Assembly (NCBI GenBank): GCA_046757025.1 | Contig: JBHHXN010000011.1 | Coordinates: 1 to 64,000, forward strand | DNA: 64,000 bases | Direction: 5' to 3' | DNA from: a bacterium | GTDB taxonomy: Bacteria; Zhuqueibacterota; Zhuqueibacteria; Oceanimicrobiales; Oceanimicrobiaceae | Part shown: positions 1-64,000 of the stretch, in pieces | How the letters are laid out: every line of letters starts with the position of its first letter | How positions within the stretch are numbered: the stretch's first letter is position 1 | Made by a program: the position numbers and the translations under genes | The notes under the pieces: model-generated | Database searches by the model: none | Seen by the model: only the letters and a program-made list of their open reading frames with translations | Told to the model about the DNA's origin: nothing

Positions 1-123
1 GCACCCAAAACCGTAACGAAAACCGAATCGGAAACCAAGCCCGCACCAAAACCCAAAGCCAAACCGAAAGCAAAAGCTTCGGCAGCCGCTGAGCCCGGAG
101 CCTCCAAAACAAAAGCCAAATAA
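1..123 (+). CDS. 3' end of an upstream gene, low-complexity Lys/Pro/Ala-rich tail (partial)
   Basis: Frame 1 reads APKTVTKTESETKPAPKPKAKPKAKASAAAEPGASKTKAK to TAA at 121-123. Confidence 0.7.
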   Translation, partial: APKTVTKTESETKPAPKPKAKPKAKASAAAEPGASKTKAK

Positions 124-141
124 AATTCACGGGGTGGCGGG

Positions 142-1353
142 ATGCGAGCAAGTTCAATTTTTATTAACTTGATAGTTTGTTTTATTTTTACTGCAATCAA
201 ACAGCCATCCACCACCTTCGCGCAAACGGGCGCGTCCAACCCGCACTTGCTGGATGCCATCTCGAAATTGTCCGTTGTGGCCGTGGGCGACCTGATGCTG
301 GGCTCCTGGGTTTTGCCAAATCTCGAGCAGCACGGAGCGGCCTACCCCTTTAAATTTTCCTCACCTTATTTGCAATCCGGCGACGCTGCCATTGCCAATT
401 TGGAAGCGCCGTTTACAGAAGCAGGTGAACCGTTTGAAAAAAAGTACAATTTTAAAGTACCGCCAAAATATGCCCCCGGCGTCAAGTCCGCGGGCATTGA
501 TGTGGTAACCCTGGCAAACAACCACATCATGGATTTCGGTGAAACCGGTTTGATGACCACCCTGCAATCGTTAGATAGTGCAGGCATTTTTCACTGTGGC
601 GCCAGCGCGAATTTAGAGAGGGCGCATGAACCGGCGGTGGTTGAAGTCGCAGGCAAAACCGTTGCCTTTTTCGGCTACTCCATGACCTTCCCGAAGGAAT
701 TTTACGCGCAGCCGGACAGCAGCGGCACCGCCTATCCACAGCCGGAATTGCTGCAAGCCCATCTTAAAAAATGGGAAAAGCTGGCGGACTTTAGCGTGGT
801 TTCATTTCACTGGAGTGCGGAGAAATTAGACACCCCCAAAGACTATCAGATTTATTTTGCCCATCTGGCCATCGAAAGCGGAGCCGACCTGGTTCTCGGA
901 CATCACCCGCACATTTTGCAGGGGTTGGAAATTTACCAGAACAAATTGATCGCCTACAGCCTGGGCAATTTCGTTTTTGGCTCCTACAGCAAAAACGCCG
1001 TGGATAGCATCATTTTAAAGGTCTATCTCAGTGCGGAGGGTTTGTTGTATGCGCAATGTATCCCCATCAACGTGGATAACCGCGAAGTGGAGTTTCAGCC
1101 ACGCATTGCTGCAGACCAGCGCAAAAAAGACATCATTTCGAAATTGCAAAAGTTGAGCCTGCCGTTGAATCAGGAGCAGAACATCATCAGTGACAACGGT
1201 TTTATTTTGGGGAACTGGCAGCATTTTTATGATGACTGGTTGCTGGATACGGTTATCAGTACCTACTGGTACATTTTGGACGACCGGGGATTCTTGAATG
1301 AAGTACAATTAGAATTCGCCGAAAAATCTGAACAAAACCTTTTGATTCAATAG
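142..1353 (+). CDS. CapA/PGA_cap family metallophosphoesterase-fold protein, exported
   Basis: Motifs VGDLM, ANLEAP, LANNHIMDFG, SFHW, LGHHPHILQ, YSLGNFVF; N-terminal signal peptide. Confidence 0.9.
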   Translation: MRASSIFINLIVCFIFTAIKQPSTTFAQTGASNPHLLDAISKLSVVAVGDLMLGSWVLPNLEQHGAAYPFKFSSPYLQSGDAAIANLEAPFTEAGEPFEKKYNFKVPPKYAPGVKSAGIDVVTLANNHIMDFGETGLMTTLQSLDSAGIFHCGASANLERAHEPAVVEVAGKTVAFFGYSMTFPKEFYAQPDSSGTAYPQPELLQAHLKKWEKLADFSVVSFHWSAEKLDTPKDYQIYFAHLAIESGADLVLGHHPHILQGLEIYQNKLIAYSLGNFVFGSYSKNAVDSIILKVYLSAEGLLYAQCIPINVDNREVEFQPRIAADQRKKDIISKLQKLSLPLNQEQNIISDNGFILGNWQHFYDDWLLDTVISTYWYILDDRGFLNEVQLEFAEKSEQNLLIQ

Positions 1354-1413
1354 AATTAGCCTTACCTGCTTTTTTTCTCGTTAGTAAAAATTTCAAAAAT
1401 TGGGGATGCCATT

Positions 1414-2847
1414 ATGGAATTAAAAGTCCATGATCAGGAGATTTTACTGCATAAGCTCTGGAAAAGCGGCAAGCTTTTCGATCAGCCGATGCACACAAAG
1501 TCGGGCCAATCGGTTGAGGTCATTTTTGGTGGTATTGAAAATTTAGACAGCGGTCCGGATTTCAAAGACGCCATCATCAAGTTTTCCGGAAAGATCCAAA
1601 AAGGAGATGTGGAAATCCATTTCGATGCATCGGGTTGGTATGCACACGGCCACCACCGCGATCCCAGATACAACCGGGTGATTTTGCATTTGATTTCTAC
1701 TGCCAGAGAGGAAGAGAAATTCATTGAGCGAGAAGACGGCGTTCAGGTGCCGCAGTTGAATATCAATGTGGAGAATCAAAAAGCAAAATTGTGGAAATCG
1801 AATCCATCAATGCCCGGCAAGCAAAAAACCTCGTCCCTGGTCGTGGCTGAATGCTCATTGCGACGGTGTGAAACATCGAAAATTCTGGCTACCATTCAAT
1901 CGGCCGGTATGCGCCGCTTCAGCGAAAAAGTGGCACAAATAAAGGAAGACCTGATCAGCCACTCATGGGATCAGTTGCTCTACAAGAAAATTTTTGAAGC
2001 GCTTGGATATTCTAAAAACCAGATACCCTTCAGGAAATTAGCGGATACCGTTACGTATGATTTGCTGTGCAGTGAAATGCAGCGGGTTTCACCAGATTTG
2101 TTTCAGCAAAAATGCACGGCTTTGCTTTTCGGGGCGGCTGGATTGCTGCCCTCCAATCAGCAAATTGCCACGGAAATAAGTGACTCCGAGACGTTGAGCT
2201 ATGTCGCGCCGTTAAGAATACTGTGGGACCAGCTATCACATCGATTGGAAATCAAACCGATGAAATTTCACGAGTGGCAATTTTTCCGATTGCGACCGCA
2301 GAATTTTCCTACCCGACGCATGGCAGGCATGGTGCAGCTTTTGACCCGAACCGGCTGGCAGGGGTTTCTACAAGGATTTCTGAATGTTGTTCGCGGCAAT
2401 GCCAGCCATTTTGAAAGAATTATTTCAGAGCTGGAAACCATGTTGACCGCACAATCGGAAGGATTCTGGTCGAATCATTACCGATTTGAGCACGCATCCC
2501 AAAGCACCGCCTCCTTGAAAAACAAGGCTTTGATAGGTAAGGATCGCGCCCGGGATATCGTCATCAACATCGTTATCCCGTCATTATATCTTTACGCGTG
2601 CGAAGCCAATGATGGCGTATTAGTCAACTTGCTGCAGGAAATCTCTCAAAGATATCCACTCGCGGCTGACAACGCCGTCGTGAGGACCATGAAAATACAG
2701 TTATTTGGAACGCCTTCCAAAAGGACGAAAGTCATGACTTCCGCTGTGCAACAACAAGGGTTGCTCTATTTAAACAAAAGGTATTGTAAAAAATTAAATT
2801 GTGTGGAATGTCTCGAGCTGATCGAAAAAGGTGAAACCGGGCGTTAA
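1414..2847 (+). CDS. DUF2851 family protein
   Basis: GPDF...GDVEIH...W..HGH..DP.YN.VILH, LGYSKN, RLRPQNFPTRR, QGL and C-terminal CxxxxCxxC. Confidence 0.85.
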   Translation: MELKVHDQEILLHKLWKSGKLFDQPMHTKSGQSVEVIFGGIENLDSGPDFKDAIIKFSGKIQKGDVEIHFDASGWYAHGHHRDPRYNRVILHLISTAREEEKFIEREDGVQVPQLNINVENQKAKLWKSNPSMPGKQKTSSLVVAECSLRRCETSKILATIQSAGMRRFSEKVAQIKEDLISHSWDQLLYKKIFEALGYSKNQIPFRKLADTVTYDLLCSEMQRVSPDLFQQKCTALLFGAAGLLPSNQQIATEISDSETLSYVAPLRILWDQLSHRLEIKPMKFHEWQFFRLRPQNFPTRRMAGMVQLLTRTGWQGFLQGFLNVVRGNASHFERIISELETMLTAQSEGFWSNHYRFEHASQSTASLKNKALIGKDRARDIVINIVIPSLYLYACEANDGVLVNLLQEISQRYPLAADNAVVRTMKIQLFGTPSKRTKVMTSAVQQQGLLYLNKRYCKKLNCVECLELIEKGETGR

Positions 2848-3047
2848 TATTCTTTCATTTTTCCGTTGGGTTCTAAAATGCCCTGCAAAACGATGCGATA
2901 TTCCCCCGTGTCTTTGTTGATGCACTCCAGAATCGCTTTGCACTGGGAGGAGCTGGCCAACATGGCCATTAAATGTTTCTTTAAGGTTTGTCCTGATATT
3001 TTAGTGGTGTTGATATTTTCCAAATCCTGGACGTTGACTTTGTGCAT
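2844..3047 (-). CDS. small hypothetical protein (~67 aa, MHKVNVQDL...)
   Basis: ORF 2844-3164; ATG at 3047 preceded by AGGAG is the more plausible start. Confidence 0.6.
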   Translation of the reverse strand: MHKVNVQDLENINTTKISGQTLKKHLMAMLASSSQCKAILECINKDTGEYRIVLQGILEPNGKMKEY

Positions 3048-3189
3048 TCTTTGTGCTCCTGATGGTTTTTGCGCGAAATACTCATACCAGACATTTCTTT
3101 GCTGAATTATATATCGGGTATTTGGCAGATACCTTGAAGTGAAATTTAGGTAAATATTTTTCATTTTCGTTCGAAATAGAAGTAGGAAT

Positions 3190-3320
3190 GACTAGTTGAA
3201 AATCTGTTTTGATTGATTATTAAAGAGTTATCATGGTTTCCCGAATTTACTCCGGGATTCACCGTGAATTCAGCCTGACTCCCGCAACAAGTTCGGGAAA
3301 GGCTGTTTTTTCAACAGGCC
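3190..3320. mobile_element. degenerate MITE-like element containing a REP-like palindrome
   Basis: Ends GACTAGTTGAAAA / TTTTTCAACAGGCC; internal TTTCCCGAATTT...AAGTTCGGGAAA inverted repeat. Confidence 0.4.
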
Positions 3321-3573
3321 ATTAATATTAGAATATATTCTCTGCGTTTTTACGACGACTTTACAACCGGATTAATGAAACGCCTTCAAGCTTGTCGTCA
3401 ACGGATGCCTTGCGTGAAATTGTGCAGGTTGACCTGCACAGACGAAACTTGCGCTATTTGATTTATGCGGTTTGAAAATAAATTTTTTGAAATAAAAAAA
3501 AGACTTGACTTTTTCAATTTAATCTGTAATTTAGGGTTGTGTTTTAAATATCTCCTTCCCTGATATCAAAGAA

Positions 3574-4005
3574 ATGACAATGCGAAGACTAAATGTAATT
3601 TTTCAGCTTGGTTTGTGCCTTTTTGTGTGTGCGAACTTAGTGCTGGCGGGAACGATAATCGTCAAATTTGACGGTCAGCCCGGTTTCAATCAGGTGACCT
3701 TGAAATGGACGACGCAGAACGAAATTAATTTAAAGGGATTTGAAATTCAGAGAAGTTTTGACACGTCCGCAAAAAAGAAATTCACGAAAGTCGATTTTAT
3801 TCAGGCAAGTGACGTCCCCAAATCGAAAAAAGAGTACACGTACGAAGACAAATCGGTATTCAAACAGTTAGAGCGAACTTTTTACTATCGGTTAAAAATC
3901 GTCGATAAAGATGATTCTTTTGTTTATTCCAAAGTCATTTCCGTGACCCCGACAATTTCGAGTGCTCGTCAAACCTGGGGCAGTATTAAAGCCATGTTTC
4001 GGTAG
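3574..4005 (+). CDS. secreted Ig-like domain protein ending in TWGSIKAMFR
   Basis: Signal peptide; pattern VxLxWxTxxExNxxGFEIQRS...YxYxD...YYRLKxxDxD..YS. Confidence 0.8.
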   Translation: MTMRRLNVIFQLGLCLFVCANLVLAGTIIVKFDGQPGFNQVTLKWTTQNEINLKGFEIQRSFDTSAKKKFTKVDFIQASDVPKSKKEYTYEDKSVFKQLERTFYYRLKIVDKDDSFVYSKVISVTPTISSARQTWGSIKAMFR

Positions 4006-4035
4006 AATACGGGAGATTTTTTCTTCGATTCATAG

Positions 4036-4067
4036 AGGGCAGCGGCTCGGAGGAACGCTGCCTTTTT
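4036..4067. terminator. intrinsic terminator between convergent genes
   Basis: GGCAGCG/CGCTGCC stem followed by T-run. Confidence 0.65.
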
Positions 4068-4390
4068 CATTTTCTTCCCACCTGCGAGACCAATTTGAAT
4101 TCATTGTTTTTGACTTTTTCAATCACCACTTTTGTGCCCCAGTGCAATTTAAACAGGTCGCGAAATGGGGTGGTTTTGATGCGATAATGACTGTGCGGCT
4201 TTTTGGGCCCCTGACACCAGCATTCCACGGCTTCCACAAAAATATCAAATTTTTTATTTGCGACTGACAATTTAAAGGGTTTTCCCACTTTTGGGAAAAA
4301 GTCCAATTCTTTTTTTTGTATCATAATAAAATTACCACTTGCTTCTTCAGCGGATAGCTTCCTTTTAAATATTGCCTTTGCATCTGCCAT
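4067..4390 (-). CDS. small basic hypothetical protein with CxC-x6-HxH motif
   Basis: 107-aa ORF with AGGAG RBS and its own promoter. Confidence 0.75.
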   Translation of the reverse strand: MADAKAIFKRKLSAEEASGNFIMIQKKELDFFPKVGKPFKLSVANKKFDIFVEAVECWCQGPKKPHSHYRIKTTPFRDLFKLHWGTKVVIEKVKNNEFKLVSQVGRK

Positions 4391-4423
4391 GAGTCTCGCT
4401 CCTTTCTAATTTTGCTTTGGTAT

Positions 4424-4452
4424 ATAATACTAAATGTCGTGTGAAATGTCAA
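4424..4452 (-). promoter_or_regulatory. sigma70-type promoter
   Basis: TTGACA-17 nt-TATTAT on minus strand. Confidence 0.65.
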
Positions 4453-4720
4453 ATAAATCCTGACTGGATTTTGAATTCAAAACAAGAAATGCTGTTCTGA
4501 CAAAAAATAGAGCAACAGAGGGAAAGCGATGAATAAATTACCGGAAATTTGAGGAATATTAAATGGATTCAATTGTATAAAATACGACGTGACAAGGCAA
4601 GTTTTGCATGCAAGAAATCATGCGTCGGTATTTCCTAAATTAATAAATTGCACGGCGACCGGGAAATATCGGCGCTTTTTTTTGAATTGGGGGTGGGTTG
4701 TTTTTGCGGCGCGAGTGAGC

Positions 4721-5347
4721 TTATTTTAATATTTTGAATATTCGTTGTTCAACTTCTTCCATTGTGCCCTGGCCAGAAACCTTGCGCACCAGTCCCTTGC
4801 TTTCATAATAAGGAATAATCGGTTTGGTTTCGAAATGATATTTTTCCAGTCGATTTTTCACCGTTTTCTCGCAGTCGTCAGACCTCTGCACCAATCTGGA
4901 CAGAATTTCCGGAGGGGGAGGATTAAATTTTATATTATAAATTATGCCGGTTTCGGGGTCAATTCGGCGAGAGGTGTTGCGCATCAGGATGTCTTCATCG
5001 GGAACGTCGATATGCAGCACGTGATCGATTTGTACGTTGGATTTTGCCAAAGCTTTATTGAGGGCTTCCGCTTGCGGCCGTGTCCGTGGGAATCCATCCA
5101 GTAAGAATCCGTTTTCTGCATCCGGTTGTGAAATGCGTTCCATGATCATTTCAATGACCAGATTGTCCGGAACGAGCGCGCCTTTTTGCATATAATCTTG
5201 TGCCAATTTGCCCAATGGCGTAGCGTTGGCCACCGCTTCTCGCAACATATCCCCGGAGGCAATATGCGGGATGCCTAATTTTGTCATGATTCTTTTGGCT
5301 TGTGTGCCTTTACCAGCACCTGGCGGTCCGATCAAAATAATTCTCAT
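4721..5347 (-). CDS. adk: adenylate kinase
   Basis: GPPGAGKGTQ, GDMLR, LLDGFPRT, QRSDD; lid lacks zinc cysteines. Confidence 0.97.
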   Translation of the reverse strand: MRIILIGPPGAGKGTQAKRIMTKLGIPHIASGDMLREAVANATPLGKLAQDYMQKGALVPDNLVIEMIMERISQPDAENGFLLDGFPRTRPQAEALNKALAKSNVQIDHVLHIDVPDEDILMRNTSRRIDPETGIIYNIKFNPPPPEILSRLVQRSDDCEKTVKNRLEKYHFETKPIIPYYESKGLVRKVSGQGTMEEVEQRIFKILK

Positions 5348-5483
5348 CGCGATTCCCTTCTTAACTTGAATTTAAATATTCACTTCTGACATTCTATTTA
5401 CGATTACCAATAAATAAAAACAAGTGTTTTTGCGTAAAATTAATAATTTGTATGAGTATTTTTTGATTGGATACCACTGAAAC

Positions 5484-5526
5484 AAAAAGGGCGTTCGTCG
5501 AATAGGATATTCGACGGCCGCCCTTT
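5484..5526 (-). terminator. terminator of tRNA-His/tRNA-Glu transcript
   Basis: AAAGGGCG..CGTCGAATA/TATTCGACG..CGCCCTTT stem with T-run on minus strand. Confidence 0.75.
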
Positions 5527-5537
5527 ACAAAATAGCT

Positions 5538-5613
5538 TGGCGTCCCCTAGGGGAGTCGAACCCCTGTTGCAGGAATGAAAGTCCTGAGTCCTAGGCCACT
5601 AGACGAAGGGGAC
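5538..5613 (-). tRNA. tRNA-Glu(TTC), CCA encoded
   Basis: Reverse complement GTCCCCTTCGTCTAG...CAGGA-CTTTCAT-TCCTG...GGTTCGACTCC...GGGGACGCCA. Confidence 0.97.
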
Positions 5614-5626
5614 TGGTCAATCTTAG

Positions 5627-5701
5627 GGTGAGCGAGGGGACTTGAACCCCCAACATCCAGATCCACAATCTGGTGCTCTAACCAGTTGAACTACGCTCAC
5701 C
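5627..5701 (-). tRNA. tRNA-His(GTG) with encoded G-1; CCA not fully encoded
   Basis: Reverse complement GGTGAGCGTAG...CCAGA-TTGTGGA-TCTGG...GGTTCAAGTCC...CGCTCACC. Confidence 0.97.
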
Positions 5702-5872
5702 AAAACAGCTTTTTAATTTAATAATTTTTTCTAAAGATGCAAGCTTTTTGTTGTGAATTGTTTTTTACGGTTCACGGTCCTAAATCACGGTCTGACGCCT
5801 ACAACTTCTCTGATCTCCTTTCTGTTTTCCGTTCCATATTATTAGGATGAAATCTACTGCTGCAGTTTAACT

Positions 5873-5995
5873 AGTGATTGACCGAAAACGCGCGTCTTCA
5901 TGCTGAGCGGAATCGAAACATGACGTAAAAACAACAGCTTATCACCCTTCGACTTCGCTCAGGGTGAAGAAATATGGACTTTTCGGTCAATCACT
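5873..5995. mobile_element. MITE family A, copy 1
   Basis: 16-bp perfect TIR AGTGATTGACCGAAAA; 4-bp TSD AACT; near-identical copy at 52205-52350. Confidence 0.9.
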
Positions 5996-6266
5996 AACTA
6001 ACCATTCTTTAGTACGTTCCATCGTCTTTGGCAGGTCCTCAAAATAGCTCTATGGTGCGGCGGGTTGCTCGTTCGTCATCCGGGAATTTTACCGGCCACA
6101 TTTTGATTTCTGCCATGATGTCACCCTCTGAAAATCATCAGTCGGTCAATATTTCAAACTGGTCTGAAAGTTCAGACGTTGTTAGAATTTTTGACAGAAA
6201 GAGTAAAAGAAATTGTTATCCGATATAAAATAAACAAAATCAATGAATAATGAGGTTGTTTCAGTA

Positions 6267-6282
6267 TGGCACGAGTTTTGAA
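6267..6282 (+). promoter_or_regulatory. putative sigma54 promoter (variant -12)
   Basis: TGGCACGAGTTTTGAA; palindrome GTCTGAAAGTTCAGAC at 6162-6177 as possible enhancer. Confidence 0.5.
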
Positions 6283-6353
6283 AAGCAGCAAAACGATTGA
6301 ACAATTTTACAGATTGAAGCAAAAGAGGTGTTAGATATGATAAGGAGGAACAC

Positions 6354-7211
6354 ATGATTAGTAAAAAACGTGATTTTTATCTTTTTCAGATATTCGGTTT
6401 CCGAGTAAGTGCCGACTGGTCGTGGCTGGTCGTCTTCGTGCTCATGAGTCTGTCGCTGGCCACAGGCTATTTCCCTTCCAACCTTGTGGGTGAGTCCGGC
6501 GTTACCTATTGGCTGATGGGAATTATTTCATCGGCGCTGCTGTTTTTGAGCGTGGTGCTGCATGAAGTCGGGCACTCGTATGTTGCTTACCAAAACGGTA
6601 TCCGTATTCTGGGGATTCGGCTGTTCATTTTTGGAGGCGTAGCTGAAATGGCCAGCGAGCCACGATCGCCAGAAGTGGAATTGAAGGTGGCGGTGGCCGG
6701 ACCGCTGGTAAGCGCTGTCCTGGCTGTATTCTTTTACCTGCTCTCCCATTCTCCGGTGGCTGTTTTGGGGGCGCCATTCTTGATGGTGACATCCTTTCTC
6801 GCACGGGTCAACCTGGCCATGGTGTTGTTCAACCTGCTGCCGGGTTTTCCACTGGATGGCGGTCGCATTCTACGGGCGTTGCTCTGGAGAATCAAAGGCA
6901 GCTACTATCGTTCGACCTTAATCGCGACTGGTGCAGGCAAAGCCGTGGCCTTCGGTTTTATGGGATTGGGCATACTCAGTTTTCTGATGGGCGGCTTTTT
7001 GAACGGCCTGTGGCTGATCTTCGTCGGCATGTTTTTGCACCAGGCTGCACAGGCGGCCCAAACCCAACTGGAGCTGCAGCGATTTGGATTTCTAAATGAC
7101 TGGCTTTTTCAGGATTACCCGGACTGGGATTTACCGATTAGGAACCACTGGAGTTTCAGAGATCCAGACCGTCGATACTGGGAAGTGATGTTTGAGGATG
7201 TCATGCGTTAG
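6354..7211 (+). CDS. site-2 protease, M50 family, no CBS domains
   Basis: HEVGH, FIFGGVA, AGP, NLLPGFPLDGG motifs; multiple TM segments. Confidence 0.93.
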   Translation: MISKKRDFYLFQIFGFRVSADWSWLVVFVLMSLSLATGYFPSNLVGESGVTYWLMGIISSALLFLSVVLHEVGHSYVAYQNGIRILGIRLFIFGGVAEMASEPRSPEVELKVAVAGPLVSAVLAVFFYLLSHSPVAVLGAPFLMVTSFLARVNLAMVLFNLLPGFPLDGGRILRALLWRIKGSYYRSTLIATGAGKAVAFGFMGLGILSFLMGGFLNGLWLIFVGMFLHQAAQAAQTQLELQRFGFLNDWLFQDYPDWDLPIRNHWSFRDPDRRYWEVMFEDVMR

Positions 7212-7324
7212 TTAAATGGACCATTTGAATATAATTGCCAATGGTTTAAACAAAGGGGTTGAAAAGGCAAGCCACAAACCCTGTTAATGGAAAAAGTTAT
7301 GAATAAACGAAAGGAGGAATCATC

Positions 7325-8848
7325 ATGAAAAGACTGAACAAAATACAGGTAATCGTTCTGTTACTGGTAGGTATGTTTATTGGCGGACTGGCTGTGAAGC
7401 AGTTGGATTGGCTGCCAGATTCGCACGCGGAATGGATTTCCGAATCGTCCAGTTCGAGCGGGTTGAATTCATCCCCTAGGCTGGATGCAGACCTGATCAA
7501 AAATATGAACAGCGCTTTTATTCAGATTGCCGAACAGGCGAACAAAAGCGTGGTAACGATTTTCACGGACAAGGTGGTGAAGACGCGCGGGGTCAAACCC
7601 TTTGCCAGTCCGTTTTCTGACGACCCGTTTCGCGACTTCTTTGGGGACGATTTCTTCAGCCGCTTTTTCAGGCCGCGCGTTCCCGAGGGGGAACAGCATT
7701 TGCGCGGCATGGGTTCGGGCGTGATCGTCAGTACCGACGGCTACATTCTGACCAACAACCATGTGGTGAAAGATGCGGACAAAGTGCGGGTGATGTTTCT
7801 GGGCGGCAAAAAAGTGGACGCCAAAATCATCGGAACAGACGCTAAAACGGATATCGCTGTACTCAAAGTGGATGAAAAGAATCTCACTCCCCTGGAATTG
7901 GGCGATTCCGACCAGCTAAAAGTTGGCGAGTGGGTGGTGGCAGTGGGCAGTCCCTTGAGTGAAAACCTCGCTCACACCGTGACCGCTGGCATTGTGAGCG
8001 CCAAAGGTCGCTCCAACCTGCAGCTTGCTGATTACGAAGATTTCATTCAGACCGATGCCGCCATCAATCCCGGCAATTCCGGTGGTGCGCTCATCAACCT
8101 GGAAGGAAAATTGGTGGGCATCAACACGGCCATTGCCACGCAATCCGGAGGTTTCCAGGGCATTGGTTTTGCCGTTCCCATTAACATGGCGCGTGCGGTC
8201 ATGGACGCGCTCATCACCAGCGGCAAGGTAGTACGCGGATGGCTAGGGGTTTACATTCAGGATGTGGACGATGCCATGGCCGAAGCCATGGGTTTGCCCG
8301 CAACCGGCGGCGCCCTGATTTCTGATGTGGTAAAAGACGGTCCCGGGGCGAAAGCCGGCCTGCAGGCCGGAGACGTCGTCGTCAAGCTGGATGACACAGA
8401 AGTCAAGAGCAGTACGCACCTGCGCAACGAGATCGCCAGACGCACACCCGCCAGCAAAGTTGAACTGCTCATCAACCGACGCGGCAAGGAGAAAACCGTT
8501 ACGGTTAAGCTGGGCGAATTGCCCGAACAAGCCCCAGCCACTGAAGTCAAGCAGGGCATAATCGAAAAGTTAGGCTTCAGCGTGCGAGCGCTCGACGACC
8601 AAAGGGCCCAGCGTTTCGGTTTTAATCCCGACGAGCAGGGCGTGGTGATCACCGAAATCCGCTCCGGCAGCGCAGCTTTCCGAGCTGGCCTCAGACAGGG
8701 GGATTTGATCAAAGAAATCAACCGAAAACCCGTGACTTCCGTTCGCCAGTTCAGCGAAATCGTGGCGAAACTAAACAGCGGTGAGAAAGTTTTGATTTAC
8801 GTAAAACGGGGATCCAACAGCTTCTTTGTGGCGTTTGAAGTGCAGTAG
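7325..8848 (+). CDS. degP: DegP/DegQ (HtrA) serine endoprotease with two PDZ domains
   Basis: TNNHV, DIAV, DAAINPGNSGG, RGWLGV and two PDZ repeats. Confidence 0.93.
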   Translation: MKRLNKIQVIVLLLVGMFIGGLAVKQLDWLPDSHAEWISESSSSSGLNSSPRLDADLIKNMNSAFIQIAEQANKSVVTIFTDKVVKTRGVKPFASPFSDDPFRDFFGDDFFSRFFRPRVPEGEQHLRGMGSGVIVSTDGYILTNNHVVKDADKVRVMFLGGKKVDAKIIGTDAKTDIAVLKVDEKNLTPLELGDSDQLKVGEWVVAVGSPLSENLAHTVTAGIVSAKGRSNLQLADYEDFIQTDAAINPGNSGGALINLEGKLVGINTAIATQSGGFQGIGFAVPINMARAVMDALITSGKVVRGWLGVYIQDVDDAMAEAMGLPATGGALISDVVKDGPGAKAGLQAGDVVVKLDDTEVKSSTHLRNEIARRTPASKVELLINRRGKEKTVTVKLGELPEQAPATEVKQGIIEKLGFSVRALDDQRAQRFGFNPDEQGVVITEIRSGSAAFRAGLRQGDLIKEINRKPVTSVRQFSEIVAKLNSGEKVLIYVKRGSNSFFVAFEVQ

Positions 8849-9052
8849 CCCCATGTTCTGAATTCGGGGCCGGGCACGAGGTGCTTGCCCTTCACCACCA
8901 ACGGCGTCGAGGCATGAGTGGATTCTGAGACAAAACCCTTCGACTCCGTTTGGGGTTCGGGATCAGGAAATGACTTCTTTTCAAATTGTTGCCCGCCCCG
9001 GTCTTTAATTTTCTTCCAAATGATCTGACGCAATTTTAAGGGAGGTACAGAA

Positions 9053-9910
9053 ATGAGAAAACGAAAAGGCGCCGATTTTAAGCGCATGGTTTTCACTTTT
9101 TTAATTTCGTGCTTTACTCTGGCTTTGTTTCCGGACGCGGTTGCCCAGCCACGCATGGAAACCTTTCTTTTTCCGGACAAGCACCGGCCGAACGAGTGGC
9201 GATTGGATGTCTATTTCAAACTCCAACGGGACTGGCTGTCGCAGCTTGGACGCCCAGAAAGGCCGCAGCAGGCAAGAGCGATAGTAGCCGTGTTAAATTC
9301 ACAAAAGGAGGTGCTGGCTGAAAAAGTCGTGGCAGTCAACATATCTCGGGCCAATGAGCGGATGTTGGAAGAAAACCATTCTTCGGTGCAGCAGCACGCG
9401 AGTTTTCATTTGAAATCTGGGAATTACCGCGTTGTTTTTGAGCTGCAATTGGAAAGAGAAAAAACCCTTTTTGCGGCAACCAAGAAGGTGCAGGTCGGAG
9501 AGCGAAACGGCCGAGTTGACCTGAGCGATCTCGTGCCGGTTCGTTTCCCAAAACTGGCGGAGCCGCCCTTTTCTGAATTGTTCTGGGTGGAGGACGAACC
9601 ACACGCTTTGAATTTTTTGCTCTATTACGAAGTGCACACGGCCGCGCCGGACACCCTCATCCATCTTCACAGCGTGATCGAAAACCAGCAGGGCGGAGCG
9701 CTGCGGCAGGAGACGTACGCATTGTCGGTTGATCGAAACATGAAGCACGATTTTCTGAGAGTCGATTTGGACGCGCTGCCGTGGGGCACGTATTTAGTGC
9801 ATCTGAAGGTGCAAGGAAGTGCACCGCTGCAGCAGAGAACCTTTGAATTTTCAACCGGTGGCGGGTCCTTGGGTGTAAAAGAAAACCCGCAGCAATCCTC
9901 GACGCTGTAA
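9053..9910 (+). CDS. exported beta-rich hypothetical protein resembling the N-terminal part of GWxTD-domain proteins
   Basis: Signal peptide; L.sGNYR, LSDLV, LYYEV and LPWGTY patterns; no GWxTD motif. Confidence 0.6.
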   Translation: MRKRKGADFKRMVFTFLISCFTLALFPDAVAQPRMETFLFPDKHRPNEWRLDVYFKLQRDWLSQLGRPERPQQARAIVAVLNSQKEVLAEKVVAVNISRANERMLEENHSSVQQHASFHLKSGNYRVVFELQLEREKTLFAATKKVQVGERNGRVDLSDLVPVRFPKLAEPPFSELFWVEDEPHALNFLLYYEVHTAAPDTLIHLHSVIENQQGGALRQETYALSVDRNMKHDFLRVDLDALPWGTYLVHLKVQGSAPLQQRTFEFSTGGGSLGVKENPQQSSTL

Positions 9911-9923
9911 GAAGTCAATCGAT

Positions 9924-11000
9924 GTGAGGAGCGCCATGTTGCAGTCATTCTTGAAATACCTGAGCAAAAAGAGCGTCAGCTTCCTGCTGACTACGGCCAC
10001 CATTCTGGTGGTTTTGATCGGCTTCATCGATTATGTGACCGGAATGGATCTTTCCCTTTCGGTGTTTTATCTTTTGCCGATGTCGCTGGTGGCCTGGTAC
10101 GCAAAAAAAAGGAGCGCGTATTTTATATCGATATTGAGTGCGCTGACCTGGTTTCTCGCCGATTTCATGTTCTTCGAGGTGCATTTCCGCTCACTGCCTT
10201 TCATTCCGTATTGGAATGCTGTTGTGCGATTAGGCATGTTTCTCATCGTAACCTACATCCTGGTACGACTGAAACAATCCATCGAAAGTGAATTTAATTT
10301 GGCACGTGACGTACAACTGGGCTTTTTACCCGGGCACTTGCCAGATGTGCGCGGAATCGAATTTTCCGGCAGCACCCTGCCTGCCCGGCCGGTCTCAGGC
10401 GACTACTATGACGTCCTTGGATACGATGAAAATACGGCTGGCGTGTGCGTGGCAGACGTGGTTGGACACGGCGTACCAGCCGCTCTGTTGATGTCCAATC
10501 TGCAAGCCGCAGTGCGAATACACGCTTCGAGTCGCGTGTCCCCCCGGGAGCTGTGCGAGAAACTGAATCAGAACGTGTGTCAAAACACATTTGGCGGTAA
10601 GTTTATCACGTTTTTCTTCGGAACGCTGGATGCCAGTCGGAAAAAACTGACCTACACCAACGCCGGGCACAATCCGCCGATTCTGTTCAGAAGAGATGGC
10701 TCGCACTTACTGCTGGACAACAATGATCTGGTTCTGGGAGTGACCGATGAGACGACTTATCAAGAGAGCGAGGTGGAACTGCAGTGCGGCGACCGGCTGA
10801 TTCTTTTCACCGACGGAGTGACTGAGCTGGAAAATCCTTCCGGGGATCAATTCCATGTTCGCCGCTTGATCGAACTGCTGCAGAAGAATCGCCAATTAAC
10901 CGCAGTCGAACTCCGGGACCGCATTCTGCAAGAGCTGACCAACTTCAGCAAAGGAATTTTTCCGGACGATATCACACTGCTGGTAATCCTCATCAAATGA
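9924..11000 (+). CDS. membrane-bound SpoIIE/RsbU-type PP2C phosphatase
   Basis: About four N-terminal TMs; SGDYYD, ADVVGHG, NAGHNPP, FTDGVTE, DDITL. Confidence 0.93.
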   Translation: MRSAMLQSFLKYLSKKSVSFLLTTATILVVLIGFIDYVTGMDLSLSVFYLLPMSLVAWYAKKRSAYFISILSALTWFLADFMFFEVHFRSLPFIPYWNAVVRLGMFLIVTYILVRLKQSIESEFNLARDVQLGFLPGHLPDVRGIEFSGSTLPARPVSGDYYDVLGYDENTAGVCVADVVGHGVPAALLMSNLQAAVRIHASSRVSPRELCEKLNQNVCQNTFGGKFITFFFGTLDASRKKLTYTNAGHNPPILFRRDGSHLLLDNNDLVLGVTDETTYQESEVELQCGDRLILFTDGVTELENPSGDQFHVRRLIELLQKNRQLTAVELRDRILQELTNFSKGIFPDDITLLVILIK

Positions 11001-11295
11001 ACCGAAGAGGCGAGGTGTGCAGGCACTTCCCACGGCGCGCAGTTCGACTAACCGCTAATTCCTCTTAATCTTGGAAGAAGAAACGAATCCTGAGAGCGGG
11101 TGTGTGAATCATTCTTTCCTGAGTTTTCTCGACCGATGGCAGATTTTTACTCGACAGGCTCGTGAACAGGCCGGTTTCGAGTTCAGGCAGGCGTGATTCA
11201 TGTACCGTTGGATGTAGGTGGAAGGGATTCAGAAAAATAGGGAAAAAACGAGCAGAGCATACCATCATGGAGGCGAAATAAACACCCCCGACCAG

Positions 11296-11369
<74 letters not shown>

Positions 11370-11441
11370 AAGAGCAGGTTTCAAATCTAACGAAATCTAC
11401 TTATTTTGTCAAGGTTTTTTTGGTGCGGGGTGCGGTTAAAA

Positions 11442-11732
11442 TTATTGTCGGTTGCCGTCAAAAATTCTGCAAGTTTCAGCGAGCTGGGCGCGCACGGCTT
11501 CGCGTTTTTTGTTGTTGAGATGCGCTATCAAGGCCGCTCGGCCAAAATCGGTGAGGGTCATACCGTTGCCTTTTATCCATGATTCGATCCGGAACCGAAG
11601 TCTGTCGGAAATGTACATCACAAATCTCTGGTGGTGGTTGTTTTTGGATTTAGTCAACATTTTGTACCTCGGTTTATTTGTTGTTCCAGGTGTTTGTATG
11701 TATGACGGTTTTTGTGTTCGATTGGTTGTCAT
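11442..11732 (-). CDS. small hypothetical protein, possible ribbon-helix-helix DNA-binding protein
   Basis: RFVMYISDRLRFRIESW..GMTLTDFGRAAL strand-helix-helix pattern; start uncertain. Confidence 0.5.
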   Translation of the reverse strand: MTTNRTQKPSYIQTPGTTNKPRYKMLTKSKNNHHQRFVMYISDRLRFRIESWIKGNGMTLTDFGRAALIAHLNNKKREAVRAQLAETCRIFDGNRQ

Positions 11733-12029
11733 ATTTTTACGAAATTTAAAATTATTTCAGGTCAATTTTTTTGAGGAAAGAGGACATAAACCGCTCCTCT
11801 ATAAAATGCGGGCTTTACATCTTATGGGATGGCTTTTACTTCGTTGAGTCGAGAAGAATTATTCTTTCCTGTTTTTTATCGTTCAATTCTTTCTAATTTG
11901 CATCAATGTGAAAGGTCATTCACTTTATAAACACGGCTTTACTGGTATTTTTATAGAATAACAAAAATATTTGAGAATTTATTGCACGGAATAATAATAT
12001 TTTGATAAATTTAATGCTGACTCAATTTA

Positions 12030-14966
12030 TTATTTTGCGGCTGTTGCCGGACAAACCTCGGAAAATGCACAAAATTGACAGTGGAATGCGTTCGGATTCG
12101 GGGTGTAATCTCGGCAGCGAATGCCTTGAGCCGCCGCGTTTATTTTATCGGTTATTTTATTCAGCTTTTTTTCGGTAACCTGTGCGGTGCCCACAATTCC
12201 CGAATCCAGAAAATGCAGCTCCACAGCCCTAGGCAGTGTGCTCTGTGTATTTAAATACGCCAATGCGTAGAGGAAAAGTTGCAAGCTGTCGGCTGTACGT
12301 CTGTTCGCTTTGTCCTGCTCTCGGATTTCTGAAGATTTAAAATCCACGATATAGACTTCGCCATCGCGCTCATCCACCCGGTCCCAGCGGCCGATGATGC
12401 GGTTGTTTCCAAGAACAAAGCTGAATTCTTTTTCTACAAATGCCGGCTGATAGGGAGAAGCTTCCTGCTGCTGGTGAAATCGCGTAAGCGATTGCCGTCC
12501 GGCCTGCAGCCGCTCTTTTTCGTGTTCGCGCGTTAAAAAGCCTTCGCTGAACCAGTTTTGTTCAAATACTTTTATCAGCTCTTCGCAGCTCATGTCGCGG
12601 CCGCTCATTTTGCGGCGGTGGTATTCTTTTATGGCTTCGTGAATGGCGCGGCCGTAAACCACCGAATGGTGCGGTAAAATGGGCACCTTCAAAATATGAA
12701 CGTATTTGTATTTCAGCGGGCAGGTGTCGTAATCGTCGATTTGATAATAACTCAAATTGAGGATTTCGTTGTCCGACATCTGGCCAGGCTCCTTGGGCGA
12801 TTCCGTGATTTTGGGCCCATTACGTTCGATGGTTTCCAGAGGCGAACTTTTTATCAATTGGTCGTCGGCTTGCGGTTTTTCGAGGGCTTCCAGAATAAAC
12901 TGACTGATTTTGCGTGGTCGGGCGCCGCCATAGTCGCGGGCGCTGGTTAAGTAGAGTTCTTTTTGCGCCCGGGTCATGCCCACATAAAACAATCTTCTTT
13001 CCTCTTGCAAGTGAAAATCGCCTGTGGGTAAAACATCTTTGATCAATTCATCCGGCAATTCCAGGGTATCTTTTCGATGCCGGCTCGGAAACCTTTGTGC
13101 CACCAAACTGACCATGAAGACCACCGGAAACTCCAGACCTTTGGCTTTATGATAGGTGAGTATGTTGACCGCATCCTCATCACTGTCGGCTTCGGCTTGC
13201 GCCGGGTCGTCGCCTGCCTCGATGAGGATGTCGAGATATTTTATCAGTTCATGAATGCGGTCTTTGCTCGCGATCTCGGAATATCTTCTGATCAGCGTGA
13301 AAAACTTCGCTATATTTTGAATTTTTAAGTCGGACTCGATGGAGTCAACTGCAGTGAGCTGGTCTAAATATCCGCTATCTTTCAGGAAACGATACAGCAC
13401 CACATAGGGCGGTTCGCTGCGCGATAAATCCAGGTATTTTTCGAGGTCGCTCAAAAGCTTCTGCAACGTCGCTAAACTTTCCGGGCTGATTTCCTGCAGT
13501 TCTTGGTATTGATCAACATTTTTTAGAATGTAGTGCAGAGTCCTTTTGCTGCGATTTGCGACGTTCAGACACTGGGTAATATCCGACATGGGAAATTGAT
13601 AGATATCGGAAACGGCCAGATGGTATAAGCTGATATAATCTCTGAAATCGTTAACTGCCCTTAAAAATGAGATCAACAGCCGCACTTCTTCTCTTTGGTA
13701 CAAACCGCGATTACCCGTAAACCGAAAGGGAAGCCCCTCGTATTTCAAGCAGCGCAAAAACGGCTCAGCATGGTTGTTCGCGCGCACCAAGATGGCAAAA
13801 TCTTTGAAACGGTATTCACCTGCTTTGACTTTTTTCTGAATGATATTCGCCACGCCTTCGGTTTCGCTGGTGAGGGTATCAAAATGCAAATGTTCCACCG
13901 ACTTCCCGCCGGAAAAATGGGCTGTCAGCTTTTTGTTGATTTGATTTTTCACTTCCAGCCGATCGGGATTGTTATGCTGGATCAATTTGTAAGATGCGTC
14001 CAGAATTTCCTGCGACGATCGATAATTTTGCGTCAGTACCACCTGTTTGGCGTTGGGGTAATATTCGGTAAACGTGAGAATGTTGCTGATGGCGGCGCCG
14101 CGAAATTTGTAGATAGATTGATCGTCATCGGCCACCACTGTGATGTTTTGATGACCGCCGGCCAAAAGTCGCACCAACTGAAACTGAGCATAATTGGTGT
14201 CCTGAAATTCATCGATAAGAATGTGTTCATAGCGATTTTGAATTTGCTTTAATGCGTAGGGGTGTTCTCGCAGTAATTTTAGCACGTAATTGATTTGGTC
14301 GCCAAAATCCATTTTGCCCTGTTCGGCCAGTTTCTGTTGATATTGCACGTACGTTTGCGCCAGCTCCATTTGACGTCGGGCATTCTCGGCCAGCTCTTTA
14401 TTTTCCATATCCTGTTCGCTTTGTGTTTGCAATTGTTTGGCGTATTCCAAATAGGCCTCAGGTGTGATGTCTTCATCTTTTGCCCGACTGAATAACCGCA
14501 GAATCGCCGAAATAAAACTGTCGGGATTGCTGAGCGGGCGATAGTGCTGCAAAGGAAATTCGAACAGGCGTTCTTTAAAAAAAATGATCTGTTCGGCTTG
14601 AGATAAAACCTGGAAATTGTTTGTCAAGCCCAATTCAAAAGCAAATTCCCTGAGGATGCGGTCTCCAAAAGCATGAAAAGTTGAAATCCACACGGTGGAA
14701 AAACCGTACGGCACCAGTAAGTCTAGCCGTTCCTCCATTTCGCCAGCCGCCTTGTCGGTGAAAGTGAGCGCTAAAATTTTTTCCGGTGCGGCTTTTTTTG
14801 CCGTAATCAAGTAGGCGATTCGGTGAGTGATGACTTTGGTTTTGCCGGTTCCCGCGCCGGCAACGATCAGCAAAGGACCGGTGTCGTGCTGCACCGCTTC
14901 TAACTGAGCACAGTTCAAATTTTTGGTGATTTGATTTGAAGATAAATTGATTTCCATTTGTCGCAT
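12030..14966 (-). CDS. UvrD/PcrA-type helicase fused to C-terminal PD-(D/E)xK nuclease (AdnB-like)
   Basis: AGAGTGKT, IDEFQD, QSIYKFRGA, HKAKGLEF, EERRLFYVGMTRA; GRWDRV, IVDFKS, QLFLY; four Cys. Confidence 0.93.
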   Translation of the reverse strand: MRQMEINLSSNQITKNLNCAQLEAVQHDTGPLLIVAGAGTGKTKVITHRIAYLITAKKAAPEKILALTFTDKAAGEMEERLDLLVPYGFSTVWISTFHAFGDRILREFAFELGLTNNFQVLSQAEQIIFFKERLFEFPLQHYRPLSNPDSFISAILRLFSRAKDEDITPEAYLEYAKQLQTQSEQDMENKELAENARRQMELAQTYVQYQQKLAEQGKMDFGDQINYVLKLLREHPYALKQIQNRYEHILIDEFQDTNYAQFQLVRLLAGGHQNITVVADDDQSIYKFRGAAISNILTFTEYYPNAKQVVLTQNYRSSQEILDASYKLIQHNNPDRLEVKNQINKKLTAHFSGGKSVEHLHFDTLTSETEGVANIIQKKVKAGEYRFKDFAILVRANNHAEPFLRCLKYEGLPFRFTGNRGLYQREEVRLLISFLRAVNDFRDYISLYHLAVSDIYQFPMSDITQCLNVANRSKRTLHYILKNVDQYQELQEISPESLATLQKLLSDLEKYLDLSRSEPPYVVLYRFLKDSGYLDQLTAVDSIESDLKIQNIAKFFTLIRRYSEIASKDRIHELIKYLDILIEAGDDPAQAEADSDEDAVNILTYHKAKGLEFPVVFMVSLVAQRFPSRHRKDTLELPDELIKDVLPTGDFHLQEERRLFYVGMTRAQKELYLTSARDYGGARPRKISQFILEALEKPQADDQLIKSSPLETIERNGPKITESPKEPGQMSDNEILNLSYYQIDDYDTCPLKYKYVHILKVPILPHHSVVYGRAIHEAIKEYHRRKMSGRDMSCEELIKVFEQNWFSEGFLTREHEKERLQAGRQSLTRFHQQQEASPYQPAFVEKEFSFVLGNNRIIGRWDRVDERDGEVYIVDFKSSEIREQDKANRRTADSLQLFLYALAYLNTQSTLPRAVELHFLDSGIVGTAQVTEKKLNKITDKINAAAQGIRCRDYTPNPNAFHCQFCAFSEVCPATAAK

Positions 14967-15176
14967 ATTTAGTACATGTTTTAATGTGTCCGGGAACGCT
15001 GTTCAAAGATAGATTTTTCCGGCGTTGAAGTCAAGCAGTTAATTTTCTGAACACCAAAAATAAAAGTCCCAAAATGTTCAGAAGTGAACATCAGGGTACG
15101 GTTAATTTATCTGAAAAATGGCCTCCTTTTTTCTAAGTAATTAATTTACAGTAAGTTGTAAAATAGAATTTCATCC

Positions 15177-15192
15177 TGGCATGTGGGTTGCC
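15177..15192 (+). promoter_or_regulatory. sigma54 promoter
   Basis: TGGCATGTGGGTTGCC, exact GG-N10-GC; palindrome TGTTCA-GAAG-TGAACA at 15075-15090. Confidence 0.7.
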
Positions 15193-15254
15193 AATTTAGG
15201 AGCTAAATGCCAAATTGAATTCCTAATGTTAAGTAAAATATAAGGAGCCTGATC

Positions 15255-15572
15255 ATGAAAAAACTTTTGAAATTGTTTGCCGTGATGGGGATATTGACTT
15301 CGTTTGCTTTGCCGAGCCGCAGCGAAGCCGGTGCAAGAATTTACGTTCGAATCGGCCCGCCCGCAAAAAAAACCGTTCGAGTTGTGAAACCCATCAAGAC
15401 ACTCAAAAACGCCGTTTGGGTAAAAGGCCACTGGAAGTACCAAAAAGGCCGCTACGTTTGGGTGGATGGTCATTTTGTGAAAGCGCGTCCAAAATACACC
15501 TATGTTCAGCCGTATTGGGTTAAAACACCACGTGGTTACTATTTCGTACCGGGCCATTGGGTTAAAAGATAA
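15255..15572 (+). CDS. secreted YXWGXW-repeat protein
   Basis: Signal peptide, GPP, repeats VWVKGHW, YVWVDGHF, YFVPGHW. Confidence 0.9.
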   Translation: MKKLLKLFAVMGILTSFALPSRSEAGARIYVRIGPPAKKTVRVVKPIKTLKNAVWVKGHWKYQKGRYVWVDGHFVKARPKYTYVQPYWVKTPRGYYFVPGHWVKR

Positions 15573-15601
15573 AAGTAAAAATTAGGCGCCAAAGTCAAAG
15601 T

Positions 15602-15633
15602 AGGCTTCTTCGCTGCAGAGGAAGCCTTCTTTT
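15602..15633 (+). terminator. intrinsic terminator
   Basis: AGGCTTCTTC/GAGGAAGCCT stem plus T-rich tail. Confidence 0.7.
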
Positions 15634-15968
15634 CCCCCTTACCTTTCATCCCACCAATCATTCAACCTCACTTCAAAATAAAATGATTTTCAGTTTAATA
15701 AAAAACCAGAAAAACTTTTTCCATCAATGGAAATATTGCTGCCACCGGGCTCAGAATTTGATAGTCAGAAAAGGCGGGTTTTGTGAAGACGCTTGTTTCA
15801 ATCCTGCCTGCAATTCTTGCAAAAGCGCTTAGTCCAGCAGCTAATTTGCTGTGGGCCGGTTGTTTGATTTCAAGGGTCATTCTTGGACATATTATCCAAT
15901 ACTTAAAATGAGCGAAATGGTCTTATCAAAGGGTTCACGTGTTCGGAATCGTGGGTGTTCACGCTTCA

Positions 15969-16121
15969 GAATCTGTGTGAAAACGCGCAAACTACTCGTC
16001 TGACATTCTGCAGGAATTTTTTTATTTGGACGTAAGGTGCTGTTTATTAAAAAGGTTCTTCCAGAATGCATTAAAGGTGAAGTGGGTTTTTAGTTTACAT
16101 TTCGACTTTTCACACAGTCTC
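15969..16121. mobile_element. MITE family C, copy 1, inserted in a REP
   Basis: TIR core CTGTGTGAAAA/TTTTCACACAG; flanks TTCA/GTCA; inverted homolog at 63027-63184. Confidence 0.8.
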
Positions 16122-16634
16122 GTCAGCGTGTTTTTTCCCTCACCACATCACACGGTGCCTTCTCGGTCGGGAATCGCACAATTTAGGCATAAATACTTTA
16201 GAGTTATTTTTTTTAAAAATATCGAAAAAGGGTAAAGTTCCAAAGGGAATATACGACATATGTGAGGTATGTAAAAAAATACCCAGAAGACACAAGAACT
16301 TCAATTTAAAATTAATATACATCGGTTGGGCTTTCCAGAATTCGCAAGTACAGGAAATTCTTCACGCTGAGTGCGGGGGTGATTCAGGGAGCACAGCTTG
16401 CCATATCAAACTGATACGACTCGAAACTCCACTCAGGCATCGAAAACGGACTTTCGGATAGCTCCTTTTTGTAAATGAGACATGTCTTTTTAATATTCTG
16501 CGCGGGTCATCAGAAATATTAAAAACAAATAATATATTTTATTTCAACATTTATATTAAATCGTTCGAAAATAACAATTAACTATTTAGTAGCAGCAGAC
16601 GTTCATTTGCTTTTAGTTTTTGGGTTAATATTCG

Positions 16635-17909
16635 TTGCACAAAATTACGTTCCACAATTTCACGACAAAGTACAGAATCTATCAGACCCTGTACTGTATG
16701 CTGTTTTTGCACTTGCTGCATCGGCATGTGTCCGCACAGAATTTCATGACCACCGATTTCCAAAAAGCCTGGCAGATCACGAAAATACTTACTGAACACG
16801 GATTTAAAAATGTCTCAGTGATCATCGAAAAGGGCATGGCCATCGTTTCGTACGAGAACAGAAAATTTCGCAATGAAGTGGCGACTCTGCGTAGAGTCAC
16901 GGACTTGATAATTTCTGCAATAACGGATCAACGGACTTTGATCCTCGTTCCACAGAATCGCCAAATTCCCCTGGTGGCGGTGGCCATTCCCATCCAAACA
17001 TATTTGTCGTATGTAAAAGGCGAGATTTCGAAAGTGGAAATCAACGCGGCTATCCGGGTAAGTATGAACGTCGATTGGCTGCAGGAAAAAATGCGTTCAG
17101 TTCGGAATCGCCAAACCAATAGTATCCTGGAGCTGAACTTAAAAACGCGGGTTCGTGGACTTTTTCATTCGCAGCAGGGGGTAGCGCGCTGGAGCGTGGA
17201 TTTTGTGCCGGAGCTGACGTTCGTGTTTGCCAGAGGCAGCCAATTCATGGTAGAGGCCTTACTACCAGTCATGTATCAATTTGATGAAAAAAATAAAGAA
17301 GTGCGGCCGGGACGCGTGATTTTAAACCACACGCGAAGATTTCCACACAATTACTGGTTGTCGGCTAGTCTGGGCTATTTTGACCGCAGCCGATACGGGC
17401 TGGCTCTAGAAGGTGTCAAATTCTGGATGAACGGGCGATTTTATGTCACTTTGAAAGCCAATTATACGGGCTATCTCTACTTTCATCGCAATGTCTGGTA
17501 CTATTCGGAGCCCAGCCAGTTATCCTATTTTGCGAATTTGAGCTACCGTTTCTCCCGAATTGATTTATTGGTAAATTTAGGCTGGGGCCGGTTTTTGATC
17601 GGCGATAGGTCCTGGAAGATTTCCCTGTCTCGTTCGTTCGGTGAAGTTGATCTGGGTTTCTATGGTTTGTGGGAAGACGCCTCCAAACCGTCGCGATTTC
17701 TGGCCGGTCTGTTTTTCAAACTGCCTTTACCTTTCTTTCACAAAAACGTGACTAAGAATTTTTCTATCCAAACACAGAAGAACTTTTACTGGGGCTTGCA
17801 ACCACACACCGATACCGTGGGGCGGCTGGTGAAGTCCGAAAATTCCGTTGAGATTTTTTACCGAAATCTGTTTCCGACCTACATCAAAAATAATTTAATT
17901 AATCCATAA
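16635..17909 (+). CDS. YjbH/GfcD-like outer-membrane beta-barrel protein
   Basis: GFKNV..YENRKFR N-terminus, GYFDRSRYG, GRFLIGD, SRSFGEVDLGFY, LPLP; start may be ATG 16698. Confidence 0.65.
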   Translation: MHKITFHNFTTKYRIYQTLYCMLFLHLLHRHVSAQNFMTTDFQKAWQITKILTEHGFKNVSVIIEKGMAIVSYENRKFRNEVATLRRVTDLIISAITDQRTLILVPQNRQIPLVAVAIPIQTYLSYVKGEISKVEINAAIRVSMNVDWLQEKMRSVRNRQTNSILELNLKTRVRGLFHSQQGVARWSVDFVPELTFVFARGSQFMVEALLPVMYQFDEKNKEVRPGRVILNHTRRFPHNYWLSASLGYFDRSRYGLALEGVKFWMNGRFYVTLKANYTGYLYFHRNVWYYSEPSQLSYFANLSYRFSRIDLLVNLGWGRFLIGDRSWKISLSRSFGEVDLGFYGLWEDASKPSRFLAGLFFKLPLPFFHKNVTKNFSIQTQKNFYWGLQPHTDTVGRLVKSENSVEIFYRNLFPTYIKNNLINP

Positions 17910-17964
17910 GAAATGAATAAGTGTTTTCATGTGTCATTAATTTAAAAATAAATGGAGAGCAAAA

Positions 17965-18843
17965 ATGAATATGACAATTAAAAAACTTGGACTCAATTTT
18001 GTTTTTGTGTTACTGATGGTTCTCATCATTCCGTGGATGTTCAATTGTGGCTCCAAGAAGGTGGGACCCAACACGCCGCCGGAAATTGACATCGAAAATC
18101 CGCCGGAGGCTCCGGGCGTGGTAGAAGGCAGTGTGGACTATGCCCCGGTCAATGAATATACAAATATCATCCAACAGGCTGTTAATTCGCAGCAGGTGAC
18201 TCCCGAAGTGCAATCGGCGCTGGACACGTTTAATGTGCTGGTTGGTCAGGCTGACGTGAATTACCTGGCGTCCATCGATTCCACTGAGCTCAACAACATC
18301 GCAGCGGAATTGGAAACCACCGGCCATCTGCCGCAAAGATTATCCGATATCCTGGATAAGTTAGCCGGCTGGAATTTCCTACCCCAGGTGACAGAATCTT
18401 CCACTACGGATACGACGGGCAGCTCAAAGGTTATCTGGAAACAGTTAGACTATCTACTGAGCACGGCATTTGGACCGTTCGAAGATTGTGTCGAATTAGT
18501 GGATTCAACTTACCAGGCACAGCTTGCCATAGCCCAGCAAGACCGCGAAGACGGTAAAGCCGCGGCCGTACAAAAAGAAACGGAATGTAAAGACGGTCAG
18601 AATGAACGTCTCGGCTCACTGATCAGTGCCGTGGATGCGTTTTGTTCCTTTGCACCGCAAACCATTTGCGATCTGTTAAAAGCCACCTTGAATATCAGCA
18701 TTTTGGCTGACTTAGCTGCTTGTAAAAAACTGCGCACGAGTACCGAAGAAGCTTACGATGACGCTTATAATACGCTGGTAAAAAACCTGGACGACTGGCG
18801 CAGAGCTCAGATCAGTAGCTGCCATGAGACCTTTGGTGGTTAG
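17965..18843 (+). CDS. lipoprotein with six-Cys helical C-terminal domain
   Basis: Hydrophobic stretch ending MFNC-GS; GGAG RBS. Confidence 0.8.
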   Translation: MNMTIKKLGLNFVFVLLMVLIIPWMFNCGSKKVGPNTPPEIDIENPPEAPGVVEGSVDYAPVNEYTNIIQQAVNSQQVTPEVQSALDTFNVLVGQADVNYLASIDSTELNNIAAELETTGHLPQRLSDILDKLAGWNFLPQVTESSTTDTTGSSKVIWKQLDYLLSTAFGPFEDCVELVDSTYQAQLAIAQQDREDGKAAAVQKETECKDGQNERLGSLISAVDAFCSFAPQTICDLLKATLNISILADLAACKKLRTSTEEAYDDAYNTLVKNLDDWRRAQISSCHETFGG

Positions 18844-18897
18844 CTTATTTTCTGAAAGTAAGCAAAAAAACCGCTCGATCACTGACTCAAAATAGCT

Positions 18898-19659
18898 GTG
18901 CAAAGCATGTTCAAATACGCAAAAACCGTCTGCATTTTTATTGCCTGGTTAATGACCTTCCCCGCGGGAACGTGCGATGTTTTCGCAGGCGGGATGCTCA
19001 TTGGCCCGGGCGGGGCGCTGTTGACCCCTTCAGCGGAGTTGCCCGTGGATCGGCAAATGCGATTCGGAATTGGCAAAATCAATGCACCATTTGCCTTTAT
19101 CGAGGGACCGCAAACAAAGGAAAATTACTTGTTTTACACGAGTTTGGTTTTTTTGCCCAGATTTGAGATCACGCTGCTCATTACGTCTGCGCCTGGCAAG
19201 CCGGGAAACGACGGCTCAAATGTGTACAAAGACGCGGCGGTGTTTGCACAGTTTTACCTTTTGCCGGAAAAAGAGTACTTGCCAGCGGTGGCCCTCGGCG
19301 CTTACGATTTTTACAGTTTTTCATTTTATAACGCGCTGTTTGTGGTCATGACCAAAAATGTAAAAATCGGTTTGCCCGATCCAGTTATATTGAATTTGGG
19401 TTACGGTGTTGACTGGATCAACAAACATTACGGCGACACCGCTGGCGATCGTTATTTTCCGGTTCCGCATCAATGGGTTGGATTTTTTGGCAGCGTGGAA
19501 GTGCCCGTTCACAAGCGATTGTCGGCGGTTTTTGAACACGATAGCGAAAAATTTAATAGTGGGTTGCGTGTCAGTTTATTCGAACATGTTGAAATTCTGG
19601 CGGCGCTGTTAGAGTGGAAGACGTTTTCCGGAAATCTGAGTTTTATTTTCGAAATATAA
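18898..19659 (+). CDS. YjbH-domain outer-membrane protein
   Basis: G.L.TPSAE, FLPRFEI, LLPEKEYLPAVALGAYD, VFEHDSEKFNSGLR. Confidence 0.75.
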   Translation: MQSMFKYAKTVCIFIAWLMTFPAGTCDVFAGGMLIGPGGALLTPSAELPVDRQMRFGIGKINAPFAFIEGPQTKENYLFYTSLVFLPRFEITLLITSAPGKPGNDGSNVYKDAAVFAQFYLLPEKEYLPAVALGAYDFYSFSFYNALFVVMTKNVKIGLPDPVILNLGYGVDWINKHYGDTAGDRYFPVPHQWVGFFGSVEVPVHKRLSAVFEHDSEKFNSGLRVSLFEHVEILAALLEWKTFSGNLSFIFEI

Positions 19660-19925
19660 GTCACGGTTTTTTTTAATTTGTCATATTTAAACAATATATT
19701 TTGATATTTTATGGGCTATCATTTTTCACAAGACTTGAAGAATTTTCACGAACAACCGAATGATAAAACGAGTGTGGAGCGCCCGTTTCAACATGGCCTG
19801 CGAAATGGGCTTCGCTTTTGAATTCGAAATCAGCTTTGATTAGGTGAAACTTGTTTAATAAAAATTACCTGAAAAATGTCGGTCGCAGAAGTACTAAACA
19901 ATGAGAATTTTTATTGGAGGCACTC

Positions 19926-20612
19926 ATGCGTAAAATGAACAAACTGTCTGTCATATTTTTGACGTCAATATTAATTGTTTGCAGCCTGTCGCCATTGTTT
20001 GCCGGCGTTGGAGTGCAGTCTGTGGGGGTGAATTTTGGCTGGTATCGTCCTTCTTTGAATTACTGGAACACCAAGTCGGATATCGCCAACTGGAGCTCGA
20101 GTTTTAATGGTTCGTTCATCGGACAGGTGAATCTGGTAGCCACGCTCATACCGCCGCTGAGAGCGCGGATTGAGCTTGGGTACTGGCGGGAAAGCGTGAA
20201 ACAGCAAAATACCCGCATTGGCATCGACATCGGCACCGAAGAGGTGACGCTGAATTTGATCCCGATAACCGCCACCCTGCTGGTGGATCTGCCTTTTGTC
20301 GATTACAAAGGCATCACAGCTTATGCCGGAGCCGGCGCTTCGAGTATTGTGATTCGAAAAACCTATCTCCGCGCGCCAAGAAATTTTCCATACTTTCTGG
20401 AAACCAAAGCCGGATTGGATAATTCCGCACATTTTATTTTGGGAGCAGAAAAACAAATCGCGAAAGGATTGTCGTTCGGAGTTGAATTTCGCTATTTGTT
20501 GGGTTCGTATATTCAATTGGTGGAAGACACCCCCGGTGTGATTACCGAAGAAAAAGTGTCTATTTCCGGGCCGCAAATATTTTTTTCGTGGATTTATTTA
20601 CTGCATAATTGA
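19926..20612 (+). CDS. small outer-membrane beta-barrel protein
   Basis: Signal peptide, alternating strands LIPITAT, YAGAGA, FGVEFRY; GGAGG RBS before ATG 19926. Confidence 0.7.
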   Translation: MRKMNKLSVIFLTSILIVCSLSPLFAGVGVQSVGVNFGWYRPSLNYWNTKSDIANWSSSFNGSFIGQVNLVATLIPPLRARIELGYWRESVKQQNTRIGIDIGTEEVTLNLIPITATLLVDLPFVDYKGITAYAGAGASSIVIRKTYLRAPRNFPYFLETKAGLDNSAHFILGAEKQIAKGLSFGVEFRYLLGSYIQLVEDTPGVITEEKVSISGPQIFFSWIYLLHN

Positions 20613-20883
20613 TCATGGTGGGTAATATGTAAAAGTAGGATTTAAATATGCTGGGACCCGATGAAAATGCCAGCCATTTTACTTGAGATGGCATCAGGAA
20701 GTATTTGTGACGGCGCTATCCGACCGATGCTGGTGTCGCCTATTTGTGGATGCATTTTTCATTTACAAATTACAGAAGAAAAGTCGTGTTGAATAGTTTG
20801 TAAACTGCGGTGCGCGGTATATAAGAAATTATGCAAAACAAATTCACAAATCAAAGTCAAATTAACAAGTTAGGAATCAAACA

Positions 20884-21633
20884 ATGAAAGGTGTCATCCT
20901 GGCCGGCGGCTTAGGCACGCGTCTTTATCCACTGACAAAAATCACCAACAAGCATCTTCTGCCAATCTACGATCGACCCATGATCTACTATCCTCTCGAA
21001 ACCTTGGTGAAAGCCGGTATCGAGGAAATATTGATCGTGACCGGTGGCAATAACGCGGGGGATTTTTTGCGACTGTTGGGTAATGGTAAGGAATTTGGTT
21101 TGAAGCATCTCAATTATGCGTATCAGGAAGGGGAAGGCGGAATCGCTGAGGCGTTAAAATTGTCAGAATATTTTGTGGATGGGGATTCAGTTGTGGTGAT
21201 TTTAGGCGATAATATTATAGAAAAAAGCATCCACACGTCTGTGGATAATTTTGAAAAGCAGCAAGACGGCGCTAAAATTCTGCTGAAAAAGGTGGAAGAC
21301 CCACAACGATTTGGAGTGGCGGAGCTCGACGGCGATAAGGTCATTCGAATCGTTGAAAAACCTAAAGAACCGAAATCGGATTTGATCGTCACCGGCGTTT
21401 ATATGTACGATTCCGAAGTGTTTGATTTTATCAACTCTTTGAAGCCCTCGGACCGCGGCGAATTAGAAATTACCGACGTCAACAACCGCTATATCGAAAG
21501 AAACCGCATGACCTTCGAGATTATGGACGGCTGGTGGACCGACGCCGGTACCTTTGAATCGTTGTACAAAGCAAATTCACTGGTCGCCAAGCGCAAAATG
21601 CTGTTGAAAACGGAACGACAAGCAAATACCTAA
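20884..21633 (+). CDS. glucose-1-phosphate thymidylyltransferase-like nucleotidyltransferase (short form)
   Basis: GVILAGGLGTRLYPLT, KHLLPIYD, LGDN, VEKP, RGELEITD, WTDAGT. Confidence 0.92.
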   Translation: MKGVILAGGLGTRLYPLTKITNKHLLPIYDRPMIYYPLETLVKAGIEEILIVTGGNNAGDFLRLLGNGKEFGLKHLNYAYQEGEGGIAEALKLSEYFVDGDSVVVILGDNIIEKSIHTSVDNFEKQQDGAKILLKKVEDPQRFGVAELDGDKVIRIVEKPKEPKSDLIVTGVYMYDSEVFDFINSLKPSDRGELEITDVNNRYIERNRMTFEIMDGWWTDAGTFESLYKANSLVAKRKMLLKTERQANT

Positions 21634-21880
21634 TGGTGATAATTGAACAGGGAAAATGGAGATGAATAATTTTTACGTTTAACCAGATCAAATAGGTCAT
21701 TTCTGAATGGTCGTTCCGCATTGCGATTTTTTTGAATTGTGGGTTTACCAGCGGTGGCGTTAACGGCAAAAACAATTTTATGAAGTAGTAGTGCCCATTG
21801 TACTTCGGGACATAATTGATTGCTTTGCACGTTGCTTTGGAAATTACAATTGATTCGATATAAATAGTTTTTGGTAATTA

Positions 21881-23134
21881 ATGGAAATTGTTACACCCGT
21901 GGAGATTCTTACTATGAAAAGAATGCGTAATAGTATTTTGATGTCATTGATGGTCGGATTAATCCTTCCAGATGCGATATTTGCCCAGTTGAATTTTAAT
22001 GGCAGCAAAGGGAATTTTTATGTCCGTTCTGCTTGGACTTTGAGCCCCGGTTATCTCACCATTCGGGGACATTCGAGATTTTTTGGTAAATCGGCCACTT
22101 TTCCGGGACAAAGCTCCACCACTGTTAAAGATGTGTCGAGTCGAATAAACGTGAACTATGGAATCAACAATCACCTTGAGTTTTCCGCTACCACGCTTTT
22201 ATATCAGGACACGAATTTCGAGGGCAGCGAAATCAACGCCCCGGGCGATTTGTTTGTGGCTTTAAAAATCGGATCGTTGGCTGCACAGGGTAGTCCCATG
22301 GCTTACGGTGTGGTAGTGGGCGCCCGATTCCCAACGGGATTTATTCACAACGTGCCGTTTGAACCGTATGCCACTAACAAAGTAGGGTTCGGCTTTACGG
22401 GATTGTTGACTTATGCCGGCGACGCCTACTACCCGGACGACGCCATCAACGTGAATTTGAATGTGGGCTACTGGTTCCACAATGACGTGGGCGCAGAGCT
22501 GATCAAAGGCGGAGGTCCGGCCACGGAGCCGACGGTGATGTCGCAGGAGATATTTTATGGCGTTGGTGTGACAATCCCCAAAAACAATCTGGAGTTTTCA
22601 GCTGAAATTTATGGCAACGGTTTCACACAAAAACCCCCGCCAGCGGCTTATAGCCGAGAAAATTATTTGTTTTTTTCGCCAGGAATTTTTTACCATGCTA
22701 CGGATTGGATGACACTGAATTTTGGTTTTGATGTGCGCCTGCTCGATTCAAATGACGAAACCTTGTACCTGCCAGCTCGTGGCGGCGTGAGCCAGCTTTT
22801 CCCCGGCTCCCAACCCAATTATCCTTCCTGGCGCTTAAATTTCGGGGCCAGCTTTACCCTCCTGGCTTCCGAAGGATATCGGGTGAAAGACCGGGAATTG
22901 TTGATGCAAAAGGCCAAATCTCGCCGGGATCTCTTCGAACAAATATTGAAGGACAAAAAAGAAACCGAGGCCGCCGAAGAAGAGCTGGAAAGAATTAGAG
23001 AAGAAAGAAAGAAAGCAGAACAGGAATTAGAAAGATTGCGAAGAATTTTGGAACGCCAGGAAAAAAAGTCAGAAAGCAAAGAAAGTGAATCCAAAGAAAA
23101 GAAAAAGAAACCTCCAAAAAATGAACCCTTTTGA
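21881..23134 (+). CDS. outer-membrane beta-barrel-like protein with charged C-terminal coiled coil
   Basis: Signal peptide, amphipathic strands, then EEELERIREERKKAEQELERLRR; start may be 21914. Confidence 0.7.
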   Translation: MEIVTPVEILTMKRMRNSILMSLMVGLILPDAIFAQLNFNGSKGNFYVRSAWTLSPGYLTIRGHSRFFGKSATFPGQSSTTVKDVSSRINVNYGINNHLEFSATTLLYQDTNFEGSEINAPGDLFVALKIGSLAAQGSPMAYGVVVGARFPTGFIHNVPFEPYATNKVGFGFTGLLTYAGDAYYPDDAINVNLNVGYWFHNDVGAELIKGGGPATEPTVMSQEIFYGVGVTIPKNNLEFSAEIYGNGFTQKPPPAAYSRENYLFFSPGIFYHATDWMTLNFGFDVRLLDSNDETLYLPARGGVSQLFPGSQPNYPSWRLNFGASFTLLASEGYRVKDRELLMQKAKSRRDLFEQILKDKKETEAAEEELERIREERKKAEQELERLRRILERQEKKSESKESESKEKKKKPPKNEPF

Positions 23135-23177
23135 TTGCGTGTATGGCAATTAGAGCAAACTGATTTACTCACAACCG

Positions 23178-23211
23178 AGCCCTCAACCCAACAACGTTGA
23201 GGGCTTTTTTT
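23178..23211 (+). terminator. intrinsic terminator
   Basis: AGCCCTCAAC/GTTGAGGGCT plus T-run. Confidence 0.85.
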
Positions 23212-23458
23212 GCTTATTGGTCACTCACGAATTTCTGCTGGTTCCCTGCGGGTCATTTGACCTCCTTCATCATACAACCCTATCTTTAAATAACATCCCC
23301 AAATAAACGGCTTGAAGACTTCATTGCAATTAAAAAATTGTAGCACCCTTTGTGGCAAAGCTGTTTAGAAATTGGTTTGTTTGCTCAGGCCGAAAAGGAA
23401 GTTTTCAGCTATTACATTCTGAGTTAAATGTTTATTTAAATTAAGCCGATACTTACAG

Positions 23459-23614
23459 AGTGTCTGACCGAAAACTCGAGAAATGCGCAAATTAAAAACC
23501 TTTTCGCGAAGGCGTCCTTCGACAAGGCTCAGGACAGGCCCCGCCGAGCCAGGCAGGAATCAACCTTCGACCAGGAGGCCTTCTGGAAGATAGAATCGTT
23601 TTCGTTCAGTCACT
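23459..23614. mobile_element. MITE family B, copy 1
   Basis: Imperfect TIR AGTGTCTGACCGAAAA/TTTTCGTTCAGTCACT; internal homology to 56920-57052. Confidence 0.75.
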
Positions 23615-23668
23615 AAATAGCAATTCAACGTTTTTGAATAATTTTAATAACTTTAAGATGGATGCTGA

Positions 23669-26600
23669 ATGCAAAGTAAAAATTTGTTGATAGTAGATGA
23701 CGAGCCCGGGATATTACAAACGCTTACCAAATCTTTAGAATCTGAATTTGAAATTTACGCTGCACGCAATGGAATAGATGCCATCGGCATTTTAAAAAGG
23801 CACAATATTCAAATTATTTTATCAGATCAAAGAATGCCGAAAATGAACGGCCTGTCTTTTTTACGCCGGGCGCAATCCATTTCGCCGGAGTCCATCAAAA
23901 TATTGTTTACCGGCTACACCGATCTGGTGTCGGCTATCGATGCCGTCAATTCTGGCTACGTTTGGCGATATTTAAACAAGCCGTTCAATGTGAAAGATTT
24001 GAGAACGGTGCTGAAACAGGCTCTTGAACAGCACCGCCTGCTGCTGGAAAACCGCAATCTGACCGCCGCGTTGAAAAAGGCCAATTCGCGCCTGGAAAGC
24101 CAGATCAAGCTGAGAACGCGGGCTTTAGCGGAATCGGAAGAAAAATACCGCACGCTGGTGGAATCTGCACCCATTGCGGTGGCTATAATTCAAGATCAAC
24201 GTTTTGTGTACTGTAATTCCAAAACCTGTAAAATTCTGGGGTTCACAAAAAAGGAACTCTTGAATTGTCTGGTAAGTGAATTCGTAAATCCCTCACAAAA
24301 AGTTAAAATCGAAAAACGCCTGCAAACATGGGGGGAGAACAAGCGTTCTCCCCGGCCCTTTAAAATTGAGTGGCTGCACAAAAATGGCGAAGTTTTGGTA
24401 CACGAAATGCACGGCATTCAGATCATGCATCAGAATCAACCGGCTTTGCAGGTGAATTTGATCGATATCACGGTTCAGGAAAGATCGCGGTTGCTTCAAA
24501 GCATCTTGCTGAATATTTCCGAAGCCAGCAATCTTTCCAACCGTATTGTTGATTTACTAAAAATTGTGCGCAAAGAAATTTCAAGCCTGGTTGACACCGA
24601 AAATTTTGCCATTGCATTGTACGATCCCGCTCAAAAAAAATATACTTTTCCGTATTTCTCCGGGAACTTCGAGTATGTCAAATATTCACAAAAGAAAATC
24701 GACCAGAGTTTATTTGAGCTCGTGCGTAAAGCGGGTAAGCCAATGCTGGTGGATGAAGCCGAATATCAAAAATTCATAAAAAATGGCGCTGTCGCCAAAG
24801 TGAAAAAACCGTTTATAAGCTGGTTAGGCATTCCTTTAAAAACCTCGCGTGGGGTAATCGGGGTGATGACTCTGCAAAGCTTTTCGGAAGGCGTGAACTA
24901 TTCACAGGAGCATTTGCAGTATCTGCGATTTGTTTCCGGCTATATTGGCATGGCCATCGAACGGCTGCTCACGCTGCAGGAGCTGCAGGCAAGCGAGAAG
25001 CGATTTGCCACCTTGTTTCGTGAATCTCTCGATGCGATCTTTTTAGTGGATGCCCTGACGCACGAGATCCTTTTACTCAACAAAATTGCCCTGAGATTAT
25101 TTGGCTTCCAGGAAAAGGATTTACTTGGCAAACCGTTCTGGGTTTTATTTCCGGACAACTTCAAAAAAGATTTTCATATTTTATTGAAAGAAATTCGCAT
25201 CCATGATTCCGTATTCGTAGAGCAGAAATTTTTGCGAAGCGATGGCGTCATCCTGCATGCAGATTTAACTGCTACCATGGTCTCATTTGGAAATACCGCA
25301 GCGATTCAGATCAATATCCGGGATGTTCGCGACCGCATGCAGATGGAGGAAGCCATTCGCCGATCCGAGGAACGATATCGCAATTTGGTGGAGCAAATCC
25401 CGGACGGGATTTATCGCAGCACCCCCGAAGGAAAAATCGTCACCGTCAATCAGGCGTTTGTGGAAATGCTGGGATTGCGATCAAAGCAGGAAGTCATGAT
25501 GCTGAAATTTCCACAGGAATTTTATTGTTTGGATCAGAATCCGCAGGATTTTTTCAAAGCGTGCGCTGGGGATGGCCGGCAAGAAGCGGCCATTTTTCGT
25601 TTGAAACGGCGAGATGGCCAAGAAGTCTGGGTGGAAGACAACGGGCAAATTATTCGCGATGACAAGGGCAACATGTTGTACTACGACGGCGTGATTCGAA
25701 ATATCACGGCGCGCAAACAAACTGAGCAGGCGTTGCAGAAAGCCAAAGAGGCCTCGGAAGCCGCCAATCGCGCCAAGAGCGAATTTCTTGCCAACATGAG
25801 CCACGAAATTCGCACACCTCTCAACGGTATTTTGGGGTATGCCGAAATGCTGCTGGAAGAAGATCTCACCGAGGAACAGATGGAATTCACCAGAGTGATT
25901 CACGCCTCTGGCAAATATTTGCTGCATCTCATAAACGAAATTCTGGATCTGTCAAAGATCGAATCACATGGCATCGTATTCGAAGAAATCCCGTTTGCCA
26001 TTTCCGATATCATCAAAGAAAATATTCAGGTAGTGCAGCCACGGCTAAGCAACAAAGATGTGGAGCTGATCGTTCAAATTTCTAACAAAATTCCCGCACA
26101 GTTTTTGGGCGATCCCACCCGCATTGGTCAGGTTTTGTTGAATTTGCTTTCCAATGCCGTGAAATTTACCGAGCACGGCGCCATAGCCATTATCGTCGAA
26201 GAAGGAACAGGGGCCTATCAGAATTCAAAAAAATTCCCTTTGCGCATTTCCGTGCAGGATAGCGGCATCGGTATTCCGCAAGATATGCACGAACACATCT
26301 TCAATTCGTTCAGTCAGGTGGACGCCTCCACCACGCGCAAGTATGAAGGCACGGGACTGGGACTGACCATCACCAAAAAAATGGTGCAGATGATGGGCGG
26401 GAGCATTCATTTAAAAAGCCAACCCGGCAAAGGTTCCACATTTTCAATTTGTTTGCCTTTGAAAGTGGTTTCAAAAAATGAATATGCGAATCTCCTTTCT
26501 CAAAAACAGCCAGTTGCAAAGGATAGCCTGACGGAATGCAAAAGCTCAAAACATAAGAAACAGCCTACCATCGTTCACGTGAAAACCGATTATTCATCCA

Positions 26601-27331
26601 CCCCGCACATATTGCTGGCAGAAGATAATGAAATGAACTGGCGATTGCTCAAGAAAATCTTTACACGCCTGGGTTACAAAATAACCGTGGTGGAAAATGG
26701 CGAACAGGTACTCAAAGCCATGTCGGTTGAACGCTTCGATTTGGTGCTGATGGATATGCAGATGCCGAAGTTAGATGGCTTTGCGACTACCAAAAGAATT
26801 CGCAGCAACGCAAAATATGACGCCATTCCCATTATTGCGTTGACGGCATACGCCATGGCCGGCGACGCTGAAAAATGCCGGGCCGCAGGCTGCGATGATT
26901 ACATCACCAAACCCATCAACAAACGGCAGCTTATCGAGCGGGTTGAATTCCATTTACAAAAGATGCACGTTGCGGTTTCTCATCCTGCGGATCGGCCAGA
27001 ATTAATTGAAGCTGAAATTCAGGAAGAAATGGCGCAGCTAAAAGACGTTTATTTAGAAAATTTGAATGAGCGGCTCGCCCTGTTCAAAACCTGCCTGAAA
27101 AAACGAGATTTTGAGCAGATCAACATCATTGGACATAGCATGAAAGGCAGTGGCAGCAGTTACGGATTTGATGAAGTTACGCAGCTCGGTCAGCTCATAG
27201 AAAACGCTTCCAACGAACACAACGTCAACAAACTAAAGCCGCTGGTGAAAAAGTTTGAGTCTTTTCTGAAGAAACACCAACGCTATGACAAGCCGAAACC
27301 CCGACTAAAAACCAAAAATATTAGTCGTTGA
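23669..27331 (+). CDS. cytoplasmic hybrid histidine kinase (REC-PAS-GAF-PAS-PAS-HisKA-HATPase-REC-HPt)
   Basis: [54 protein letters not shown]. Confidence 0.93.
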
Positions 27332-27731
27332 CATTTATTGAAAAAAGTGTTTTATTTCGTTATTCAAAAATCTGCGACCGGGTTGATTTTTTAAGTCATC
27401 TCAGAAGAAGAAATGGTTAAACACGGTAATTGATCGTCGTGGACGGCTGATGTCCAAGCTTTAGCTTGCTGGCGTGATGGGTGAGACATCCAACATTTTC
27501 AACCCCCGTTAAAATTGGGAATTCATGCAAGCATGTATCGCTCAACTCAGTTCGTTTTCATTCTTTTGAGTTTTCCAGGTCTGCAATAAATAATTTCATG
27601 ATCACTGACGACCGGTCAAAATCGCGCACCGTACGGACTTCCTCTCGGAAGGAACTGGAATATTCGGTTGTGTGCGATTGTTTTGAGTAATTCGTGTCGT
27701 CATTTTTATATATATGATGGAGGAATTAAAA

Positions 27732-30440
27732 ATGTCCACTGAAATTGTGACGCAATTTCAAACCAAAGTGAATTTTAATGGGGATGCGGATGTTGACGAG
27801 ACCCAAGAATGGTTGGAGGCTCTCGAAGAGGTCATTCGATTTAAAGGCCATGAACGCACCAAATTTCTTTTAAAAAAATTGATTGAAAAAGGGCAGTTAC
27901 GAGGGGTCCGCCTGCCTTTTACCGCGAACACTCCCTACATCAATACCATTCCTGTAGAAAAGCAGCCGCCGTATCCGGGCGACCGTAAAATTGCCCGTCG
28001 GCTCAAGAGCATCATTCGCTGGAACGCCATGGCGCTGGTGGTGCGCGCCAACAAGAAATTTGACGGTTTGGGCGGTCACATCTCCACCTATGCTTCGGCG
28101 GCCACCCTCTACGAGGTGGGATTCAACCATTTCTTTCGTGCCCGCGATGAGCATTTTAATGGCGATCACATTTTTTTTCAAGGACATGCCTCGCCCGGTA
28201 TTTATGCCCGGGCGTTTCTGGAAGGCCGCATTAATTTAACCCAGATGAAAAATTTTCGTCGGGAGTTGGCCAAAGGCGGGGGCTTGTCCTCTTATCCGCA
28301 TCCGTGGCTTATGCCGGACTTCTGGCAGTTCCCAACGGTATCCATGGGTCTGTCGCCCATCACTGCCATTTACCAGGCGCGCTTCAACCGCTATTTACAG
28401 GATCGCGGACTCAAAAATACCGAGGACAGCCATGTTTGGGCGTTTCTGGGCGACGGCGAAACCGATGAGCCGGAAGCGCTGGGCGCCATCGCGCTTGCGG
28501 CGCGTGAAAAATTAGACAATCTCATTTTCGTCATCAACTGCAACCTGCAGCGGTTGGATGGACCGGTGCGCGGTAACGGCAAGATCATTCAGGAATTGGA
28601 AACCGGCTTTCGCGGCGCCGGCTGGAACGTCATCAAAGTCATCTGGGGCGACGACTGGGATCCGCTGCTGGCGCAGGATGACGCCGGCCTGCTGGTGAAG
28701 CGCATGAACGAAGTTGTGGACGGACAGTATCAAAAATACACGGTGGAATCCGGCGATTTCATCCGCAAGGATTTTTTTGGCAAATATCCTGAGCTGCTGA
28801 AATTGGTGCAGCATCTCAGCGACGATCAGATTCGAAAACTCCGACGCGGCGGTCACGACCCGGAAAAAGTGTACGCGGCTTACAAAGCCGCCGTTGAAAA
28901 CGAGGGCAGCCCCACGGTGATTTTAGCGAAAACCGTCAAAGGGTACGGTCTCGGGGAAGCCGGTGAAGGTAAAAATATCACCCACCAGCAAAAGAAACTG
29001 AACGACCAGGAGCTGAGGCATTTTCGGGATCGATTTGATATCCCCATCCCGGATTCGAAAATCAACGATGCCCCGTTTTACAAACCGCCAAAGGATAGCG
29101 AGGAAATGCAGTATCTGTTGGAGCGCAGGCAAGCGCTGGGAGGATTTGTGCCCGCACGCAAGGTTTATTCTGTTCCCATGCAGCTTGTCGGCAAGGAAAT
29201 GTTTGATGAATTTATAATAGGCTCTGAACGGGAAGTTTCCACCACCATGGCTTTCGTGCGCATGTTGTCGCTGCTACTCAAGCACCCGAAAATAGGCAAG
29301 CAGATCGTACCGATTGTGCCGGACGAAGCGCGGACATTCGGCATGGAGTCGCTGTTCCGGCAGTGCGGCATCTATTCGCACGTGGGTCAGGTGTACGAAC
29401 CCGTGGACGCGAACACCTTTCTCTATTATCGCGAAGCCAAAGACGGACAGATTTTAGAAGAGGGCATCACCGAGGCTGGCTCCATGGCCTCGTTCACCGC
29501 GGCCGGAACTTCTTATGCTTCCCATGGCGTGGACATGATTCCGTTTTTCATTTTCTATTCCATGTTTGGTTTTCAGCGTGTGGGCGATTTGATCTGGGCG
29601 TTTGGCGATCTGCGCGGGCGCGGTTTTTTGTTGGGGGCGACCTCCGGGCGCACTACTTTGAACGGGGAAGGCTTGCAGCACGAAGACGGGCACAGTCATG
29701 TTCTGGCCAGCACCGTGCCGAACTTGATCACTTACGATCCGACTTTCGCTTATGAAATTGCGGTGATCATTCAAGATGGGTTAAAACGCATGTACCATGA
29801 TCGGGAAGATATCTTTTATTACATCACCCTGGGAAATGAAAACTACCCCATGGCCGCCATGCCCAAAGGCGTGGAACCAGGCATCCTGAAAGGTCTGTAC
29901 AAATTTTCAAAAGCGCCACAAAAAGCAAAAGGCGGAAAGGTCATGCCCAAAGCGCACATTTTTGGCAGCGGCTCTATTTTGAGAGAAGCGCTGCGTGCTC
30001 AGAAAATGCTCGCTGAAAAGTACCGGGTGTCCGCCGATGTCTGGAGCGCCACCAGTTACAAAGAGCTGCGCCGGGACGCTCTGGCGGTTGAAAGGTGGAA
30101 TATGCTGCACCCCGATGAAACGCCGCGCAAACCCTACCTTACCACCTTGCTGGAAAAAGAAGAGGGGCCGTTTGTGGCCGCCTCGGATTATATGAAGCTG
30201 GTGCCGGATCAGGTGAATCGATGGGTGCCTGGCGGGCTGTTTTCGCTGGGCACCGACGGCTACGGCAGAAGCGACACCCGCGAAGCCTTGCGCCGTTTTT
30301 TTGAAGTGGATGCGGAATCCATCGTGATTGCGGTTTTGTATCAGTTACAAAAAAGCGGGCAAATTAGCGGCGAGGTTGTGAAAAAAGCCATCGATGAGTT
30401 GGGGGTGGATCCAGAAAAAGCAGATCCGGTGGTGTCCTGA
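27732..30440 (+). CDS. aceE: pyruvate dehydrogenase E1, homodimeric type
   Basis: ETQEW, YINTIP, GGHIST, SSYPHPWLMPDFWQFPTVSMGL, GDGETDEPE, GEGLQHEDG. Confidence 0.97.
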   Translation: MSTEIVTQFQTKVNFNGDADVDETQEWLEALEEVIRFKGHERTKFLLKKLIEKGQLRGVRLPFTANTPYINTIPVEKQPPYPGDRKIARRLKSIIRWNAMALVVRANKKFDGLGGHISTYASAATLYEVGFNHFFRARDEHFNGDHIFFQGHASPGIYARAFLEGRINLTQMKNFRRELAKGGGLSSYPHPWLMPDFWQFPTVSMGLSPITAIYQARFNRYLQDRGLKNTEDSHVWAFLGDGETDEPEALGAIALAAREKLDNLIFVINCNLQRLDGPVRGNGKIIQELETGFRGAGWNVIKVIWGDDWDPLLAQDDAGLLVKRMNEVVDGQYQKYTVESGDFIRKDFFGKYPELLKLVQHLSDDQIRKLRRGGHDPEKVYAAYKAAVENEGSPTVILAKTVKGYGLGEAGEGKNITHQQKKLNDQELRHFRDRFDIPIPDSKINDAPFYKPPKDSEEMQYLLERRQALGGFVPARKVYSVPMQLVGKEMFDEFIIGSEREVSTTMAFVRMLSLLLKHPKIGKQIVPIVPDEARTFGMESLFRQCGIYSHVGQVYEPVDANTFLYYREAKDGQILEEGITEAGSMASFTAAGTSYASHGVDMIPFFIFYSMFGFQRVGDLIWAFGDLRGRGFLLGATSGRTTLNGEGLQHEDGHSHVLASTVPNLITYDPTFAYEIAVIIQDGLKRMYHDREDIFYYITLGNENYPMAAMPKGVEPGILKGLYKFSKAPQKAKGGKVMPKAHIFGSGSILREALRAQKMLAEKYRVSADVWSATSYKELRRDALAVERWNMLHPDETPRKPYLTTLLEKEEGPFVAASDYMKLVPDQVNRWVPGGLFSLGTDGYGRSDTREALRRFFEVDAESIVIAVLYQLQKSGQISGEVVKKAIDELGVDPEKADPVVS

Positions 30441-30498
30441 TTCAATTTGGAATTAAGCGATTTTAAATTGAAATTGGACTTATGTAAATCTGCTCAAT

Positions 30499-30572
30499 TT
30501 GTCATTTCGACCGAAGGGAGAAATATTGGTTTTGCACACAGTCATATTTCTCGCTAACGCTTCGAAATGACA
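30499..30572. repeat. GTCA-type REP hairpin
   Basis: TGTCATTTCGA..GAGAAATAT / ATATTTCTC..TCGAAATGACA inverted pair. Confidence 0.75.
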
Positions 30573-30579
30573 CAAAATA

Positions 30580-30624
30580 GGGTGTTCAACCTTTAGGTTG
30601 CAGCAGGTTGAAGCTTGAACACCC
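30580..30624. repeat. inverted REP pair, GTGTTCA family
   Basis: GGGTGTTCAACCTTTAGGTTG ... CAGGTTGAAGCTTGAACACCC. Confidence 0.75.
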
Positions 30625-30677
30625 CTCTGTAATTTCATTTTGCAGAACTCTAAATTGAATTTAGATAGGAGGAAAAC

Positions 30678-31139
30678 ATGCTGCAGGAGGGACAGCGCGC
30701 ACCGGAATTTACCGTAAAAAATCACGAAAACGAAGAAGTGAGTCTATCGGATTTTCGAGGTAGAAACGTTGTTCTATACTTTTATCCCAAAGACAACACC
30801 AGCGGCTGCACCAAAGAGGCGTGCGGCTTTCGCGATTTGCGAGCTGAATTTGAACGCGTGAACGCCGTCATTTTAGGGGTCAGTCCGGACAGTGTGAAAT
30901 CGCACCGGAATTTCATCAGCAAATACGATTTGCCGTTTCCGCTCCTCAGCGATGTGGATAAAGAGGTGGTGCAACTTTACGGTGTCTGGCAAGAGAAAAG
31001 CATGTACGGCAGAAAATACCTGGGCGTAGTACGTACGACTTACGTCATCGACAGCGAAGGTATCATCCGCAAGATTTATCCGAAAGTGAAAGTGACGGAG
31101 CATCCGCAGGCGGTTTTGGATTTTGTCAAAAGTTTGTAG
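30678..31139 (+). CDS. bcp: thioredoxin-dependent peroxiredoxin BCP
   Basis: YFYPKDNTSGCTKEAC, GVSPD, RTTYVID. Confidence 0.95.
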   Translation: MLQEGQRAPEFTVKNHENEEVSLSDFRGRNVVLYFYPKDNTSGCTKEACGFRDLRAEFERVNAVILGVSPDSVKSHRNFISKYDLPFPLLSDVDKEVVQLYGVWQEKSMYGRKYLGVVRTTYVIDSEGIIRKIYPKVKVTEHPQAVLDFVKSL

Positions 31140-31171
31140 ATGAATTCGGATTAGAGTTGAATTAAAAAATT

Positions 31172-32056
31172 ATGCCTAAAATACATCTCATCGACGCCAG
31201 TCCGTACATATTTCGTGCATATTATTCCATCCCGACTTCCATGCAGGCGCCGGACGGAATGGTAGTAAATGCCATTTTCGGTTACACCAATTTTCTCATC
31301 CAACTGCTGAACAAAGCCGAGCCCACCCACATCGCGGTGGCTTTTGACGGCAGCTTGACCACGTCGTTTCGAAACGAGATTTACCCCGAATACAAAGCCC
31401 AGCGCGATGCACCGCCGGATGATTTAAAAGCGCAGTTTGAACATTGCTTCGAGGTGACGCAAGCCATGGGCATGCCGGCCTTCATCGATGATCGGTACGA
31501 AGCGGATGACATTATCGGTACTCTGGTGAAACAATTCGGGAACGCGAAAAATCAGGTGGTGGTGCTTTCCAACGACAAAGATCTGGCGCAGCTTGTGAAC
31601 GAGCGCGTATGGTTCTGGGATTTTGCCAAAGATAAAATGTACGACCCGGCGCTGGTGAAAAATCACTTCGGTGTGCGCCCGCAGCAAATCATCGATCTTC
31701 TGGCCTTGATGGGCGATTCAGTGGATAATATTCCCGGTGTTGCCGGCATTGGTCACAAAACCGCCACCGCGCTGTTGCGGGAGTTTGACTGCCTGGAAGG
31801 CATCTTTGCCGAACTCGAGGCAGTAGCAAATCTGCCCATGCGGGGTGCGAAATCGGTGCAGGCCAAACTCACAGCTGGCAAAGATATGGCGCAGCTTTCC
31901 AAACAGTTGGCCACAATCGCGTCTGATGTGCCGGTTTCGGTGAACCTGGATGCCATGTACTATCAGGGCGCCAACCCCTTCTTGATTCGGCCGTTATTCG
32001 AGCAACTTGGATTCGGTAAAATTCAGGAACGCATTCCGAAATGGCAGGATGGATGA
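31172..32056 (+). CDS. stand-alone 5'-3' exonuclease / flap endonuclease
   Basis: LIDAS..FRAYY, AVAFD, YKAQR, YEADD, DKDL, GDSVDNIPGVAGIG; no polymerase domain. Confidence 0.92.
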   Translation: MPKIHLIDASPYIFRAYYSIPTSMQAPDGMVVNAIFGYTNFLIQLLNKAEPTHIAVAFDGSLTTSFRNEIYPEYKAQRDAPPDDLKAQFEHCFEVTQAMGMPAFIDDRYEADDIIGTLVKQFGNAKNQVVVLSNDKDLAQLVNERVWFWDFAKDKMYDPALVKNHFGVRPQQIIDLLALMGDSVDNIPGVAGIGHKTATALLREFDCLEGIFAELEAVANLPMRGAKSVQAKLTAGKDMAQLSKQLATIASDVPVSVNLDAMYYQGANPFLIRPLFEQLGFGKIQERIPKWQDG

Positions 32057-32111
32057 ATTCAAGGTGATTTGAACAATTTGACTCGCCTATTTTGCAAATG
32101 GGTTGAGATTG

Positions 32112-32170
32112 GGTGTTCACGCTTTAGCGTGTCCTTTTCACTCACCCCAGCAAGCTAAAGCTTGAACACC
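32112..32170. repeat. inverted REP pair, GTGTTCA family
   Basis: GGTGTTCACGCTTTAGCGTG ... CAAGCTAAAGCTTGAACACC. Confidence 0.8.
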
Positions 32171-32236
32171 GATAATAAATCGCTCAATTCAAATTGAAAT
32201 GAATAAGAATGACGAACTAAATTAGATTAATCTTTT

Positions 32237-33076
32237 ATGAAATATCTATTTAAAATAAAACCCCCTGTTTCTGTGGCAGCGCTCCTTTTGGTTCAGATGG
32301 TATTTGCCGGTGGTGATTCAGAAATAGCCAAAAAACTAAGCCAGGCCGATGGGCCGATTCAGCCGGATCACCGTCTTTTCACCGAGGTGCTGCAGGATCA
32401 CGTGAAAGCGGGCGTGGTGGATTACCAGGCCATCAAAGCCGACCCGCGTTTTGAGAATTACATCGAATCGCTGCGCCAGACCGATCCGTATCAAATTCGC
32501 TCCGAAGACTTTTTATCGTTCTGGATCAACGTTTACAATGCTTTCACCATTAAAATCGTGTGCGATAATTATCCCCTCAAAAGCCTGACGGATTTGCACA
32601 CGGGCGGATTCATCATCTCGCATATCATCAAAAAAACCGTCTGGGATAAAAAATACGTGGAGCTTAATGGGCAAAAGTACACCTTGAATTTTATCGAGCA
32701 CAAGCTTTTACGTCCGATTGGCGACGCCAGGGTGCATTTTGCGCTGGTGTGCGCCGCCAGGAGTTGTCCGCCCCTGCGTTCCGAAGCGTTTGAGTCTTCC
32801 CGTCTCGATGCGCAGTTAAATGACCAGGGCCGGATATTCATGAGTCAGACGGACAAAAATCGATTTGATTTTGCCAATAAGGTAATTTATCTTTCCAAGA
32901 TATTTGACTGGTTTTCAGAAGATTTTGAAAAAAACGGCCAAAGTTTGTTGCAGTTCCTCACGCCTTTTTTAAGCTCGGAGCAAACGGCGTTTCTCGAAAA
33001 ATACCGCTACGATGTCAAGATTAAACATACCGATTACGATTGGCGGTTGAACAGAAAAAATGAGTTGACTTTTTAA
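32237..33076 (+). CDS. DUF547 family exported protein
   Basis: VDY, FWINVYNA, IEHKLLR, RVHFALVCAARSCPPL, SKIFDWF, YDWRLN. Confidence 0.92.
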   Translation: MKYLFKIKPPVSVAALLLVQMVFAGGDSEIAKKLSQADGPIQPDHRLFTEVLQDHVKAGVVDYQAIKADPRFENYIESLRQTDPYQIRSEDFLSFWINVYNAFTIKIVCDNYPLKSLTDLHTGGFIISHIIKKTVWDKKYVELNGQKYTLNFIEHKLLRPIGDARVHFALVCAARSCPPLRSEAFESSRLDAQLNDQGRIFMSQTDKNRFDFANKVIYLSKIFDWFSEDFEKNGQSLLQFLTPFLSSEQTAFLEKYRYDVKIKHTDYDWRLNRKNELTF

Positions 33077-33093
33077 GGATTTTCGGTTATATT
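33065..33093 (+). promoter_or_regulatory. sigma70-type promoter of accB-accC-gcvH
   Basis: TTGACT-17 nt-TATATT. Confidence 0.65.
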
Positions 33094-33228
33094 GATGTGC
33101 TTTAGTGCCTGCCTTAAAGATAATTCAATCATGAACAATTTCGACTGATGTGCTTAAGGCAGCGAAGAAAATTTGAAGTTGACTAAATCAAATATCATGA
33201 TTAATTCCGGAAATCTTTGAGGGAGGGC

Positions 33229-33714
33229 ATGAAAGAAGACGAAATCAGGCGATTGATAAAAATTGTCGAAGAGAGCAATATTGGTGAATTAGAAATAACA
33301 CGTTGGGGAAAAACCATAAAAATTTCCAAGTTTCCTCATAATTCACATACCATCGCCCCGAACTCCACCAACCCCATTTATCAAATACCCGCCTATCAGC
33401 AGCCGGTTGCAGCGACGCCACCAGTTGAGGAGGAAAAGCCCGTTGAAACCAAAGCCGAAGCGGAAACGAAAAAGCTAACCGAAATCAAAGCGCCCATGGT
33501 GGGTACGTTCTATAGAGCACCCGCGCCGGATGCGGATCCTTATGTGGATGTTGATCAGCCCATCAAAAAAGGACAGGTTCTTTGCATCATCGAGGCCATG
33601 AAACTGATGAACGAGATCGAGTCGGAAATGGACGGCCGCATTGTTGAAATCCTCGTGGAAAATGGGCAGCCGGTGGAATACAATCAACCTCTTTTTCGTA
33701 TTGATGCCGGTTAA
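33229..33714 (+). CDS. accB: acetyl-CoA carboxylase biotin carboxyl carrier protein
   Basis: [18 protein letters not shown]. Confidence 0.96.
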
Positions 33715-33758
33715 TATTTGCAATACTTATTACGCATAATGTTATTTGGGGAATTGAC

Positions 33759-35114
33759 TTGTTCAAGAAAGTATTAATTGCAAATCGTGGTGAAATAGCT
33801 CTGCGGGTCATTCGAGCATGTAAGGAGCTGGACATCGCCACGGTGGCAGTTTATTCCGAAGCCGATACCGATTCCCTGCACGTTCGCTTTGCGGATGAGG
33901 TGGTGTGCATCGGGCCGGGACCGAGTAACCAAAGCTATTTGCAAATCCCACGCATCATCAGCGCAGCCGAAGTCACCGATTCGGAAGCCATCCATCCTGG
34001 CTACGGTTTCTTAGCAGAAAACGCCAACTTTGCGGAAATCTGTGCTTCGTGTAATATTAAATTCATTGGCCCAACCCCGGACATGATTTCCAGAATGGGA
34101 AACAAGTCTTACGCAAAAAAAACCATGCAGAAAGCCGGTGTGCCGGTCATTCCTGGCAGCGATGGCGTGCTTCACGACAAAGTACATGCAAAAAAAATCG
34201 CCAGTGAAATCGGCTATCCGGTGATAATTAAAGCTTCTGCCGGCGGCGGTGGACGCGGCATGCGCATTGTCCGCACTGCCGAGGTATTGGATACCGCGTT
34301 TGACACAGCGCGCGGGGAAGCCGAAACCGCTTTTGGCAATCCCGATTTGTACATGGAAAAATATTTTGAAAATCCCCGACATATCGAAGTTCAAATTCTG
34401 GGAGATTCCTTTGGTAACGTCATTGCGCTTGGCGAACGGGAGTGCTCGATTCAACGCAAACACCAGAAGTTGATTGAGGAATCGCCCTCGCCGGTGATCA
34501 CTCCTGAAGTCAGAAAGCAGATGTGCGATACGGCCATCAGAGGTGCAAAGGCTGTCAATTATCAAAGCGCCGGCACCATCGAATTCCTTTACGAAAACAG
34601 CCAATTTTATTTTATGGAGATGAATACACGCATTCAGGTAGAGCATCCGGTGACGGAAGCCGTGTTTGGAACGGATTTGATCAAACGACAAATCGAGGTT
34701 GCGGCTGGGAAAAAATTCAACTGGAACAAAGATTATAAGATGCGCGGGCATGCCATTGAATGCCGCATCAATGCTGAAGACCCCGCTCATGACTTCCGAC
34801 CTTCACCAGGGAGAATCACCAGTTTTCATGTTCCTGGCGGTCCGGGCGTGCGAGTGGATACCCACGCGTATGCCCAATACATCATACCGCCATTTTACGA
34901 TTCTCTCGTCGCTAAATTGATCACGCACGGTAAAACCCGGGAAGAAGCGCTGGTGCGCATGAGCCGCTGTCTCGAGGAATTTGTAATCGAAGGCATTCAC
35001 ACAACCATCCCGTTTCATCAAATGGTTCTGGAAGACCGCGATTTTCTAGATGGAAATTTTGATACGAAATTTGTGGAAAATTTTCAACGTAAATTATATT
35101 CCAGTGCTGCCTAA
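33759..35114 (+). CDS. accC: biotin carboxylase
   Basis: [38 protein letters not shown] start. Confidence 0.97.
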
Positions 35115-35152
35115 GGAGTTTGGTTTTTAATTAAATATGAAGGAGTCACGAT

Positions 35153-35530
35153 ATGGAATTACCTGAGGAATTATTGTACACCTCAGAACATGAATGGGTA
35201 TCCATTGCGGATGATGTGGCGACAGTAGGAATCACCGATTATGCCCAGGGCGAGTTAGGTGATATTGTGTTCGTGGAGCTGCCGCAAGTTGGCGACACGA
35301 CTACATACATGCAGCCGTTTGGCACCATTGAAGCCGTAAAAGCGGTTTCCGATTTGTACGCTCCGTTGTCTGCAGAAGTCGTAGAAGTGAATACCAAACT
35401 GGAGGACACGCCGGAGCTCATCAACGAAAGCCCTTACGGCGATGGTTGGTTGATTAAATTGAAAATCAGCGATCAATCTGAAGTTGAGAAATTAATGTCC
35501 GCGGAGGATTATCGTTCACAGTTACCCTGA
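35153..35530 (+). CDS. gcvH: glycine cleavage system H protein
   Basis: HEWV, GITDYAQ..LGDIVFVELP, EAVKAVSD, PYGDGW. Confidence 0.97.
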   Translation: MELPEELLYTSEHEWVSIADDVATVGITDYAQGELGDIVFVELPQVGDTTTYMQPFGTIEAVKAVSDLYAPLSAEVVEVNTKLEDTPELINESPYGDGWLIKLKISDQSEVEKLMSAEDYRSQLP

Positions 35531-35846
35531 TTGGAGCCGGCGGGTTCGTTCATAAATATGATGCTACCAACCGTAGTTGTATCAAGTTGGTACATTTCTG
35601 TAATTCAATGATGCAATAAGAATACGTGAGTTTTGAAATTTGTTTTCATCTAGTTCGGGTTTAAGGCTATAAAAAATAATATTTAAAGTTGCTGCACAAA
35701 ATTGACTATTTTTCCGGCATGATAATTGTGAGTATATCTGAACCAGTTCCATTTATTTTTGCTAAAAGTTAATTAACTAATAAAGATATTGCGATAATTT
35801 CCGATATTTTTATTAGCTGAATGTCACATAGAAATTAAAAAACTTC

Positions 35847-35875
35847 TTGACAAATATAGATTAATTGACTATATT
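35847..35875 (+). promoter_or_regulatory. sigma70-type promoter ~280 nt upstream of porV
   Basis: TTGACA-17 nt-TATATT. Confidence 0.65.
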
Positions 35876-36156
35876 TTTGCATTCATAACAATTTTAGGAG
35901 AGCGCTTATTCAAATTCGTTAAAGGTTTTGGGTTTAACAGTCGTATTGTGGTAATTAAAATTTTCTGCAACGAGCTAATTAGTGAACCCGTTCACCTTTA
36001 AACGAAAACGTTGTATGGGCGTGGAGTCCGAATGTTTAAAGGTGGTTCTATAAAACATAGAATCAAAAACCTTGTCATTCGGCTTTTCTGTTTATAGACG
36101 TATATAAAGATAATCATATCGAAAATTTTAATGAATTAGTTCTGGAGGTATAAATC

Positions 36157-37203
36157 ATGAAAAGAATAACCACCATTTTATCCGTTCTTTTCTTAACGAC
36201 ATTCGCAGCTACCAATGTTTTTGCCGTGAGCGAAGCCGCGGTGTTGTTTTTGTTAATTTCACCAAATGCGCGGGCTGGCGGCATGGGCGAAGCTTTTGCA
36301 GGTGTGGCAGATGATGTTTCAGCAAGTTACTGGAATCCGGCCGGTCTGGCGTTTCAAGAGGGCAAGCAATTTACTTCGATGTATTCGAAATGGTTGCCGC
36401 AATTCAATTTTAGCGATCTGTACTATTTATTTGGCGCCTACCGTCAGTCCATTGAGGGCTTGGGTACCATCGGGTTTAATATTACTTACATTAATTTGGG
36501 TGAACAAACCATTACCGAAGCCACCGGGCCCGAGCCTGTGGGTAAATTCAACAGCAACGAATGGGCCTTCACCTTTTCTTATGCGACCTTGCTTTCGGAG
36601 ACCATGAGTGTGGGATTAAATGTACGCTATATTCGCAGTAATTTATCCAGCGTAGGTGCCGGTACGGAAAAAGGCGATGGGCAAGCCGGAGCTTTTGCTT
36701 TGGACATTGCCATGTTGAAGAAAAATTTATTTCTGAATAACTTAAATTTGGGCCTCAACATTTCAAACATCGGACCCAAAATCACTTATGTGGATGCCTC
36801 GCAGGCGGATCCTTTGCCCACGAATTTCAAAATTGGACTGGCTTACCGGGCCATCGATCAGGAATTCAACCGGCTGACCTTTGCTTTTGATGTTAACAAA
36901 GAACTGGTTAAGAAAAACAAGAATGGTTCCACCGATTCAATCATCAAAGCATTTATCTCTGCATGGGATAACGAGAAAAAAAATCGCGGCATCATTTATA
37001 ACTTCGGAGCAGAATACTGGTATGCTAATTTAATTGCTTTGCGCGCCGGTTACTACTGGGACAAAGATGGCAACGTGGATTACCTGACGCTTGGTGCTGG
37101 ACTGCGTTACGACATCTACCAATTTGATTTTGGCTACATTTCAGCGGGTGAAAATCATCCCCTTTCGGATACCATGCGATTTTCTTTAACCGTCGGTCAA
37201 TGA
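36157..37203 (+). CDS. porV: type IX secretion PorV-family outer-membrane protein
   Basis: FLLISPNARAGGMGE, YWNPAGLAF, SKWLP, SNIGPKI, LPTNFKIG, GAEYWY, LRAGY, PLSDTMRFSL. Confidence 0.88.
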   Translation: MKRITTILSVLFLTTFAATNVFAVSEAAVLFLLISPNARAGGMGEAFAGVADDVSASYWNPAGLAFQEGKQFTSMYSKWLPQFNFSDLYYLFGAYRQSIEGLGTIGFNITYINLGEQTITEATGPEPVGKFNSNEWAFTFSYATLLSETMSVGLNVRYIRSNLSSVGAGTEKGDGQAGAFALDIAMLKKNLFLNNLNLGLNISNIGPKITYVDASQADPLPTNFKIGLAYRAIDQEFNRLTFAFDVNKELVKKNKNGSTDSIIKAFISAWDNEKKNRGIIYNFGAEYWYANLIALRAGYYWDKDGNVDYLTLGAGLRYDIYQFDFGYISAGENHPLSDTMRFSLTVGQ

Positions 37204-37278
37204 GCAGCCGATTTTCAATAACCATGTTTCAAAAATACGGGGATCTTCCCTTTATATAAACACTTAATTCAAAATTCC

Positions 37279-37327
37279 AAAAGGCAAGAATCGCTGCATT
37301 GTTTTCTTCAAAGGTTCTTGCCTTTTT
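37279..37327 (+). terminator. possible terminator after porV
   Basis: AAAAGGCAAGAA/TTCTTGCCTTTT inverted repeat with large loop. Confidence 0.5.
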
Positions 37328-37395
37328 AAGATCAGTGAATTGACTTTTACTAAATTTCAGTTTATTTTCATTCGAGGTGGTCGGGTTTATTGTTC

Positions 37396-40300
37396 ATGAA
37401 GAAAAAAAATATCCGTCGGCTTTTTTGTGTATTTTGTTTCATGGCACTTTGGCTGACAAATGTATTTGGCCAGAGCCTGAATATGATGCTTCATCCGAGC
37501 GGCGTATCCAACAGAGATTTGCTGGAAATCGGAACGCCGGTGAGTCGAATTAAAAATAAGGCGAGAATTTCCGCAGCGAATCAAGCCAGTCCAACGACCT
37601 TGAAGCTTTTGGCCCTGCGCGTGGAATTTCAGGAAGATAGCAATAATCTCACCACTGGCAACGGGAAGTTTGATCTGTCCACATCCAGCTCTGCGGTCAT
37701 CGATGCTCCGCCGCATGATTTGAATTATTTTCAAAACCAATTGCTGGCACTGGCCAACTATTTTCAAACCGTATCCAACGGCCAGCTGCTACTGGAAGCC
37801 GAGGTCTTTCCCAAAGAATCTTCCAGAAGCTATACCGTGTCTCAGGAAATGGCCTACTATTCACCGGTGCAGCCAGAGGAGCTGGTTGATCAACGATTGG
37901 CTGAATTATTTCAGGAAAGCTTGCAAATCGCCGACGACGCCGATGACATCGATTTTTCGCAATACGACAGCTTTATCCTTTTTCATGCGGGCGTGGGGCT
38001 GGATTTTGCCATCGATCTGGATCAAACGCCGCAGGATGTGCCATCGGTTTTTCTGGATTATTTGACTTTGCAGAAAATTTTAGGCAACAACGATCCAACT
38101 TATCCGGGCATTTCTGTAAACGAGGGTAGCTTTTTTGTGAAGGACGGGATGATTCTGCCGGAAACTCAGAGTCAGGAAGGGTTCCAGATCGCTTTGCTTG
38201 GCACCATGGCCATCATGTTCGGGCATCAGTTGGGGCTGCCCAACCTGTTTAGCACCGACACCGGCTTGCCGGGCGTTGGCATCTTTGGACTGATGGACCA
38301 GGGCTCCGGCAATTTCAGCGGCTTGTTGCCTGCGGAACCTTGTGCCTGGTCGAAGTTGTTTTTACGATGGGAAAACGCCATCGAAGTGAAAAACGGCACG
38401 GACCTGCAAATCGCGGCGCGCCACGCCAGAAATTCAAACAAAATTTATAAAATCCCCATCGATAGCCGGGAGTATTTCCTGCTTGAAAACCGTCATCGCG
38501 ATGTGAACGCAGACGGTATCGCAATCGGCCGGGACGCAAACGGTAAACGCATCGAGTTCAAATGGAACGAGGAAGGACAGCAGCTTATTTTCGATGGCTC
38601 CGTCGGGGTTATCACTCAGGTCAATGAATACGATTTCGGTTTGCCAGGGTCGGGTATTTTGATCTGGCATGTGGATGAGCGCATCATTGAAGCGAATTTT
38701 ACCGAAAACCGAGTGAACGCCGAACCCGAACATCGTGGAGTGGATCTGGAAGAAGCCGATGGCGCCCAGGACATAGGACAGGTTTACGGATTTTTAAGTC
38801 CGGGCTCGGGCGCTGAAAATGGCGTAATCGAGGACATGTTCTGGGGCTCCAACCCCATCAACATGCTGGTGAACGATTCTTCCAGCGTGGTGGCATTTAC
38901 GCCTTTTACCCGACCCAACAGTCTCTCCAATGCCGAAGCCAATTCGCACATTTTTATCACCGATTTTAGCGAGCCGGATTCCGTGATGACTTTCAGTGTG
39001 CATGAGAGTATTTCGCTCTCTGGATTTCCACAATTTACGGGCGCCGCAGATCGGGTAGTCAGCTCGCCGATGTTGGCGGATCTCGATGGCGATGAGCAGA
39101 TGGAAATCATTTTGAATTCTGAAAGCAGCACCAACTTGTTTGTATGGAAATTCGACGGCACGAAATTGATTGCAAACCAGGATGCCGGGCAAATTGAAAA
39201 AGTAAACGGCGATTTGACGTCTTACCCGCTTGCGATCTTTGCCACTCCAAAAGGGACGACTTCCTTTACGCCGGCGGTTGTCCAGAGAAACGCAGAACGT
39301 CTGGTGGTTGCAGTAACGGATGAAGTGGTAGCCGCTTATTTACCTCAAGACCTGGATTTCGACGGCCGGGCCGATAGTTTGTTCGTTTTTGCGAGCTCTG
39401 CAAAACTGACGACTCCGCCTTTGGTGGTGGAATCCGGCGGGGACTTCGATATCGTGGTGGGCAATGTCAACGGCGAGATAATAATCGTGAACAGCGACGG
39501 GTTTGGAACCGTGCTGGCAGATCCGGATGCTTTGGAAATAACCGGTCTGGCTTTGTATTCTCAAAACCGCATGGCCTTCACATCAAAGAACGGCGAAACC
39601 GGTTTGCTGGGAATCGACGGCACGGTTCACTGGCAAAATGCCCTGGGGGCGGTTTTTTCAAACGCGCCAGTGGTTGGGGATCTTGACAAAGACGGCGCTT
39701 TGAATATTGTGGCGGTTTCAGAAGATGGGCAGATTTTTGCCTTTGATCCACAAGGGCAAACGTTGGATGATTATCCAAAATCCACGGGTTTGAATCCGAG
39801 CTCCCAGGTGGTTCTGGGCGATGTCGATGGCGATAAATTTCTTGAAATGGTATTTGTCGCAGAAAAGAAACTTTACGCCTTCAATCACACGGGTTCGTTA
39901 ACCAGCCAGTTCCCTATTTTGCTTTCCGACGATATTTCACCGAAACAGATTTTTTCTTCTCCCATCCTGGTGGATTTCGACCAGGATGGCCGATCAGAAA
40001 TTGTGGTTGGTACACTTGAAAATCGCTTGGTGGCGTTTCATGCGAATGGGCAGCTCGTTAATGACTTTCCGCTATCCACAGGTGGCGCCATCAATTCAAC
40101 GCCAGCGCTGGCCGATGTTGACGCTGACGGCGATATCGAAATCGCCGCCGCGGCCGACGATGGATTCTTGTACGTTTGGGACCTAGTTGAGGAACTGCTG
40201 CCAGAAAACGTTGCCTGGGGCAGCTTGTTTCACGATATTCAGCATACCAACGCCAATTTAAATTCAGAATCGCCAGCGCAACCTTCCGGACAGCTCATGC

Positions 40301-40575
40301 CGGCGAAATTTGTTTACAATTATCCGAATCCCACTGAAGGCACCCAGACCACCATTCGCTATCGCCTGAATTTCCCCGCGCAGATTCAAATAAAAATTTA
40401 CGATCTGGCTGGCGAATTGATTGATGAATTTTCCGGGCCGGGACATGCGCAAGCGGATAACGAAGTGGAATGGCCTTTGAGCGGGGTCGAGAGCGGGGTG
40501 TATCTGGCGCGGGTCGAGGCCAAAGGAAATGGCTTGACCGATGTCGCGTTTGTGAAAATTGCGGTAGTTAAATAA
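37396..40575 (+). CDS. M6 (InhA)-like domain + FG-GAP repeats + T9SS-type C-terminal domain
   Basis: LALRVEF, IDFSQYD, FHAG, GLMDQG, AWSK, YFLLENR, GILIWHVDE; DxDGDxxxEI repeats; YNYPNP...IYDLAGE...SGVYL...KIAVVK. Confidence 0.85.
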   Translation: MKKKNIRRLFCVFCFMALWLTNVFGQSLNMMLHPSGVSNRDLLEIGTPVSRIKNKARISAANQASPTTLKLLALRVEFQEDSNNLTTGNGKFDLSTSSSAVIDAPPHDLNYFQNQLLALANYFQTVSNGQLLLEAEVFPKESSRSYTVSQEMAYYSPVQPEELVDQRLAELFQESLQIADDADDIDFSQYDSFILFHAGVGLDFAIDLDQTPQDVPSVFLDYLTLQKILGNNDPTYPGISVNEGSFFVKDGMILPETQSQEGFQIALLGTMAIMFGHQLGLPNLFSTDTGLPGVGIFGLMDQGSGNFSGLLPAEPCAWSKLFLRWENAIEVKNGTDLQIAARHARNSNKIYKIPIDSREYFLLENRHRDVNADGIAIGRDANGKRIEFKWNEEGQQLIFDGSVGVITQVNEYDFGLPGSGILIWHVDERIIEANFTENRVNAEPEHRGVDLEEADGAQDIGQVYGFLSPGSGAENGVIEDMFWGSNPINMLVNDSSSVVAFTPFTRPNSLSNAEANSHIFITDFSEPDSVMTFSVHESISLSGFPQFTGAADRVVSSPMLADLDGDEQMEIILNSESSTNLFVWKFDGTKLIANQDAGQIEKVNGDLTSYPLAIFATPKGTTSFTPAVVQRNAERLVVAVTDEVVAAYLPQDLDFDGRADSLFVFASSAKLTTPPLVVESGGDFDIVVGNVNGEIIIVNSDGFGTVLADPDALEITGLALYSQNRMAFTSKNGETGLLGIDGTVHWQNALGAVFSNAPVVGDLDKDGALNIVAVSEDGQIFAFDPQGQTLDDYPKSTGLNPSSQVVLGDVDGDKFLEMVFVAEKKLYAFNHTGSLTSQFPILLSDDISPKQIFSSPILVDFDQDGRSEIVVGTLENRLVAFHANGQLVNDFPLSTGGAINSTPALADVDADGDIEIAAAADDGFLYVWDLVEELLPENVAWGSLFHDIQHTNANLNSESPAQPSGQLMPAKFVYNYPNPTEGTQTTIRYRLNFPAQIQIKIYDLAGELIDEFSGPGHAQADNEVEWPLSGVESGVYLARVEAKGNGLTDVAFVKIAVVK

Positions 40576-40577
40576 TA

Positions 40578-41276
40578 GTGAAAAACCGATATTGTTATTT
40601 TGAAAAAGTTAAAAGCAGGGAAGCAAGGATTATGAAAGGATTCATGTTATTTTTTTCACTGGTATGGGTGTTTTCTGGTTTTAATAATTTGCCGGCTGAG
40701 CAAGGGAAAAAGAATGTTGCTCACCAAAATCGCCAAACAAAGTTGCAAGCTGTTTCGCCGTTTATCATCTTTATGGAAAATAAGCCTAAGCAATTTATCA
40801 ATTTTTCCATTTCAAAATATCAGACCGTGCATTTTGCACTGAATCGCCAGCGACTGTTTTATGTGGATTTTAAAAAGGATTCTGAGGATAACCCGGAAAT
40901 CGAAAAATGGCTTTTGCGAGACTGGTCTGCCAGGTTGTCCTTTAATCGGCAGCTCAAACCCATCTATAAAAATCTGCTGCCATATATTGGAATTGGCGCG
41001 GGAAATTGCTATATTCAAGACAGTAAATTAAATATCAAACGCGGCAAAAAATATCCTGAAGAAACTTTTCTGGATTATGAAATGCGTGGGTATTTTAAGC
41101 ATCCCGGAGTGTTTGGCGCGGCTGGGCTGCAGTTTCGACCGACTTCGAAAGCGTTCTTTTTTATTCAAAGCAAGTGTTCGATTTTGTTCGATCAAAATAA
41201 TTTTCTCATGCAGCCTTCCACAAAATTTACCGATTTAATTAACATTTCGACTGGCTTTCGATTCGCTATTTTTTAA
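40578..41276 (+). CDS. hypothetical outer-membrane protein
   Basis: Signal peptide from ATG 40632; PYIGIGAG, GAAGLQF, C-terminal TGFRFAIF. Confidence 0.65.
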   Translation: MKNRYCYFEKVKSREARIMKGFMLFFSLVWVFSGFNNLPAEQGKKNVAHQNRQTKLQAVSPFIIFMENKPKQFINFSISKYQTVHFALNRQRLFYVDFKKDSEDNPEIEKWLLRDWSARLSFNRQLKPIYKNLLPYIGIGAGNCYIQDSKLNIKRGKKYPEETFLDYEMRGYFKHPGVFGAAGLQFRPTSKAFFFIQSKCSILFDQNNFLMQPSTKFTDLINISTGFRFAIF

Positions 41277-41291
41277 AACCACAGAGGGAGA

Positions 41292-44200
41292 ATGAGCCGT
41301 AAATCGATTTTAATTTGGGCCGTCATTTTTGGAATGAGTGCGTTTTGGCGGATGCCAGCCAGGTGCCTCGCCCAACCGCAATTTTACAATCATCCAGAAT
41401 TGAAATGGTTTTCAATTGAAACCGAGCATTTTTATGTTCACTTCCACAACGGTGCCGAACGCACCGCCAAAGTGGTGGCCAAGATCGCAGAAGAAATTTA
41501 CGAACCCATCACCTCGTTGTACCAGTTCAGGCCCTCCGGCAAATATCATTTCATTATCAAAGATCACGACGACTATTCAAACGGCGGGGCATTTTTTTAT
41601 GACAACAAAATAGAAATTTGGGCAACGCCCATGCGCTTTGAACTACGCGGTACCCACGATTGGCTGAGAAACGTGGTGACGCATGAATTCACGCACATGG
41701 TGCAGCTGCAATCGGCCCGGAAAATCACCCGCAGAATTCCCGCCTTTTATTTGCAGGCCATCGGTTACGAAAGCACCCGGCGGGAGGATGTGCTGCACGG
41801 CGGACCCAACGTCATTGCATCTTACCCGTTTGCCATGACCGTGATGCCCGGTTGGTTTGCAGAAGGTGTGGCGCAGTTCCAGATTCCCGGCCTGGAATAC
41901 GAAACCTGGGATTCCCACCGGGACATGATTCTGCGTACCGCCACCCTCGATGATAAACTTTTGACTTACAACCAAATGGGCGTGTTTGGCAAGAACAGCT
42001 TGGGAAACGAAAAGGTGTACAACCACGGTTACGCGTTCGTTTCCTATCTGGTGCAGCAGTACGGTTTGGAAACCGTGCGCACGGTTTCCCACAACATGAA
42101 ATCGTTTTTTCGACTGTCTCTGGATGGAGCGCTGAAAAAAGCCACCGGCAAAAGCGGCCGGCAACTGTATAAAGACTGGACTACCGCACTGCGGGAGCAG
42201 TATGTCTCCCAAACGAGTGAAATTAGAAAGAACAAAGTCGAGGGTAAAATTCTGGAAGCCAGCGGCCTTGCCAATTTAAATCCTGTCTGGTCGCCGGAAG
42301 GCACCCGCATCGCTTACCATTCAAATCGAGGGCGGGACTACATGTCGCAGACGCAATTGATGGTCCGAAACATGCAAAGCGGAAAAACCGAAGCGGTCGC
42401 TGCCGGCAGATATGCCATCGCCTGGTCGCCAGATGGCCGCAAATTGGCCTTTGCCAGCAATTCAGCACGCAGTAAAGGCGGCTCCCGATATTACGATATC
42501 TACAGTTATGAGCTGGATTCCCGTAACAAGACCCGTGAAACCAGGGCACAACGCGCCCACAGTCCCGATTGGTCGGCCGACGGAAAGAAACTGGTTTACA
42601 TCACGGCAAAAGACGGCACCGAAAATTTGGAGATTTTACATTTAGACAGCCGAGAAAAAGTTAAGATCACGCACTTCCAGAATGGCGAGCAACTGCATCA
42701 GCCTCGCTGGTCGCCGGACGGTAAGTCCGTTCTCTTTACGCTTTCCAGAGGAAATCACCAGGACCTGTATCTGAAGGATTTGGAAAACGGCGAACTCATG
42801 GCGATTTTAGAAGATCCCGCTGATTCCCGAGATGCCGTGTTCGGTGCGGACGGCAGACACATCTATTTTAGCTGGGACAAAACCGGCATTTACAACATCT
42901 ATTCGCTGGATTTGACGACTAAGAAAACCGTACAATGGACCAACGTCATCGGAGGCGCTTTCATGCCGTCGGTGAGCCGCAACGGTGCTCTGGTGTTTTC
43001 CCTGTTCACTTCAGATGGTTATAAAATCTCTGTCATTGAAAAACCACTGCCGGTGCGGGAATCTTCCGCGCCTTATTTGACGCTTCAGGAGGGACCCCAG
43101 TTTGCTTCTGTAAAGACGCATCTACAAGACGCCAATATAAGCAAAATCAACGTGCACAATTTCGACGATAGCCAGCTTCCCGATTTTCAGATCAAGCCTT
43201 ACAAAAATCAGTATTCCTCGTTGACCTTTTTGCCGCGTGTTATGCTGGATTACGGCACGGTGAAAGTCGGAACCTACCTTTATTCCTACGACGTTTTAAA
43301 TAAATATGGATTTCTGGCGGGTTTTGATGTCAATCGCCGCGGCGATTACGATTTGTTTACTTTGATCGAATATCGAAACTTCGGACCGACCCTGTTTTTG
43401 GAAGCTTATAACCAGATTCAACACACCAAAGCGCGCGTGGACGATCCGAAAATTTTGCTGGGAAGAGGCTTGTTCGATGAAACGGTGGACAAATTTAAGT
43501 TCAATCTGGCCGAGGTGGACGCCGGCGTCAGTTTTAAGCTCAGCGATGCCAACGAGCTGCGAACCGCTTTTGTTTACAGCCGTTACGGCGTGAAAGCGAA
43601 TTTGAATTTTAGCACGGGGCCGGTTACGCTGCATTATAAATATTTTATCGGGCGCGATATTTCCGTCCGCTTCACTCATCGCGGTTTTGTGCCGGCGGTT
43701 GATTCGGAAATCAATCCCACTGGCCGATTCATTTTACTGGAATATGATTTTGAATTTAATAAATTCCTGGAAGATTTTGAAACCGACCAGCCGGTGAGCA
43801 TTGAAAAGTTTTCCAATTTCAACTACCATAAATTTACCGTGGATTGGAAAGAAAATTGGCGTTTGCCCCTGAAAAATCACACCATCAATTTTGTCCTGCA
43901 AGCCGGATTCATCACCACCAAAGATGACACACTGGAAGACGGCACTTTTAAAGACGACAGTTTTTTCTATTTTTTTGGCGGCGGTTTGTTTGGCAACCGT
44001 GGATATCCCTACTTCAGTATCGAAGGCCGAAAATCGATTTTGGGCCGGGTCACCTACCGACTGCCGCTGGTGAGGAACCTCGATTTGCGCTTTATGCATC
44101 TCTATTTCGACAAAATATTTCTGGGCTTGTTTGTCGATTATGGCAATGCCTTTAATGAAAATAAATTAAATTTTGATAAATTCAAAACCAGCGTCGGTGT

Positions 44201-44354
44201 GCAGTTGCGGATGGATAGCTTTTCTTTTTATTCCTACCCAACCCGCGTCTTTTTCGATGCGGCTTATGGGTTGAACAAATTTCAATTTGCAAACCAGACT
44301 TATGGCAATGAATGGAGATTTTATTTTGGTCTCTCATTCGGTTTTTTGGATTAA
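41292..44354 (+). CDS. peptidase MA-like + PD40/TolB propeller + Omp85-type barrel fusion
   Basis: W.sIETEHF, HEFTH, PGWFAEGVA, several WSPDG repeats, DYGNAF, terminal FYFGLSFGFLD. Confidence 0.8.
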   Translation: MSRKSILIWAVIFGMSAFWRMPARCLAQPQFYNHPELKWFSIETEHFYVHFHNGAERTAKVVAKIAEEIYEPITSLYQFRPSGKYHFIIKDHDDYSNGGAFFYDNKIEIWATPMRFELRGTHDWLRNVVTHEFTHMVQLQSARKITRRIPAFYLQAIGYESTRREDVLHGGPNVIASYPFAMTVMPGWFAEGVAQFQIPGLEYETWDSHRDMILRTATLDDKLLTYNQMGVFGKNSLGNEKVYNHGYAFVSYLVQQYGLETVRTVSHNMKSFFRLSLDGALKKATGKSGRQLYKDWTTALREQYVSQTSEIRKNKVEGKILEASGLANLNPVWSPEGTRIAYHSNRGRDYMSQTQLMVRNMQSGKTEAVAAGRYAIAWSPDGRKLAFASNSARSKGGSRYYDIYSYELDSRNKTRETRAQRAHSPDWSADGKKLVYITAKDGTENLEILHLDSREKVKITHFQNGEQLHQPRWSPDGKSVLFTLSRGNHQDLYLKDLENGELMAILEDPADSRDAVFGADGRHIYFSWDKTGIYNIYSLDLTTKKTVQWTNVIGGAFMPSVSRNGALVFSLFTSDGYKISVIEKPLPVRESSAPYLTLQEGPQFASVKTHLQDANISKINVHNFDDSQLPDFQIKPYKNQYSSLTFLPRVMLDYGTVKVGTYLYSYDVLNKYGFLAGFDVNRRGDYDLFTLIEYRNFGPTLFLEAYNQIQHTKARVDDPKILLGRGLFDETVDKFKFNLAEVDAGVSFKLSDANELRTAFVYSRYGVKANLNFSTGPVTLHYKYFIGRDISVRFTHRGFVPAVDSEINPTGRFILLEYDFEFNKFLEDFETDQPVSIEKFSNFNYHKFTVDWKENWRLPLKNHTINFVLQAGFITTKDDTLEDGTFKDDSFFYFFGGGLFGNRGYPYFSIEGRKSILGRVTYRLPLVRNLDLRFMHLYFDKIFLGLFVDYGNAFNENKLNFDKFKTSVGVQLRMDSFSFYSYPTRVFFDAAYGLNKFQFANQTYGNEWRFYFGLSFGFLD

Positions 44355-44374
44355 AATAAAAAAGGGTTAATGGC

Positions 44375-45271
44375 ATGAAAAATCTAACTCTATTCGTGAT
44401 CATCCTGGTGCTTGTGGGAATGACAAACCCGGCCCTGGCTGATGAAGGAGCCAAATCAGCCAAAGAGGTTTTTATGCGCTCCTGGATTGAATCTGGCTCT
44501 CGTTTGCACTTACAAAATGAAATGACCACCAACTCAAATGAAAAAAGATGGCCAGAGCAAGATTTCAAATTGAATGATGAACAAAAGAATGGCACAAAAT
44601 CCATCGCGAAAGCCGTGTTGTTTTCGGCGGCGGTGCCGGGAGCAGGTCAATTTTACAACAAATCTTATTTGAAAAGTATCTTATTTGTGGTACTTGAAGC
44701 CGCCACTTTGACGGGTTATGTTCATTTTCAAAATCGCGGCAATGATCTGGAATCGCAATTTGAACGCTATGCGGATCAATATTGGAGTGAAGATGTTTAC
44801 TGGGACTGGATGGCAAATATCAGCGCCATCGATCGCTCGAATATGGCTGCGTTACGTGAGTTTGAACGCGCAAATTTCAGCCATTTTTTGCCCGAAGAAA
44901 AATCACAGCAATATTATGAGAATATTGGTAAGTACAATCAATTTGTTATCGGGTGGGATGATTTGAATTTTAAACCCGAAAATTTAACTTATCAGGATTA
45001 TCTGAATAGCAGCTACAATGGACAGAATTTGGATACCATATCAGCTTTGCGAGAAGATTACACTTTGCAGCGCAAGGATGCCAACGACAATTTTAAACGC
45101 GCCACCAATTTGATCACCATCACCATGCTCAATCATGTGATCAGCGCCATCGAAGCCGGATTCACCGCTAAACGGCGCAATCGCCGTGCCTTGAAAGCGA
45201 ATATTCGTTTCAGAGGGATGTACTATTACAACGATATTATTCCATCGATAAATTTAGGACTGAAATGGTAA
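44375..45271 (+). CDS. DUF5683-like exported/membrane protein
   Basis: SAAVPGAGQFY, YYENIGKY, NHVISAIEA. Confidence 0.7.
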   Translation: MKNLTLFVIILVLVGMTNPALADEGAKSAKEVFMRSWIESGSRLHLQNEMTTNSNEKRWPEQDFKLNDEQKNGTKSIAKAVLFSAAVPGAGQFYNKSYLKSILFVVLEAATLTGYVHFQNRGNDLESQFERYADQYWSEDVYWDWMANISAIDRSNMAALREFERANFSHFLPEEKSQQYYENIGKYNQFVIGWDDLNFKPENLTYQDYLNSSYNGQNLDTISALREDYTLQRKDANDNFKRATNLITITMLNHVISAIEAGFTAKRRNRRALKANIRFRGMYYYNDIIPSINLGLKW

Positions 45272-46077
45272 AATCCATCGTTCAAATTGGCGTGTTTACC
45301 TGGGCGTTAGGGTTGACTGCTGTGTTCGCGGGAACGCCCCAGCTGCAAAAGCCCTCGAATGCCAACCCATTGCAGCCGTCGCAATTAGGTTTTGAGCTGA
45401 AATTAAAAGCTCTAAATTCTGTGGTGGATAATCGCTACCTGCGCAACGAAAGCAGCACGCTGTCGAATTTTTCTGCCAATTTACAAGCAAAAGTACAGCC
45501 CAAATCCAAAGGCCGAGCCTTTTTGCAGTCGTTGATTTTGCCGGGCTGGGGGCAGTATTACGCTGGCTCTAAATCCATGATGAAAATGTTCATCGTAACC
45601 GAAGTGCTGACTTGGGCCTCCTACATCGGTTTCACCACCTGGAAAAACTGGCTGGCGGACGATTACCGTACTTTTGCGGTCACCCACGCGGGCGTCGATC
45701 TGGAAGGTAAATCCGAAAGATACTTTGTGGACGTCGGTAATTTTCGGGACATCTTTGAGTTTAATCAAGCGCAACTCCGCGACCGGGACGTCGCTTCGCT
45801 CTATCCCGAAACCGCCGAGTTTTTCTGGCGGTGGGACAGCGCGGAAAACCAGCAAAAGTTCGAGACGCTCCGCATACGAAGCGATAGAGCCGGTAACCGA
45901 GCTGAATTTGCCCTGGCAGCGGTGTTTCTAAATCACCTGCTTAGCGCCATCCATTCTACGCTGGCGGTGCATAAATTCAACAAGCAGCTTGCTCAACTGA
46001 AGCTAGGTTTGCGAATGGATGTTAAGGGACTTGCGCAAAACAACCAGCTGCAACTCACCCTGAGTAAACGATTTTAG
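45265..46077 (+). CDS. DUF5683-like protein, paralog of upstream gene
   Basis: SLILPGWGQYY, YFVDVGNF, WRWDS, NHLLSAI. Confidence 0.7.
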   Translation: MVKSIVQIGVFTWALGLTAVFAGTPQLQKPSNANPLQPSQLGFELKLKALNSVVDNRYLRNESSTLSNFSANLQAKVQPKSKGRAFLQSLILPGWGQYYAGSKSMMKMFIVTEVLTWASYIGFTTWKNWLADDYRTFAVTHAGVDLEGKSERYFVDVGNFRDIFEFNQAQLRDRDVASLYPETAEFFWRWDSAENQQKFETLRIRSDRAGNRAEFALAAVFLNHLLSAIHSTLAVHKFNKQLAQLKLGLRMDVKGLAQNNQLQLTLSKRF

Positions 46078-46122
46078 GCCAGGGGTTGTCCACGGATTGT
46101 GTATAAAAACCATGTTTTGTTG

Positions 46123-46154
46123 GAGCTTCGGTCGGTAACGGTCGGGGCTTTTTT
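46123..46154 (+). terminator. intrinsic terminator
   Basis: AGCTTCGGTCG/CGGTCGGGGCT (with G-U pairs) plus T-run. Confidence 0.65.
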
Positions 46155-46273
46155 ATGAAAACGAAATCGCAAAAATAAACGATATCAAATGTTTGACTTT
46201 TGAAATTCAGATTATTAAAATTCAATATACAAACAGATTTGCGAACGGCACAAAATGGGGATGGCGAGTTAAA

Positions 46274-46948
46274 ATGAGTGTTCAAAAAGCGAAACAAGCG
46301 GCTGCTGAAAAAGCGATCTCTTACATTAAAGACGGTATGATCATCGGATTGGGCACGGGCTCCACGGCTTACTTTGCGATTCAGAAACTGGGTAAGTTAG
46401 TCGCGCAAGGATTGACTGTGAAAGCGGTTCCGACCTCTAGTGCCACGGAAAGACTGGCGAGAGAACAAGCCATTCCGCTGCTGGATGAATTTGATCGCGT
46501 CGATGTCACCATCGACGGCGCCGATGAAGTCGATGTGTGCGGCAACCTGATAAAAGGCGGCGGGGGCGCTTTGACCAGAGAAAAATTGGTGGCCGCGGCC
46601 AGCGAGATGGAGATCATCATCGTGGACGAGTCGAAATTAGTACCGACGCTGGGCAATTTTCCTCTGCCGGTCGAAGTCCTGCCTTTCGGCTGGCCATTTG
46701 TGCAAAAACGGTTAAATGCCCTGGACTGCGAAAGCACGGTGCGAACGTGCGATGAGAAATTTTTTGTAACCGACAATCAAAATTATATCATCGATTGCGA
46801 ATTTGGAGTTATTTCGCATCCCTCCGAGCTGGCCTCTGAAATCAAATCCATTCCTGGCGTGGTGGAATGTGGATTATTTATCGAACTAACCGATCTAGTT
46901 ATCGTGGGTCGAGCAGACGGGAGTGCCGAAGAAAAATCTTTTCGATAA
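46274..46948 (+). CDS. rpiA: ribose-5-phosphate isomerase A
   Basis: GLGTGST, IDGADEVD, IKGGGGALTREK, LPVEV, PGVVECGLF; start moved to ATG 46274. Confidence 0.97.
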   Translation: MSVQKAKQAAAEKAISYIKDGMIIGLGTGSTAYFAIQKLGKLVAQGLTVKAVPTSSATERLAREQAIPLLDEFDRVDVTIDGADEVDVCGNLIKGGGGALTREKLVAAASEMEIIIVDESKLVPTLGNFPLPVEVLPFGWPFVQKRLNALDCESTVRTCDEKFFVTDNQNYIIDCEFGVISHPSELASEIKSIPGVVECGLFIELTDLVIVGRADGSAEEKSFR

Positions 46949-47062
46949 ATATAATGAATAATATTATCTTGCAGGGAACGGCTACAATCCGTTTTGTGTT
47001 TCCTCTAACATTGACATTTGAAAAAAACGCCTGGTGAGTGAGACTACATTTGCACAAAACAC

Positions 47063-48031
47063 TCAATCTTTTGGGATAGCGTATTTTTTCATTTTAAAGC
47101 GTAACGTTGCTTCCGGTATTCCCAGCAAACGGGCGGCTTTCACTTGATTGCCAGCGAATTTCACCAGCGCCTTTTTGATCAGGTAGGTTTCGACGTCAGA
47201 AATAACCCGTTTTAAATTCGAGACTTCTATGAAATCCAATGGATGGCGTTTGATCTCAAACGGCAGATAGTCGGTAGAGAGCTCGCCATTCGGCGACATC
47301 ATCACCAGGTTTTCAACACAGTTTTTTAATTCATGCGCATTTCCCCGCCAATCATATTCCAGAATGGATTCGAATATTTCAGCGGGCACGGCTGGAATTT
47401 CCACTTCGTTTTCTTCACAATATCTTTTCAGAAAATAGATGAACAGCTCCGGAATGTCCTGTTTGGTCTCTTTCAACGGCGGCACCGAAATGGACAAAGC
47501 GTTTAGAAGATAGTATAGATCTTTGCGAAATTTGCCCGTTTCAACGTCGTGCTCGATGTCCTGGTCTGTGGAAGAAATAATTCTCACTTCGAGCGGAATA
47601 ATTTCTGACCCTCCGATTCTGCGAAAACGCTTTTCACGGAAAACTTGCAACAATTCAAATTGAAAATCCGCATCCAGATCGCTGACATTTTTTAGGTAAA
47701 GAATTCCGCGATTCGCTTTCTCTAAGATACCGATGGTTCTCTGGATGGTGCCATCATTCTTTATTTCTTCGCCGTATAAATCTTGTTTATCCATGGTAAT
47801 CCCCAGCGCAGAACAATTGAGCTCCACAAAGGGGCGATTTTTTTTGGTACTCAAAGAATGGATGAGTTTCGCGATAAATTTTTTACCCGTTCCTGTGTCC
47901 CCCACGATTAAAATGTGGCTGGCCACTTTGGAGAATTTTTTTATCGCTCGTTTTATTTTTTTTGCTTCAGGACTGTTGCCAATAAAGGTTGGCTCCTGAA
48001 AAACTTTCCCCGCATTTTCATTCTCTCTCAT
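47063..48031 (-). CDS. sigma54-interaction-type AAA+/Fis-HTH regulator, degenerate, no input domain
   Basis: GDTGTGK, PFVELNC, FRKDLYY, WRGNAHEL, GNQVKAARLLGI; GAFTGA absent; Walker B reads LYLKNV. Confidence 0.88.
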   Translation of the reverse strand: MRENENAGKVFQEPTFIGNSPEAKKIKRAIKKFSKVASHILIVGDTGTGKKFIAKLIHSLSTKKNRPFVELNCSALGITMDKQDLYGEEIKNDGTIQRTIGILEKANRGILYLKNVSDLDADFQFELLQVFREKRFRRIGGSEIIPLEVRIISSTDQDIEHDVETGKFRKDLYYLLNALSISVPPLKETKQDIPELFIYFLKRYCEENEVEIPAVPAEIFESILEYDWRGNAHELKNCVENLVMMSPNGELSTDYLPFEIKRHPLDFIEVSNLKRVISDVETYLIKKALVKFAGNQVKAARLLGIPEATLRFKMKKYAIPKD

Positions 48032-48049
48032 TTTATGTATCCTTTTAGA

Positions 48050-49123
48050 TTAATTATGTTTAATGGAAATTAAATTGTCATCTTTGAGCCGTTTGTGATA
48101 CAAAGCCGACAGAAAATAAAATAATATGAGAACGCCAAACGCTATGACGACAAAATTCAGTTTAATAAACAGCGAGACTTCAAAATAGTTAATACAGAAG
48201 ACAAAAAATAGCGTTAAAAAGCCCATTGCATTTCGTCGTTGATGAAAATAGGCTTTCATAAAACTGATTACAGATTTTGAAACGCTTTTTTTCCTTTTGA
48301 TCGGTACGCCAAGAGCGTTTCCCGATATCACGATAGAATCGTAGAACTGTCCAAATGGTGAGTAGGCATAATTAAGTAATCTAATCATGGTGATCACAAA
48401 GAACGACAGCGTGACAACCAGTACGTACTGTGTAAAGGTGAAAATGGTGATGGCGTAAATATTGCCGATGAGGTTGGTGATATCCATGATAATCATGATG
48501 AAAAAGCAAACCATGATGGTATTGATGTGTTCTCCTATTGAGCGATCATATTTATACAAAATGACTCCATACAGTCCCAGAAAAAACAACGGCAGGAAAT
48601 CGGAGAATAAAATGCTTTTGTATAAATAAGCGTTATCGTGTTTTAAAATGTATTCTTTATCCATTAAAAACGGAAAAAAGTGCCACAAAAAAATTGGCAG
48701 AATTACAGCTAAACTCAGGCCATAAATGTATCCTGCATCGATTTTTCTAAAGAGATATTTTATACTGATGTAGATAATACAAAAAACAAAAAGAAAAGTT
48801 TGAATAATATTGAGGTACTCGTAGAAAAACCAGGCATGATAGTTATTCCCGATAAAATTATCTTCCCCGATAAAAAGCGCGGCAAAACTGAAGCTGTGAA
48901 ACAGCGCAAAGATGCTGATGTTTAAAAATATGAACTTATTATTTTTACTTTGTTTGAAAAGATAAACGCACTGAAGAAAAAGCAAAAAATAAATCGAGCA
49001 ATTGAGCCAGGTTAAAATGGGAACCTGTTGATGCGGTAGATTTGTAAGAATGATGAGTATTAAAACGAAGGACAACCAGACATTGATAACCCGGAAATGA
49101 ATATTGAAATTTTTGGAAAACAT
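48050..49123 (-). CDS. polytopic membrane protein (~10 TM), sensor-like, no catalytic domain
   Basis: 357-aa highly hydrophobic ORF in apparent operon. Confidence 0.8.
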   Translation of the reverse strand: MFSKNFNIHFRVINVWLSFVLILIILTNLPHQQVPILTWLNCSIYFLLFLQCVYLFKQSKNNKFIFLNISIFALFHSFSFAALFIGEDNFIGNNYHAWFFYEYLNIIQTFLFVFCIIYISIKYLFRKIDAGYIYGLSLAVILPIFLWHFFPFLMDKEYILKHDNAYLYKSILFSDFLPLFFLGLYGVILYKYDRSIGEHINTIMVCFFIMIIMDITNLIGNIYAITIFTFTQYVLVVTLSFFVITMIRLLNYAYSPFGQFYDSIVISGNALGVPIKRKKSVSKSVISFMKAYFHQRRNAMGFLTLFFVFCINYFEVSLFIKLNFVVIAFGVLILFYFLSALYHKRLKDDNLISIKHN

Positions 49124-49189
49124 CTTGACCCGAACAGTTAGAGTTGGTGAATTGAATTAGATTTACTGCAGATATCATTCTGCTTAGCA

Positions 49190-49465
49190 CTATTCTGTGC
49201 CTCCGTCCTTCTTGTCTTTGTCCCTGGGGGCTGGTTTTTTTAATGGCGCCGGTATCGGACTTCGAAAGCTTGCTTTTAAATTGAGATCAGAACTGACGGT
49301 ACCATCTTGAACCACGGTGGTGGAGGCTAATGCACTGGAACTGCTAATTCCAATTTTGCTTAAAACTTGTGTTACTTTGTTCTGTTTATCGATGGATGCG
49401 AATACGAACACAAAAAGAACGTAAACTAAGACGAGCATTACGACGGCGAACAGTTTTTTCTTCAT
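49190..49465 (-). CDS. small exported peptide / membrane-anchored precursor
   Basis: AAGGAGG RBS; MKKK plus hydrophobic helix; Ser-rich middle; Pro/Lys/Asp-rich tail. Confidence 0.8.
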   Translation of the reverse strand: MKKKLFAVVMLVLVYVLFVFVFASIDKQNKVTQVLSKIGISSSSALASTTVVQDGTVSSDLNLKASFRSPIPAPLKKPAPRDKDKKDGGTE

Positions 49466-49512
49466 TGTGACCCTCCTTCATTTTCATGAATTAAACTGTT
49501 CGGGTCGCTTAA

Positions 49513-49541
49513 AATATATTACTATTCTTTCAAATTGTCAA
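49513..49541 (-). promoter_or_regulatory. sigma70-type promoter of peptide operon
   Basis: TTGACA-17 nt-TATATT on minus strand. Confidence 0.7.
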
Positions 49542-49729
49542 GCAAAAACGTATGGAATTGCGAACATTCTGAAATTATTAATAATTTTACGCAAAAACTT
49601 ACGTATTGGAGGGGCGATGCTTCGAATTAAAATGTTCTAATTCGCCAAATGTGACTTGCGTATGAAGAAAATACTAAAGTTTTTTGGATTTGTCAATAAT
49701 TATTTTAGGAAATTAGCAATTTGTTCTGA

Positions 49730-51334
49730 TCAATTGCGCAAATCCGCCATTGACAACAAAACATGGGCATTGGGAAAATATTTGATGGCTTCTTTGAGTT
49801 GTTTATCTCGCGCAACATTTACTTTGAAGCGGGCGTCGCTGCCCCAGAGCAGGTAGGCCATTTCTCGTTTCAGTAAAAATTTGATATCGCTTTTGTCCAC
49901 ACCGAAATCGATTAGGGAAAAATAGGGGTCCGTGCTTTTAACATATTTCATAAAATCCCAGTAGAGTTTCTTGGTTACCTGAAAATTTTCGATAAAATTC
50001 TCTTTCGCCCTCTTCAATTCTGGATGTATGCGGATAAAATCTTTCGCAAAAGCATAAAAAAATCTTTTCTCTGAAAAGTAAAGCTCCCGTAAATTATCGG
50101 AAAGCACGTTTTCCTGGTTGTCTATCCAGATGTCGGGGGTAATGCCGCCACCGCCATAAACCGTGCGGCCGGATAAGGTTTTAAATGCCGGTTTGGCGAT
50201 GATATTGTTTTTTTGGTTACGCTTCTGATCATCGTATGCCGCCCGGTAATATTCATCTTTGGTTTTTTCAAAATAGTCCCTCTGGATAGCTCTTCCACTT
50301 GGCGTGTAATATCTGGCGGTGGTGATGAGCAGCGCGGAACCATCATGAAAGCGGTATTGACTTTGCACCAGCCCTTTGCCGAAGCTGGTTTTCCCGATGA
50401 TCAAGCCGCGGTCTAAATCTTGAATGGCGCCGGCAACGATTTCGGCTGCGCTGGCTGAGCCGTGGTCGATCAGGACCACCAGGGGTACAAGGCGATGCGT
50501 GGTCTCGGAGGTGGAGTAATATTCTTGAAAGCTGCTGGGCAGCCGGCCCTTTGTGGTTAAAATTTTGTGTCCCCCGGGAATAAACTTGTCGGTTACATCG
50601 ATGGCGGTATTCAAATAGCCTCCGCTGTTGCCCCGCAAATCCAGAATGAGTTTTTTCATGCCTTTCGCTTCCAATTTCGTCAAGGCTTTTTCCAGTTCGG
50701 TAGAAGTTTTACTCGTAAATCGTTCGATTTTTACATAGCCGATATCGTTTTGAATTAAATGGCACTGGGTCAGACTTTTCAGTAGAATTTTCTCACGGAT
50801 GAGCTGCTTTCTCTTGGGTGCGCTCCAACGCTCGCTTTCAACCAATAAATTGATGGGCGTACCGGCGGGGCCCATCATTTTTTTTAGGAAATCTTCTTTT
50901 TTGATTCCGATCACCGAAGTGTCGTTGATTTCGATGATTTTGTCGCCTCGTTGTATGCCATTTTTGGAAGCCGGTCCGGATTCGATAACTTTCATCACCG
51001 TCACTTTGTCCTGGATGATTTCAAAACTGATGCCGATGCCGGTATAACCTTCAAAACTCTGGTTCCACATTTTAAAATCGTCCGCTGGCAGGTAGTTGGT
51101 GTGTGGGTCTAATTTTGAAACGACGCCTTTGATGGCGTTCTCGATGAGCTCATCGGCATCGGTTTCCTCGACGTAAGCCCGCTGGATGGTGTCCAGTATG
51201 GAGGTGAAGAGCTTGACTTTGGTGTACAGATTTTCAGAATACGTGATGAATGCGGCGGTGGTTTCTTGACCATAAAAATACGCAAATGTGAAACCAAAAA
51301 GGGCGAGGGCAGTTACAAATGTTTTCCTTAACAT
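49730..51334 (-). CDS. S41A carboxy-terminal processing protease
   Basis: LDPHT, GIGI PDZ, DLRGNSGG, SASAAEI, SFGKGLVQ, YYTPSGR, GGGGITPD; ATG 51334 has AGGAGA RBS. Confidence 0.95.
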   Translation of the reverse strand: MLRKTFVTALALFGFTFAYFYGQETTAAFITYSENLYTKVKLFTSILDTIQRAYVEETDADELIENAIKGVVSKLDPHTNYLPADDFKMWNQSFEGYTGIGISFEIIQDKVTVMKVIESGPASKNGIQRGDKIIEINDTSVIGIKKEDFLKKMMGPAGTPINLLVESERWSAPKRKQLIREKILLKSLTQCHLIQNDIGYVKIERFTSKTSTELEKALTKLEAKGMKKLILDLRGNSGGYLNTAIDVTDKFIPGGHKILTTKGRLPSSFQEYYSTSETTHRLVPLVVLIDHGSASAAEIVAGAIQDLDRGLIIGKTSFGKGLVQSQYRFHDGSALLITTARYYTPSGRAIQRDYFEKTKDEYYRAAYDDQKRNQKNNIIAKPAFKTLSGRTVYGGGGITPDIWIDNQENVLSDNLRELYFSEKRFFYAFAKDFIRIHPELKRAKENFIENFQVTKKLYWDFMKYVKSTDPYFSLIDFGVDKSDIKFLLKREMAYLLWGSDARFKVNVARDKQLKEAIKYFPNAHVLLSMADLRN

Positions 51335-51729
51335 CGGTGTTATCTCCTTATCTTCTGGTGTCCGGAGGCGTTGAATACACGCATGCTTGAATAAGATAAC
51401 CATTCTATTCATTCTATTCTGGCACGCGGGCGCAGTGATTTCACGTTCTCGATTGGACGTAATTCTATGTTTCGTAAATTGCCACAACGACTTTCTTCTC
51501 AAAAATATAAGAACAAAAATCGTTTTTTAATTATTCGGGAATTTTAACAGCCTAAAATGGTTTTCTAAATTAGATGTGCATTAAAATATGAAAATGATTC
51601 TTCGAGATGGCGGCATTCCTATTCACCAATACCTGAAGGATAAGATTTTTGCGTACAACTTTGTTAAAATATATCGGGTAGTTGTAAAAAAAATTAACTT
51701 GACTAACTGTTATATTTTGTTAAATTGAA

Positions 51730-51862
51730 GAAAGCCTGGCGGCAGTCGATAGAGAGTTAAAGATCAACCAAAAACGTGTTTCTTCGAACCAAAGCACCCC
51801 CTTATTCTTCGGGTTCGAGGATAAAAGCGGCCGTGGAGTTAGTCGATTTGCCATTCTCAGAA
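51730..51862 (+). ncRNA. candidate 6S-like RNA
   Basis: Closing stem GGCAGTCGA/TCGATTTGCC plus CTG/CAG; A-rich bubble; inner stem CTTCGAACC/GGTTCGAGG; TTGACT at 51699 upstream. Confidence 0.45.
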
Positions 51863-52149
51863 ACGTAGCACAATGTATGGCGAAGGTGCTGCTGAGTTTC
51901 TATTAAACCGAGAGTTTGTATGAATTCAACAATAAGTGGGGAATATTTTATGGTTCTGCATGTAAAATCTACGGTCGTGATTTCGAAAAATTGCCAAAAT
52001 TCCGCCATTTGTTTTGATGCGCGGCAAGTGAACTTTTACGCCAATAATGAAATATAATAAAAAGCATGGGCATATGGAAGCCCTGAAAGATGGCAGTGGC
52101 AGGATTTGTGTCTTTCAATACCCTTTTTGCTATTTTGCCATAGAAAAAA

Positions 52150-52422
52150 GTAACTGTTCAGCCTGTCATTCTGGAAGAATCTTTTTTGAGCCTGAGAATT
52201 ATTTAGTGATTGACCGAAAACGAGTGTCTTCATGCTGAGCGGAGTCGAAACATGACGTAAAAACAACAGCTTATCACCCTTCGACGCAGTTTATCCTGAG
52301 CTTGTCGAAGGGCTCAGGGTGAAGAAATATGGACTTTTCGGTCAATCACTATTTAGTCAAACAAATAAGAGCTAAAAACAAACAAGATCCCTACGGCATG
52401 ACAAAACAGGCTGAACAGTTAC
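52150..52422. mobile_element. MITE family D, hosting nested family A copy
   Basis: 16-bp perfect TIR GTAACTGTTCAGCCTG; flanks AGAAAAAA/ACAAAAAA (possible 8-bp TSD). Confidence 0.8.
52205..52350. mobile_element. MITE family A, copy 2
   Basis: Same 16-bp TIR as 5873-5995; TSD ATTT; 23 bp longer. Confidence 0.9.
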
Positions 52423-52678
52423 ACAAAAAATAAAAAAGTGTTTTAATTATAAGGAGATTTAAAGCACAATTATTGCATACCGATATAAACATTCCAGTTA
52501 CCTTTCACTGCTGGAATGTTCAAATTTTTCACGGATTGATTTTTCAATAGGAAGCCGCAACACTCAAAAGTATCCACAGATGTTGAATTCATTTTGTTAA
52601 CCTGCCATGAAAATCTGACAGAAGATGGGTTAAATGGATTAATCATCAATTGTAAACACCCAATTAGCGAGTTGTAAT

Positions 52679-55669
52679 ATGAAATCGTCAGAGAAATTTA
52701 TTCTGTCTTTTTGCCTTTTTCTTGTCTTAGGAAGCTATTCAAACGCGTTTAGTCAATATTACTTTGGGCGAAATAAAATTCAGTATGACGATTTCGAGTG
52801 GAAAATTTTAAAGACCGAACACTTTGATGTGTATTTTTATCCGGAAATGACCGAGCTGGCCGAGATCGGTGCCGCCTTTGCCGAAAAAGCCTATCATCGC
52901 CTGGAAGCCAAATTAAATCACAACATCAAAGGCCGAATCCCCCTCATCTTTTATTCCAATCACTCACATTTTCAGCAGACCAACACCATCCCGAGCTTCA
53001 TTCCTGAAGGCGTGGGCGGATTTTTCGAATTCATCAAAGGCCGGGTGGTCATCCCATCCGACGGATCGATTCATAAATTCAAGCACGTGATCAACCACGA
53101 ACTGGTACACGTATTTACCCGCAGCAAGATGAATCGCGTGCTCAAAGATCACCGCAAAACCACACTTGCTGGTTTGCCGCTCTGGTTTACGGAGGGAATA
53201 GCTGAATATTGGTCCGAAGGCTGGGATTCGCAAGCGGATATGATCCTGCGCGACGCCGTCCTCAGCGGGCATCTGGTGCCGTTGAGCAAAATGGATTATA
53301 TCTATGGCACATTTTTAATGTACAAAGAAGGCCAGGCTATTTGTAAATACATTGCGGAAAATTTTGGCGAGGAAAAGCTGCTGCAGTTGATCGAAAACAT
53401 CTGGAAGGAGAACTATTTTTCGGATGTTATGAAATTAACCATCGGCTTGAATTATAAGGAATTTGATGAAAAGTGGATTTATGATCTTAAAAAGAAAAAC
53501 TATCCTTTGTTAGAAGAAGGCGATTCCCCCAAAATGGTGACGAAAGTCGTCACCCGTGAAGGCATCAACACCAAACCCACCTGCTTTAAACAGGACGGGC
53601 AGGAGTGGGCGGTATTCGTGTCGAATCGTGTGGGCTACTCGAATATTTATAAGAAGCCATTGAAAAGTCAGAACGGCCAAACAGAAGTGGTTGTGAAAGG
53701 GGAACGCACTTCGGATTTTGAATCGTTCCATTTGCTCAGCAGCAAAATAAGCGTGAATCAGAAAGGCCAGCTGGCATTTGTTTCCAAAAGCGGCGCCAGC
53801 GACGTGATTCATGTTTTCGATATTGCAAATAAAACCAAAATCAAAAAGTTCAAATTTGAGGGTCTGGTTTCTCTGTCCTCGCCAAACTGGTCACCGGTCG
53901 GCGATAAAATCGTGTTTTCAGGTATCAGTTTCGCGGGCTTGAGCGACCTTTACGTGGTGGAAGCAGCCACCGGAAAATTGCAGCGCCTGACCAACGATTT
54001 TTATGATGATCGCGACCCGGCCTGGGCACCTGATGGCAAAGCCATCGCTTTTAGTTCGGACCGTTCCTACTACGGAAAACATGGCTTCATGAATTTGTTT
54101 TTGTATAATCTGGAAAACGGTAGCATTCAATATTTGACCGTGGGCAAACAAAATGATTATTCGCCGGCGTGGTCACCGGACGGCAAAAAGATCGCTTTTG
54201 CTTCGGACCGGGAAGGCGCCTTTAATATTTGGATGATTAAAAATAATCTTCAGGAGCCTGAAATATTGCCCATCTCAGAATCATTCAAAGCGGCTTTAGT
54301 ACAAGAAACCCATCCTCAAAACGTGATCTGGGGCGACGGCAAAAATGGCAGCAACGGCAGCAGCCTGTTTAATTGGGATGAACCAGAATATGATTTTCCT
54401 TCAGCCATCGAAACCGCGGATCAAATTAAAAAGATCACGAACTTCACCACGGGCGCATTCGATCCGGTTTGGCTGAATGAAGATCGAATGCTGTTCACGG
54501 CCTTTGAAAATTTTTCCTTTCAAATTCGGGAAATTGACAATCTGACTGAAAAATTTGAAGAAGCGCCGGCCACAGAAAACGATTCGCTCATGGTGAAGAG
54601 AAATAACTGGACCGCCGACAAACTGGCGGGTGAAATCGAGTCGCAGACTTTGAAATACAAAAGAAAGTTCAATCTCGATATCGCGCAGAGCGCCATTTCT
54701 CAGGACCCGATTATTGGCGTGTCCGGCGGCGCACAAATTGCCATGAGCGACATGCTGGGTAATCAACAATATTATTTCCTCATCTACAATAACGCGCAAA
54801 CGCGCGGTGAGTTCTTCAAAAGCTGGAACGTCGCGATTACCCGCGTGGAACTGTCCAAACGCATCAATTACGCCATTGGCGGATACCACATCACCGGCCG
54901 ATTCTTTGACCAGGTTGACAGTTTTTTCGATCAAAGACGGCTTGGTGGATTTGTGGCCGCGAGCTACCCGTTTTCGGTGTTCAGCCGCCTGGAGGGCAGC
55001 ATCAATCTGCGCAAAGAAAGCCGCGTGTACGATACCCGCGGGCAGACGGTGGACGGCATCGTGGTTTCCAATGCGGTCTCTTATGTCAAAGATAACTCGC
55101 TCTGGGGCTTTACCGGCCCCATCGACGGCGAGCGCTTCAAATTTACCCTCGGCCACACGGTTGATGTGCAGCACAACGACGTGAATTTTTACACCATCAT
55201 TCTGGATTATCGCAAATATTTTCGCCTGGGCCGGCGGGTTACCTATGCCACGCGCTTGATGACGCGCATCAACCAGGGCAAGGAAGCTTTTCGATATTTT
55301 ATGGGCGGCAGCTGGGACCTGCGGCTGCATCCGAGATGGCGCATTTGGGGCCGCAAGCTGTTTTTGATCAACAATGAGCTGCGCTTTCCATTTATCGATC
55401 GCTTTTTGCTGGGCTTCCCGTTTGGCGGTCTCGGATTCAATGCCATTCGCGGGGCCACCTTTCTGGATTTCGGTCAGGCCTGGGACCGCGACTATCAATT
55501 CAATGAAATCCTGGGCAGCCTGGGCTTCGGTTTGAGATTGCGCATCGGTGGTTTTCTGGTGCTGCGCTATGAAATCGGCCGCAAATTCAAAATTCGCGAT
55601 TTCAACAGCCCTAGTTTGCATTTTGAAAAAGGACTGAAAAAAGCCTTCTGGTTTGGATTCGATTTTTAA
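52679..55669 (+). CDS. peptidase MA-like + PD40 propeller + BamA/Omp85-type barrel fusion
   Basis: FGRNKIQY, HELVH, PLWFTEGIAE, WSPDG repeats, MGGSWDLR, NNELRFP, FLDFGQAW, terminal FWFGFDF. Confidence 0.87.
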   Translation: MKSSEKFILSFCLFLVLGSYSNAFSQYYFGRNKIQYDDFEWKILKTEHFDVYFYPEMTELAEIGAAFAEKAYHRLEAKLNHNIKGRIPLIFYSNHSHFQQTNTIPSFIPEGVGGFFEFIKGRVVIPSDGSIHKFKHVINHELVHVFTRSKMNRVLKDHRKTTLAGLPLWFTEGIAEYWSEGWDSQADMILRDAVLSGHLVPLSKMDYIYGTFLMYKEGQAICKYIAENFGEEKLLQLIENIWKENYFSDVMKLTIGLNYKEFDEKWIYDLKKKNYPLLEEGDSPKMVTKVVTREGINTKPTCFKQDGQEWAVFVSNRVGYSNIYKKPLKSQNGQTEVVVKGERTSDFESFHLLSSKISVNQKGQLAFVSKSGASDVIHVFDIANKTKIKKFKFEGLVSLSSPNWSPVGDKIVFSGISFAGLSDLYVVEAATGKLQRLTNDFYDDRDPAWAPDGKAIAFSSDRSYYGKHGFMNLFLYNLENGSIQYLTVGKQNDYSPAWSPDGKKIAFASDREGAFNIWMIKNNLQEPEILPISESFKAALVQETHPQNVIWGDGKNGSNGSSLFNWDEPEYDFPSAIETADQIKKITNFTTGAFDPVWLNEDRMLFTAFENFSFQIREIDNLTEKFEEAPATENDSLMVKRNNWTADKLAGEIESQTLKYKRKFNLDIAQSAISQDPIIGVSGGAQIAMSDMLGNQQYYFLIYNNAQTRGEFFKSWNVAITRVELSKRINYAIGGYHITGRFFDQVDSFFDQRRLGGFVAASYPFSVFSRLEGSINLRKESRVYDTRGQTVDGIVVSNAVSYVKDNSLWGFTGPIDGERFKFTLGHTVDVQHNDVNFYTIILDYRKYFRLGRRVTYATRLMTRINQGKEAFRYFMGGSWDLRLHPRWRIWGRKLFLINNELRFPFIDRFLLGFPFGGLGFNAIRGATFLDFGQAWDRDYQFNEILGSLGFGLRLRIGGFLVLRYEIGRKFKIRDFNSPSLHFEKGLKKAFWFGFDF

Positions 55670-55673
55670 AATT

Positions 55674-56894
55674 ATGGATGATTATTTCAACAACGATTCA
55701 GCCAGCAGCGTGACGAAACTTACCATTCTGTTGCTGGTGGTACTTTCTGCTCTCTCCTGCCGCACCATAAAAATACCGCCCGCCCTCAACAAATTGGCTA
55801 CGGATGAAAATTGGCTGCAGTACGGAGGCGCGCCGGCTCGCAGCAACTACTATGAAAAAACCATCGCACCACCGCTGAAAACGGTCTGGACTTACAAGGC
55901 GTCATCGGCGGTGAACCCGACCCTGGTGGTGGCCGATGGGGTGGTGTATTTTGGCACCATGGACGGCCGTTTTGAAGCGGTGCGCGTGGCTACGGGCGAA
56001 AAAATCGGTCGCAAAAACAGCGAGGGTCACTACGACGCCACGCTGGCGTATTATGATGGAAATCTGTTTTTAGCTTCCCGATACGGCGACAAAACCCTCG
56101 CCAAATACCATCTGGCCACGGGCAACTTTTTATGGAAGATCGATGCCGGCGATATCGCCAGCGAACCGCTTGTAACCGCCGGCGGGATTTACATTTCAGC
56201 TCTTTACAATCATATCGACAAATATGATCTAAACAGCGGTGAAAGAATCTGGACGTTCAAAACCGCTGATCAACATCGTTCCTCGCCGGCGTTGAGCAGA
56301 AACGTGCTGGTGGTGGGGTGCGATAACGGCGTCCTTTATGCCCTGGATGCGCAAACCGGAGAATTGAATTGGGAAATCAAAACCGCCGCCAGTATTTTTG
56401 CAACACCGGTGATTCAGGATGAGGTTATTTTCGTCAGCTCAGTGGACAGCAATTTTTACGCGTTGGATTTAATCGACGGCTTGGTCAAGTGGCAGTTTGA
56501 TGCGCAGACGCCGCTCTACCAGACCGCCGCCACCGACGGGAAGGTGGTTTTGTTCGGCGCCAGCGACGGCCGCTTTTACTGCCTCGATGTTGAAAGCGGT
56601 GAAAAGAAATGGCAGTTTCAGGTAAGCCACGCCATCAGCACCGCACCGGTGATCGCCGGAGACGTGGTTTATTTTGGCTCGTTGGATAAAAATTATTACT
56701 GTTTAAATTTACAAACCGGCCAGAAAATCTGGCAGCAGGAAACCCGCGGACGTATTCGCACTTCGCCGGTGATCTGGAAAAACTATGTTTTTGGCGCCTC
56801 GGAAGACAAGTTTGTTTACGCCTTCCGACAAGCTGATTCGGGCAAACGGATTAATTCTACCCGGGTGGAAAATTATTTGTACGACGATCATTAA
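55674..56894 (+). CDS. PQQ-like beta-propeller lipoprotein (BamB-like)
   Basis: Lipobox ALSC; repeated YALDxxTGxxxW units. Confidence 0.85.
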   Translation: MDDYFNNDSASSVTKLTILLLVVLSALSCRTIKIPPALNKLATDENWLQYGGAPARSNYYEKTIAPPLKTVWTYKASSAVNPTLVVADGVVYFGTMDGRFEAVRVATGEKIGRKNSEGHYDATLAYYDGNLFLASRYGDKTLAKYHLATGNFLWKIDAGDIASEPLVTAGGIYISALYNHIDKYDLNSGERIWTFKTADQHRSSPALSRNVLVVGCDNGVLYALDAQTGELNWEIKTAASIFATPVIQDEVIFVSSVDSNFYALDLIDGLVKWQFDAQTPLYQTAATDGKVVLFGASDGRFYCLDVESGEKKWQFQVSHAISTAPVIAGDVVYFGSLDKNYYCLNLQTGQKIWQQETRGRIRTSPVIWKNYVFGASEDKFVYAFRQADSGKRINSTRVENYLYDDH

Positions 56895-56919
56895 CCAGAA
56901 TTTAGGTTTTATATTAAAT

Positions 56920-57052
56920 TGTGTCTGAAAGAAAACTCGAAAAGTGCACGATTTCTAAACCTTTTCGCACAGGCGTCCCCGCCGGCTAAGCAGGAATCAC
57001 CCTCGGCCAGGAGGCCTTCGGGTAAGAGAGGGTTCGTTTTCTTTAAGATACT
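56920..57052. mobile_element. MITE family B, copy 2
   Basis: Imperfect TIR TGTGTCTGAAAGAAAA/TTTTCTTTAAGATACT; TSD AAAT; homologous to 23459-23614. Confidence 0.7.
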
Positions 57053-57082
57053 AAATAGAAGCTTCGTTGGAGTGGTTAATTT

Positions 57083-57934
57083 ATGTTAAATTTGACATCC
57101 CTTTCATTTCGAATGGTCGCGGCATGGGTGCTCGGCAGCTTGTTTTTGCAGTTGTTTCGGATGGACGCGATTGGCGCCCAGCAGGAGCCCTCTCTGAGTA
57201 TCCAGAAGCCAACCGGCTATTTAATTTTAGAGACCCGGCACGCCGGTCTGGCTGTGACCATCGACAAGAAATTTATGGGGTACACGCCCCAGAACTCAAT
57301 CGCACTCGCAGCCGGTGTGCACTCCGTCGTAGTAGAGCATCCTGATAAAACCGAATGGTTAAGCGAAGATTGGATCCGCGAAGTGAATATTATCCCTGAC
57401 GACACTTTGCGCGTGCCGGTATTGTTTAAAGTGACTTATTCCATCAATTCCGACCCTTTTGGTGCTGCGCTATTTTTTAACAACGTGTTTGTGGGAAAGA
57501 CGCCATTTTATTTGAAGCTGATGGAACAGGAAACTCGCTCAATCAAATTGAGCAAACCCGGCTACCGTGATACCACCTTGACCCTTGGAAAAAACGACCA
57601 GACCTTCTTTCGAGTGGCATTGCAGCCCGCTGAAAAAGCTGTTCAATTTTCGAAGGAATCCTTGTCGCTCGATTACCGCAAAAAAGCTAAATCCAAGGTC
57701 CTTTTATATTCTATGGTGGGACTCACCCTGGTGTCCGGGGCGTTTTCACTTTATTTCAAAGGCAAGGGAAACCATCGGTTTGATTTGTACCGAGGAACGG
57801 GCAATCCGGCGCTGATGGAACGCTACTACAACGACGCCCAAAAATTCGACCGTATTTCTGCGGTTTCATTTGGCGTGTTCCAGGTCAGCTTTGTAGCTTC
57901 TTTTTATCTGTTTCTCAAACAGGCAAACAATTGA
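57083..57934 (+). CDS. PEGA-domain protein with C-terminal hydrophobic helices
   Basis: Two PEGA repeats (IDKKFMGYTP; INSDPFGA..VGKTP..KPGYRDT); two C-terminal hydrophobic segments. Confidence 0.85.
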   Translation: MLNLTSLSFRMVAAWVLGSLFLQLFRMDAIGAQQEPSLSIQKPTGYLILETRHAGLAVTIDKKFMGYTPQNSIALAAGVHSVVVEHPDKTEWLSEDWIREVNIIPDDTLRVPVLFKVTYSINSDPFGAALFFNNVFVGKTPFYLKLMEQETRSIKLSKPGYRDTTLTLGKNDQTFFRVALQPAEKAVQFSKESLSLDYRKKAKSKVLLYSMVGLTLVSGAFSLYFKGKGNHRFDLYRGTGNPALMERYYNDAQKFDRISAVSFGVFQVSFVASFYLFLKQANN

Positions 57935-58226
57935 ATGAGACAGCAGTCCTTCCAGTCTGCCTGGCTCTTAACGACGCGATCTCTTTTCGGGCAGTTTACT
58001 CTCACGAAATCGTTTAATTCGGAGTTGTTTTTACGTCCGGCACAGACGTATGACTGAGTATAATCAATGATTTTGTATAAACACGAACTAGATTAATCAT
58101 TCGAGAACCAAAGTCATGGCGGATTTATTTGTAGTTGATTTGATGCGGATATTTTTTTATATTGTGAAGTGTCATAAGTTACGAAAAAATTGACCCTTAA
58201 AATATATCCTAATTAGAAACGGGAAA

Positions 58227-60029
58227 TTGATAGCTATGGAATGCAGAAAAATTTTGTTGATTTGGATGATGTTATTTGCCCCTGCGGTTTTTGCTGGTGA
58301 CACACCTCCTGAATGGTCCAAAGGCGCAGTGTGGTATGAAATCGTTCCCGAAAGATTCCGAAATATTTATACGCGAAACGATCCGGTTAAAGAAAACGTG
58401 GTGGGAGAGGATGTCGACGACTGGCAGATCCATCCTTGGGCTTCCGACTGGTACAAAATGCAAATCTGGGAAATGAACCGCGGGCTCACCCTACAGGAAT
58501 TGATTCCGCAGCGACGATATGGCGGCGATCTGTTCGGCGTCAGTGAAAAATTGCGCTACTTGCAAGACCTCGGTGTGGATGTGATTTGTCTCACCCCCAT
58601 TTTTGAAGCATCTTCCATTTTAAAGTACGATTTCTCCACTTTGCATCATGTGGACAATAATTTCGGTCAGGACCGCAAAGGGGATCTGGAAAAAATAGTT
58701 TCCGAAAAGGAAGACCCCGCCAACTGGACTTTGACCAAAGCCGATGAGGCGTTTCTGGATCTCATCACCCGTGCCCATGACGCCCACATGAAAATTGTCA
58801 TCGAGGTGCAATTTAATTATTGTGGGGAGGATTTCTGGGCATTCAAAGACCTGAAAGAAAAACAGCAAAATTCCGTTTACAAAGATTGGTTCGAAGTCTT
58901 CAACTGGGATGATCCCGCTACCTTGGATACCGTGGAATTTAGCTACCAGTGCTGGCAAGATGACAAATCCATGCCGCTGTTCAAAAAAAGCCATGGCATG
59001 CTGGTCGAACCCGTGAAAAAATACATCCTGGATATCACCAAACGGTGGATGGATCCAAACTCAGATGGCGTTTATACAGATGGTATCGACGGCTGGTTTG
59101 TCAGCTTCGTCAACGAGTTGGCGTCGGATTTCTGGTGGGAATGGCTAAAATATGTGAAGTCGCTCAATCCAGAAGTCATCACCGTGGCGGAGTCGCTGCA
59201 GGAAGCGCCCCACCTCCTGGGTGAAAATAAATTCGACGTGGTAACCAATTATGTCCTGGCTGAGGTGATCAAGACTTTTTTCATCAATTCTAATGATGAA
59301 ATGAATCTCACCGAATTCAGCAACGCTCTACAGAAATTACGCCAGACCTATCCTCAAAAGATCAACCAAAGCCTGCTGAACTTGCTGGACAGCCACAAAA
59401 CCGATCGCCTTTCCAGCGTCATCAAAAATAACCTCACCGCCTCCAACGGCGATTTGAGCGCGAATCCGTCGCGGAAATTGGACCCCACCAAGCCGACGGA
59501 GGAGAATGTGCGCCTGCAAAAGCTGATCGCCTTGTTCCAAATGACTTATGTGGGCGCGCCCATGTTGTATTACGGCGACGAAACCGGTATGTGGGGAACC
59601 GCCAGTCAGGACAACCTCAAACCCATGCTGTGGAAGGAATTTGTGTATGAAAAGGAGAGCTACTACGCCTTTCGTCCGGATTATGCCGGCGAAGTGAATA
59701 ACGTGTTCAATCAAGACCTCTACAGCCACTACCGGTTGTTGAATAAAATTCGCCACGAAAATCCGGCTCTGCAAACAGGTGAATATAAGGAATATTTGTT
59801 GGATGAGGGGAAAGCGCTTTTCGCTTTTCATCGCAAGTTTGACTTGAACGAGGTCATCGTGGTTTTGAATTTGCTGCCAAACAAACAGACTCTCGAATTG
59901 GATGTGCCCTGGAAACACGACACCAAAGTCAAAGATCAATTGAACGACTTAAAATACAAAGTGAAAAACGGCAAACTGAAAATGGGTTTGAAGAAGAAGT
60001 GGGGGGCCATTTTAGTAAAAGATAAATGA
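58227..60029 (+). CDS. exported GH13 (neopullulanase-like) protein, catalytic residues degenerate
   Basis: VWYEIVPERF, YGGDLFG, LGVDVICLTPIF, YVGAPMLYYGDE; region II reads DGWFVSFV, region IV reads LLDSHK. Confidence 0.88.
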   Translation: MIAMECRKILLIWMMLFAPAVFAGDTPPEWSKGAVWYEIVPERFRNIYTRNDPVKENVVGEDVDDWQIHPWASDWYKMQIWEMNRGLTLQELIPQRRYGGDLFGVSEKLRYLQDLGVDVICLTPIFEASSILKYDFSTLHHVDNNFGQDRKGDLEKIVSEKEDPANWTLTKADEAFLDLITRAHDAHMKIVIEVQFNYCGEDFWAFKDLKEKQQNSVYKDWFEVFNWDDPATLDTVEFSYQCWQDDKSMPLFKKSHGMLVEPVKKYILDITKRWMDPNSDGVYTDGIDGWFVSFVNELASDFWWEWLKYVKSLNPEVITVAESLQEAPHLLGENKFDVVTNYVLAEVIKTFFINSNDEMNLTEFSNALQKLRQTYPQKINQSLLNLLDSHKTDRLSSVIKNNLTASNGDLSANPSRKLDPTKPTEENVRLQKLIALFQMTYVGAPMLYYGDETGMWGTASQDNLKPMLWKEFVYEKESYYAFRPDYAGEVNNVFNQDLYSHYRLLNKIRHENPALQTGEYKEYLLDEGKALFAFHRKFDLNEVIVVLNLLPNKQTLELDVPWKHDTKVKDQLNDLKYKVKNGKLKMGLKKKWGAILVKDK

Positions 60030-60793
60030 TAGAGATCAACCAACTCTCCAAATCATTCGAAAACAAACAAGCGCTCAAAGAGTTAACGCTTTCGGTGGCG
60101 CCGGGCGAAATCCTGGGATTTCTCGGGCCTAACGGCGCCGGTAAAACCACCACGGTGAAAATTCTCGCCGGCATGCTGATGCCATCAACCGGCACCGCAA
60201 GGGTGGCGGGGTTTGATGTGCTCAGTCAGCCGCTGGAAGTCAAAAGGCGTATTGGTTATGTGCCTGAATCCGGTGCCCTGTTCGAGTCCTTAACCGCCTG
60301 GGAGTATCTGGAATTGGTGGCAGAGCTGCACCATCTGGACCGCCGAACCGCCCACCATCGCATGCAGGAATTTTTAAGCATTTTCGAAATCGACGATGTG
60401 AAGAATCAGCAGTTGAGCAGCTTCTCAAAAGGCATGAAACAAAAAGTTTTGATTTGCGCCGCGATTCTTCACAATCCCGAAGTGTTGTTTTTTGATGAAC
60501 CCCTGAACGGCCTGGACGCCAACACCGCCTCCATTATCAAAGAACTGCTGAAAAGGTTTGCGTCCCAGGGCAAAACCATCCTGTTTTGTTCGCATGTTCT
60601 GGAGGTGGTGGAGCGCATCTGTACCCGCCTCGCCATCATCCACAAAGGCCAGTTGGTGGTTCAGGGCACCGCAGACGAAATCACCCGGCAAACTTCGCAA
60701 CCCACTCTGGAAGAAGCTTTTAATCAGTTGACGGGCAGCCGCGACGTCGAAGCGTTTACCCAGGAATTTATTCAGGCGCTGGAAAGGGTTTGA
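60026..60793 (+). CDS. ABC transporter ATP-binding protein (exporter type)
   Basis: GPNGAGKTT, FSKGMKQK, FFDEP, SH. Confidence 0.95.
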   Translation: MIEINQLSKSFENKQALKELTLSVAPGEILGFLGPNGAGKTTTVKILAGMLMPSTGTARVAGFDVLSQPLEVKRRIGYVPESGALFESLTAWEYLELVAELHHLDRRTAHHRMQEFLSIFEIDDVKNQQLSSFSKGMKQKVLICAAILHNPEVLFFDEPLNGLDANTASIIKELLKRFASQGKTILFCSHVLEVVERICTRLAIIHKGQLVVQGTADEITRQTSQPTLEEAFNQLTGSRDVEAFTQEFIQALERV

Positions 60794-62430
60794 TGCTCCG
60801 CGTGGGATTGCAACTGTTGGGTGTTGACTACCACCAGTGGCGCGCTCTGGTAAAAACCGCCATTCGCAAAGACTTCCGCCAATCCACCATGTCCACTACC
60901 CTGAGCCACGGTCGTACGGGCAAACGCATTTTTCTCAGCCTGCTTTTCTTCTACTTGTTAGTGGGCTTCTTGTTTGTGCCGGTAATCGTTTCCAGTGCAA
61001 GCGGATTTTTTTCAGCCACTTTGCTCATCACCTACACCATGTTCATGATTGGCGGCTTGATTCTGGTGGAATACAACACCGTGGTGGTCTCGCTGGATGA
61101 TTTCCTGGTGCTGGGTTACCGTCCGGTCTCTTCCAGGACTTTTTTCTTTGTGCGACTCACGAACATTCTGTTTTATGTGCTGACTTTTTCCATGTTGCTT
61201 AGTCTGCCGGCCATCGCCGCGTTTTTATTTGCAAACGGTTTTCAACCGCTCACTGGTGTGGCGGCTTTTGTGAGTGTTTTTTTAGCGAATACGGCCATGT
61301 CTTTAAACATGGTTTTGTTTTACACGTACATTTTAAAAAAAATCAACGCCCGGCGCGTAAAAAATCTCCTGGCAATTTTGCAGGTGGGCATGGCTTTTTT
61401 TATTTACAGCAGTTTTTTTGTCATCCCCAATCTGCTGGAAAACTCCAAATTTTATACCGCCATTCTGGAACGCGCCGTCTGGATTTTATTCTTGCCATCC
61501 ACCTGGTTTAGCAGCTATCTTCCCATTTTGACCGGGGAAGCTGTGGCCATGGACTATCTTCTCGCAAGCCTGTCCCTGCTGATGCTGTTGAGCTCTGGCT
61601 ATTTCGCCGTGTCCCGGCTTTCCATGCATTACGCGGAGAGCTTGTCGGAAGTGACCGAGACGACTGCGGGCAAAAAGCAGCTACCCCGAAGATTTATGAA
61701 ACCGTTTTTACTATTTGCCCATGCGCACGAAGAAAGGGTGGTCTCGAAATTGATCCGAAACCAGTTTTTGTACGACAACAAATTTAAAATGGCGGTACTG
61801 GGTATTTTACCCCTCACCATTTTCTATTTATTTGTGGGCGTTGAAAAGGGGCCGTTGCCCAATCCGTTTGAGTCGTACGATTTCGCAATGGGACGCTCGG
61901 GCTTGCTCTATCTACTGGTGTTTCTGTTTCCTATGATGCTACGAACCTACGTCACTCAGAGCGACGACTACCATGCTTCCTGGATATTTTACACCACCCC
62001 CTCCGATGTGTGCCGCTTGATTCTTTCGGAAAAGAATTTTTTGATGATCTATTTTGTGCTGCCGTTTTTGTTCATACTCGGAGTGATTTTTTATCATTAT
62101 TTCCAAAACCTGCTGCACGTGCTGCTGCATATTCTGGTGCTGGGGTTGCTGGCACATTTTTTCTTGCAACTGGCGTTCCTGTACTCGCCCGATTTGCCGT
62201 TTTCGCGGCCCAATGTCAAAGGCAGCCGCACCCGCAACATGGCGATATTCATCGTTATCATTCCGTTCATAATTTATCTGTTCCTGCCGTTGATTTTTAA
62301 ATTTGTTTATTCGAACCCGGCCAGTTTCCTGACCTTTGCCATCACTATTTTGACTGTCTCTTTGGTGCTGGAGAGCTTGATTCAGGTTCGGGTGAAACTC
62401 TATATGAAACATTTTGAATTTCCAGGATGA
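60793..62430 (+). CDS. ABC transporter permease-like polytopic membrane protein
   Basis: Twelve or more TM segments in two halves; overlaps stop codon of ATPase gene. Confidence 0.8.
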   Translation: MLRVGLQLLGVDYHQWRALVKTAIRKDFRQSTMSTTLSHGRTGKRIFLSLLFFYLLVGFLFVPVIVSSASGFFSATLLITYTMFMIGGLILVEYNTVVVSLDDFLVLGYRPVSSRTFFFVRLTNILFYVLTFSMLLSLPAIAAFLFANGFQPLTGVAAFVSVFLANTAMSLNMVLFYTYILKKINARRVKNLLAILQVGMAFFIYSSFFVIPNLLENSKFYTAILERAVWILFLPSTWFSSYLPILTGEAVAMDYLLASLSLLMLLSSGYFAVSRLSMHYAESLSEVTETTAGKKQLPRRFMKPFLLFAHAHEERVVSKLIRNQFLYDNKFKMAVLGILPLTIFYLFVGVEKGPLPNPFESYDFAMGRSGLLYLLVFLFPMMLRTYVTQSDDYHASWIFYTTPSDVCRLILSEKNFLMIYFVLPFLFILGVIFYHYFQNLLHVLLHILVLGLLAHFFLQLAFLYSPDLPFSRPNVKGSRTRNMAIFIVIIPFIIYLFLPLIFKFVYSNPASFLTFAITILTVSLVLESLIQVRVKLYMKHFEFPG

Positions 62431-62520
62431 AATGGCCTGCCTCCGCACCCATTGTCTGCTGCACGTTATCAATTTTATATGTTAATTGTGCAAAAACTTT
62501 AACAGAATCCCATCTAAAAA

Positions 62521-62946
62521 TTGATTAATCCCGTGTCAATTGGTTTGTACTCAAAAAGAATCGCTATCCTCACCCTGCTAACCTTGATTTTCATTTTTGA
62601 CGATGTACTGCTCTATTTGCTGTTAAAAAATATATTTGAGTGGCAAATTGACTTTTATCTGTTGAGCCTGGCTACGGCCGTGGTGCTGGCTCTAAACCTG
62701 TCCCTGGCTTGGTTGGTGTACAAGATCATGCGCAAGCAGCCCCGCACCGGCCAGCAGGGCATGATCGGCAAAATTGGGGTGGTGCGAGAAAAAATAAAGG
62801 GCGTCGGCAAAATTCGAGTTCAGGGGGAAATCTGGCAGGCGGAGAGTGCTGAGGTGATCAAAGCAGGGGAGAAGGTCGTGGTGGAAAAAGTAGAGGGGTT
62901 GACATTGTTTGTGAACAAAATAGATTATCCAAAACAAGAAAATTAA
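62521..62946 (+). CDS. short NfeD-family protein
   Basis: Two TMs then TG..GMIGKIG, GKIRVQGEIWQA, VEGLTLFV. Confidence 0.88.
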   Translation: MINPVSIGLYSKRIAILTLLTLIFIFDDVLLYLLLKNIFEWQIDFYLLSLATAVVLALNLSLAWLVYKIMRKQPRTGQQGMIGKIGVVREKIKGVGKIRVQGEIWQAESAEVIKAGEKVVVEKVEGLTLFVNKIDYPKQEN

Positions 62947-62954
62947 ATCCGGTA

Positions 62955-63022
62955 GGTGTTCACGCTTTTGCGCGTGCCGGTGTGTTCAAGCTTTAGCATT
63001 TCGGGGAGGGGGCGAAACACGC
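62955..63022. repeat. REP cluster, GTGTTCA family
   Basis: GGTGTTCACGCTTTTGCGCGTG, GTGTTCAAGCTTTAGC, and an inverted copy split by the MITE. Confidence 0.7.
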
Positions 63023-63026
63023 TGAA

Positions 63027-63184
63027 GCGTCTGTGTGAAAAGTAGAGTCGAAACATTTTTAAGCTTAACACCGCTTAGATGTCATTCTGGATAAATCTTG
63101 TTAATTAACAGCACCTTACGTCCTACAAAACAAGATTCTTACAGAATGACAAAATTACCTATGTCTGACTTTTCACACAGGTTC
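63027..63184. mobile_element. MITE family C, copy 2
   Basis: TIR core CTGTGTGAAAA/TTTTCACACAG; TSD TGAA; shares AACAGCACCTTACGTCC with reverse complement of copy 1. Confidence 0.85.
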
Positions 63185-63274
63185 TGAAGCGTGAACCCCC
63201 ACTCTCTAACAAATCAACCCATTTTATTGTAACTACAAACCTAAATCGCTCAAATCAGAATAGAGGCGGATTTA

Positions 63275-64000
63275 TCACCAGGTGGCTTCGTTTGGGATGA
63301 GATGCACCTCCGTTTCCCATTTACAGTCGTCTCCGTCAAAGCGGCCCACGATCTCGCCGGCGTAATTCAAGTAAAAGAAGCAGCTATCATTCAATTTTAC
63401 ATGTATCTCTTTTTCGCGCTCGCCCTTAACTCTCACACCGATAATTTTACCACTCTTACTGGAGCTTGCCGGAGTGACATAGCGATACCAGACCTGGCTG
63501 CCTGCCGGAGCCTTCCCGAGGTACGGCGGCGCCTGCCCGAAGATCGACCGCCCCTGCAGCAGGAACATGGCGTAATGGTTGTCATGGGTTTTAAAGGACG
63601 TCACGCGTTTGAGGTCGTTATTCACTGCACCGCAAAAAATCTCTGGGTAACCGTCGCCATCGAGGTCTTCAATTAGCAACTTCACGATATAGCCCGGATT
63701 CCAATAAGTTTTTATCTCTGTGAAAGACGAATCTTTAAAGCGCAAAACAGCCAGTCTGGATGGGTAGTACTCCACTCCGCGCACCGCCACCACCAGCTCC
63801 ATAATCCCGTCCTTTTCCAGGTCCGTCAGTTGAAAATCCAAAATGTTTTTTTGCGGCTCCTGCGCCGGGTAGATGGAGGGCTTCCACATGTTGTGTTCGG
63901 TGATGAGCTCCCCCTGTTCGTTCCACACGAACAACCAGCCCGGGCGCTCGCCCCAATCCGCGGAGTTGTATCTCACTGTCCCGGCGATGACTTCCATGCT
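63275..64000 (-). CDS. C-terminal part of protein with FG-GAP/VCBS-like repeats (partial)
   Basis: Frame open to window end; DLEKDGIMEL and DLDGDGYPEI motifs. Confidence 0.7.
   Translation of the reverse strand, partial: SMEVIAGTVRYNSADWGERPGWLFVWNEQGELITEHNMWKPSIYPAQEPQKNILDFQLTDLEKDGIMELVVAVRGVEYYPSRLAVLRFKDSSFTEIKTYWNPGYIVKLLIEDLDGDGYPEIFCGAVNNDLKRVTSFKTHDNHYAMFLLQGRSIFGQAPPYLGKAPAGSQVWYRYVTPASSSKSGKIIGVRVKGEREKEIHVKLNDSCFFYLNYAGEIVGRFDGDDCKWETEVHLIPNEATW

What the first reader, a model, noticed from the sequence alone, without database searches (positions are those of the whole stretch)
16635..20612. Four-gene OM cassette: two YjbH-like barrels and a small barrel around a cysteine-stapled lipoprotein
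Seen: YjbH-like gene, lipoprotein, second YjbH-domain gene and a small beta-barrel gene, co-oriented, with no gfcABC, wza or glycosyltransferase genes in the cassette. Established: E. coli YjbH/GfcD is one large OM protein linked to group 4 capsule export. Inference: a split YjbH may form a dedicated translocon or anchor for the flanked lipoprotein, i.e. an undescribed surface-display/secretion module.
Basis: inference. Interest (0 to 1): 0.72.

Follow-up and report, generated by a model that had tools for sequence, protein, structure and literature searches.

The report
Split GfcD barrel with tagged lipoprotein
An outer-membrane double barrel known from E. coli capsule export is made here as two separate proteins around a lipoprotein, and unrelated lipoproteins beside such barrels in two phyla end in a similar short histidine-glycine tail, which likely lets the barrels dock their partner and hold it at the cell surface.

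Summary
The four genes are real. The two YjbH-like genes are complementary halves of one YjbH/GfcD in reversed order: middle domain plus C-barrel first, N-barrel third. The split form occurs in 48 of 167 genomes of this phylum and in Bacteroidota. The neighbouring lipoproteins fall into several sequence-unrelated families but share a C-terminal His-Gly tail: strict H[DN]QG at 32 of 61 own-phylum loci, His..GG at 63 of 63 Bacteroides-type loci. The window's tail is degenerate but aligns with CHNQG in 17 of 17 Bacteroidota homologue loci, 9 of which also carry gene 4. The polysaccharide link is mixed: 13 of those 17 loci adjoin glycan genes, while the Bacteroides-type flanks scanned show none. 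The best reading is a docking/display complex; it is inferred and binding is untested. A dedicated translocon is less likely, since Bacteroidota export surface lipoproteins through the LPS translocon. Prior art: Natarajan 2015 noted this neighbourhood, and BT0292-94 is a phase-variable locus upregulated under phage. The scan reported the same module on other DNA (e1-6955228). Verdict: new variant of a known kind.

The parts
16698..17909 (+). Gene 1: GfcD/YjbH middle (periplasmic alpha/beta) domain plus C-terminal barrel with a terminal helical plug-like extension (ORF open from TTG 16635)
   Evidence: PF06082 276-625. AF2 pLDDT 88.8: alpha/beta domain 19-133, 12 long strands plus short terminal strands, helices 384-399. 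Best structural neighbours CymA and OmpG Z 12.8, PelB Z 12.4.
17965..18843 (+). Gene 2: predicted lipoprotein (Cys28); helical hairpin with likely disulfides 175-286, 208-253, 227-235; degenerate His-Gly tail (C286-H287...G-G)
   Evidence: Helices 171-210 and 232-290. Symmetric Cys spacing 33/33 here and 43-44/44 in homologues. Full-length 24% match to the L187 lipoprotein, E 7e-5 pairwise. C286 and H287 invariant in an 18-row alignment.
18898..19659 (+). Gene 3: stand-alone GfcD/YjbH N-terminal barrel
   Evidence: PF06082 32-195. 3206 cluster representatives at E<=0.001; 148 of the best 150 are 172-308 aa, i.e. stand-alone. Barrel fold inferred from GfcD literature; not modelled alone.
19914..20612 (+). 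Gene 4: small OmpA-like (PF13505-type) beta-barrel without a peptidoglycan-binding domain; conserved member of this cassette subtype
   Evidence: PF13505 E 8.7e-5, below cut-off. Homologues at E 3e-18 to 2e-21 directly follow the lipoprotein in 9 of 17 Bacteroidota loci, plus one longer OmpA-like fusion; also present in L045.
20884..21633 (+). Neighbour, not a proven member: RmlA-like sugar-1-phosphate nucleotidyltransferase
   Evidence: PF00483 E 1e-62. TIGR01207 below cut-off. Same position in L045.

Best explanation
Genes 1 and 3 are the two halves of one GfcD/YjbH double barrel, which likely re-associate in the outer membrane and likely bind the lipoprotein of gene 2 through its C-terminal His-Gly tail, holding it as a variable surface component. 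Shown: the split, the reversed order, the shared tail on sequence-unrelated lipoproteins, and the reciprocal co-occurrence. Inferred: re-association, tail binding, surface location, and a role for the small barrel as a further anchor. In many lineages the module sits with capsule genes and would serve the glycan coat as GfcBCD does; in Bacteroides-type loci it stands alone.
For: Complementary PF06082 coverage. Three Bacteroidota loci encode one 636-675 aa ORF where others have two genes (fusion judged by length and N-terminal sequence). Own phylum: of 61 loci, 32 have a strict H[DN]QG-tailed neighbour and 4 a variant tail; these fall in 5 BLAST-unlinked families. All 32 strict-tail ORFs among 509 ORFs in those loci are barrel neighbours; 0 of 4348 ORFs in the own genome carry the strict tail. 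Bacteroides type: 63 of 63 genes after a C-half end in His..GG (background 99 of 4348 in the own genome, 109 of 713 other six-frame ORFs). A further 14 of 14 Bacteroidota loci have a His-x-x-Gly-tailed neighbour (9 strict). Reciprocal tests: the gene-2 family is next to a YjbH half at 17 of 17 matches (16 of 301 genomes). The Big_1 lipoprotein family occurs in 24 of 167 genomes, all among the 48 with a C-half. Four copies with no barrel gene in the fetched 5.5-8.5 kb keep HNQG. In print: GfcD binds the GfcB-GfcC heterodimer (PMC8592465, passages); BT0292-94 is phase-variable and up 79-156-fold under phage in acapsular B. thetaiotaomicron (10.1101/521070, passages).
Against: Eleven of the 61 own-phylum loci have both halves but no tagged neighbour. 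For families f12 and f13 no Big_1-family lipoprotein was found anywhere (0 of 14, 0 of 5); other lipoprotein families were not searched there. The window's own tail keeps only His and the terminal Gly pair. Gene 2 has net +2 after its Cys, and only 2 of 17 family members are net negative, so surface location is not supported by the acidic export-signal rule. The relatives of this lipoprotein mostly lie in polysaccharide loci (13 of 17), which a periplasmic accessory role explains equally well. Genomes are related, so the counts are not independent.
Confidence: 0.45

Rival explanations
1. FCB counterpart of GfcBCD. The laterally gated C-barrel would export a lipid-anchored polysaccharide, and the lipoprotein would be a periplasm-facing accessory like GfcB. 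The window copy would be an orphan working with the wza loci elsewhere in the genome.
For: 13 of 17 loci of the gene-2 family adjoin a glycan gene, 7 of them directly upstream of a Poly_export (wza) gene, as gfcD precedes gfcE. At least 10 own-phylum loci have Pfam-confirmed glycan genes nearby (hand-picked subset). Three more Bacteroidales loci (two Phocaeicola records, one unassigned gut scaffold) follow glycan genes. An RmlA-like gene follows the window cassette, and four Wza matches lie elsewhere in the genome. A lipid A exit model exists for GfcD-C (PMC11494523, simulation only). PelB is among the top structural neighbours.
Against: The commonest flanks of the 75 Bacteroides-type loci are ruvX and def; no glycan transferase or export family among 35 scanned of 54 flank clusters. 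Unrelated, adhesin-like (DUF3869, Big_1, carboxypeptidase-regulatory) lipoproteins of about 245-870 aa are hard to see as one fixed accessory. No GfcB or GfcC match in the genome.
Confidence: 0.3
2. Dedicated lipoprotein translocon. The tail would be a C-terminal export signal, the chain would thread through a barrel, and the acyl anchor would leave by the lateral gate.
For: A terminal motif shared by interchangeable passengers is typical of secretion signals (inference). The last His of the strict tail lies 6-17 residues from the end. The gate suits a lipid anchor (PMC11494523). Gene 2 and most of its family lack an acidic N-terminal export signal. Saidi et al. speculated that the N-barrel secretes a polypeptide (10.1101/2022.02.11.480155, passages).
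Against: The LPS translocon exports Bacteroidota surface lipoproteins, and LptP is conserved across FCB phyla (10.64898/2026.10.03.756453, abstract and passages). The BT_0294 signal peptide alone gives efficient reporter secretion (PMC11554821, passages). At least 41 of 63 Bacteroides-type lipoproteins carry the acidic signal (the script mis-picked the Cys in many of the other 22). A disulfide-stapled hairpin would be hard to thread (inference).
Confidence: 0.2
3. The tail is a metal- or cell-wall-binding patch unrelated to the barrels, as PMC4387736 speculated, and the genes travel together for another reason.
For: His-Gly repeats are long in Bacteroides. The tail is ordered against the protein itself in one crystal structure (PMC4387736, passages).
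Against: A single His suffices in most other lineages, and the strict tail was seen only in genomes and loci with the barrels.
Confidence: 0.05

Closest known systems
E. coli GfcD / YjbH (PF06082, formerly DUF940; gfcABCDE-etp-etk, yjbEFGH)
   Same: Same Pfam family over both barrels and the middle domain. Close relatives of this cassette often precede wza-wzc.
   Different: Two genes in reversed order instead of one chain. No GfcB or GfcC match; a variable His-tailed lipoprotein and a small barrel instead. Solan et al. state that neither domain has close single-barrel homologues, and Saidi et al. mention only a few C-barrel-only hits.
Bacteroides DUF3869 (PF12985) lipoprotein - DUF940 - OmpA-like neighbourhoods (Natarajan et al. 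2015, PMC4387736); B. thetaiotaomicron BT0292-94 (Porter et al., 10.1101/521070)
   Same: Same layout of C-half, His-tailed lipoprotein, N-half and OmpA-type barrel. That paper already suggested trafficking or a membrane complex.
   Different: The lipoprotein here is an unrelated helical hairpin with a one-His tail, and gene 4 lacks the OmpA peptidoglycan-binding domain. The 2015 paper took DUF940 for lipoproteins, not halves of a double barrel, and did not link the tail to them.
B. thetaiotaomicron S-layer loci BT1926-BT1927
   Same: A lipoprotein beside an 8-stranded barrel proposed as its anchor or secretion partner (PMC12578637, passages).
   Different: Porter et al. describe the BT0292-94 type as different from the S-layer loci; the S-layer lipoprotein is about 100 kDa against 292 aa here.
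Slam / type XI secretion of surface lipoproteins
   Same: Barrel gene next to its cognate lipoprotein, C-terminal recognition (recalled).
   Different: No Slam-family Pfam hit on any cassette gene; the lipoprotein is helical, not a TbpB-like barrel.

Membership tests
GfcD/YjbH (PF06082) | PF06082 match above curated cut-off | tested here: met
   41.4 and 39.9 bits against 24
GfcD/YjbH (PF06082) | Two barrels in one chain, N-barrel before middle domain and C-barrel | tested here: not met
   Separate genes, C-half first, a lipoprotein gene between
GfcD/YjbH (PF06082) | 13-stranded C-barrel with lateral gate and C-terminal plug | tested here: inconclusive
GfcD/YjbH (PF06082) | 12-stranded FapF-like N-barrel | not tested
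   Gene 3 was not folded alone; Pfam match only
Group 4 capsule export module gfcABCDE / yjbEFGH | GfcB/YjbF and GfcC partners | tested here: not met
   0 matches for PF11102 and PF06251 in the 94.8%-complete genome; the E. coli control rings
Group 4 capsule export module gfcABCDE / yjbEFGH | Linked wza-wzc | tested here: not met
   None in the window; met in 7 of 17 loci of the same lipoprotein family
Bacteroides DUF3869-DUF940-OmpA loci | DUF940 genes beside a lipobox protein with a His-containing C-terminal segment | tested here: met
   the tail is degenerate (one His)
Bacteroides DUF3869-DUF940-OmpA loci | Transthyretin-like N-terminal domain in the lipoprotein | tested here: not met
   No Pfam hit; almost all-helical model
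Bacteroides DUF3869-DUF940-OmpA loci | OmpA-like barrel gene | tested here: inconclusive
   PF13505 below cut-off, no PF00691, and no match to a profile of the Bacteroides OmpA genes
Slam / T11SS | Slam-family barrel and barrel-fold cargo | tested here: not met
B. thetaiotaomicron phase-variable surface loci | Invertible promoter and adjacent recombinase | not tested
   No repeat search was run upstream; no recombinase among the flanking ORFs scanned
Any surface-display or export system | Barrel-dependent surface exposure of the lipoprotein | not testable with these tools
   Needs deletion and protease-shaving experiments

The most novel reading that the evidence does not exclude
Split GfcD/YjbH is a dedicated surface-lipoprotein secretion system of FCB bacteria. 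A C-terminal H-[DN]-Q-G / His-Gly tail is read by the barrels, the acyl anchor exits through the lateral gate, and passengers of unrelated folds are interchangeable. The true cargo of the GfcD family would then include proteins, not only glycans.
Probability: 0.2. Interest if true: 0.85.

Novelty: new variant of a known kind. Interest (0 to 1): 0.55.

Why it matters
GfcD/YjbH is the largest double-barrel family, and its cargo is known only from simulation. A split form with a variable partner and a short recognisable tail makes the question testable in B. thetaiotaomicron (BT0292-94), where the locus is already tied to survival under phage. If the tail docks or exports passengers, it is also a small tag for surface display in gut Bacteroides.

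Tried and rejected
Complex prediction of genes 1+3+2 with alignments gave no verdict (score 0.02, mark 0.32, controls not folded); it is not used for or against binding. Word-based protein searches found only the lipoprotein itself, 3 hits for gene 1 and 6 for the gene-3 profile, so they are too insensitive here. Sequence searches of the PDB gave 0 hits for genes 1 and 3. Foldseek gave nothing at E<=0.001 for gene 1 or gene 2. VIA hits for gene 1 are generic barrels tied at Z about 12-13 and give no function. My first grouping of gene 2 with the helical HDQG family of its own class (alignment A3) was rejected: 17-20% identity and no BLAST link. The true homologues are in Bacteroidota (Atlas TM 0.65). 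L188 was in the seed alignment and is weakly alike (14-18%), so its match is partly by construction. A second N-barrel-like gene on C27 (E 2.6e-10) has no C-half or tagged lipoprotein among the genes shown around it and was not pursued. A loci scan with the P. distasonis C-half found nothing. Literature searches for a description of the split form with tail recognition found none; the library lacks most subscription papers, and Additional file 2 of PMC4387736 (gene neighbourhoods) was not read and may show the paired DUF940 genes. Expression data were not examined.
Full report
Observation. The four ORFs are present and co-oriented. Pfam places gene 1 on positions 276-625 and gene 3 on positions 32-195 of PF06082; these are the only PF06082 matches in the genome. 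By the domain boundaries given for E. coli GfcD (PMC11494523, abstract to discussion read), gene 1 is the middle domain plus C-barrel and gene 3 the N-barrel. The cassette therefore holds one GfcD in two pieces, in reversed order. The AF2 model of gene 1 (pLDDT 88.8, 37-row alignment) shows an alpha/beta domain, about 13 strands and terminal helices. Its structural neighbours are generic barrels: CymA, OmpG, PelB. Gene 4 is a weak PF13505 barrel. GfcB and GfcC were not found in the genome, and Wza genes lie on other contigs.

Distribution. PF06082 is found in 48 of 125 genomes of the class, and the C-half profile in 48 of 167 genomes of the phylum. I fetched 60 regions; seven matched contigs were not fetched. 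Of 61 loci including the window, 32 have a neighbouring lipoprotein ending in H[DN]QG and 4 a variant tail (window, L045, L068, L071). Four have a lipoprotein of the same family that is cut or truncated. Eleven have both halves and no tagged neighbour. One has a C-half only, one an N-like gene only, and 8 are cut by contig ends. The tagged proteins fall into five BLAST-unlinked families of about 245-590 aa. The strict motif is on 32 of 509 ORFs in these loci, all barrel neighbours, and on 0 of 4348 ORFs of the window's genome. An earlier scan note (e1-6955228) mentioned such a tag before I looked; the counts are mine.

Beyond the phylum. P. distasonis has C-half, a 776-aa lipoprotein with a His-Gly tail, and N-half. 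In 75 Bacteroidales loci (the best 80 of 244 hits to one subfamily, so biased), 63 of 63 genes following a C-half end in His..GG, and an OmpA-sized gene flanks the N-half in 61 loci (3 of 3 checked are PF00691). Several of the lipoproteins are DUF3869 or BF9343_1606-like. An even sample of Bacteroidota gave 14 of 401 genomes. All 14 loci fetched (13 of these genomes plus one further Bacteroides locus) have a His-x-x-Gly-tailed lipoprotein neighbour, 9 of them strict; five lack an adjacent N-half.

The window's own lipoprotein. It has no word-search homologue, but the Atlas model matches a Bacteroidota cluster at TM 0.65. It aligns full length to the L187 lipoprotein (24%, E 7e-5). A four-row profile found 17 matches in 16 of 301 genomes of that order. 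All 17 lie next to a YjbH half and end in CHNQG, which aligns with the window's C286-H287. Nine carry a gene-4 homologue directly after the lipoprotein, so all four genes form a conserved subtype, in shuffled order. Three appear to have the halves fused. Cys spacing is symmetric (33/33 here, 43-44/44 in 15 of 16 homologue rows) on a predicted antiparallel hairpin. This supports two disulfide staples, with the tail starting at the last staple (inference).

Reciprocal test. The Big_1-type lipoprotein family occurs in 24 of 167 genomes, all among the 48 with a C-half. Four copies with no barrel gene in the fetched region keep HNQG; three of them are in genomes whose barrel locus lacked a tagged neighbour. 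Related genomes are not independent.

Polysaccharide link. For the window's subtype, 13 of 17 loci directly adjoin a glycan gene: 7 wza downstream, 3 WecG, 2 sugar transferases, 1 GT1. At least 10 own-phylum loci have such genes nearby (a hand-picked subset was scanned), as do three further Bacteroidales loci. In contrast, the Bacteroides-type loci mostly abut ruvX and def, with no glycan transferase or export family in 35 of 54 flank clusters scanned. The window has only an RmlA-like gene downstream. The link is real but not obligatory.

Mechanism. A terminal motif kept by unrelated lipoproteins only where the barrels exist is best read as a docking signal for the barrels (inference, 0.45). 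A GfcBCD-like glycan exporter with a periplasmic accessory fits this subtype's synteny (0.3). A dedicated translocon remains possible (0.2), but the LPS translocon is the general route in Bacteroidota (10.64898/2026.10.03.756453, abstract and passages), and the BT_0294 signal peptide secretes a reporter without the tail (PMC11554821, passages). Gene 2 lacks the acidic export signal, which counts against plain surface display by the general route and leaves room for both rivals.

Prior art. PMC4387736 (conclusions read, passages; supplements not read) noted His-rich-tailed lipoproteins beside DUF940 and OmpA-like genes and suggested trafficking or a complex. DUF940 is the GfcD/YjbH family (PMC8592465, passage). 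BT0292 and BT0293 are annotated YjbH-domain (PMC10434189, table passages), and BT0292-94 is phase-variable and upregulated under phage (10.1101/521070, passages). Solan et al. (10.1101/2021.02.17.431615, passages) say neither barrel has close single-barrel homologues. Saidi et al. (10.1101/2022.02.11.480155, passages) report a few C-barrel-only hits. PMC12578637 was read as passages. In eight searches I found no account of the split, reversed form, or of the tail as a cross-family, cross-phylum signal.

Verdict. Real, widespread and partly in print; a new variant of a known kind with an open and testable mechanism. Interest 0.55.

Noticed in passing
L049, L051, L063, L064, L066, L065 (flanks of the cassette): Radical SAM/SPASM, PqqD, S24-like peptidase, ABC transporter and NTP_transf_5 genes repeatedly flank the Big_1-type cassette in own-class genomes; they resemble peptide-modification clusters embedded in glycan loci.
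   Followed up: partly
L035, L036, L042, L043, L044, L054 (family f12): The two halves are adjacent with no tagged lipoprotein and are followed (in L043 after two inserted ORFs) by a conserved ~480-aa protein with a SPOR domain (L042) and a DUF362 gene (L044): a possible lipoprotein-free subtype.
   Followed up: partly
L094:7108-8004, L095:7093-8004, L098:7108-8004: Phocaeicola-type C-halves are only about 300 aa (likely without the middle domain), lie at the end of glycan loci, and their lipoproteins end in RQHTGG.
   Followed up: partly
L177-L181: C-half plus HDQG/HNQG lipoprotein, in three cases followed by OmpA, with no N-half detected in the fetched region: the C-barrel alone may be the tail's partner.
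   Followed up: no
G000:C27:3063-3809 (L190) and L072: A distant stand-alone N-barrel-like gene (E 2.6e-10) in a conserved unrelated context, without a C-half or tagged lipoprotein.
   Followed up: partly
window:15255-15572 (+): Small secreted WXXGXW-repeat protein (PF12779; weak BcpO match) about 1 kb upstream of the cassette.
   Followed up: no
window:36157-46077 (+): PorV-family barrel, a T9SS-sorted M6-like protein, a small barrel-like ORF, a PD40/peptidase-MA protein and two DUF5683-like proteins in one run.
   Followed up: no
L038:1103-2602; L049:7838-9651: Big_1-type lipoprotein genes interrupted by an internal stop (G056) or split over two frames (G047); they may be assembly errors or decay.
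   Followed up: no
L108/L109, L113/L114, L121/L140, L128/L158: Some Bacteroides genomes carry two or more cassettes close together with different lipoproteins; L140 shows two in tandem.
   Followed up: no

Follow-up and report, generated by a model that had tools for sequence, protein, structure and literature searches.

A recurrent bacterial trio of small-protein, membrane-protein and regulator genes as a likely route for sensing a peptide without a kinase

Gene order at the locus and across the phylum

Three co-oriented genes lie on the minus strand of the window (the whole stretch of 64,000 nucleotides that was analyzed) and encode a small protein, a membrane protein, and a regulator (Table 1). 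They are separated by gaps of 66 nt (peptide to membrane gene) and 18 nt (membrane gene to regulator), and together with the box and the promoter they occupy 2.6 kb. A first-pass annotation had described this arrangement, a consensus sigma-70 promoter ahead of it, an AT-rich context, and an S41 protease gene directly upstream on the same strand, and all of this holds. The GC content is 0.34 in the membrane gene and 0.31 in the upstream stretch, compared with 0.47 in the genome; the regulator gene (0.42) and the peptide gene (0.43) are less AT-rich than these two. The promoter matches the consensus at 11 of 12 positions, keeps its place in relatives, and scores best among 28 promoter-like sites in 8 kb, where shuffles gave 16.6 ± 4 sites. 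The S41 gene, which also encodes a PDZ domain, ends at 49730.

Table 1 Features of the locus in window coordinates
Feature	Position	Strand	Description
Regulator, 322 aa	47063..48031	-	bEBP-derived; AAA+ domain that has lost GAFTGA, the Walker-B Glu and the Arg finger; HTH of Fis type; input domain absent
Membrane protein, 357 aa	48050..49123	-	Predicted GPCR-like 7TM core (~30-262) plus helix 8; one more helix at the N-terminus and two at the C-terminus; basic segment on the cytoplasmic side
3′ arm of long-range helix	49127..49139	-	Ends 3 nt before the membrane gene ATG, the usual Shine-Dalgarno place
Small protein (peptide precursor), 91 aa	49190..49465	-	Hydrophobic helix after basic N-terminal residues, then a spacer that varies, a Pro-rich core and a charged tail; from the ORF and upstream homologs
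Predicted active core, residues 68-75	49241..49264	-	x-D/S-P-x-P-x-P-x register, common to the repeats in relatives
Alternative pairing site for the 5′ arm	49440..49456	-	Early hairpin (state A) with codons 4-9 of the peptide gene; predicted -20.7 kcal/mol, z -2.0
Shine-Dalgarno of the peptide gene	49472..49478	-	From sequence; match of at least 5 nt in 36/36 leaders scored
5′ arm of long-range helix	49494..49506	-	Around +1 of the predicted transcript
Predicted sigma-70-type promoter	49513..49541	-	TTGACA-17-TATATT; 11/12 consensus; same position in relatives
Proximal palindromic box	49549..49562	.	Candidate class II activator site; ends 7 nt before the -35
Distal palindromic box	49590..49603	.	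CGYA-N6-TRCG, perfect match; candidate second regulator site
S41/CtpA-type protease with PDZ	49730..51502	-	Domain match; real start likely near 51334

The membrane protein was found in 71 of the 167 genomes of the phylum (uncultured KSB1-group bacteria). Among the 63 loci with room on both sides, 50 carry the peptide, membrane, and regulator genes in that order, six have the membrane gene and the regulator without the peptide, four have the peptide and the membrane gene without the regulator, and three have neither partner beside the membrane gene. Judged by sequence comparison, the recurrence of this gene order in 50 of the 63 testable loci is beyond chance. The first-pass annotation had let its proposal stand or fall with the co-occurrence of the three homologs, and they do co-occur. 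Of 68 loci with room for a peptide homolog, 58 have one ahead of the membrane gene (two rows corrected by hand), and the regulator is present in 70 of the 71 genomes that encode the membrane protein. The regulator has a wider distribution than its two partners: of 93 genomes that carry it, 23 yielded no match for the membrane protein (two of these have contig-end fragments), it stands alone at 28 fetched loci, and at least nine changes are forced on its tree. A search of five peptide-less genomes with a weak profile found no peptide elsewhere in them.

The gap between the membrane gene and the regulator is short throughout the phylum, and the paralogous copies (L009-L013) each have their own regulator. 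The upstream neighbors of the trio differ between loci; there was no kinase among 25 that were scanned, and the neighbor scan found no exporter, outer-membrane transporter, or protease conserved nearby. No relatives were found in viral contigs. The similarity matrices of the three proteins correlate (0.70-0.76), but shared descent explains this, and the correlation is not counted as evidence. Maturation of the peptide by the adjoining S41 protease, which the first-pass annotation had included in the module, did not hold up. Of 51 other loci, only 9 have the S41 gene next to the trio, and where the peptide and membrane genes have been lost it remains next to the regulator, so a dedicated maturase was rejected; the protease is a syntenic neighbor and probably no dedicated component of the module.

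The membrane protein and the regulator

As first described, the membrane protein has about ten hydrophobic helices and no kinase or enzyme domain: it has no Pfam or NCBIfam match, and none of the 97 members of its family matches a transporter, peptidase, or kinase family. Nor is it a fragment of a known kinase or transporter, an outcome that the first-pass annotation had counted against its own proposal, as relatives do not exceed 403 aa among the matches listed and no Pfam family covers the protein. No fused output or signaling domain appears among these matches or in an added, weak scan that covered 707-2015 aa. Sequence comparison thus places the protein in a standalone family.

Modeling (pLDDT 81.6) predicts a 7TM bundle with N-out/C-in topology and a helix 8, like those of GPCRs. 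All 50 matches listed by VIA are GPCR or GPCR-fold chains over model residues ~30-262, the best with Z 14.5 and an rmsd of 3.6 over 211 residues, a score to be read against the VIA warning that arrangement alone can take helical bundles to Z 13-14. The 50 matches listed by Foldseek are likewise all GPCRs, none at E ≤ 0.001 (best 0.029, TMq 0.29-0.41). Transporter and hydrolase folds are absent from the matches listed in the fold searches, an absence that does not exclude them. In the predicted model, Lys/Arg enrichment points to the GPCR orientation, with TM1 N-out and helix 8 inside. Among the loops, conservation across the 97-member family is highest in cytoplasmic loop 3 and helix 8, and no residue is invariant in its alignment; a Leu-Pro-His loop by the outer pocket is conserved too. 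The A1 profile matched no PDB sequence at E ≤ 10, no 7tm Pfam family matched the protein or the family members, and the leads from the Atlas searches were all under 0.9 (HisKA_7TM, 0.81). Membership in HisKA_7TM or 7TMR-DISM was rejected on hhalign probabilities of 1.6% and 2.6%, compared with 97% between those two families; one of the 97 members matches 7TMR-DISM_7TM (E 3e-4). One distant relative carries the label “MFS family permease” from its source, and distant relatives of Bacteroidota type also occur.

The regulator consists of Sigma54_activat, AAA lid, and HTH_8 domains, with the AAA+ part beginning at residue 17 and no other domain; its Pfam matches include no REC, GAF, PAS, or TPR family. 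A GAFTGA-like loop and the Walker-B Glu are both missing from all 70 regulators and present in 45/45 canonical paralogs of the genome, and an Arg at the finger column is found in 2/70 and 45/45, respectively, while the Walker-A Lys is kept in 56/70. A branch with support 100 separates the regulators from 14 canonical paralogs, and the model of the regulator matches the folds of NtrX (top) and ZraR. The initial description of a degenerate AAA+/Fis protein without REC/GAF input is therefore confirmed. Its comparison with input-less activators such as PspF stands for the missing input domain and fails for the output, which is not PspF-like since the GAFTGA loop and the Walker-B Glu are gone. From its sequence, the regulator is predicted to be an ATPase-dead sigma-70 activator.

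A palindrome just upstream of the -35 was absent from the first-pass annotation. In 18 of 43 loci, that of the window among them, this proximal box is perfect and sits at a constant position, by a motif derived from these same loci; it also occurs at the non-training loci L081, L085, and L096. The other 25 of the 43 lack it, among them paralogs with a nearly identical HTH. Box and promoter are both kept at the regulator-only loci L121, L129, and L100, and the distal box, not a training site, is the second-best weight-matrix match in the 5.96-Mb genome. Such comparisons suggest that the regulator likely binds the palindrome beside its own promoter. A regulon extending to rpiA was considered, as the top genome match precedes the rpiA promoter, but not adopted, as the box is found in 0/12 related rpiA upstream regions.

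The small protein and its leader RNA

The 91-aa ORF and its tail are as first reported, and the signal or anchor helix proposed for it is recognizable as a hydrophobic helix after a basic N-terminus. Lys or Arg residues open 71 of 72 peptides ahead of this helix, P-x-P-x-P is present in 62, and the 8-residue Pro core is repeated two to eight times in 8 of the 72 relatives. The core columns hold 44 synonymous and 0 non-synonymous variants, compared with 29 and 31 in the flanks; part of the zero is built in, because the cores were aligned on their own motif. By the same alignment, the three core prolines are kept in 26, 25, and 26 of 26 clade members. The h-region is long and very hydrophobic, of a length that would suit an uncleaved anchor; in many members it is followed by a small residue pair that resembles, by eye, a signal-peptidase site, and one relative (L099) has a lipobox. 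PP occurs in 52 and PPP in 30 of 72 tails; the window's own peptide has no PP, and RAPP, RGPP, and RAGP are found in 0/72. The small protein is likely exported.

A covarying helix between the 5′ end of the transcript and the start of the membrane gene was another feature absent from the first-pass annotation. At 33 of the 45 loci its 5′ arm begins 5-7 nt downstream of the -10; 96% of 400 cells are paired, and 8 of 13 pairs have changed on both sides. Its evidence is this covariation, as the whole 431-nt leader plus ORF is not unusually stable (z -1.3). At internal positions, G-U outnumbers A-C by 16 to 2, a bias that favors RNA over a DNA inversion between the arms. Inversion was rejected as the main reading, no joint being seen in four contig sets of one study, two of them possibly the origin of this DNA; such sets drop rare variants. 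The helix is significant in 39 of 69 peptide-bearing loci and in 1 of 11 peptide-less loci, and its signal fails to attain the level of 1 in 100 shuffles in 30 of the 69. Rfam gave a single chance match (E 0.61).

None of 36 membrane gene starts has a Shine-Dalgarno match of at least 4 nt, and the start has a mean unpaired value of 0.23 in folding models; the helix is accordingly predicted to mask it. In peptides starting with Lys-Leu-Phe, the Leu codon is CTG in 22/22 and the Phe codon TTC in 21/22, against backgrounds of 20% and 38%. These codon choices fit the state A pairing, which was seen only in the window's clade. Freeing of the peptide's ribosome site by the long-range helix was not borne out by the folding models, in which 21 of 43 were more open after the switch and which did not indicate the RNA state that translates the peptide.

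Proposed mechanism, alternatives, and relation to known systems

Taken together, the trio is likely an undescribed bacterial route for sensing a peptide without a kinase. Phosphorylation-independent peptide sensing, as first proposed, gains from the recurrence of the trio, the predicted GPCR-like fold, and the multi-core precursors under purifying selection, and loses its S41 maturation step. Sequence comparison supplies the trio, the covarying helix, the palindrome at its fixed place, the conserved and repeated core, and the regulator's loss of its catalytic and sigma-54 motifs; the topology and fold of the membrane protein and the masking of the receptor start are predictions. The chain that we favor, with somewhat better than even chances, runs from the peptide through a GPCR-fold receptor to a sigma-70 pseudo-ATPase activator, without a kinase. 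The precursor would be exported and its core released by housekeeping proteases, and the short Pro-rich core would bind the outer pocket of the GPCR-like membrane protein. The conserved cytoplasmic face of the receptor (loop 3, helix 8, and tail) may then control the regulator directly, most simply by holding it at the membrane and releasing it on ligand binding. The regulator would act at the palindrome by its own promoter, giving positive autoregulation, while the helix could hold receptor synthesis low or delayed relative to the peptide.

It is conceivable, though unlikely, that the small ORF is a secretion-monitoring leader of the SecM/VemP type and the peptide no ligand: the Pro core would stall the ribosome when export is slow, the helix would shift, and the membrane gene and the regulator would be translated. 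The small protein has three of the four features used to search for monitoring substrates in the available part of bioRxiv 10.1101/2023.09.02.556018, namely, a signal/TM segment, a conserved C-terminal sequence, and a spacer of ~30 residues or more (spacer judged by eye). The predicted masking of the membrane gene start, the alternative pairing in codons 4-9, and the PP and PPP tails also speak for such a leader, whereas the missing RAPP-type motifs, the PP-less peptide of the window, and the loci in which the helix signal is below threshold speak against it. Between the last core and the 3′ arm there are 33-141 nt (median 81); measured against the footprint of a ribosome, this distance is too long, and varies too much, for a ribosome stalled at the core to cover the arm. 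In addition, the downstream gene is not sec or yidC, and up to eight conserved core copies suit a ligand better. Quite unlikely, too, is a small protein that stays anchored in the inner membrane or becomes a lipoprotein, working as a tethered ligand or co-sensor for the cell that made it, so that the module reports envelope state (export, periplasmic proteolysis) rather than cell density. The hydrophobic h-region, the lipobox of L099, the lack of a conserved exporter or outer-membrane transporter nearby, and the S41 adjacency in the window's lineage would fit this, but tandem copies of an identical core set apart by spacers, and the retention of receptors where no peptide was found, suit a released and shared signal, and many members have the signal-peptidase-like residue pair.

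The regulator might also be a housekeeping atypical activator under a nucleotide or other partner, with the peptide and membrane genes as mere targets and signaling, if any, through something unlinked. Its solitary occurrence in many lineages with box and promoter kept, its frequent Walker-A Lys, and the control of VpsR by c-di-GMP described in the available part of PMC6158489 lend this some weight. We nevertheless regard it as decidedly improbable, for the membrane protein itself lacks an output domain and is almost never found without the regulator, paralogous copies bring their own regulator, and the gap between the two genes is short across the phylum. A role of the membrane protein in transporting, conducting, or cleaving the peptide, as an AgrB- or permease-like transporter, channel, or intramembrane peptidase, seems highly improbable: the ten helices of the protein and the “permease” label of one relative would agree, but no transporter or peptidase family match, no invariant residue, and, among the matches listed, only GPCR-fold chains were obtained.

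The regulator shares its AAA+ domain and Fis-type HTH with classical sigma-54 bEBPs (NtrC/PspF) but lacks their GAFTGA loop, Walker-B Glu, and Arg finger. PspF is input-less, keeps GAFTGA and ATPase activity, serves sigma-54, and is controlled in trans; like PspF, the regulator has no input domain and is likely controlled by a membrane-associated partner. The atypical sigma-70 EBPs (VpsR, TyrR, NtrX, HupR, HsfA, and PhhR) are defined, in the accessible passages of PMC6158489, by a missing GAFTGA, whether or not their Walker motifs are degenerate; V. cholerae VpsR is described there as a GAFTGA-less, Walker-B-degenerate sigma-70 activator that binds just upstream of the -35. The regulator resembles this group, as far as these passages portray it, in its AAA+ and Fis HTH, absent GAFTGA, degenerate Walker B, and candidate site directly upstream of the -35; it differs in having no N-terminal sensory or receiver domain, in the additional loss of the Arg finger, and in its genetic tie to a membrane protein and a peptide.

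To our knowledge, bacteria rely on membrane kinases or cytoplasmic TPR proteins to read peptide signals. Agr and ComCDE are operons of a peptide precursor, a polytopic membrane sensor that is a histidine kinase, and a transcription factor with a receiver. The trio likewise combines a peptide precursor, a polytopic membrane sensor, and a transcription factor, with a candidate autoregulatory site at the promoter. In contrast to those systems, it has no histidine kinase, no receiver domain, and no dedicated processing or export gene, and it shows a Sec-type signal and a diderm host; unlike RRNPP systems, it has no cytoplasmic TPR receptor. If our reading is true, the trio would add a third route, in which a GPCR-fold protein that stands alone is linked to both a candidate ligand and a cytoplasmic transducer. 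No description of such a module was found in the literature searched, mostly open papers.

Bacterial GPCR-like 7TM domains are known from DgcT and CdgI, where, in the available part of PMC10760455, they are fused to enzymes (cyclases). The membrane protein resembles these, HisKA_7TM, and 7TMR-DISM, as far as the sources at hand describe them, in being a bacterial protein with a predicted GPCR-like 7TM bundle; it differs in standing alone, without cyclase or kinase, beside a candidate peptide ligand. The debate on GPCR origins, which in the prokaryote passages available from PMC13466386 treats rhodopsins, would gain a testable bacterial peptide receptor. With SecM, MifM, and VemP, as covered in the available part of bioRxiv 10.1101/2023.09.02.556018, the small ORF shares a signal-bearing upstream position, a Pro-rich end that is conserved, and a helix that masks the start of the following gene (a prediction for this locus); it departs from them in that the helix encloses the whole ORF, the RAPP-type motif is absent, and the downstream gene is not sec/yidC. 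In type I toxin mRNAs, a metastable early local hairpin gives way to long-range 5′ pairing, as set out in the passages at hand of PMC6733600, and the leader RNA resembles them in these two pairings. The 2.6-kb size and the many natural peptide-receptor variants make the module testable in a laboratory host, and it could supply orthogonal peptide sensors.

The yeast alpha-factor precursor joins a signal peptide to tandem identical cores and is paired with the 7TM receptor Ste2 and a heterotrimeric G protein. The bacterial pair has the same elements of signal peptide, tandem identical cores, and predicted 7TM receptor, but we found no sequence homology and no dibasic Kex2-type spacers. Only tentatively, as a possibility to which we give clearly less than even chances, do we suggest that the trio is a functional counterpart of peptide-hormone GPCR signaling, with a multi-core pheromone, a standalone GPCR-fold receptor, a directly coupled P-loop pseudo-NTPase transcription factor, and an mRNA switch choosing signal or receptor. 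The candidate transducer would then be an AAA+-type transcription factor, where Ste2 uses a heterotrimeric G protein.

Occurrence of the operon and its peptide precursor

The first-pass annotation had described three co-oriented genes behind a consensus promoter, directly downstream of an S41 protease gene. Reading of the ORFs confirmed the minus-strand trio, whose members are spaced 66 and 18 nt apart; the promoter matches the consensus at 11 of 12 positions, and a domain scan identified the S41 gene. The membrane and peptide genes are each present in a single copy in the genome.

Searches with the membrane protein gave 74 close relatives and, at E ≤ 0.001, 199 cluster representatives. Related records are mostly labeled candidate division KSB1, and some Calditrichaceae, Caldithrix or Cytophagia. 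The longest relative among the best 150 of the 199 representatives has 403 aa, and a weak search among proteins of 707–2015 aa found none. Within the phylum, the protein occurs in 71 of 167 genomes (52 of the 105 good ones). We examined loci for 70 of the 93 membrane-protein matches listed in these genomes, with the window included as a row. A peptide gene was found in 58 of the 68 loci with upstream room and a regulator in 58 of the 65 with downstream room. The expectation that homologs of the trio co-occur also held: among the 63 loci with room on both sides, 50 have all three genes, 6 lack the peptide, 4 the regulator and 3 both, although these figures are counts and not tests, because related loci are not independent. 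Hand curation of the peptide calls removed a false one (L064) and added one (L047), leaving the totals the same. In L007/L038, L077, L136 and L137, the membrane gene or regulator is split in two by assembly error or frameshift. L060, L061 and L053 have the peptide and membrane genes with no regulator after them; in the first two, the following gene resembles a glutamine synthetase by eye.

The 72 distinct precursors (60–186 aa) share a Lys/Arg start (within the first seven residues in 71) and a hydrophobic helix, for which they had been selected. After a variable spacer, they end in a Pro-rich stretch (P-x-P-x-P in 62). The window precursor has one 8-residue Pro-rich core (residues 68–75), and eight precursors repeat the core in 2–8 copies. 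Across the 8 core columns of these multi-core precursors, we counted 44 synonymous and 0 amino-acid variants, the zero being partly built in because the copies were located by a common motif; their flanks have 29 and 31, respectively.

Features of the window and of related loci
Position	Strand	Feature
49190-49465	-	Peptide gene
48050-49123	-	Membrane gene
47063-48031	-	Regulator gene
44375-46077	+	DUF5683 genes, two in tandem
41292-44354 and 52679-55669	+	Two large proteins alike in layout (first judged by eye only); Peptidase_MA_2 and PD40 domains in the second
46165-46221	+	Genome-wide best box match, 8 nt upstream of the TTGACT-17-TAAAAT promoter of convergent rpiA
L099:3667-3858		Precursor with a lipobox; by its sequence, may be a lipoprotein
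G000:C100:16151		Extra exact match to an 11-mer that overlaps the 5′ helix arm

Membrane protein and regulator

No Pfam or NCBIfam family matched the window membrane protein, and when 97 diverse members were compared with Pfam, one touched 7TMR-DISM_7TM (E 3e-4) and one Acyl_transf_3. The predicted model (pLDDT 81.6, pTM 0.81) begins with eight helices and continues through a short amphipathic helix and a basic segment to two further helices. In a wide structural search, each of the 50 rows was a GPCR or a chain of that fold, covering residues ~30–262, with a best Z of 14.5 (GABA-B 14.3, LYCHOS 14.1, mGlu2 13.8), although helical bundles can reach 13–14 through arrangement alone. Foldseek also returned GPCRs in 50 of 50 rows, none reaching E 0.001, and the Atlas model matched GPCR clusters at TM ~0.5. 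Lys/Arg counts in alternate loops point to the GPCR orientation. Profile comparison with same-phylum HisKA_7TM and 7TMR-DISM domains gave no link (1.6% and 2.6%), against 97% for the control match between those two. Distant members, one labeled Bacteroidota, lack the last two helices and retain loop 3, helix 8 and the helical tail; those designated P0139–P0221 are 300–400 aa long, and in many of them the second outer loop carries a long insertion. We read the protein as belonging to a new family whose fold is GPCR-like, a likeness that need not mean shared ancestry.

All 70 distinct module regulators lack the GAFTGA loop and Walker-B Glu; 2 have Arg at the finger position and 56 retain the Walker-A Lys. 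The genome's 45 canonical paralogs each have the four features. Conservation in the regulator is strongest in the lid and HTH. A quick tree parted 98 degenerate proteins from 14 canonical ones by a 100-support branch, and the top fold match of the regulator model was NtrX.

RNA helix and candidate operator

The predicted transcript begins with bases that are complementary over 11–13 bp to those right before the membrane gene ATG. Both arms are present in 45 of 82 distinct loci, where 462 of 495 core cells are Watson–Crick; internal exceptions are G-U (16), A-C (2) and other (9). In a full-length alignment of 31 of these loci, 96% of cells are paired (slid controls, 50% at most), with both-side changes in 8 of 13 pairs. 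Other clades have the same pairing with different sequences, covering a real SD in one. Among 69 peptide-bearing loci, 39 have a duplex that outscored at least 99 of 100 shuffles; among 11 without the peptide, 1 has a duplex that did better than all 20. L062, L064, L073, L076, L082, L056 and L028, which have the membrane gene and regulator without a peptide gene, are possible "solo" receptors; the helix is also absent from them, L056 being a possible exception.

None of 36 membrane-gene starts with the helix has an SD, compared with 407 of the genome's 837 long ORFs that do. In the window's clade, peptide codons 4–9, whose codon choice is fixed past amino-acid need, are an alternative first partner of the 5′ arm. 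In a folding model, this early hairpin (0.91) is replaced by the long helix (1.00) after synthesis of the 3′ arm, and the modeled helix masks the membrane gene start (mean unpaired 0.23).

A palindrome, CGYA-N6-TRCG, lies 6–9 nt upstream of the −35; 18 of 43 loci have a perfect copy of this box and the other 25 do not. A matrix built from the box loci also found it at that spacing in three non-training loci (L081, L085, L096). Its two best whole-genome matches were a second box 41 bp farther upstream and the site ahead of the rpiA promoter; the rpiA site is not conserved (0 of 12 regions upstream of related rpiA genes). In L121, L129 and L100, the candidate box and −35 remain with the regulator after loss of the other two genes, which fits autoregulation. 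A paralogous module copy (L009–L013), mostly multi-core and preceded by genes for an NlpC/P60-like protein and a TRAM-domain RNA methyltransferase, has the helix and no perfect box.

Proposed mechanism and alternatives

We somewhat favor a pathway from peptide to 7TM receptor to regulator. The precursor would be exported and its core freed or displayed outside the inner membrane, where it might dock in the 7TM pocket; the cytoplasmic face of the receptor would then control the regulator directly, feedback would act on the promoter of the operon itself, and the helix would limit how much receptor is made. It is unlikely that the small ORF is instead a secretion-monitoring leader peptide: it shows three published hallmarks of such peptides (bioRxiv 10.1101/2023.09.02.556018), but RAPP-type motifs are absent and the geometry is wrong. 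Slightly less probable is a tethered sensor acting in the same cell.

Several observations speak against a closed system of three parts. The C-terminal half of the regulator occurs in 93 of 167 genomes; 70 of these are among the 71 that have the membrane protein, and the other 23 gave no match to it. Of 40 further regulator loci, 28 were scored regulator-only; the other 12 carried parts of the membrane gene, ran into contig ends, were broken or were near-duplicates. As regulator-only loci nest within triplet-bearing clades of the tree, and L130, where the membrane gene is absent, keeps a decayed core ~300 nt ahead of the regulator start, between S41 and regulator (by its sequence, a relic of module loss), the peptide and receptor have been lost repeatedly. 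The regulator is therefore useful without its cognate receptor, or a paralog serves it. That it receives no input from the receptor at all seems to us, like the two other main alternatives, unlikely. S41 adjoins the module in 9 of 51 loci and remains next to lone regulators. No kinase was found among 25 non-redundant of 42 other neighbours scanned, whose families varied.

We found no description of this module in the literature searched. The closest precedent for the regulator is VpsR (PMC6158489).

Follow-up and report, generated by a model that had tools for sequence, protein, structure and literature searches.

The 64,000-nucleotide stretch of DNA analyzed here (the window; positions 1 to 64,000 of contig JBHHXN010000011.1) carries on its minus strand a putative operon, in which an open reading frame (ORF) for a 91-aa peptide precedes genes for an orphan membrane protein and for an AAA+/HTH protein resembling sigma-54 activators. 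Three short sequence elements, designated A, B, and C, lie at the predicted 5′ end of the transcript, at the start of the peptide gene, and at the start of the membrane protein gene, respectively. The features are as follows, in the order of transcription:

49730..51334, minus strand, S41 C-terminal protease gene, upstream of the promoter-like site
49549..49563, minus strand, operator-like near-palindrome, just 5′ of the −35 box and distinct from A, B, and C
49513..49541, minus strand, sigma-70-type promoter-like site (TTGACA-17-TATATT, 11/12 match)
~49506, minus strand, predicted +1, placed from TTGACA-17-TATATT (predicted transcription start site)
49494..49506, minus strand, element A, the predicted 5′-end switch strand, with C (13 bp) or B as its partner
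49486..49490, minus strand, A′ extension, local-hairpin partner of the peptide start codon region
49472..49479, minus strand, Shine-Dalgarno (SD) sequence of the peptide gene, assigned by sequence and lying in the local-hairpin loop (paired probability 0.11)
49442..49465, minus strand, element B, peptide codons 1 to 8, partner of A/A′ in the nascent hairpin
49190..49465, minus strand, 91-aa peptide ORF with a hydrophobic, signal-like N-terminal segment and a Pro-rich C-terminal motif
49127..49139, minus strand, element C, in the membrane-gene initiation region, perfect complement of A
48050..49123, minus strand, 357-aa orphan membrane protein ORF, ATG at 49123
47063..48031, minus strand, receiver-less sigma-54-activator-like AAA+/HTH gene

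The promoter-like site ends 6 nt ahead of element A. A reading of this DNA made earlier from its letters (the sequence-only reading) had placed the transcript start near 49506, and the predicted start agrees; computationally, it does not fall downstream of the 13-nt element A, since the promoter lies upstream of it. Among 50 homologous loci scanned, 26 gave strong promoter matches, and in 24 of these the −10 box is likewise 5 to 7 nt ahead of A. The locus scan revealed neither a terminator-like site between the peptide and membrane protein genes nor a plus-strand consensus promoter-like site aimed into A, B, or C. Upstream, the S41 protease, which could possibly process the peptide precursor, is encoded in only 13/84 homologous loci within the DNA fetched. 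Downstream, the AAA+/HTH gene follows the membrane protein gene in 69/75 loci with enough DNA; its product has no receiver domain and, read off the translation, lacks the GAFTGA motif and the Walker B acidic pair. The near-palindrome beside the −35 box recurs in 15/50 loci, at −52 to −59, and its strict promoter-adjacent pattern occurs in its own genome only at 49549-49563 and at one other site, making it a candidate autoregulatory site of the AAA+/HTH protein. Half-sites resembling it can be seen by eye near 49600 and 49660. A second promoter-like site at 49668-49696 (minus strand) is followed at 49624-49637 (minus strand) by 14 nt that directly repeat, at 93% identity, A's 3′ half together with the adjoining flank, and the two may possibly be a degenerate, duplicated promoter-leader.

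The membrane protein matches no Pfam or NCBIfam family, and a Pfam search of 37 family members and 10 distant homologues returned no real family. Neither it nor the peptide has a paralogue in its own genome. Its structural model (pLDDT 83.7) aligns over residues ~28 to 261 to GPCR-type seven-transmembrane (7TM) bundles, at best with Z 14.2 and an rmsd of 3.6 over 210 aligned residues; many GPCRs score Z 11 to 14, a range in which helical bundles can reach ~13 by their common arrangement. Foldseek gave no match at E ≤ 0.001, although its top rows were GPCRs, and Atlas feature matches, all below 0.9, serve as leads only. Judging from the model, the protein is likely a receptor with a GPCR-like 7TM fold. 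The 91-aa ORF is likely a signaling-peptide precursor: a hydrophobic N-terminus is present in all called peptides (it was also a filter criterion), and the family keeps the Pro-rich motif, which is often repeated, up to seven times in homologues. In seven loci (L032-L036, L074, and L107), the Pro-rich core stands in 3 to 7 tandem copies, like multicopy peptide precursors. A modeled complex of peptide residues 55 to 91 with the membrane protein scored 0.63, compared with 0.01 for the best of three controls; the mark it passed is reached by 116/157 solved and 2/215 mismatched pairs and is only rough with the alignments used. At least 76% of contacts are common to the runs, with a partner pLDDT of at least 58, and the invariant P70 of the peptide contacts the invariant N41 of the membrane protein. 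Solved GPCR-peptide complexes may have contributed to this score, and peptide binding is a prediction of the model. The labels “peptide” and “receptor” in the sequence-only reading thus gain support from structural models, and we use “receptor gene” below in this predicted sense. A distant subfamily (P0074, P0080, P0081, P0088, and related proteins) is ~380 aa long, with an insertion after residue ~168; the source name of one member is Bacteroidota bacterium. The cluster of one homologue bears the source name candidate division KSB1 bacterium.

Elements A (49506-49494) and C (49139-49127) form a 13-nt inverted repeat of 100% identity, 354 nt apart, with C ending 3 nt ahead of the receptor ATG, exactly the complementarity pointed out earlier from the letters. 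The 13-mer has exactly two occurrences in the 5.96-Mb genome, both at this locus. When a 408-nt region was folded, A:C was the closing helix of the structure (z = −2.62; 0/100 shuffles were equally stable). Using the best helix within the same fixed sequence intervals for 780 gene pairs of the genome, taken from crude ORF calls, A:C was the joint best at −21.8 kcal/mol; the median of the control pairs was −7.4 kcal/mol, and 30/780 reached −13 kcal/mol. Opening the receptor start at the focal locus was predicted to cost 16.9 kcal/mol with A and 4.7 kcal/mol without it. The one other pair of the 780 with equal strength, at G000:C93 ~13900-14410 (minus strand), has a 12-bp leader-to-next-start helix around a thioredoxin-like ORF, which is followed by a flavoprotein-like gene, as read from the translations.

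A scan of genome contigs with a single protein yielded one partial locus. A membrane-protein profile gave matches in 74/167 genomes of the phylum and to 232 representatives at E ≤ 0.001. Removing 27 duplicates and 4 loci without the gene N-terminus from 115 loci left 84, and an upstream peptide ORF was present in 71. At a threshold of −13 kcal/mol or better, the A:C helix was found in 50/71 peptide-bearing loci (33 genera, 8 families), a count that, like the others below, overstates independence because the loci are related. The helices are 11 to 23 bp long. With 30 leader shuffles per locus, 45/50 A:C loci beat all shuffles and 0/21 negatives did. Considering only loci with an intact 5′ region, 20/70 lack A:C at the threshold (L017, a negative, is cut off before A). 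All eight f7 and all five f12 loci are negative. L028 and L082 have a bulged true A:C (z −7.6 and −6.3), their best unbroken helix being a different one; for 10 bulged loci, the helix start was placed manually, and membrane starts were adjusted in L012 and L037. A held-out metagenome scan produced 20 loci, of which 17 had the gene start and 14 a complete peptide ORF; A:C was present in 14/14, several of these being close relatives of one another.

The conservation includes compensatory change. Across 26 aligned loci of the 50, 96.7% of A:C cells pair, with double changes at 8/13 pairs; the covariation was equaled in 0/500 shuffles, and slid registers pair at 19 to 48%. On a protein tree of 39 loci (core columns 1 to 11; of the 50, 10 were set aside for replaced or bulged sequence, and 1 was absent from the tree), we counted 22 compensatory, 13 G-U, 3 A-C, and 8 other events. 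On the transcribed strand, G-U events outnumber A-C events (13:3, P = 0.011; with the extension 23:9, P = 0.010). In f9, f14, and part of f11 (f11/g36), the letters are largely replaced and the pairing is kept, with bulges. A lack of conserved complementarity in orthologs, which would have spoken against the earlier proposal, was therefore not what the alignments gave. A cognate-versus-swap test of A:C (1163/1225 pairs) is partly circular and was given no weight. Covariation and conservation in the 50 loci and the 14 held-out loci argue that A:C is not chance, and the G-U bias argues that it acts as RNA rather than as a DNA repeat. Thus, A:C is very probably a functional RNA helix. The letters of the A/C core are strongly conserved across families, beyond the need of pairing, which suggests that a protein also reads them.

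The position of the helix points to its target. The C end of the helix lies at −18 to +18 of the receptor ATG (within −12 to 0 in 36/47 loci), and the distance from the peptide stop to C is 8 to 112 nt (at least 20 nt in 48/50); from the narrow offset to the ATG against the wide stop spacing, C follows the ATG and not the stop. Overlap of C with the start codon occurs in one f11 clade; in L044, L079, L084, L085, L087, and L089, C extends over the start codon and the codons next to it without loss of the core letters. A makes the receptor start at least 3 kcal/mol costlier to open in 38/48 loci. A 4-nt SD match is found at 6/50 receptor starts, compared with 50/50 peptide starts, for which SD was a ranking criterion. 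It is probable, if less firmly so than the helix itself, that A:C represses receptor translation, and in the best explanation this repression is the phylum-wide core of the system. Six f6 loci (L021, L022, L024, L029, L030, and L088) have receptor genes with neither an upstream peptide ORF nor the C motif and are orphan receptors without the switch. L070 and L076 have the C motif before the membrane gene and no peptide ORF past the filter, possibly owing to longer spacing or an insertion; L101, L102, and L095 show weak, bulged leader-to-start complementarity under the threshold and are possibly decayed or divergent switches.

The second structure involves the peptide start. The minimum free energy (MFE) fold of the nascent 5′ region is a local hairpin of 4 + 10 + 5 bp (−18.6 kcal/mol), in which the AUG is paired with a probability of 0.87. 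The sequence-only reading held that this pairing buries the peptide start; the AUG and codons 4 to 8 are indeed buried, but the SD sits in the loop. At the focal locus, 12/13 nucleotides of A are common to both folds, and the overlap of A:B and A:C is at least 7 nt in 26/28 loci. Support for A:B comes from frozen synonymous codons: in 23 f1/f2 peptides, Lys2 is AAG in 22/22, Leu5 is CTG in 23/23, and Phe6 is TTC in 23/23, whereas the later codons of the same peptides vary (CTG for 29/161 Leu, TTC for 43/110 Phe). In the held-out loci, CTG is used in 13/13 and TTC in 11/13; the TTT of the other 2/13 keeps a G-U pair. An equivalent hairpin in other letters occurs in f6 and in f9/f14, in the latter over the start codon itself. 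The cognate leader-start A:B ranked in the best 10% in 32/32 loci of f1/f2, f6, and f9/f14 and was favored in 0/18 loci of f11, f21, and f24. In the f1 register, the covariation test of A:B found no double-sided changes and did not beat column shuffles; compared with synonymous recoding, A:B gave P = 0.065 at the focal locus and P ≤ 0.1 in 23/50 loci. A:B is real but weaker than A:C, and it is restricted by lineage, three families (f11, f21, and f24) being without it. The A:B trap is thus an add-on of some lineages, the focal one included.

In the full transcript, the predicted cost of opening the peptide start (−15 to +15) falls from 16.4 to 9.6 kcal/mol at the focal locus, and the start becomes easier to open by at least 2 kcal/mol in 27/30 computed loci of f1/f2, f6, and f9/f14. 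Overall, this gain was seen in 29/48 loci, with only 2/18 in f11, f21, and f24. Over the narrower interval of −14 to +6, the focal peptide start is not easier after the flip (5.7 to 7.5 kcal/mol), and a gain was seen in 19/48.

The two folds are unequal in stability. A:C is more stable than A:B by 11.6 kcal/mol at this locus and is the more stable in 27/28 loci computed, the constrained two-state comparison covering 28 loci and its unconstrained versions 48/50 (two were too long). In stepwise folding, A:B forms from a transcript of 60 nt and drops out of the MFE fold at lengths of 216 to 260 nt; A:C is best from 376 nt. The direct-path (findpath) barrier from A:B to A:C is ~11 kcal/mol, a rough bound that carries no time scale. 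The proposal that mutually exclusive folds toggle translation of peptide versus receptor therefore stands in part: the pairing is exclusive and shares the nucleotides of A, but the two states are unbalanced, and with A:C dominant in 27/28 loci, refolding in one direction is a better fit than reversible toggling.

We favor the reading that, in the focal lineage, the leader is a reciprocal, one-way timed switch, to which we assign a probability of roughly 0.58 on the predicted folds and comparative sequence data. A, at the predicted 5′ end of the mRNA, would first fold onto the peptide start, a stage that would briefly leave the receptor-like gene open. A would then refold onto the receptor start, shutting the receptor gene and freeing the peptide gene. 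The 5′ GACCC, only partly paired by B (CC is free), may serve as the toehold for C, and ribosome loading at the peptide start would also free A and hasten the flip. Each mRNA would in this way give few receptors and many peptide precursors. More tentatively, and at somewhat less than even odds, this would amount to reciprocal timing without any protein, each mRNA yielding a GPCR-like receptor and only afterward the peptide ligand of that receptor, within an undescribed signaling system of peptide, 7TM receptor, and degenerate AAA+ protein spread across an uncultured phylum.

The strongest competitor, though an unlikely one, is a static clamp, in which A:C simply keeps the receptor start closed, with no timed switch, and A:B damps peptide translation or shields the 5′ end. 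A:C is indeed the widespread, covarying, and thermodynamically dominant part, and f11, f21, and f24 do without A:B. As a variant, A:C would pair the ends of a stable peptide mRNA left by processing or 3′ trimming, giving a high peptide-to-receptor ratio; helices of this length (11 to 23 bp) and with a conserved core might be recognized by a nuclease or another protein. Against this, it is the receptor ATG that C tracks, reaching into coding sequence in f11, rather than the peptide stop, and A:B uses the very nucleotides of A:C (at least 7 nt in 26/28 loci) and recurs with other letters in f9/f14 and f6. Chance complementarity has a negligible probability: the one pair of 780 that equals A:C in energy speaks for it, and it is refuted for A:C by the covariation and by the recurrence in the 50 and the 14 held-out loci.

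A reversible toggle triggered by a factor, in which a signal would make a protein, an antisense RNA, or a ribosome stalled on the Pro-rich tail hold the mRNA in one state, would account for the strongly conserved core letters and for a peptide that combines a signal-like N-terminus with a Pro-rich tail, as arrest peptides do. It is nonetheless improbable, clearly more so than the clamp. The stop-to-C spacing (8 to 112 nt, at least 20 nt in 48/50) varies too much to let a stalled ribosome melt C; the Pro-rich motif is repeated in tandem and modeled inside the receptor pocket; no plus-strand promoter-like site was seen opposite C or the downstream side of A; and no Rfam aptamer was found. Very unlikely, finally, is that A, B, and C are DNA sites, either operators bound by the operon's own regulator or the borders of a DNA segment that inverts. 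Core conservation, the overlap of A with the predicted +1, and a DNA-binding regulator in the operon fit such sites, but DNA repeats should be symmetric, whereas G-U is favored over A-C (13:3). Moreover, pairing survives whole-sequence replacement, with bulges (f9, f14, and f11/g36), a separate near-palindrome already stands beside the −35 box, and all 71 called peptide ORFs read in the sense direction (the search covered that strand only). Contigs from four DNA runs of one study showed no inversion joints or strand changes, but such contigs drop rare variants, and a rare inversion could escape them.

Several known arrangements resemble the locus in part. Arrest peptides of the SecM, MifM, and RAPP types are encoded by small upstream ORFs with a localization signal and a Pro-rich tail, located before Sec/YidC genes. 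The locus shares a small upstream ORF with an N-terminal localization segment and a Pro-rich tail before a membrane-related gene; it differs in placing the inhibitory strand in the 5′ leader rather than at the end of the upstream ORF, and in its variable spacing. An arrest-peptide system was rejected because the stop-to-C distance of 8 to 112 nt puts the stall site outside constant ribosome reach of the helix and because the downstream gene is 7TM-like, with no Sec/YidC family match. The a1/a2 inverted repeats of retrons are placed as A and C are, one where the transcript begins and the other directly ahead of the next start codon, but the region enclosed here is a conserved ORF, and no reverse transcriptase was found after the second repeat. 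In peptide quorum sensing of the Agr/Com type, an exported peptide binds a membrane receptor histidine kinase that works with a receiver-domain regulator; no kinase or receiver domain was found at the locus or in family members.

The closest parallel is the 5′ untranslated region of the maturation gene of phage MS2. By the cited account, its 5′ strand is trapped in a metastable hairpin that opens a translation window, and a long-distance helix then closes the ribosome-binding site of a low-copy protein, made at 1:180 (PMC4615214). On the points given there, the present leader is computationally similar, with a local hairpin first (in the focal lineage; not in f11, f21, and f24) and a long-distance helix later. 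It differs in lying in a chromosomal operon, in a helix that spans a whole intervening ORF (354 nt), and in a trap that is the start of another gene, so that two genes would be reciprocally controlled. By analogy, then, the element may work like the MS2 leader, made reciprocal across two genes, without being a member of that family. In the type I toxin mRNAs aapA3/IsoA3 and hok/Sok, nascent metastable hairpins over the start of a small ORF are replaced by a helix of the 5′ end with a distal segment; the small ORF stays silent under this last helix until the 3′ end is processed, and the systems require an antisense RNA, as the cited work describes (PMC6733600). Unlike in that description, the last helix here would, by prediction, open the small ORF while closing the gene after it, and a type I toxin mRNA was rejected because the helix does not block the small-ORF start (predicted 16.4 to 9.6 kcal/mol). 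In Bacillus subtilis, distal pairing against the ribosome-binding site over several hundred nucleotides is reported to inhibit initiation and promote decay in vivo, the pairing strands being downstream anti-SD sequences that are selected against (PMC12697547). Compared with the cases in that report, the strand here is upstream, conserved, covarying, and aimed at a second gene.

Rfam 15 gave two chance matches far under the gathering threshold at 46900-52700 and 0 matches in 13 homologous loci. No description of the element was found in the literature searched, which covered neither journals behind subscription nor the motif supplements of large RNA screens, where one could still stand.

In bacterial operons, the coupling of neighboring genes is usually positive, and most known cases of timed RNA refolding come from RNA phages and toxin mRNAs. 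Here, a conserved, covarying helix reaches over a whole gene to the next start, and a predicted competing trap lies on the first. If the favored reading is true, translation of the upstream gene goes with repression, not activation, of the downstream one, and the element would be a natural inverse-coupling device that sets both the ratio and the order of ligand and receptor. It is small (~400 nt), comes in 50 natural variants, some from trap-free lineages, and can be tested by reporters and probing. The locus also marks a predicted orphan pair of peptide and GPCR-like receptor in bacteria.
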